Assembly (NCBI GenBank): GCA_001655205.1
Contig: LPNZ01011470.1
Coordinates: 1 to 34,728, forward strand
Source: Lenisia limosa
Taxonomy: Eukaryota > Protista > Breviatea
DNA length: 34,728 bases
Direction of reading: 5' to 3'
Below the pieces are notes generated by a model. It was given only the letters and a program-made list of their open reading frames with translations, was not told where the DNA came from and ran no database searches. Position numbers and translations under genes: made by a program. Of this stretch, positions 1 to 34,728 are shown piece by piece (the stretch's first letter is position 1; each line of letters opens with the position of its first letter).

Positions 1-2746
1 GGGGGGGGGGGGGATTATATTGCTTAATCTATCCATTTCTCCGGTTAGAAAGTTGTAGGTACTAAGAGTAACAATGGTTCAGTGTTAGCAAATAATGAGC
101 GTAGAAATTAACACGCATTATTGCTCCTTCACCTCTCACCATTATTGCTCTCCTTCGCCTCTCACCACTGTAGACCGCAGTCTTCATTGGAAGCACTGAG
201 GTAGGTAATCATATTGGATTAGTACAAAACCCCAATCTGGATCTCCTAATTTTTGTTTTGTTTTTCAAAATCCCCTTTTCACCCCCCCCCCCCNNNNNNN
301 NNNNNNNNNNNNNNNNNNNNNNNNNNNNNNNNNNNNNNNNNNNNNNNNNNNNNNNNNNNNNNNNNNNNNNNNNNNNNNNNNNNNNNNNNNNNNNNNNNNN
401 NNNNNNNNNNNNNNNNNNNNNNNNNNNNNNNNNNNNNNNNNNNNNNCATCAAGGAGTACAACTTGACTTTCGCCAAGTCTGAGAAGATCTACTTCATGGT
501 GGGGGGTTGTCAGTATCCTTTCTGGTCATGTAGTGGACAACTTTTTTCATATACAACCATTTACAGAAATTATTACACTACACTGTCTTCATTACTTTAA
601 TAACTCCCTCTGAAACACGGAGCAACTTGTTCGATTTCTGGACATCACAATCTGAGATCAGCCCTTTTATCCCCTCAGAATGGTGGTGTCAAGGTTATGG
701 CCTGGGTTTTCAAGCCTCTCGGTTTCGACGCCTCCAAGAAGTACCCTCTCATTCTCTACCAGGTTTGCTCTTTGGTTCATTTGATGATATCAATATTTTA
801 CAAGCCATTTTCTCCCCTGATGTCAAACGCAGTATCAAAACAATCTTTTCGTTCACATACACAAATATCCATCCATTCCAACCAGCTCAGCACGGAGGCC
901 CCGAGGGAGCCTGGACCAACGGATGGAGCTCCAGATGGAACCCCCAGACTATTGCCGGTAAGGCCCTTGTCTTTCTCGCTGCTGTTACTATGCAATTGAG
1001 CTTTGAATGTATTGTGTCGACGTGGAAGCGACTTATTTGTAAAGAGGTTATAGTGGGCAGCCATCCTCATTTTTACCTCCGTGCTGGCTGGCTCTGGCTT
1101 GTTTTTGTTTTTGTGTTTTTGTCATCTGGCTTTTGTCTAGTTTTAGCGTTGGTTGNNNNNNNNNNNNNNNNNNNNNNNNNNNNNNNNNNNNNNNNNNNNN
1201 NNNNNNNNNNNNNNNNNNNNNNNNNNNNNNNNNNNNNNNNNNNNNNNNNNNNNNNNNNNNNNNNNNNNNNNNNNNNNNNNNNNNNNNNNNNNNNNNNNNN
1301 NNNNNNNNNNNNNNNNNNNNNNNNNNNNGCTTTGGCCAGAACTTCACTGACGCTATCCATGGCGACTGGGGTGGAATGCCCATTTCTGACACTCTTGGAG
1401 GTTGGGGGGAGGGGGGGGGCACACACGTCTTCTGTGTTGCCATGTAGCCTTGACGTGGCACTTCTCATATCTCTCAACGCATGTTCAATGTGGGATAGCC
1501 TTATGAATAAAACTTCACACAATGCTACATAAATCCTTGTCCTTCACACGACTACATGCTATGGTCTCCCTTGTAACAGTTCAGCTGTCAAGGAGGTGAT
1601 CGAGAAGTACGATTGGGTTGACGCCAATCGTCTTGGTGCCATGGGTGCTTCTTATGGAGGGTGAGGGAGGAGGGAGGATTACGTTTCAGCAAATATTCTT
1701 CCANNNNNNNNNNNNNNNNNNNNNNNNNNNNNNNNNNNNNNNNNNNNNNNNNNNNNNNNNNNNNNNNNNNNNNNNNNNNNNNNNNNNNNNNNNNNNNNNN
1801 NNNNNNNNNNNNNNNNNNNNNNNNNNNNNNNNNNNNNNNNNNNTTCAAGGGCATTGTGTGCCACGATGGTGTCTTCAACATGGAGGTGTGCTTCTCATCA
1901 TTATGACATGATAATTATGAATGCCTGTGTATATATTCTTCAGATCCGCTACATATAATAGTTATCTCATGGTTCTGTTCTTTTTTTATTCATATTCTTG
2001 CTCGACGTGGGATAATTCCTCTAGGATATGTACTTTGGTACAGAGGAAATCTTCTTCACTGAGTCTGAAATGAAGTGGGTGCACTCCTCCCATATTATTA
2101 TTGTTGACTGCTTGGTCAAATTTCCTTTTTTACTTACATTCTAGTGGGTCCTTCTGGGAGTCTGACCTTTACCGCAAGTTCAACCCCATGCTCTATACTG
2201 ACGTGAGCATCCTTGACTTCAAACAGTATTATTTTTTACTCTTTGTTGTGATTTTTAGCTGGTGGAGGTAAAGGAAGCTTATTTTCCAGAAATGGGAGAC
2301 ACCAATGCTTGTCATCCACGGAGGCTTGGACTACCGTATCCCTGTCACTCACGGGTAGGCTGCTAATGCCTTCTTTATTGCATTAAAACGCAAATAACGC
2401 AACTGAATCACTCTTTGACTGTAACGTGACCTTTTAGCATCGGAGCTTTCACTGCTCTCCAGCGTAGGGGAATTCCCTCAAGATTCGTGCACTTCCCTGA
2501 TGAGGTTGGCGGAAAGGGGGCTAGAAATGTGATGATAACATGGTCATTGTGTGCATTTTGAAAAAGTCAATCATTATTGAAAGCTCTTTCCATTTTCTAA
2601 TATTCCACACTTCCTTCTATGTCACGTATTATATGATGAATAGTTACTGAGAACTGACCCTGTAGAACCATTGGGTGCTTAATCCCGAAAACTCCATTGT
2701 GTGGCATCGCGAAGTCATCAACTGGCTTGATACCTATGTCAAGTAG
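1..2746 (+). CDS. S9C-family serine peptidase (dipeptidyl-peptidase 5 / acylaminoacyl-peptidase-like), multi-exon, 5' end outside window
   Basis: Hand-spliced GT-AG exons give IKEYNLTFAKSEKIYFM / NGGVKVMAWVFKPLGFDASKKYPLILYQ / HGGPEGAWTNGWSSRWNPQTIA / GQNFTDAIHGDWGGMPISDTLG / AVKEVIEKYDWVDANRLGAMGASYGG / FKGIVCHDGVFNME / DMYFGTEEIFFTESEM / GSFWESDLYRKFNPMLYTD / KWETPMLVIHGGLDYRIPVTHG / IGAFTALQRRGIPSRFVHFPDE / NHWVLNPENSIVWHREVINWLDTYVK-TAG (2744-2746). The catalytic Ser (GASYGG), Asp (GGLDYR) and His (ENHW) of prolyl-oligopeptidase-clan S9C enzymes are all present. Some exon sequence lies in N gaps. Confidence 0.93.
117..166. repeat. Intronic tandem duplication, 24-26 bp unit x2, just upstream of a 3' splice site
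   Basis: ATTATTGCTCCTTCACCTCTCACC followed by ATTATTGCTCTCCTTCGCCTCTCACC, then ACTGTAG. Confidence 0.8.
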
Positions 2747-2950
2747 AGTGTTTCCTCTTGACTCGACCAAATGCATCGTTACTTTGACTATTGTTTCATG
2801 AGGTGTTTGTATGTGGCATTACTATATGTCTCTTGGACTATCGAAAGAAGTAATAATTTCTAATCAGACTCCTATCACATACAAAAAACGAATCCAAAAA
2901 ACAGGTTTGTGAGGATCGCAATGCGGTGAGGGGGGGGAGGGGTTGAATGA

Positions 2951-5398
2951 TCACTCAACTTCACACCGCAGGATATCTGCAAATTCCTGGACAATTATTG
3001 AAAACTGATAAAGTATCTCTTATTAAGATGGATGAATACATAAATTTGACGCGGATCCCAACTTTGCAAAGGTGTTTGTCGTTGATAGCATAAATAACTT
3101 GATCAAGTGACGTGGCCCTGAAGAAGTGAGGTCCAACCAGTACTTGGCCCAATGCGGACTTGGAAAAAAACCACCTATTAGCTGTCTAGAACTGACCAGA
3201 TTCGCTCCACCCACCTGTCGACGTGCTTTTTAAAGGACGCTGCCACCATTGAGCTTGGGCAGTGGAACGCCCCGCATCCCCAGGCACCAAGAACCTGGTG
3301 AATCACTGAAATCCAAAACAAAGGGATAGTGTCAAAGTTGAGCCTATAACCAACAATGTTCTTCGCGCCAAAATGGAGAGCAGCGTCAATAATTCGCCCG
3401 ATTCGATTGTCGATTGCTTCCGCTAACTGCAACGGAATCAATTAGCTTTTAACTCCAGGGTTCCATATTTCTAGCAATGAGAAATAAAAAATAAGGTTGT
3501 ATCNNNNNNNNNNNNNNNNNNNNNNNNNNNNNNNNNNNNNNNNNNNNNNNNNNNNNNNNNNNNNNNNNNNNNNNNNNNNNNNNNNNNNNNNNNNNNNNTC
3601 ACTCGGGCTTGGTTGGTATTGTGCCGTACGAACGGAGCTGCACACGTTATGTAAGTGGCCTAAAAAGTCAGCGCAAGGCATGGCGGGGTAAATGTCCCTT
3701 TGATCAAGTTTAAACTCTCAACTAAGACTTTTTTTCAAGAAGAAAATATTCAGCCAAAAAAAATATCAACTTATACCCCCCCTCTCTCTCTCTACATATG
3801 ATATACATATATAGCTGTATATCATATATACTATATGATATATTATATATGATATGTAGTATATAAGATTGTATACTACTATATCGATATAATGTTAAAT
3901 GAGTGAATTCCATGTGAAAATTGGTAATTAAAAAATACCCCAGTCCCCCAAAGCACTTACCAAATAAGGATAATCTAATAGCTGTCCATTAGAATGCCTA
4001 AATGTTGGAACATCTAAGTGATAAAAATACCAAACTAAGCTTGCTTACCTTGTGAAACAATGATTCCATCCGAACCAAACGCGTTAGGATTGAACTTGTT
4101 AGTTTGGTAATATGACTGGGCTGTCGGCGTCATCTGAATGATGAGTCACTGCACTCAAATTTGATTAGTGGTATGTTGCTTAAATAGAACTTAACCTTTT
4201 GATTGTTTTCCATTGGGGTGACATATAAAGTAACTTGGTGAGAATATAAACGCAACCAACCAAAGTGGCGTATAACGCAGATGATCGCGCAAGACTCTCC
4301 TCCTGTGCTCTGGAGCCGTGTCTAATTGTGTCAACTTTCTTCTAGTAATCAAGCGAAAATTAACACCTTCACTTTTCAAGCACAAAAGAATGACCAAGGT
4401 CTTGTAATCGAAAAAATATCAGAATATCTCATTTTCAATTGGAAAATGATAATTTGAGAAAGACTAAAGCCCTCTACCCACAGAAAACCTCCTCCAGGCG
4501 TTTTGGAAGAAGCAAAATTCAAGATGAACGGTTGAGTCCTGCAGAATATAAATATTGAAGGAATATTTGATATGATAATGAAGCATTATATGCCTCAACA
4601 CTTTTTGACTTTTTGAGAGTTTCACTACAAACAACCTTTGGGCCTTTATGAGCATGATGACGTTCACATGTAAAAATCATCTAAAAAGTGGTAGCCCACC
4701 TACTCGGTGCTTTCCTCAAGGTCTTTTGCTGCCTCCAAGGTGCCAGACCAGCGAATGGAAACTATCGCCGTTAATACTCTCAATACCTCATACCACATGT
4801 AATATATATTCATTGTAACACTTCTCAATAATATCTACTTGTACTATGTGTCCGTGACAAAATTACGCAATATAACCATTCTTACACCATATGGTACAAT
4901 AAAACCTTTCACCGGTGGTGGTGCCTTCACGTTGTGTTGGTTCAACTGTTAGGATTCTTTCTGATGCTCTATAAAGTTGTGACAATGTTTACAAAAAAAA
5001 ATATCCACAAAAACACAAAGTAAAAAACAATCAATAGTTTCGCTTTCAGGTAGCATTTTGAACAGAGCTGAAAAGTTACAGTACCCAGGCTCACTCAAAG
5101 TATGAAACTCGTTCCTTGGCGAGAGCCACGTCTTTTTCAATAAAAACCTTCTTTTTTAAAGGATTTATATACCTATTGATGGTCAAAAGACTAACAGTGT
5201 AGGTCAACAAAAGTAGCCATGATGCCATATCATAAAAAGTGAAAATTGATAAATAAGTAGCTTTAATGGAATGGATTGGAGGAGCAGTAATGGTCAAAGA
5301 AACAATGGCCACGCTGACCAGCCTTGTTTTATGATGTTGGCAGTTTCCCTGCCCATGCTAGAAGCCTCATGTCTCGGTATCAACTTGGTGCAGTACAT
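2951..5398 (-). CDS. Microbial-type poly(ADP-ribose) glycohydrolase (DUF2263/TIGR02452 macrodomain-like family), about 13 exons
   Basis: Minus-strand exons with consistent phases: MYCTKLIPRHEASSMGRETANIIKQGW ... IEKDVALAKERVSYF ... TAIVSIRWSGTLEAAKDLEEST / ETQPFILNFASSKTPGGGFL (4482-4538) / HGSRAQEESLARSSALYATL (4261-4321) / MTPTAQSYYQTNKFNPNAFGSDGIIVSQ (4049-4133) / DVPTFRHSNGQLLDYPYL (3961-4013) / ATYITCAAPFVRHNTNQAR (3603-3659) / LAEAIDNRIGRIIDAALHFGAKNI (3355-3426) / VLGAWGCGAFHCPSSMVAASFKKHVD (3215-3294) / RATSLDQVIYAINDKHLCK / EFADILRCEVE-TGA. The GGG-x7-QEE signature and LGAWGCGAF motif are typical of this family. The start is uncertain: Met at 5398, or an extra exon near 5440-5470. 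Confidence 0.92.
3790..3895. repeat. AT-rich low-complexity (TA)n-like intronic tract
   Basis: Degenerate TATAT/ATATG runs inside a PARG intron. Similar tracts occur near 24985-25045, 28250-28330 and 29525-29585. Confidence 0.7.
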
Positions 5399-5481
5399 TG
5401 TCTGCTGAATAATGGATGTAAGCTGAAGGTTGTCCAACCAAGATTGTGTGGCTACATCAAGTGGAGGTATTTTGTTCTTAA

Positions 5482-5513
5482 GTTTTTGAGTTTTTGAGTT
5501 TTTGAGTTTTTGA
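5482..5513. repeat. 8-bp microsatellite (GTTTTTGA)x4
   Basis: Four perfect copies are read directly between the PARG 5' region and the TMEM33 start. Confidence 0.9.
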
Positions 5514-5655
5514 GGGTTGGTTTTTTTTGTTTAAGGGCAAGGGGGGGTAGGAGCTGCCAGATCGGGAATCGACAGATCTTTCACAGATTTAAATAAAGAA
5601 AATTGCAATCAAATACAAAACCTAGTTTTTACATTTATTGTAATAGCTGGTAAAA

Positions 5656-7995
5656 ATGGCAGCAAAAGCAAGAGATGCGTTCCTCAAGTACAACTTCGGG
5701 GAAGACCAAGACTGGTTTAAGTTCGTTCAGACCCAGGACTTCGGCGGAGCGGCTGATAGGTCAAAAGCTGAGTTGATTCTGAGGCAGAGGTACTTCAAGC
5801 TCATGGTAGGGGAATCTTTTTTCACCTACTGTCGTCACCCCCGTGCCCTTCACCCCGATTTTATTGATTATACATTAGAATGACGACTATGAAATTGTCC
5901 CAGACCCGTATTCCGGAAGCGATGTGCCATTCACCCCTACTGTGACAGCACGACCCTCCTCCTCTACAGCCCCGTCAAGAAGGGCTCGAGGCAAACTCCC
6001 GGAGGTTATTACATCATGGGGCTTCTCTGAGTTCCGTGTTTGGTGGGTCGCTTTTGCCAGGTTTCTTCTTGTTGGTCCTATCACGATTCGTTGAATGATT
6101 CAAAATGACGTTCTTTGTTATTATTTATTTTGTAATGAAGCTTTTTTGTTCATACCATTAGGTATGGTATGAACTTCATTGCTTCATTTGGTATCCCTCT
6201 CTTCCTTGTAAGTGGTGTTGTCATTATTATTTCCCGGTTTTTCGAATGATATGCTTCGTCTTTGTTGTGCATATCCTGGTTGCTTGTATGAAACAGGCAG
6301 TTTCTTGAAAACTCGTCTAATCGAAAACACCTTTTAATTTTCGTGTGGTCACCCCATACAGGCATCCATCATGTATCCCCGTCTGGTCCTTTACTCGTTC
6401 TCTTTCTGCATGCCTGTTAGTTGGGGAAGAGTTACCGAATGAAGTATCGGCCAGATTCAACCTTTTTTTTTTTTTTTATTTCTCATTGCCATACATACAT
6501 ATAATATATACCGAACGAAGCAAAGTTTTTATATTGCAAACATTTTCTATACTAAAATGGGAGATCTATTGGGGTTTACGTGTACATTGATTGCAAAGTA
6601 TGTAGAGCCCTGAAGATTTCTTTTTATTCTCTCCGCCATTAAAAAAAATTTTTTTTTTGTCTTCATCAACGTTCACCTTTTCACCTTCTTAGTCCGCCCT
6701 TTTTGCTCGTATCTTCAACCTCTTCTTGAAGCATGGGGTAAGAGAGCGATCATTATAGTGTTTGAATAATTGAACTAGACGATGTGTGCGGTCTTGACCT
6801 GACGTCATCTTGAATTTCACATTTCTTCCATTTCCTCGGATGACCCTAATTCCTCTTTTAGTTCCCTCAATTTAACAAACAATGGTTCCAACCCCTCAAC
6901 ACTGACCACGACTTCCACTATGCCCTTCTTATTCTGGCAATGACCGGTGGGTTTCGGGGGTAAGACGTTTTAATTGTATTTATTATTGACAATTCTACGG
7001 ATAAGTTCTCATCCTCTTAGGAACCTACAGTACAGTGGCAGTATTGGTTATTTGTCTTCTATGCCTGCTGGAGGTTTGCGTCTATGCCCCGCGTGTGTTC
7101 CTCAATCCTCCTCTTGCAAAGTTAGTGAGTGAGAGTTGCTTAGGAACATGACCTCTTACATTCATGCTGGACAATTGATTCAGCTTTTTAGGCTTCCACA
7201 TTATACTTATTAGGTCATATTCGACTCCTAAACGATTTTGAGGTGTAGGCAGTAATCGGATCCACTTTCATCCCCCACTCTAATATGGTCTTTAGTTTGG
7301 CCAAGTCGGTCAATGCTCTTGTCAAGCCTCATATTCCAAGGCTCTTGGTTGTGGTATGGGGGCAGGGTTTTTTGGAGTTGTGGATATCTCGTCATGTTCC
7401 CTGCCCTTACATTCAAGGTGGCGCAAACCGAATTAGTTCTGTTGGTATCTCTTCTGATTACTGGCCAATTTATTGCATTCTTTATGTGTGCCATGTTCCT
7501 TCTGCTGCACTACACTACGAGGTGTGTTTTGGTGTGTCATACCACATACAAGTTCTGATATGACCTTGGTTTGCCTCCTGCGGGTAAGACACATCTCCAA
7601 ATACAACGTTTTCATGCTCTAGAAAATAATAGTTTTTGCAGAAGGAGTACCCCCCCCCCCCTCTAANNNNNNNNNNNNNNNNNNNNNNNNNNNNNNNNNN
7701 NNNNNNNNNNNNNNNNNNNNNNNNNNNNNNNNNNNNNNNNNNNNNNNNNNNNNNNNNNCAACTCTTGACCACTATGCTTTCCATGAGCGTTGTCCTGGTG
7801 TCATTCGCCAGGTGTATTCCTCTGTGAGGGGCATAACAACAAGACAACAACTTTTTTTCTGTCTCTTGTTATTCTTCATGTTAATGTTGGCTTCCTCATG
7901 CATCTTGTCATTAAAATTATCGTCAGTTTCGCAACCCACTAACACAATAGGTGAAAGGCTACATTGCCCAAATGGGGAACCCTTACAGGAGGTGA
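5656..7995 (+). CDS. TMEM33: TMEM33/Pom33 (UPF0121) ER/nuclear-envelope membrane protein, with a plant/protist-type N-terminal extension
   Basis: Spliced: MAAKARDAFLKYNFGEDQDWFKFVQTQDFGGAADRSKAELILRQRYFKLM / NDDYEIVPDPY...FRVWWVAFAR / YGMNFIASFGIPLFL / ASIMYPRLVLYSFSFCMP / SALFARIFNLFLKHG / FPQFNKQWFQPLNTDHDFHYALLILAMT / ... / VAQTELVLLVSLLITGQFIAFF / ... / TLDHYAFHERCPGVIRQVYSS / VKGYIAQMGNPYRR-TGA. The G-x-P-x-FN...FHY and H-x-x-CP-x-x-IR motifs resemble TMEM33/Pom33 as recalled; no HMM was run. Confidence 0.75.
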
Positions 7996-8263
7996 TAGAA
8001 GGGGCTTTAATCTGATTTCATTGTATTATTCAAATGCCAATTTGACAAGTTGGAAGGCTGGCTTTTTTACGCACTGTTCCTAATTCAACGAAAACAAAAT
8101 AAACTTCATAGTAAAAAAAATCAATGATGTAACAACGTCACCTAATTAACCCAGCCCCACACCAAAACAATAATTCCAAGAATTGCAAATAAAAATAAAC
8201 ACTATATCAAACGCAATCAAAAATACAAACACAAATACATAAACAAAAAAGTGTGCGAGGTGC

Positions 8264-10524
8264 TTAGGCCACAATGTCCATGAGAGAGAAAATGGTGCCG
8301 GCAACAGCAATCAAAACGCCAAGGAAGAGCACAGCGAAAGCCCTAGTAAAGTCAGAACTTGCAAAAAGAAACCAGGCAATAACCAAAAAAGAAGGTTATT
8401 CTTCATACTTGTATTCAGAGCGTCTGTTCTGGCTGGACATGATGTAAGAGAGGGCCGGGAAGATGATGGTAACGGAGGAGGACGACAGCGATCCGACAAG
8501 AGAGAACACAACAGAAACGTCTGGAAGGAAGGTCAGAGAAGGGTGGGTTGTAAGTGATGAAAACAATAATAAAAAAAAAATCCTAGGAACTTATTTGGAG
8601 TTAGCTTCCCTGACATACCACTGACGGTGAGAGCAATGCAGACCGACCCAATGAGAAGAAGGGTAGAAATGGTGCGGAGGGTGGTGACACTTGTAGTAGG
8701 AGCCTGGAAATGTCAGTATTTCAACATATGCCTGGAGTATTGACATCTACTAATCCGACGCAAACCTTTCCATTGCTAATGAGGCCGGAGATAGAGAGGC
8801 GGCACGAGAACGCAATGAGGGGGTATGACGCAATGATGACGAAGAGCAGACAGGCCTGGGCAAGGACGAAGAAGGCCGGTGGCGTAGCTCCAAGGTCAGC
8901 TTCAGCGTAGTTGTTGAGCACGTTGGGCAGGACTTGGTTACCGAACCTCATGAAGCCCATGGCGCCACTGAGAATGTACTAAATGCGTTAACAACTGTGT
9001 GACTTGGTTGGGCAGAAAATGAAGTCTGGTGCCTCCTTACCATAATACAGGTACACGAGAATGATGACGTGATGATGTTGAACATCTTGCCAGTGCTACG
9101 TCCCTTGAGCTCAGAAAAGACCGGCATGACTAAAACATTAACAATGTCAAGTGGACTTGTGTGGATTCGAAAGACTAGTGGCCCTCCCACTGATGATGTG
9201 ACATGAGTAGCTGAAGGCAGCGATGGGGAGAGCGCGGAAGATCTTGACGGAGGGGTTGAAGAGGACAAGGTCATCGGGGATGCCGTTGGCCCAGAGGTTG
9301 TAGACGCCATCTCCGACGACAGCAAGGACGAAGTAGGCAATGCAGAAGACGGCGGCGGTGCTGCAATGTCAGAATCGAAAAACGAAGGAATTTTCTAGAA
9401 TAGTGGCGTAAAGGTACCAATCACGAACAAAATAAACTAAAACAAAGGAAATGGCAATAACACATGAATGGGTGCGAACCTGGTGAATCTCAGGGCCCTG
9501 AGGGACTGGAGCATGAGAAGGGGGAACACCGCACAGGCCAAGCAGACGATGAGAAGACGTCTGTCGGCCCATCCGAGGAAGTAGGTCATGAGGTTGGAGC
9601 CTGGGGAATAAGAAGAAGCACAAGAAGAGTAGCGCGAAGATGTGAGCACTCGACTTACTGAAGTCACCGATGAGGATCATATAAGCGCAGAGGCTGCCAA
9701 TAGTGCCAAGAGCGATGACAAGGTTAAGGAGAGTGCCTGAAGGGTCAACAGGTCTGTTGCGAAAAGACGCTGTGCAGGCGAAATGATTGAACGCTTACCG
9801 GCCTTCTTGCCGATTGAAGCCTCCATAGCAGCTTGGTAGGTGAAAGTGCCAGTGCGCGTGGCGGTGTGGACAAGGAAACGACCTGAAAGGTGTGATCCGA
9901 GCTGAAATTAGGAGGAAAGCTGATCTTGCGCGAATCCGTCATCCTACCAGTGACAGCCATGATGAGGGCCATAAAGCTCAGGAGAAGGGCTTGCATGCCG
10001 AGACCAGTCCAGGCAAAAGTCAGAGGAACGGACAGGAGTCTAATACGTCAGTGATTCGTCAAATATCTCATAAAATGGAAACATATTAGGAGAGTAGAAG
10101 CCAGAGGAAGAAGGTGCCTGCGCAAACCCGGCTCCAACAGTGTAGTTGGAGAGATTGAAGATAGAAGCACCAACTGAAGCAGTACCAACATGAGGAACAG
10201 CTTCGGGGACTAAACAGGTGAAATATTGAATTCAAATGATGGCGAAAGAAAAATTCCTGATATTTACAAACCTTCAGGGGCAGGTTTTGAGGCCTTTGTG
10301 GGGATGTTGAGCTTGGGTTTCTTGATGGAGCCAACATCCAGGCGACTCATTTCGATGACGACATCCACGGCTGGGGGGAAAGTCAATCAAAAAGACTCAA
10401 ATATCAACTTACCAGAGGTAGAAATGCCTCTGTCGCTTCCAGGATGCCTGGTGCGGTGACCATGAGGGCCAAAAGAGGATGGGAGAGAGTGAACCGAAAG
10501 GCTGGATTGACGAGGAGCGACCAT
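8264..10524 (-). CDS. Amino-acid transporter, Aa_trans (SLC38/AVT/AAAP) family
   Basis: ATG at 10524 (MVAPRQSSLSVHSLPSSFG...). Exons include HVGTASVGASIFNLSNYTVGAG / LLSVPLTFAWTGLGMQALLLSFMALIMAVT / ...RALPIAAFSYSCH / ...PVFSELKGRSTGKM / FMRFGNQVLPNVLNNY...ASYPLIAFSCRLSI / DVSVVFSLVGSLSSSSVTIIFPAL / TRAFAVLFLGVLIAVAGTIFSLMDIVA-TAA. The many hydrophobic helices and the FNL..xxVGAG, F.YxCH and YPL motifs fit this family. Confidence 0.9.
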
Positions 10525-10787
10525 AGTGTCGACAAAACGCGTTGTTTAGACAAAGAAAAGATCTAGTGCTGACTAAACAACGCACAAATAAACGATAATG
10601 ATATCAGGAGGGGGAAGGCGGAAGTCGCAACTACTGAAAGAATATTGCGTTGGGATACTTGTTGTCTCATTAAAATGCTAATTGAGAAGCCAATCAACTA
10701 CTAGGGGGTTACTTGCACGAAGGCAGAAAATACGCTGAAAAAAAACTTGAAGAGGAGTTAAACAACAACTGTGTTCAACTAAAGAGC

Positions 10788-10795
10788 TATAAAAG
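10788..10795 (+). promoter_or_regulatory. Possible TATA box in the divergent transporter / 2H-phosphoesterase intergenic region
   Basis: TATAAAAG lies about 150 nt upstream of the ATG at 10937. This is a motif match only; the transcription start site is unknown. Confidence 0.25.
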
Positions 10796-10936
10796 AGGGC
10801 TTTCCAAAAAAAAAAATTCAGTGAAAAAGGGAAAGGAATTTTGTTCTTGAATGTTCTATCCCCCGAACCTGATCAATAGATCAATTTTCTGTTTTGCCAG
10901 AGCGAAATTTTTTTTCAAGCCCTCTTTCACCTCACT

Positions 10937-12948
10937 ATGCTTAAAGTGATATTTACGTTATTGACATTGTTATATTTGACAATGGCTTCCGAGAATCTCA
11001 ACATTCATATCAAGGTATGCTGTACTGAATTACCCAAAGAGCCTCTGAACCAAAAATCCTCGTTCATGAGGTAAAAGTGTTTATTAAAACTGGTGCATAA
11101 TGTTTGTGTTTTTCAATACCCATTCAGATCTATGTTCAACAATGATCAACGCAAATCACATTTCAGCTTGGGTATTCTCTGGAGAACTACTGCATTGCTG
11201 CCAATGCCAAGCTGACTGAATGTTGCCCTGTAAGCTTTTGGCCAAATTATGCGTTTTCTTATATTTTTGGTTCGTCCCAATTGAACTTATAATGATATGA
11301 TATGTACTTCACTTTCTCGCCTGTCTGAACTCTTTTACCACCTTTGATTTAATATTTGCCATATTAATAAGCAATATTATTAAGTGATGGAACTTGACAT
11401 GTACTTTCCATAACCACACAGGAGAACAAGGTCGAACTTCACAATCGCATGCAGCCTCACATCACACTCTACCTTACTTCTTTCACTGATCCTGAGGCAG
11501 TCATTTCGAAGTAGGCTCCGGCAATGGCTAAATATCCAAGGATTATCAATATTATTGGTTTCTAATCTGGTGCCTCCTTAATAATGGTTTCTTAAGTTTG
11601 ACTCTTGACAAATGAAAGCCAGTGGGCTTAGCTATGCGTTTTCAAATGCAGTTGTTGATAACTAACGACATAGTGATGATCATTCCACAGACTCATCTTC
11701 GTTTGTAATTTATTTCATTGAAGAGTAGCAAATATACATTTATTACAACCAAATTAGTCCCTTCTCACTATCAGGCTGAAGGCTTTGGCTCCAACTCTCA
11801 AGAGGACTATGGTTACTCCGAAGGATATCGAAACTATTGGTAGGGGGTCAATCTTTTCGAGAGTTTTTTAGGACGGACGCTTCGTCAGCTCGAACCCTTT
11901 TTCTCCTCTCATCATTGACCTTCATAGGTGCCTTCGGAATGTGGTTCACTGACCTCAACAGTGAAATGCAGGTGGGCTTTAAACCAATAATAAGGTCGAA
12001 GTGTTATCCGAATGAAATCATTATATTTTATCAACTCCCACATGACACCAAATCTATGAGTGTCTATCTGCTACACTCGTGCACACAGTATTTATGATTA
12101 GTTTCCACCTGTGGCGACTGTTACAGACCATAGTGAATGTGCCATTAATAAAGACTTCTTTTGTATTGATACATTCATTACATTCAGGCGCTCTCAGACG
12201 ACATTGTCAACGCCACTAAGGAGTTTATTGTCCCCAACCAGCCCGTCCCTGGTGAGTTTTGGCAACCTTGTCATCAACCCGTTATCGATTGGGTTTTGCA
12301 CACTGTTTTCATTCCATAGAATGGGTGAAGCATTTGCCTGAGCCAATGCGTTCCAAGAAGATCCACTACATCAAGGCCTACGGATCCCCCAATGTTTTCG
12401 ACCAGTTCCAGCCCCAGTATGTGTTGCTTCACTATATATTATTCTATCTATATATCATATAGTATATCATATCAAACACACCACTGTAGAAACACTTTTT
12501 AAAAACTTAAGGAAGAGAGGGGTAGGAGTTGACATCATTTGTTGTTTCCTTTGTGTTTATGTTCTTTTGTCTCTTACCCCCCCCCCCCCANNNNNNNNNN
12601 NNNNNNNNNNNNNNNNNNNNNNNNNNNNNNNNNNNNNNNNNNNNNNNNNNNNNNNNNNNNNNNNNNNNNNNAAGTGTCTCCAGGAGATGAACCTCCAAGG
12701 CTTCGGCTCAATCACAATGACTGTTGCCGTCGGCGTTGTTGGTAGGCGGGGTAAGGGGAGGCTGTAATGCTGTTGCCAAGGTAATACAAGAACGCTTCAT
12801 GGTCTATTGAGATCGTGATACTGATCTATGCGTTTTTATATCCTCTAATAGATGTTTTTTTTTTGCTGAACGGTTTGTGATCATCTTAGGTCCCTATGGC
12901 ACAGTCCTGAGGGGAGAGGACTTGGCCAGTTTCCCAATCGGCTTCTGA
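10937..12948 (+). CDS. 2H phosphoesterase superfamily protein with N-terminal signal peptide
   Basis: In-frame ATG at 10937: MLKVIFTLLTLLYLTMASENLNIHIK / LGYSLENYCIAANAKLTECCP / ENKVELHNRMQPHITLYLTSFTDPEAVISK / LKALAPTLKRTMVTPKDIETI / GAFGMWFTDLNSEMQ / ALSDDIVNATKEFIVPNQPVP / EWVKHLPEPMRSKKIHYIKAYGSPNVFDQFQP(H?) / gap / KCLQEMNLQGFGSITMTVAVGVV / GPYGTVLRGEDLASFPIGF-TGA. The first H-x-T motif is seen directly. The second is split by an intron (CA|) and its remainder lies in the gap at 12591-12670. Confidence 0.78.
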
Positions 12949-13291
12949 GTCCTGAGTAATAAGGCCTCACGTACGTCCTTAAGTGGATCGTTCAAATGAC
13001 TTGTTTGTTACTGGCTTTGCCAGATGAATGGAAATTGTTTGCCAATCCAGGTGAAAAGAAACTTACACACTATATTACAAAAAAAAGATCAAGAATCACT
13101 ATACACATCAACAGGGGGAAGACCTCTTACAATACAAGATTTCAAAACTAGATAATTTGCTGCATCTGGAGCAGAGGAGAGTCAGCCCGGACCTTTAAGG
13201 TAAACATTATCGTCATAGTACAAGAAAATGACTAGGTCCTTATTTCTACCTACAAAATTTATATTCTGAGCATTTCCTACCTTCTCTGGCT

Positions 13292-16200
13292 CTACCATGC
13301 CTCCTTCGCCGGGAGCGAATGATTGTGGTTGTCGCTCCAAGACATCCCACCTGTTTGGTGAAGACTGTTGATCAAAATCCAATAAATGTTCGATACAACG
13401 ATCATAGTGTGACAGAACAGGCAAGCCTACTGAGATCCGACAGATCCGAAAGAGGAAACTCCTCCTCCGTGTCCGGGGTCCAGATCTGATCCGACAGCCT
13501 GCAAAGTCAGATTGAATTAGTGAATTAGTTACAAGTACATTAGTAGAAAAACGATCTCTGTTTCTCTGTTTCCACTCCTCGTATTCATGTCCTGTCATCC
13601 CCTCTCAAGAATAGAGAATATCCCCATGCCTCACTTCAAGTGGTCCTTCTTGGGGGTTGGCGAACGCCCGTTTTGCCTGCCGCGCTGACGGGAAGCCCTC
13701 CCCAGTGGCGACCTAAACCGTCACAAGACAGTCGAAAAAATGACCATTTCCTTCATTGTGACCTGGAAGACCATAAAAGATCCTTAAACAAGGGCTTTCA
13801 CTTCGGTTCAAAAAAAAAAGACCACATTTAACGACAAATCATCGAATACTATCGATATTTTACCGGTCTTTTTTGAACCAAAGTGAAGCCCTACTTAGAC
13901 CCACCCCCCAACTTGGGCTCTTCCAGCGCCGAGGGATGGAGGAGTGACGTACCCGGTAGAATCGGTGGAGCTGGGGAATCGCTAATGGGTCAGAAATGAT
14001 TTCGTTCTCAACCTGTCAAAAAAGTAATGAAGAAGACGGGATGACCATTATTCGATAACGAGGAACTTCCAGTCAGTTGATTCTAGCCAACATGCTTCTT
14101 TAGTGTTTATGTGTATTGATGAATTATCGAAGCTTAGTTGAAACAGATTTGGAAAACCACAAGAAGTGAAGCGCTTTCTTTAGGAGCAAAGATTCACCCC
14201 CCAAACCTCACCATCGAGGATTCTTTCGAAATTGTGGACAAATCAAATTCTAGAGTGTCAAGCAGAGAATATTAAAACGAATATTCATTGCTTCTTATGG
14301 AACATGAGTAAATCCATTCAATGCTCTTAGTTGTATGGGAGAGCTTACCAAAAGAGGCATCGGTGGTTTGACTCGGCCGTTTCTTCTTCTTTGAGCAACA
14401 CACCACTGAAAAGTCATTCCAAATACTGAATTCTTTTCAAAATGGAGTTGAGCTTGTTGGGCTGTTTCTCTGACTCAGCTTGGATATCTCACGCTCTCCC
14501 CCATCTTTTTTTTTCATTATTCCAGACCCCCTTTCCTTTTCATTATTCCAGACCCCCTTTCCTTTTCATTATTCCAGANNNNNNNNNNNNNNNNNNNNNN
14601 NNNNNNNNNNNNNNNNNNNNNNNNNNNNNNNNNNNNNNNNNNNNNNNNNNNNNNNNNNNNNNNNNNNNNNNNNNNNNNNNNNNNNNNNNNNNNNNNNNNN
14701 NNNNNNNNNNNNNNNNNNNNNNNNNNNNNNNNNNNNNNNNNNNNNNNNNNNNNNNNNNNNNNNNNNNNNNNNCGTGGTGATAACCTGCATCACGTTAGCT
14801 TTGGTGCAGAAAACAGTCTTTCAATAACCCTATTGTGAGACGGATACAAGAAAAGTGATTCTACTTATTCCTTGGGGCAAGAGTTCAACTGACCTGGTCC
14901 GCAGCAGAGGCGCCGTCATCTTTGATGGCGTTCGTGGAGTCAGCTGAGGGGTGAGGGGGGAGCCAAAGCAGAGATGGTGAGAATAAGCGTGTGAAGGCGA
15001 TAAACAACTTAATGATCCTCCTTAGTACAGTTGCTTCCTAGCTTACATTGAATACACAGCCAGGCCGGGCCTTGCCATTGTCCACTGGAGGAACAGGTTT
15101 TCACATCTGTGGTGCTGGCACTAAATGGTCACGTGACTTGATAATAACCATGGTTCCTAATCAGCTTGGTCATAGCAGCCATAGTTATTCAAAATGTTGT
15201 TCCAAGAATTGACACACAAAACTCCCACAAACACATAACCTTCTTGGCATTCAAACGAGCACTAAAACAGTAAATAATGGGCAACATAGCTTAAAGCTAT
15301 GCGTTTCAAAAAAGAGGGTATGGAAAGGGTGGAAAGATACAATATCAATCCTCTCCTGTCCTCCAGTCCACTCACAATATCTCCAATAGAAGCATCAGTA
15401 CACTTTTCAGCCATTACAGCGAATTCTATTGTCAGAGTTGGGCACTTGATTGCTGCAGAGTGTCATTGGGAAGATAAAAAAGACCCAGTGACAAAACAGG
15501 AAGAGCATCCCATGTTGACTTGAAAAAAAGTGACAAAAGACCCTCGCCCCCGAAGCTCACGAGCACAAATGATATCGCTGATAGCAGTGCACTTGGACGA
15601 CACCATCTCTGCAGCGCTGCAAGTTGAGCAAAGAGTGCAGGTTCCGTTCACCTCATAGCGGACGTTTGGGGTACACACTNNNNNNNNNNNNNNNNNNNNN
15701 NNNNNNNNNNNNNNNNNNNNNNNNNNNNNNNNNNNNNNNNNNNNNNNNNNNNNNNNNNNNNNNNNNNACCAATTCCCCTTACTTTTACAAACTGCCTCGT
15801 GAGTGGCGTTACAAGGAGTGGCCACCTCATAACCAGCTTCACAGGGAATGCAAGGGGTACACGTCCCTCCTCCAGGGGATGTGGTACCCTCATCACAGTC
15901 TGAATCGGTAAAACGGGGGTTAAAACAATTATTCATTTTTCTAAAATGAAAAAAAGCTACTCCCCCAATGGTTAGTACCTACATTTACATTGGGTATCGT
16001 GGGTGACATTGCAAGACTTGTCAAGGGTCATACCTACTCCGCAGGAGCTATTGAGTCAGTACATAGTGCCCAAAAATGTCATTAGAGTAGTGTGTTATTA
16101 TATAGTATATATTACTAGACTATATCAAAATAAAACAACACAATCCCCTTCCCACATGCATTCCTTACAAAGCCCAGTATCATAGTCCCAGGTGTAAGAC

Positions 16201-19200
16201 GCAAGCGGGCAGTCTACGGAGTAAGTCCTTTCCCATAAAAACAGCTATTGAGGATAGTGAGACAGCAGGTGAAGACGTCTGAGAAGAAATGGTACGGATT
16301 GAAACACTCACCTCTGCAAATGGTGTCTGTGGTGGTGTTGCAGGTCTGGTGGGTACCTATATAATCAGATAATACCAAAAAAAATTATCACTTTATTCAA
16401 TGTAGTGAAGCACGAGTCAAAATACAACAATATAGTATGGCATACCTTTCAAGGGGTCGCATTGAGTACAGTTCATGCACGCTGCCCCTCCAACACTCCA
16501 TGTGAGCCCAACTTCACAAGCTGATAGACATAAGAATAGATAATACTAATTGATCACGTCCATCAAAACCAACATATTCATTAACTCTTTAGGGACGACT
16601 CACCAGCACATCCAGTGTCAGCGTCTCTCAAGCATGCTGTTGACGGTTCAAAGCCGTCCTCTGTGCAGACTCTAATTGGGATAAGAAATATTAAGCTGGA
16701 TAGCTATCTGGTCTACCACTGTGATCTCAAGGCAAACCGGCAAGGGACACATATTCCGTCTTTCAAGGTTGTCACTCCATCATCACAGAAGTTCAGCGGA
16801 CTATCCACGAAATGTGCAATGTTGTCTATATGTTATAAGGGGGAGTAGTAAAAGGATATCTGAACAAAGCTATCTAACACCATCATAAAATAGAGTATCA
16901 TCTCACCAATAACAGCGAATTTGAAAGACGACGAGAGCGTCTTGCCATGGTTCTTCCAACACTCGTCGGAGGGCTGGCTAATGGAAGCTGATACGGTACA
17001 ATTGTACATGGCCTTAGCACTAGGTTGTCAAAGATGCATTGAGTTGTAGTTTTTGAGCCTGATAGCCAATTTCTATTGATCTCACGAATTATCCATTAAC
17101 CTAGCAGTGAGACTGAAGCTTTGAACTGAGCTCGCGGCGGCGGAAATGGTGGTAAATCTAGAGTTGGTTGGCGTGATTGCGACTACGCCCCCATCACACT
17201 CCATCAGAATAGTGTAGGAGGCTCCGGCCTGGGGTGTTAAAAGGTAAAAAAAAACAATTTATTCATGTTGTATACAGCTTTATTATCCAGAAGTAATATG
17301 CAAGCTTTTCTGCCCCCCCCCCCACTAGTCCTGTATTCTCCACAGTCACGTCCAAGTCAATAGTGCCAACGTTGAGGGTCGCGCTACAAAGTCAATAGTG
17401 ACTCAGCCGCTCCCAAACTGTTCACACCAATATCCCTCCCACGCAAGAACCATATTGCCGTCAGAGTTGACTTGGGCGTTAGGGGTGGCGGCAGGGGTGA
17501 GGTCGGCTTCTTGCCATTCTGTAATTGGTCAAGTGTTGGATGGTGATAAAAAAAACAGTAACTGAGGTCTTCAATTACTGTGATTCCCTCTCAATACAGT
17601 GCTAAGAGTTCACAGTAGCATACCAATGAAGCAAGGGGTCTCGAACCAAGAGCTGAACGTTTCAATGGTGTAGTCACAGATGGCACCAGGCTGGTTTGAG
17701 GAATACAAGGCAAAATGGGGGAAGGAGATTGACGCTTGGCAAGTCCTATGGATTAGAATTGTCTGTAGAAACTGAAAATATTTTCTCTAATATTGTTGTG
17801 TAATTTCCTTTCTGTGAAAAATGTCTGGCGTACTGATTTTCGGACTTGTCGGCAGTGACAACGATGTAGCTGACAACGCCAGTGCTGCCGGAAGGAATGT
17901 TGACAGTGTTGCTTCCAACGACTGTATGATCAAAAGGTTGGTGAAGAACGGTAGTACTTATATATTTGAATATGAAAAGCACACGCTCCTCTGTCTTTTT
18001 TGTTTACATGGACAACTCACCAGATGTGAGCCAGCCTCCGGTGCATGCGAGGGTGACGGTAAAGTCTGACCCAGCCTGGATAGTGTGAAAACGGATGGAG
18101 ATTATATCCGTGGTTTTTGGGTTGAATCCACCAACAATCACTTTTATTCAGAAATGCAATATCTAAACCCCCAATGGCAATGCCTATCTAGAACCCCCAA
18201 TGCAATGCCTACGGTTCCGGCGTTTGTGACATTGACGTCCACTCTGTTGTTGCTATTGAGAACATATGTGGTGGCTGTCACGCCGCTACAGGCCTCTGGA
18301 GAAGTTAAGGAAGATGACAAAATGTTGCCCTGATTCATATGATGAGATATCCAACTTTCTGGTTTTAATCCCACGAATCTCATCACTAAAAGAAAAAAAA
18401 AATAGCCAGAACACGTGAGATAAATGTGAACAGAATTGATACCCACTTGTGTTGTCCCAGGCAGCACGGGGAGCGCCAGTGGAGGGGGCCTAAAGGGTCA
18501 GAGGGGAAAACGCATCATATCACTTTTTGGATCATTTTCAAACGTGTGAACTATCATTTTCCACGCAGTGATATGATACCTCACATCCACTCGTATGATA
18601 AATGACCGATTATCAAACGAGTGGAAATGAGGTATTATATCTGTAACACTCGGGATGAACCCTCGTGTTATCTTCGTTCATTATTTCTACTTGAAAGTCG
18701 GTCATATGATCATATCACTTGTGGATATGGGTTAACATTCTTATTAAGTTATTACATTGAAATTCCAATATACTTTCACGGTAATACTGATATTAAGTTG
18801 ATGTTACAGTGAGATNNNNNNNNNNNNNNNNNNNNNNNNNNNNNNNNNNNNNNNNNNNNNNNNNNNNNNNNNNNNNNNNNNNNNNNNNNNNNNNNNNNNN
18901 NNNNNNNNNNNNNNNNNNNNNNNNNNNNNNNNNNNNNNNNNNNCACGTCATACACGTGGTCCTCAATGTTATGAAGAACCTGATGCATGATGAGGTTGGT
19001 CGTTTAATATATAACTTCAAGTATGATCTAATAACCCAATTCGAAGCATCCCTGTTCCCTTTTTCCAGGCGTCCAAACTCCACCAAACACCGTCTAACAA
19101 CATTTAAAACTGTCAAAGAGACTTTTAGGTTTNNNNNNNNNNNNNNNNNNNNNNNNNNNNNNNNNNNNNNNNNNNNNNNNNNNNNNNNNNNNNNNNNNNN

Positions 19201-22200
19201 NNNNNNNNNNNNNNNNNNNNNNNNNNNNNNNNNNNNNNNNNNNNNNNNNNNNNNNNNNNNNNNNNNNNNNNNNNNNNNNNNNNNNNNNNNNNNNNNNNNN
19301 NNNNNNTCTAGTGTTTTTTGAAAAAATGCTTCGACAGATACATAGAGAAATGGACCTCCTAATGTTCNNNNNNNNNNATTATCCATACTAAACCACCCTA
19401 CATCATTTCTCGTATCCCAGGCAGTGTGACTGTCGAGGCATGCTCTCCAGTAATGCGAAGAGTAACCCGAGTCAAATGTGGGTGAGTTGTCTGGGGGGGT
19501 GACAAAAGACAAAAACAAAACTCACAAATATATTGAATGAATATAAAACGCCCTTTGAGTTATTACATCTTACACATAATAAATAATATGTGGGTCCTCA
19601 AAGCTCCGGACATCATTCAAAATTCCCGGACACATCAAAACTCCCNNNNNNNNNNNNNNNNNNNNNNNNNNNTGGTTCCCATTTGCTTTGGCTATGTAAT
19701 GGTGAATTTTGAGGAAAAAATGCTAAAAAATAGCACTGTCTACAGGGGTAAACTTTCCCGGATAGTTGCCATTTATTCCTTGAATGTGGCCTTTTATAAC
19801 GGTTTTTGCTTGTTTTTGACCGTTTTGAGCTTAGGGACTTAATTTGGTTTTGACCCGATAATATGTTAAATTGGTGTTTCATTATTTGATTAAGATTGAG
19901 ATTACTTTCAAAAACAGAAGGGAAATAGGGTTTCTGGGTGGTTTATGGTGATTTTGTATGGAAAACTCAAGCTGTCCGGGAGTTTTGATGTGTCCGGGAA
20001 TTTTGAATGATGTCCGAAGCTTTGAGTACCCACATATATGATATATGATATGTAAGTTCCCAAATAGACGTATGTGCTTATTACCTACCAGGAAGGTTGT
20101 ACGTGTAAATCGACTTCATCGTGGGGGTAGGAGGCATGATGTGGAAGTTGGTGTTTGGTACCACAGGGGGAACAAAGGTGCTGCAATGTCAATGTAGGTA
20201 AAAACAAAAGCTAAATGTAAGGAATTGGTCGTTCATTTTTCAAAAATAAAAGCCAAAAATTTCAGGAGAAACAAGAGGCTCACTTTGCAGTGGTCAGAGA
20301 AATGTCACTCACGGTGCCGGAAAATCCGACAATATCAGTTGCTGGGGGGGGGGGGTGAAATAAAATATGNNNNNNNNNNNNNNNNNNNNNNNNNNNNNNN
20401 NNNNNNNNNNNNNNNNNNNNNNNNNNNNNNNNNNNNNNNNNNTCTGTCATAAAATATGAACATCATCCTATTTGATATGAAAAAAGACCAGGTCTACAGT
20501 TCAATGACTGAGCCCTCATACTGGTTCCGACGGAGTTAGTGAAGCCTAGTGAGAACTGTTGGGTTGTTGACGTGGGAGTAACAGAGTCCAAGATGAATCG
20601 TCTAAAGAGGAATGAGAAATTGTGGTTTCAAGGTAATGGGTTTGGAAAAAAAAAGAGAAATAAATAACGAGTGAATTACTTCAAAAAATGCCTTTCGTAC
20701 CCATATTTGAGTTGGTAGACAAAGGAATGCGAGAGCCCCTTGTATGGAGCAAAAGGAGTGAAGGGGTCACTGCAGGTGGTGGCAGTCATGTTCAACTGCA
20801 GAATTAGAACAGCTTCTATACAAAACCGTAATAGCAATAGAAGAGAAATCCAGTCTTAACCCAATAAAATGTCGCTCACGATTCTGTCAGCCGGTATCGA
20901 TGAAGCGGCCAAATTGATACCATAGAGGTTGTTGAGATTGGAGTGCGCGTAAAAGTAGCGTCCTGTTGAGGATTCGTAGGCAACGTGAGGTTCGGATCTG
21001 TGATCCGTAACGGCAGATTAAAATAAGATTGATCTCGCTTATAATGAAAAAAGAGATAATTACTAGCTTTTGAACAGAGTACTAGCAAACAGGGTCATAA
21101 GGGATGCGAAGGTTGTTGCAGCATCAACGGCTGGGATAGCGTCTAAAAGTAGATGACAAGGAAAGTTGTTTAAATAAGGATATTCCTCAATATTTCGATT
21201 TTTTTCAAAAAAACAAACCAAGGTTGTCAACAGAAGGCTCTTTTGTCGAGTAGAGATCCGGGAAATCGTCAGGTGAGGCGGCTGTAATATGATATCGCGA
21301 AAGAGAGTCGAATGAATGACGGGGTAAGATTACGAGATTGAAAAGGGAATGTCGCTATGAGAAATCAAAAGAGGTAGTGGTGAATAATCTCTTTTGTCCT
21401 ACATTGGACAGCAACTGACACTCCCCCCCGCGCCGCCCACGAGAATAATAATCGAAACCGTTAGAGATGTGCGAGTGTGTATAGCCGTAAGACCCAAGCA
21501 TATCGTCTCCCGACATGCTCCCGGAGAACGTTTGTTTCGGCTCTGAGTGCAGTGAAAACGGACAGTGTGTATCCTCTGAATCATAGAATCACCAAACATT
21601 AAATATGGTTGACAACACAGTCACAAACACCCCACCCCCACGAACCAAAATAAGTCGCATTGACAAAGCCGCCAGGTGCCGCCACATAAGCGTCCCCGTT
21701 GTACATAAAGGCTATGCCTTCAAAGTCCACAATGGCGCTGCCGTAGCCCTTGATTGTGGCCGTCAGCGTCATTTCCTGGGGTATCAAATGATAGCGTTGA
21801 TCATCATCCCATCTAGCTACCTTTTAAAAAGCCCGAATATGGAGAATAGATAGTAGTAGTGGCAAAGAAGACATACCGTGGGAGTAGTGGTGATGTTTGC
21901 AGACAGGACTTCGGGGGTCGGTGGGACGAAGGGCTGGGTGTCGGCCTGGGGCTATGAAGGCGAAAAGGGGTACAAGAGAAGAAAGGTTTACCGTGTCCCC
22001 CCATACATCATGCCATTTGCAGCGGACTTTAGAGGTATCCGGGGTAATAAAACCAGGGCAAATATCCGAAGCTCCTTCAAGGTTAGTCACTGATAATCTG
22101 AATTAAGCTGGGGCAAGCGTTTCTCCAAAAACGACATATGTCCTTCACTTTACCCCCCCCCCCCCNNNNNNNNNNNNNNNNNNNNNNNNNNNNNNNNNNN

Positions 22201-23036
22201 NNNNNNNNNNNNNNNNNNNNNNNNNNNNNNNNNNNNNNNNNNNNNNNNNNNNNNNNNNNNNNNNNNNNNNNNNNNNNNNNNNNNNNNNNNNNNNNGAAGC
22301 TACCCGTGACAGAGAGGAACAGATTGGAGAGCACCATTACAAAGTAATGACTACACGTTGTTAATAAGAGGAACGACGGAATGTGATATGAGGCCACAAA
22401 AAGCACGATGAACACTGATTTCCTCCCAGCTAACTCTGCCACCGGAAGAGCTCCAGCAAAGTCTAGTTTAATTTCGGTGTTTGACACGAGAGTCACGGTG
22501 GAAGGCTCCATAAATGTGTTGAGATCCTTGGCAACAAGGGAGATCTGGGTGATGGTGAGACAAGTGAAACCGAAAAATTTGCATTTAGCTCTTATATTCA
22601 ACATATATATCGATTAAAACAAATTTCCCTGCGTTGAGGTGGTAAAAGAAGTACTGCTTCGCTTACAGGAGGTTGACGAGTGCCATTTCCGACAAAACGG
22701 TACTGATTAGTGAACCAGGTATTAAACTGTGCATTATCATAACTAAAAGAAATCAAAAGCTGTGAAAATGTGATAAAAGGGGAATAGTATCTAAAATCGT
22801 ACAAAAATATCGTTAACCAATCACCTTGTAATGGGCAAATCGTTCTCCAAAAAGGTTCCAGCACGAAGAACTAAGTCTGATTCAAAAGTGAGGGTGATCT
22901 GAGCGTCAGCTGAAGGAAGAACAGAGCCAGAAGGGGGGCTGACTACTGAGACATATTGGCACCCATTGATTGAATGAGCGCTAAAGCCCGTGTATACAAG
23001 TTGAAGTATCACCAAAATAATTAACCGGTGGTCCAT
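13292..23036 (-). CDS. Large type-I cell-surface protein: signal peptide, beta-rich/Ig-like ectodomain, 5 or more TNFR-type Cys-rich repeats, Sushi/CCP domain, inferred TM, cytoplasmic tail
   Basis: ATG at 23036: MDHRLIILVILQLVYTGFSAHSINGCQYVSVVSPPSGSVLPSADAQITLTFESDL. Roughly 40 short GT-AG exons follow. The repeats include CEVGLTWSVGGAACMNCTQCDPLKGTHQTCNTTTDTIC, CPLASYTWDYDTGLCKECISCGVGMTLDKSCNVTHDTQC, CDEGTTSPGGGTCTPCIPCEAGYEVATPCNATHEAVC and CTPNVRYEVNGTCTLCSTCSAAEMVSSKCTAISDIIC. The Sushi domain reads KCPTLTIEFAVMAEKCTDASIGDICSFECQEGYVFVG...KTCSSSGQWQGPAWLC. Then VMQVITT runs into a gap, followed by VCCSKKKKRPSQ and a tail ending SLPAKEAW-TAG (13292-13294). Joining the exons below 14.5 kb to this gene is inferred. 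Confidence 0.8.
13791..13892. mobile_element. ~100 bp hairpin/MITE-like element, copy 1 (intronic)
   Basis: The arms AGGGCTTTCACTTCGGTTCAAAAAAAAAAGACC and GGTCTTTTTTGAACCAAAGTGAAGCCCT are near-perfect inverted repeats around a core ACGACAAATCATCGAATACTATCGATATTTTACC. A homologous copy lies at 29675-29771. Confidence 0.7.
14511..14578. repeat. Intronic tandem repeat, 26 bp unit, at least 2.6 copies, running into a gap
   Basis: Unit TTTTCATTATTCCAGACCCCCTTTCC starts at 14511, 14537 and 14563. Confidence 0.9.
18570..18670. repeat. Two adjacent intronic inverted repeats (hairpins)
   Basis: GATATGATACCTCACATCCACTCGTATGATAA (18570-18601) pairs with 18610-18641 (28 of 32 matches, 8-nt loop). It is followed immediately by TAACACTCGGG-ATGAA-CCCTCGTGTTA (18644-18670). 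Confidence 0.75.
19589..20034. mobile_element. MITE (non-autonomous TIR DNA transposon) in an intron of the surface-protein gene
   Basis: The left end TGTGGGTCCTCAAAGCTCCGGACATCATTCAAAATTCCCGGACACATCAAAACTCCC (19589-19645, then gap) matches the reverse complement of the right end (to 20034) at 55 of 57 positions. TA lies on both sides (19587-88, 20035-36). The TIR contains repeated CGGACA motifs. No coding capacity is seen. Confidence 0.85.
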
Positions 23037-23436
23037 TGTCCACATAATAGAAAGTTAGTGGAAAAAACGCTATTCTCTGAAAATCTTTGAAATTTATACC
23101 TCTAAACGGACTGTTTCTGAGGAGGCAAGGCCAAATTAAAGCAAACAAGCGAGGGAAATGAAAACAATCGCCCATCATCTTTCCACCCGATGGCCAAACT
23201 TTTCGACCTGTCAAAACAATCACTTTTGTTAGACCACTTCCTGGATTCAGCTATTGAGCAAGTGTATACCAATATTAGTTCCTATATTTGTTCTAATTCA
23301 TTAAAATATTTAATTATATACAAACAATATGGTCTTAAGTGACACACCGCTCATCATTGGATGAAAACCGCCTACCCACCCGGTGAGTGATGCTTTATCT
23401 CCAAACTCCGAAATTGATTTTCACCCCTTTTTTACT

Positions 23437-25322
23437 ATGGAAGCGAAGAATTGCAAATGCTGTACCTCATCAGCTCATGCTGAGCGCGAAGAGCTGGTGA
23501 AGAGCCTTATTCGTAATGTTCCCGACTTTCCTAAGCCAGGTAATTCACCTTTGTCGACTTTTTCAGTCTAATTAATGGCAGGAATCCAATTTAAGGACAT
23601 TACCACTCTCATTGCTGACCCTAAGGGACTCAAGGGTTTGTACAGCATGATGATTGTTTAGCTCCTCATTCCCTTAGAATCCATTGAGCTTATGGCCCAC
23701 AGCGTCAAGGACTTGAAGTTTGACTCCATCCTTGGTATGCTTTGGCAATGTTAGAAGATTGGTGAAGTATGTTGGAAGGCTGTTGGAAGCTGATGAAATT
23801 GGTATAACCGTCTAGGTATCGAAGCTCGCGGCTTTATCTTTGGAGCTGCTCTTGCCTTCCATTTGGGCGTTGGTTTTATCACCTGCAGGAAGCCATCAAA
23901 GCTCCCTGGTTTGTTGTGGATATTCAGCATAACTAAGCAAGAACTCTGTATCACAAAGTCGCACTATTGTTAGGTTTCTTCGCAATATCATTATGTGACT
24001 TACACTGACCTATTTCCTTGGGAAATTATAATTAATCAAGACTTATCCCGGTCACTGTATGTGTTACATAGTACATGTACAATTTTTTTTGACAGAGGTA
24101 ATCCCGTTTATTTAAAAGGCTTTAATTTTTGAGAATATCTTACACAACTCCTTTTATTCACAACTAATCACTTACCACTGTGCCTATTGAAAGGGGGGTT
24201 GAGGATAATTTTAATATGATAACAGCTACTTATGAGTTTGGCTGCGATATACGGCCTTCTCAAACTCAAAAATGCATAATGTAAAGGAGACCCTCCTTAT
24301 TATGTTTCTTCTCTTTCTCAAATCCCCCCCCCCCCCCCCCNNNNNNNNNNNNNNNNNNNNNNNNNNNNNNNNNNNNNNNNNNNNNNNNNNNNNNNNNNNN
24401 NNNNNNNNNNNNNNNNNNNNNNNNNNNNNNNNNNNNNNNNNNNNNNNNNNNGGACAAAATCGAGGTCCATAAGGGCATGATCAAGCCTGGTCCGGGGTGA
24501 TAGCCTGTATTGTAGCCAAATGAGTTGTCATATTTCCTATCCCCACCCTGGTTATTAACTACTTGCTATCCCCACCCTGGTTATTAACTACAACTCTCAT
24601 ATGTGTACAAGAGCTTGGTTTCAGATTTTGCTCCAAAAAAGAGTTTTATTTTTTCCGCTACACCCCCCTCCCTCCAATGGTTATGGCCAGAACAATTTCG
24701 TTCTTTTGCCCACGGGGGATGCGGTGCTGCAGGTGCAACTGGTCCGGTTTTGTTTGTTTTTGTTTTCAACCCTTGTGTGAATCCGAATGCTTAGCCAACA
24801 GAGTAGATTCTGGTTCCCCCTTCCCAATCAGTTTTCAACGTTAACCCCCAGGAGAGCGTGTTCTCCTGGTTGACGACCTCCTGGCTACCGGCGGCACCAT
24901 GGACGGCGCCGCACAACTTACCGGTTGGGACTGGGAATGGATTATCATCGTTTTTTTGTTTTGTTTTTTTGTATGTACATCATATATAGTAGTATATGAT
25001 ATTTAATATGATATAATATGAGAAAAACTATGTATATATTATGAATATTGTATTAACAACTAGTTTTTCAGTTGATTTTAGATTTATTTTCGCTACACAG
25101 TTTGTTGTTCTTTTCAACCCGTGTGTTTCTCAAATGCTTACCAACATTTTTTTTCTTTATAGTTTCCTTTTCTTCCTCTTTCCCCCATTATTCATGCCCC
25201 CAGAGCTCTGTGGCGGAGTTGTGGCCGGATGCTGCTGTCTCGTGGAACTGCCGAAGCTTGGCGGCCGTAAGAAGCTCGAGAAGTACCCCGTTATTTCGGT
25301 GATCGACTTCGACTGTGAATAA
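23437..25322 (+). CDS. APRT: Adenine phosphoribosyltransferase
   Basis: [35 protein letters not shown] / [17 protein letters not shown] / [19 protein letters not shown] / [31 protein letters not shown] / gap / [12 protein letters not shown] / [24 protein letters not shown] / [42 protein letters not shown]. The PDFPKPGIxFKDIT, EARGF and PRPP-binding [10 protein letters not shown] motifs are diagnostic. Confidence 0.97.
24537..24591. repeat. Intronic direct repeat in APRT, 26 bp identical, period 29
   Basis: CTATCCCCACCCTGGTTATTAACTAC occurs at 24537 and 24566. Confidence 0.9.
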
Positions 25323-25583
25323 GTGTGTAGCCTTGTTTGTTTTCCGGTTCAATAGAGTGCCATATCGCCGCTTGCCAGTTTAGGTATTCCTGTTTTTGCA
25401 CATTACGGGGGGGGGGCGTGTAGAAGTATTAAAGGCTGTTACGATCCATTGTGCCTATTCTATTGCATTTTTCATCACACAGGTATTTTCATCGGATTAC
25501 GGTCTTCAACCCTGATGAACTGACAACGTCTATATGAAACAAGAAAGAGAAAGAAAATAAACCTACTACAACAATCCTTTAAG

Positions 25584-28500
25584 CTACCAAATTTTCAGTT
25601 CATTACGAAGTGTCTGGGAAATCAGGATGGAAGAACCCTTCCCTCTCGCCGTTGGCGGGAATAAAACAGCATAGCGTGGGAGTGATACTTTAAATGCCTA
25701 GTTTCATATGATAAGATTACCCAAACCTGTTGAGTGAAGGGCTTTGCTATGAAGCCGTCCATGCCACACGCTGTGCAGCGGATCTGGATCGTAACGGTTT
25801 GTTCAGCAAATCAAACGCACCCACCTTGTCAGCATCGGAAACGTGGGCGGTCACAGCGATGATCGGAAGATGCTCCCTGGAGAGGGGGTAAAACGAAGGA
25901 ATTTCGATAAAAAATGGTGGCGTAAAGGGACTAAGGGGGGGGGGGAGAGAAAACAAAGGTTGGTTTTAGTNNNNNNNNNNNNNNNNNNNNNNNNNNNNNN
26001 NNNNNNNNNNNNNNNNNNNNNNNNNNNNNNNNNNNNNNNNNNNNTGTCAGAGCAATAAAGAAATATTCAAGCATACCCTGTTGTTACTTCCATTTTCCTG
26101 ATTTCCTCTGTTGCCTCATAACCGTCCATGACAGGCATCTAGAGGGAAAATAGGTGACGCAAAACCTGTTTAGAGATAGAAAAACAGACGAGCTGAACAC
26201 TATGCCCCGTTGTAGGCCCACCTGGCAGTCCATAAGGACAAGAGTGTATCGTTGCAACTTGACTTTGTCCACGGCTATTTGGCCGTTTTTGGCAGTATCC
26301 GTGCGGACTCCGATCTTCTTTAGCATCGTAGTTAACACTGGGGGGAGGATCAGGATGGAAGAGGTTAAAGAATCGTCTGACCAAATGGAAGAAAAGAACC
26401 AACGCTCACATTTCATATTAAGCATATTGTCTTCTACGACAAGAACATAGTAGTCACCCCAGTTTGGCTCTTCAAGCTCAAATGCCGCTTTAAAAGTTAG
26501 TTCAGGAGTAAAGCTGCTTTTTAATTGGAGAGGATATCTCAAGTATTCAGAAGTTCAATTTAGTTTGTGCACACTAGAGACTTAGCGCTTACCTTGCAAT
26601 TCGACACATGACTTGGATTTGAGCTCAGTCGCTATATGCGACGTTGGGGAGCTTGGGACTGAGGTCCAGAGAGACTGTGAGGCTTGAAGCGCAACCGAAA
26701 CATCTGACGCAGTGTCGTCTACAGCCGCGGTCGCGACTGGGGCTGCATATATGAGGAGCATGGATCAGAGGTGGCAATATGAGGAGCATGGATCAGAGGT
26801 GGCTATATGAGGAGGAGTCAGCGGGTGGGGCTATGTTAGGGAATTATGGCAGATAACCCTATAACAAGCAAAGAAGATATGAAAGGTCATGATAACGATA
26901 ACCGACCGTCTAAGGATCGGAAGTCATCTTTCGCTCGTTCAAGAGCGTCAATGACAGTGGCAACGGAGGTGGCGGCCTTGTTGTCGGGGGTTTTGATGCT
27001 TGGTGTTTGCGGTATCGGGTTCTTTGGGGACACCACTGGTGCTGTTTGATAAAGCCATGACTAATATTAAGCCTATGATAGTTTATTATTTCAATCAAAG
27101 AAATCCCTTTGTATTGTATATTATTCCCTTTACCCATGATCATTTTCTCTCCTTGTACTCCCCCTCCCTCCTACATGCACGTGACTTGGAGTTGCAAGAT
27201 GATGATGTCGATGACAAGAACGGCTTAGTGCTGGATCGGCTCTGTCGGGGTGAAGGCGGCTTGCCCTTGGTGAAGGGTTCGCTTGGGAGACTGTGAGAGG
27301 GACGAATTTGGGGACTAGGGGGTAAGAGGAAGTGTGGGCTGAATAGGTCAAAAACTGGGGCTCATCAAAATATAAGGTGATAATTGTTTTGAACAAATAG
27401 TTAAAAATACAGACGGTGGAATTTTAACCTCAATGTTTGAAAAAATAGAGAAGCCATTTTTTCCAGAGAGTTATTAGTTTCCCAATTTTGACTTGGTTAA
27501 AACTGGGAAGTTATTTGGACAGTTTGTGAGTCAAGTAAACGAGTGAAAAGATTAACAAATAGTAACACCTCAAAACAAAGGCCTACTTTTCGAATGGGGG
27601 GCTGAGAGGAGTGACAGGGGAAAGGTCCTAAAGGGTTAAAATGAAAGGGAGAAAAGGAGCCATATCATATAAACTCATCGTTCCGTCTTTGGACCAAAAA
27701 CACGCACGGCGTTTCCCGACATTGTAATTTGTAACAATCACTCTGAATATAGTAGCCGTTTGTGGCCTACCTGGAGGGGGGTTCGCAAAGCCGTTGCAGC
27801 AAGGTTGGTATCGATGATGGGCAGTGTGCTCTACAAACAATAAGCGATATTACGAAATATATACATGTAAATAGGTGTACATTTTCTAAAAAATAACATT
27901 GAAATCAATTGTTATGCACCAGAACATCAAGCCATAACAAACTTATATTGAATTTGTGATTTCGTAAGATTCACGTATTTAGTCCTGCCTTATTTAGCCA
28001 AAATATTAAGGCTATTGAGCCTCTTTACGACGCTCAAAACCACCACCATCCGCGTCCCTTGAAATTGTTATGTGTCTGTATCTAGGATGCCTGATACATA
28101 TCATATAATTATGTAATACAGCTTCAATGAAGGAGGGGTGTTTTGAGTATTTTCAAGACTGTAAAACACTGTCATCCAACATAGTTGCTCTCTGAGATTG
28201 TATATCATGGTTGAACATGTACTTTCAATACTCGAATTGTCACAATGAACATATGATATGATGTATCTCTATATTTATGCAAATATACATGTATACATGT
28301 ATCTCTCGATATGTATAATACCTATCACATTTTATATTAATGGTATGTGGTAACAGTTTATGGTACTCATAGAGTGCATATCTGGGGGTGAAATAAAGTA
28401 GTATTTACATATTCATTGTTCAACTTTTTTCAATAATGCGCATCAGCCTCCGCCAACATAGTAGTTCGGAGCACTGGTACAGGAATGCGTGGTGGATGGC

Positions 28501-31500
28501 CTTGAGAAGTTCTTTGGAAGGGACTTTGTGAGTGCTTCCGAGGGGGTGTGTAGGGAGGTATGCAGAGTGACCTAGAGTGTGACCGAAAAGCCGATGTATA
28601 ATACATAGTATCATACATGAGTGTTATTATTTACTACTCCCTATCCAATAACATACCCATTCCAGCCTATACAAGAACAACAAATCATTTCAATAAGATC
28701 GAAAGGAAGAATCATCACTCCAAACATACAATGAAATTTGTGATGGAAAGCGGGCGGACTAATGTGTGGATATTGGTGGCTCTAAGCAGTCAGATTATGA
28801 ATAAATGACATCTAGATCTGAAGATCAAATATATAAAAAAAAACAAAAAAAACTTGTATTTGACATTGCTATGTTTTTGTATCCTGGAAGCCTACCGGGT
28901 AATCTCGTCGTCTTGCTCTGGTACTACACGGTCAGATGATGGAAGACTTGCACCGAAATAAAATATCGTTGAAACAGTATTGTTTTTGAGAGGAATGCAA
29001 ACCGTCAAGTACCCCACCCCTCAACCTTTTTCGTTAATCTGGCCGGCGAAGTGGTCAAGTTTAAAGCTATTAAAAATCATCTGTCCTGAGGCCAGATCAC
29101 CAATCTAGGGGGAGGGGGAATAAAATTGGAAAAAAAGCCCAAATCAACTCTGTNNNNNNNNNNNNNNNNNNNNNNNNNNNNNNNNNNNNNNNNNNNNNNN
29201 NNNNNNTCTTGCACTCATTACAACACGTAAACAAAGACCATTTAACAATCTACTAAATAGAATATAACACCATTCTTTTCATTGAATAGACATTTGTCCT
29301 CACCATTTCAGATACAGCAGAAGGAGCAACTGTTTTGATAAGAATAACGGATTGAGAAGCAGCAGACATGTTCACGTATCCTGCAAATGTTTGGTCAAAA
29401 GCTTTCCAATGATCTGAAAAGAAACATCGATAGTCAATGCACTGGCTAGGCGTGATTGTAGAGTAGATTTCATGTGAGAAGTAAATACGACAAGGTCAAC
29501 ACCCCGCGACAGTCAACGACACTGAAACATAATATTATATAATATTAATATAGTTATAATATATATGATATATTATATTACATACATAGCAGAGCCAACG
29601 TTACCTGGAATCTCAGGGGTGAAGTCTTCCTTTTCTGAGCGAATGGCTTCCAAAGCTGAAGCGATTAGCATATTGTAGCTTCCCTTCGGTTCGAAAAATA
29701 CCGGTAAAGTATCGATAATTATTGAGGATTTGTCGAAAAAATCAATCTTTTTCAAACCGAAGTGAATCCCTAATTGTAATGGTCCTATTCAAAGCAATCA
29801 CTTACCATTCTTTGTCAACATTGAGGGCATTGAGGAATGGGAGACTTCAACCATGGGCGAATGCTCAAATTGAGGTGTCATTTCAATGGGGGCTACAGTG
29901 TGATGCAACGCAAGGATGGACATCACTTTATGACGACATGTTTGTGCGATGTGAGTTGTATGGTGCAATTAAGAAGGAACAGAAACGATAGCGTGTTAAC
30001 ATTGTAACGTTTCCTACTAATTGGAGGGCGGTTACAGCAGAGGGCGAATTCCGGCGAGCTCGTGATGACTACTGAGAAGGGGTTGGTGTTGTGCAGCTGA
30101 ACAAACTCCAATTCTAAAGACAATAAGAGATTACTGGGAGAAAATACTGTGTTTGTCTTTGCCACATTCCTTTTATGGCCCTGGGGTTTTAAACAACAAA
30201 AAATACCTGATGATAAAAAAAAAACGTTATTATGATGACAGACAGATAAACTAAAGAAAAACAAGTGCAATATGAAAGGCCCACGATCGAGCGGTACAGG
30301 GGCTTCAAATACAGGTACTGCTCGGGGCGATCTTCATGGTTAGAGGAATATGGTTAGCTTTGCGGAAAAGCCAAATATGTAAGATGAACAACGGAACAAA
30401 GAGGGGAAATATGGAAAACACATCCAACAAAAAGAAAAAGAGAGGGGTCACTGGCAAATATTAAAGATATCCTGGATTCACTATACAACATCAGATGAGA
30501 ATGTCAGTCTATTCCCAATAACCCCCTTTACGTCGATGGTGTGGTTGTTTTCGATTGTGCATGTGACATGGGTTGCTAAAGAGTGATAAGAACGAATGCT
30601 TAAACCAAAAAAGTACAGCACATGTGCAATTATGGGGTAATGCAAAAAGGCAACACAATCAATATCAAGAGTCCCACTTACTATATTGAGAGGAGAAAGG
30701 ACCGTGACAACGGCTCCCAAACTCTCCAGCCAAGAGCCAAGAGTTGACCCAAGCGCTGCGGGGTCAAAGGAGAAGAAAGAGAAATCTGTGGACTACAGCT
30801 TCACACAGAATAGTGTTGGAATATAAGGGATTATACATGAAATATACATATCATATGTATGAATCTTATTTTCACAAGAAACAAGTTTGCCATTTGGATG
30901 TGATAAGGATATCAAAACAGCCTTCGCACCCGGGTGAACGGCCAAGGCGATGCGGAGTCCCGAGAACATGCCGGGGGTGAGGACAACTGATGGCGTGGAC
31001 TGAAGCTGGTTTGATATCCTGCAAGGGAGGTTATTTAGTAAATCACAAGACGTGGAAAAACGAGGGAAATGGTAAAGGCAGGTTGGTAAACCAAGTTATC
31101 CGAGCTGCAGTGTTAAATTAGGAACGGGTGTTTTTATTTCAACTCAAAATGCAAAAAGGAAAATGATGATTCTATATCTGTTCGGAGGTGATAGTAGTAG
31201 TAGGATGTGTTTTGGCGTTTTAAAAATTTAACCACTCTCAGCCCTGGCTGATATGGATTGTTTGACTTCGGCAATGGGTGATCTCCAGTTCTTTAGGGCT
31301 CAATTGATTGCAGTACATAAAGGTGGGCGCGTCAATCCGAAGCCTGAAGGCGAAGTNNNNNNNNNNNNNNNNNNNNNNNNNNNNNNNNNNNNNNNNNNNN
31401 NNNNNNNNNNNNNNNNNNNNNNNNNNNNNNNNNNNNNNNATTTGGTTTTATTAGGCGAAGGAAGTAGGGTCTGAGTCTTACCAAAACCCGAGATTTGTAA

Positions 31501-34500
31501 AAAGTAGCAAAACTCTGACGTCATTGTTATCCGTGACAAGTTTATTTTCTTAACCTGCTTTATTGTCTATACTATATAATTTGATAGAGTATAGTGGCTA
31601 CTTTCAACCCGTTGCTTGCCAGTTTTCTAACGATTTAGTTCCCTTCATTTCTCAGTCTCCACCGACTTCATCTCTTCCGAAGAGACGGAGAGCAGCTCTT
31701 AGAAGTACAGGTTGATCAACCAAGAACGTCAATCCTGGCCGAAGTCCCCAATTTCATTTCTTGATCTGAGGCGTGTCGCTCCAAAGGTTTCAAGCCTCTC
31801 AAAGTTGGCACTTGAATGAAAGTAAACTATATTTTGATGGGTTATAAATTCCACCATTTAACCTATTCTTCAATCTCTTTTTGGTCGCTTGTTCAGAAGT
31901 CTCTTTGGTGTGCGGCCTTGTGTTACCAGTGGAGGTTGCAACACTCACTGCTCGAGCAGGTATTCAAGAAGTGCTCTAGTATACGATTCATGTGGGTGAT
32001 TTATAATGAAACGAATGTTAATACTCCTTGGAAGTGTAGATTATTGTCAAACCTTGGACTAGGTCGACCCAGTCTCAGAATACTGCAGCCACTATACACA
32101 CAAAGAGTCGTACCTGTGGGGCACAGCGGGTGCTGGGACCAGTTGGGCAGAGAAGCGAAAAGTGCTGCCCTTGCCATGGGTGGACGTGAAGTTGCATGAG
32201 CCTNNNNNNNNNNNNNNNNNNNNNNNNNNNNNNNNNNNNNNNNNNNNNNNNNNNNNNNNNNNNNNNNNNNNNNNNNNNNNNNNNNNNNNNNNNNNNNNNN
32301 NNNNNNNNNNNNNNNNNNNNNNNNNNNNNNNNNNAGCCTTTCAATAATTGAATGTAGCCTGGAACCGCCTTACCTCCCATAGTAGTAGCCAGTTGGCGCA
32401 CGAGAGAGAGGCCTAATCCCATGCCTCCGTGGGAGCGTGTGTGTGTCGTGTCAACCTTTAGAAAATTAGGATAAATCCTGCTCAAAATATGTTAAAAAAA
32501 ACCGTAAAGAACAAAAGTGGTGGATCCCATTGCACCCACCTGGGAAAAAGCTCTGAAGAGTTTGCCCTTATCGATGTCTTTGATACCGCACCCCGTGTCG
32601 GTCACAGACCATCGGATTGCTGCACCCTGGCCCGTCATCATGTCCCCACTGTTGGCCTAAAAGGGGTGAAATCGGACTGATATCCAGATCACCAACAAAG
32701 GGAAATTTGCATGGGAGTGGTGAGAACACTCCAATAACAAACACGCATGATGGTTTTCGAAAGGAGGAAGAAAAAGAAATATTGACGAATGTTGCCACCC
32801 CTACCGTGGCTACTTCCGCGATGACAATGACGGCACCGGAAACAGTGAACTTCAGCGCGTTTGATAACAGGGCCTAATGGGTAAGGGAACGAATAGGTAC
32901 TATTATACAGCATTTTCAGATATCTAAAGAGCAATAACTAACCTTGATCATTTGAAGAATGCGACGGCGATCTCCAATCAATCTGAGGGGGGGGGGGGGN
33001 NNNNNNNNNNNNNNNNNNNNNNNNNNNNNNNNNNNNNNNNNNNNNNNNNNNNNNNNNNNNNNNNNNNNNNNNNNNNNNNNNNNNNNNNNNNNNNNNNNNN
33101 NNCATTACATCTATTATATCCAAAGATACCTGACAGGCACAGCAGGTGAACAAAGAGCGACAAGTTCCACTCCAGGCTGGCACATCGGGTACAAGTCAGA
33201 TACAGCCTGGTGGGTGGGAAAGGTGAGATAGTGTTTTGGAGGTTTGGGATATTTCAGCTTGATAGTCCAGCTGTTACGTTTCCGCTAAAATATCAACATC
33301 AACCAAAACCCTGTTTAGCAATGGGTAGTAGTGGAAAAAGTAAGGATTGTTAGTCTCAGTAGTGAACAACAGCCAATGTTACCCCACCTCGTCAAGCAGG
33401 GAAACGACGTTGAATGGCGAAGTTTGAAGTATCAGCTCTCCGGCCTCCAGCATCGTATAGTCAAGTACACTAAGTGGATGATGAGGAAGTTCTTTCGGTA
33501 AGTGGATGATGAGGAAGTTCTTTCGGTAAGTGGATGATGAGGAAGTTCTTGAACTGTACATATCCCTCCCCCTAAAAAACAATCTCAAAATTATTCAATA
33601 AATGTACCAGATAGTATTTGATCCTGCAAAGCCCTGGTTAACAGGCAATTACGATGAAAACACCCTGTGAACCTGTCGACAATACTGAGAAGGGCTTCGG
33701 ACGACTTGCCAATAACTTCCAAAAGGGGCGCGGTTTCCTAGGATGTTACGAAATATCAGAATATCTTAATAAAGTACAATATGTTACATGTAGATTATGT
33801 AGCCGAAATGCCAGTATGATATTACCTATTACCTGGGTTTCCTGGTTTTTGAGGAGCATTCTTGCACTGATAACATGATGAAGGGGCGTCCTAAGGAAAT
33901 TGTTAGCTTGGAAGGGGGGGGGGGTGAATATACTGCATTTGGAAGCTGATAGGCAAAGACCTTTCTGACAAAAGAAACTAAAAAAGGGAAAGAATTGCAT
34001 TTATTACAAGCCCGACCCCAACCTCAGCTCATGTGACATGTTCGCCAGGAACAGGCGTTTTGCCTCGGTGGCGCTAGCGGCTGTTTTCATCGCCTCATTC
34101 GCTGGGTTGTAACGGGGGGTACATATACGACGAGTGAAATTCAACAATAACAATAATTCTTACCAAGATTGGGGAATTAATGACACACACACAAAACACT
34201 ATTTCACTGTCGCACCCGGGGTGAATGTGGCATCACAATCACATCCATACCATTAGCAGCAAGGCTTCTTGAAGTGACGTCTCTGGTCATACCCGTGAAA
34301 AACCGTTCTCCGTTGCTACAATATAAAAAATGCCGCTGAGACAGGAACAAAGACCCAAAACACAGAAGGTGAAAAAAGAAGTAACAAAGAAGCAATATGT
34401 ATATTGGTAAAATATCTTTAGCATAATATTTGTCAAGAATTCGATCATTGAAGCCCATCACAACCCCTTGTACATGAAGAACTCGGATACGGCCAGGTCG

Positions 34501-34728
34501 ATCTGAACGATCTCGCCAGTCTTGCGCACGCCCTTGACAAGTCGCCCGGTTGTTCCGATAATGTGCGGCACGTTGGTGCGGAGGTATTTCTATGAGATGC
34601 ATAATGCAATTTTTTTAAAAAAAAAACAGCAAAAAATGATATAATAATAATCTTGAAAACCAAACAAACCGAGAAGACAGCCCTAGCAACACACCCCCCC
34701 GTACCTATTTCGCAACACACCCCCCGTA
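25584..34728 (-). CDS. Hybrid sensor histidine kinase: PAS - HisKA - HATPase_c - degenerate receiver(s)/long linker - receiver; 5' end outside window
   Basis: PAS: KYLRTNVPHIIGTTGRLVKGVRKTGEIVQIDLAVSEFF (34474-34589) / INGERFFTGMTRDVTSR (34251-34315). H-box: AKRLFLANMSHELR (34023-34101) / TPLHHVISARMLL. N-box: LLSNALKFT. G1: VTDTGCGI. F-box: LFRAFSQ. G2: TRSHGGMGLGLSLVRQLATTMGG. G3: STHGKGSTFRF. Terminal receiver: VLVVEDN / ...LVLMDCQ / MPVMDGYEATEEIRKME / PIIAVTAHVSDADK / IRCTACGMDGFIAKPFTQQ / TLRNELKIW-TAG. The last in-window exon begins at 34589. Some linker exons are only approximately resolved. Confidence 0.95.
26749..26814. repeat. Intronic tandem repeat, 28 bp unit, about 2.4 copies, abutting a 3' splice site
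   Basis: Unit ATATGAGGAGCATGGATCAGAGGTGGC(A/T) starts at 26749, 26777 and 26805. Confidence 0.9.
29675..29771. mobile_element. ~100 bp hairpin/MITE-like element, copy 2 (intronic, opposite orientation)
   Basis: The reverse complement reads AGGGATTCACTTCGGTTTGAAAAAGATTGATTTTTTCGACAAATCCTCAATAATTATCGATACTTTACCGGTATTTTTCGAACCGAAGGGAAGCTAC. This is colinear with the 13791-13892 element in both arms and core. Confidence 0.65.
33471..33550. repeat. Intronic tandem repeat, 28 bp unit, about 2.9 copies, overlapping a 3' splice site
   Basis: Unit TAAGTGGATGATGAGGAAGTTCTTTCGG starts at 33471, 33499 and 33527. Confidence 0.92.
34686..34728. repeat. Intronic tandem repeat, period 26, running to the window end
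   Basis: GCAACACACCCCCCCGTACCTATTTC is followed by GCAACACACCCCCCGTA. Confidence 0.75.

Follow-up and report, generated by a model that had tools for sequence, protein, structure and literature searches.

A spliceosomal-intron-rich sensor histidine kinase gene of Lenisia limosa with a probable FixL/DosP heme-binding type PAS domain next to its kinase core

The window analysed here, a stretch of 34,728 nucleotides at the end of a scaffold of the breviate protist Lenisia limosa, carries on its minus strand a gene for a sensor histidine kinase with a FixL-like PAS domain. A model of twelve exons with GT-AG splice sites gave an open frame of 299 aa, in which E1 to E4 lead from the PAS domain into the kinase and seven more GT-AG exons complete the HisKA/HATPase_c core, while exons for a receiver (REC) domain were found further downstream. 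Spliced products were compared using local HMMER and BLAST, and the later searches drew on window positions 25000-29500 and 29600-34728. The features are given below in the order of the coding strand.

Contig L001 164-211 (virtual window positions 34805-34758, outside the window), minus strand in window terms: predicted exon E0, ILMLPEVAAEHDGYIK, carrying the proximal His, from the L001 extension
34590-34728, minus strand: 3' 139 nt of the E0-E1 intron, with a T-rich tract, AG at 34591-34590 and no open exon
34474-34589, minus strand: E1, end of the PAS F-alpha helix, FG loop (PHIIG, TTGR) and G and H beta strands, KYLRTNVPHIIGTTGRLVKGVRKTGEIVQIDLAVSEFF; AG/GT sites, 55 database relatives
34251-34315, minus strand: E2, PAS I-beta strand and DVT (DIT-type) junction motif, (I)NGERFFTGMTRDVTSRSLAAN; AG/GT sites
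34023-34101, minus strand: E3, helical linker running into the first half of the H-box, (A)NEAMKTAASATEAKRLFLANMSHEL; weakly matched by Pfam HisKA (profile positions 1-13) and by tblastn with the HisKA domains of P0006 and P0055
33833-33890, minus strand: E4, remainder of the H-box and DHp helix 1, (R)TPLHHVISARMLLKNQETQ; splice sites and frame
33673-33737, minus strand: E5, DHp, ETAPLLEVIGKSSEALLSIVD; GT-AG sites and open frame, aligns to P0006
33388-33469, minus strand: E6, DHp helix 2, (S)VLDYTMLEAGELILQTSPFNVVSLLDE; twelve-exon model
33130-33206, minus strand: E7, start of the HATPase_c region, AVSDLYPMCQPGVELVALCSPAVPV; twelve-exon model
32943-32982, minus strand: E8, (R)LIGDRRRILQMIK, preceded by an intron that holds the N gap 33000-33102; twelve-exon model
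32805-32873, minus strand: E9, N box, ALLSNALKFTVSGAVIVIAEVAT; tblastn and twelve-exon model
32540-32656, minus strand: E10, with the G1 box (DTGCGI) and the F box (FRAFSQ); matches Pfam HATPase_c at profile positions 35-63
32374-32455, minus strand: E11, G2 box GGMGLGL; Pfam HATPase_c profile positions 65-88
32140-32202, minus strand: end of HATPase_c, GSCNFTSTHGKGSTFRFSAQL, its acceptor swallowed by the N gap 32204-32334; tblastn to P0053 and frame translation
25739-26455, minus strand: complete exons of a REC domain (YYVLVVEDN..., ...LVLMDCQ, MPVMDGYEATEEIRKME, LPIIAVTAH..., GMDGFIAKP); tblastn, frame translation and Pfam Response_reg positions 14-51

AG acceptors and GT donors border all four of the exons E1 to E4, and their spliced product, KYLRTNVPHIIGTTGRLVKGVRKTGEIVQIDLAVSEFFINGERFFTGMTRDVTSRSLAANANEAMKTAASATEAKRLFLANMSHELRTPLHHVISARMLLKNQETQ, is exactly the peptide of PAS C-terminal half, linker and H-box that an earlier sequence-only reading of this DNA had quoted. 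That reading had also called the gene an intron-rich eukaryotic histidine kinase, a description borne out by the twelve exons, their single frame and the presence of all kinase boxes. At least 11 GT-AG introns of about 80-220 nt each interrupt the kinase coding sequence, which argues for long residence of the gene in a eukaryotic genome and against recent transfer. In a tree of 70 columns the PAS domain grouped with small bacterial-type PAS histidine kinases, among them P0040 on a contig of 2 Mb (support 0.94), as might be seen if bacterial contamination had brought an ordinary bacterial FixL-like kinase into the assembly. This explanation is already refuted by the exon-intron structure, which is unreadable as a bacterial ORF; over the whole length, no retrieved relative exceeded 37% identity, and we give contamination next to no credence.

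Alternatively, the locus could represent a pseudogene undergoing decay or a product of chimeric assembly, as N gaps occur throughout the scaffold, including the two inside the gene, tandem repeats are present at intron ends and the gene runs off the scaffold end. Against this, one open frame continues across twelve consecutive exons with every kinase box intact, and a second assembly is identical in sequence, although it may share raw data with the window. Additionally, 0.63 of the sampled E1 words were recovered in polyA RNA run X2 in comparison to 0.17 for the intron-including region of 899 nt; E1 is present in polyA RNA. Decay or chimerism is accordingly considered very improbable.

The in-frame TAG immediately before the K at 34589, where E1 starts, together with the absence of an exon from 34590-34728 in any frame checked, indicated that the N-terminal portion of the PAS domain lies outside the window, as had been supposed from the sequence. 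The sole GT-preceded frame in this interval runs into a stop and was dismissed as an upstream exon. A further candidate elsewhere in the window, 'NEAMK' at 6188, was set aside as a chance match. The second assembly is represented by ENA contig L001, which repeats the last 1233 window bases with 0 mismatches and reaches 240 nt beyond the window end; because of the raw data possibly held in common, it does not independently confirm the sequence. On this contig E0 was located, and gene-upstream of it, 5' of position 164, the contig continues as intron up to its end; the N-terminal half of the PAS domain, with its A-beta to E-alpha part, would lie further upstream.

E0 joins E1 in phase (...PEVAAEHDGYIK then KYLRTNVPHIIG), with a predicted junction of ...GGTTATATAAAG on the E0 side to AAATACCTCCGC on the E1 side. 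This joining is predicted from the splice signals, the phase and the fit to the profile. E0 ends in ...AAEHDGYIK, followed by the KYLRT of E1, which places a His exactly six residues before E1. The sequence-only reading had expected the proximal His to be encoded beyond the window, in an exon placing it about six residues ahead of KYLRT, and had proposed a search of upstream sequence for H-x-x-Y, and HDGYIK of E0 supplies both. It had also named beforehand the lack of a His at the FixL H200 equivalent as an outcome that would count against heme binding; a His was found there. This residue of the F-alpha helix aligns to column 69 of a family profile of 36 homologous PAS domains (A1), a column at which 362 of the 365 homologous domains have H.

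Resemblance to FixL was seen for each window PAS exon searched separately against 177,635 distinct PDB sequences. E1 alone (38 aa) returned six FixL chains as its top matches (E ~0.08), and seven of the eight matches to E2 alone (21 aa) were FixL, including the first (best E=0.25). The E1 and E2 matches are collinear along the FixL chain, and the resemblance exceeds chance. Pfam searches with single PAS exons gave no match, the pieces being too short; a protein atlas search with E1 returned generic PAS leads only, all below 0.9, and the 50% representatives included no protein nearly identical to the window's own. The profile comparison with FixL and DosP PAS domains that had been suggested gave a clear order in the PDB, with A1 matching RmFixL (1d06) at E=1e-44, BjFixL at ~1e-43 and DosP at 5e-28, followed by a next match at 6e-13 and weaker scores for the remaining PAS folds.

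The 72-aa PAS fragment of the window aligned to A1 at positions 59-129 with 93 bits and one inserted FG-loop residue, and it has the consensus residue at all columns conserved in at least 88% (H, D, Y, G, E). Identity, counted by hand from the alignments over about 70 residues, was ~42% to BjFixL and ~47% to RmFixL. H214 and R220 of FixL are retained, and the FG loop reads PHIIGTTGR, its Arg following the one-residue insertion and aligning to column 89 of the profile, which is R in 82% of homologues, so that the PHIIG loop and subsequent Arg with one extra residue noted from the sequence were recovered. The same insertion occurs in P0006, P0007, P0021, P0026, P0040 and others. The distal hydrophobic positions, corresponding to I215, L236 and I238 of BjFixL, are I, L and V here, and GERFFTG of E2 is identical to RmFixL. 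At the FixL R206 position the residue is Lys.

These data can also be interpreted as FixL-like descent without O2 sensing, in which heme would report NO, CO or redox state, or heme would have been lost in favour of another ligand or of mere dimerisation, as in PAS-A of human PASK. The Lys at R206, an FG loop one residue longer than in crystallised FixLs and the fact that sequence gives no readout of ligand specificity are all compatible with this interpretation. Furthermore, 40% of the FixL/DosP PAS cluster is without the His, and eukaryotic PASK PAS domains derive from that cluster with a changed function (Xing et al. 2023). The present domain nevertheless retains the His, H214, R220 and distal I/L/V, and its overall similarity to the two crystallised FixL domains that sense O2 is high by PAS standards. 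We consider a FixL descendant of this kind unlikely, albeit a more serious alternative than contamination or pseudogene decay.

Downstream of the PAS domain, the H, N, G1, F and G2 boxes follow in order in one open frame (SHELRTPL, LLSNALKFT, DTGCGI, FRAFSQ and GGMGLGL), and the exon pieces match consecutive positions of the Pfam HATPase_c profile. Identity to P0006, whose HisKA and HATPase_c domains pass Pfam, was 35.6% over 306 aa. The PAS domain had been described as leading through a helical linker straight into an intact H-box, and this arrangement was found, with DVT in E2, the linker in E3 and SHELRTPL across E3 and E4. The H-box His comes 33 residues after the D of the DVT motif, a spacing within the 30-34 residues of six homologous PAS histidine kinases. 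The REC exons are located on the same strand about 5.7 kb downstream of the HATPase_c end. At this distance, and tied to the kinase by strand and position rather than by transcript, they leave the predicted hybrid nature of the kinase uncertain.

Overall, the gene probably encodes a eukaryotic sensor histidine kinase, rich in spliceosomal introns, whose kinase-adjacent PAS domain is of the FixL/DosP heme-binding type. Heme binding has been demonstrated experimentally for only a few members of this large family. From homology with FixL, we infer heme binding by the present domain as well as O2 regulation, the identity of the gas ligand and the polarity of regulation. In the mechanism proposed, the F-alpha His of EHDGYIK would hold heme b, and O2 is the most likely of the diatomic ligands to which the FG loop PHIIGTTGR with its Arg would respond. 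The signal may then pass via the DVT junction and the helical linker of about 30 residues to the DHp H-box SHELRTPL, where autophosphorylation would be switched, and the phosphoryl group would move on to a receiver, for which the domain encoded about 5.7 kb downstream is the probable candidate. The broader proposal that this is a working, long-resident eukaryotic sensor of O2 (or NO/CO) feeding a His-Asp phosphorelay, and that it belongs to a radiation of FixL-type heme-PAS domains in eukaryotes that has been largely overlooked, is offered tentatively. The same proposed radiation would include giant proteins of protists in which 10-13 PAS domains bearing the His stand in tandem (P0001-P0003, P0002 being from the diplonemid Sulcionema specki).

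Direct oxygen sensing in single-celled eukaryotes is poorly known, and the gene is a clean candidate for it in that each FixL heme-pocket sequence determinant readable in the recovered part is present. As the PAS domain adjoins an intact kinase, heme binding and O2-switched autophosphorylation are open to bench test. Should the proposal hold, protists would possess direct heme-based gas sensing separate from the prolyl-hydroxylase/HIF route of animals. The conceptual step is modest, since FixL-like kinases of Mastigamoeba and heme-binding FixL-like PAS proteins of Chlamydomonas are already on record. Eukaryotic FixL-type PAS proteins of Chlamydomonas reinhardtii (FXL) reportedly bind heme and O2; they are not known to carry a histidine kinase core, unlike the product of the present gene.

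Among known systems, rhizobial FixL of Bradyrhizobium japonicum (1DRM/1DP6/1XJ2) and Sinorhizobium meliloti (1D06) is the best solved structure for each PAS exon and for A1. Common to both FixL and the Lenisia protein are the F-alpha motif H-D-x-Y-x-x-x-Y, PHIIG, the FG-loop Arg, distal I/L/V, GERFFTG, the RD(L/V)T junction and a PAS domain directly upstream of the kinase helix. FixL differs in having GIGR or GIDR in place of GTTGR and R206 in place of Lys. Its kinase has an HELNQPL-type H-box and a separate partner, FixJ, whereas the present kinase has a SHELRTPL-type H-box, a probable receiver and many spliceosomal introns. Because SHELRTPL is of the hybrid kinase type, the protein in its entirety is probably no orthologue of rhizobial FixL, and the FixL-type label applies to the PAS domain alone. 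The heme-PAS domain of E. coli DosP (EcDOS), the second-best solved family for A1, shares PAS cluster 3 with FixL and has the F-alpha His (Xing et al. 2023); its output is a c-di-GMP phosphodiesterase, and the window PAS is clearly closer to FixL than to DosP.

Within eukaryotes, FixL-like PAS-HK-REC kinases have been reported in Mastigamoeba balamuthi (Zarsky et al. 2021, PMC8136499). The likeness to these is one of description, together with the grouping of the present PAS domain with bacterial-type domains in the 70-column tree, and the present gene differs in being heavily intron-laden. Multi-PAS hybrid histidine kinases are also described in oomycetes, cryptophytes, haptophytes and amoebozoans, in a survey with 0 occurrences of 'heme' or 'FixL' (Kabbara et al. 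2019, PMC6324907). The point of likeness is the order in protists of PAS sensor, then HisKA/HATPase_c and then REC; unlike the kinases of that survey, the present kinase has its PAS type assigned.

Six-frame translation and splice-site inspection indicated that the region 33830-34728 codes on the minus strand and carries four exons (E1-E4), whose spliced product, KYLRTNVPHIIGTTGRLVKGVRKTGEIVQIDLAVSEFFINGERFFTGMTRDVTSRSLAANANEAMKTAASATEAKRLFLANMSHELRTPLHHVISARMLLKNQETQ, reproduces exactly the peptide of the sequence-only reading. The first Lys of E1 is immediately preceded by an in-frame TAG that doubles as the acceptor AG, and the last 139 nt of the window (34590-34728) form a T-rich intron in which inspection found no usable exon. 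The decisive proximal heme-ligand His is therefore absent from the window, as that reading had anticipated.

Exons of the PAS-kinase gene (window coordinates; L001 is a public ENA contig locus extending past the window end)
34805-34758 (virtual; L001:164-211), minus strand, E0, 48 nt, cAG before and GTACGG after
34589-34474, minus strand, E1, AG acceptor and GT donor
34315-34251, minus strand, E2, AG acceptor and GT donor
34101-34023, minus strand, E3, AG acceptor and GT donor
33890-33833, minus strand, E4, AG acceptor and GT donor
33737-33673, minus strand, E5, GT-AG
33469-33388, minus strand, E6, GT-AG
33206-33130, minus strand, E7, GT-AG
32982-32943, minus strand, E8, GT-AG
32873-32805, minus strand, E9, GT-AG
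32656-32540, minus strand, E10, GT-AG
32455-32374, minus strand, E11, GT-AG
32202-32140, minus strand, last HATPase exon, acceptor within an N gap

A 132-aa mechanical ORF overlapping E1 and E2 (34207-34602, minus) was found as a called gene on ENA contig ERZ3820729 NODE_7161 (1473 nt; locus L001). Over 1233 nt, L001:241-1473 agreed without a single mismatch with window 34728-33496 in reverse complement, and L001:1-240 supplied 240 nt past the window end; the two sequences may share the same raw data origin. E0 lies in this extension, where an in-frame TAA at L001:152-154 sets its upstream limit. It translates as ILMLPEVAAEHDGYIK and splices to E1 in phase 0, the junction reading EHDGYIK followed by KYLRTNVPHIIGTTGR. 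Splice signals, reading phase and the fit to the profile favour this predicted join. The His expected about six residues upstream is present in E0 exactly 6 residues before E1, at the H200 position of Bradyrhizobium japonicum FixL, BjFixL (H-D-S-Y-I-S-R-Y-R-T-T-S-D-P-H-I-I-G-I-G-R), and the lack of a His there, which would have marked an ordinary non-heme PAS domain, is thus not observed.

Right at intron ends, sequences of 24-28 nt are repeated in tandem, in 2-3 perfect or near-perfect copies. In one case the final 9 nt of E0 and the adjoining GTACGG donor occur twice, in another the sequence directly 5' of the E6 acceptor is duplicated, and both public contig ends terminate within such repeats. 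C runs of 11-12 nt (minus strand) occur in the introns before E8 (32983-32999), directly before the acceptor and followed by an assembly gap, and before E4 (33905-33920), about 24 nt upstream of the acceptor.

Intron-end tandem repeats
window 33471-33550
window 26749-26814
L001:1-55
L001:203-285, overlapping window 34684-34728 and beyond

Short exon queries already pointed to FixL, as the top six matches of E1 alone (38 aa) among all PDB sequences were FixL chains (E about 0.08) and E2 alone (21 aa) retrieved FixL in 7 of 8 matches (best E=0.25), collinear with those of E1 in the FixL chain. A search of 1.84 billion representative proteins with E1 returned 55 proteins, in which nearly all matching PAS domains carried the upstream context LMP-x-x-x-x-x-H-D-x-Y-L with the His in register. 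A profile built from 36 of these homologous domains (A1) matched the solved heme domains of the FixL proteins of Sinorhizobium meliloti (RmFixL; E=1e-44) and B. japonicum (about 1e-43), followed by that of E. coli DosP (5e-28); the next-best match was 6e-13, with LOV and other PAS domains weaker yet. FixL and DosP have been grouped in one PAS cluster (Xing et al. 2023, PMC10468136).

The 72-aa L. limosa PAS fragment aligned to A1 positions 59-129 at 93 bits with one inserted FG-loop residue, and E0 and E2, unused in homologue selection, fitted the profile as well as E1. Of 365 complete homologous domains, 362 have H in the column of the proximal His, and the consensus residue is present in L. 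limosa at every column conserved in at least 88% (H, D, Y, G, E). Counted by hand on alignments of about 70 residues, the fragment shares about 42% identity with BjFixL and about 47% with RmFixL. H214 and R220 are retained, the distal I/L/I positions are I/L/V and the R206 position is Lys. The FG loop reads GTTGR in comparison to GIGR in BjFixL, an extra residue that several homologues also have (P0006, P0007, P0021, P0026, P0029, P0038, P0040, P0053). The proximal His, the profile match and the retained pocket residues all support the earlier proposal of a FixL-like heme-PAS kinase, with heme binding predicted by homology, and we regard this assignment as quite probable.

Guided by retrieved homologues (tblastn), the gene model was extended by 7 more GT-AG exons (E5-E11), and E0-E11 together form a single 299-aa open frame with H-box SHELRTPL, N LLSNALKFT, G1 DTGCGI, F FRAFSQ and G2 GGMGLGL. 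This frame aligned over its full length with the PAS-HisKA-HATPase_c portion of protein P0006, whose domains pass Pfam (35.6% identity over 306 aa, E=5e-56), and the exon pieces matched successive HATPase_c profile positions. The gene is interrupted by two N gaps, one (33000-33102) intronic and the other (32204-32334) concealing the acceptor of the final HATPase exon. On the same strand, 26455-25739 codes for a complete receiver domain (VLVVEDN, LVLMDCQ-MPVMDGYEAT, IIAVTAH, GFIAKP), about 5.7 kb downstream of the HATPase end. The kinase is likely, though not certainly, a hybrid that includes this receiver.

Bacterial contamination was considered and is ruled out by at least 11 GT-AG introns, each about 80-220 nt long. 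One polyA RNA run of the same study contained 0.63 of the sampled 31-mers of E1 but only 0.17 of those from the 899-nt intron-containing region, where about 0.23 would be expected from exons only; these contents fit a spliced transcript, short of proof for its junctions.

By homology with FixL, the E0 His would ligate heme b, and ligand binding would move the FG loop with its Arg. Through the conserved DVT junction and a helical linker the signal would then reach the DHp His, the phosphoryl group passing on to a receiver. The DVT D lies 33 residues from the H-box His, and this spacing is 30-34 in six homologous PAS kinases. We infer heme binding, and any assignment of the ligand (O2, NO, CO or redox) or of the sign of regulation would likewise be inferential.

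Among the retrieved relatives no close orthologue was found, the best whole-length identity being 37% or less. In a FastTree phylogeny of 365 domains, calculated from the 70 columns covered by the window, the L. limosa PAS fell into a clade with support 0.94 made up of small bacterial-type PAS kinases, among them P0026, P0044, P0055 and P0040, a MASE3-PAS-PAS-HK protein on a 2-Mb contig. This tree of 70 columns gives only a hint of possible bacterial ancestry followed by intron gain. P0007 (PAS-PAS-HisKA-HATPase-REC x3-Hpt) is among the closest whole-length relatives; its metagenomic contig (L002, ENA k141_211729, 26.6 kb) is intron-free and densely packed, with LicD, glycosyltransferase 25, RNase H and a 2,947-aa ankyrin/SecA-DEAD protein as neighbours, a context that could be bacterial or giant-virus-like. 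The E1 search also returned, outside the window, giant eukaryotic proteins of 2,000-3,600 aa with 10-13 tandem FixL-type PAS domains and the F-alpha His in every domain (P0001-P0003, P0005, P0008, P0011, P0013-P0015, P0018, P0020 and others), which are separate from the L. limosa PAS in the tree. P0001 additionally carries a TmcB-type TPR block and P0002 comes from the diplonemid Sulcionema specki; no title or abstract retrieved by a literature search for diplonemids and PAS domains dealt with giant multi-PAS proteins.

FixL-like sensor kinases are already on record in protists, and the L. limosa gene is no new principle because Mastigamoeba, protist members of the heme-PAS cluster and Chlamydomonas precede it. 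Murthy and colleagues (2012) reportedly found that Chlamydomonas FXL proteins bind heme and O2. In Mastigamoeba balamuthi, three FixL-like PAS-HK-REC kinases were reported and read as bacterial transfers and possible O2 sensors (Zarsky et al. 2021, PMC8136499), and the heme-PAS cluster has protist members (Xing et al. 2023, PMC10468136). A broad survey of eukaryotic histidine kinases mentioned neither FixL nor heme (Kabbara et al. 2019, PMC6324907). The L. limosa gene has good sequence-level support and is noteworthy for its many introns and for a complete pocket signature across the recovered part.
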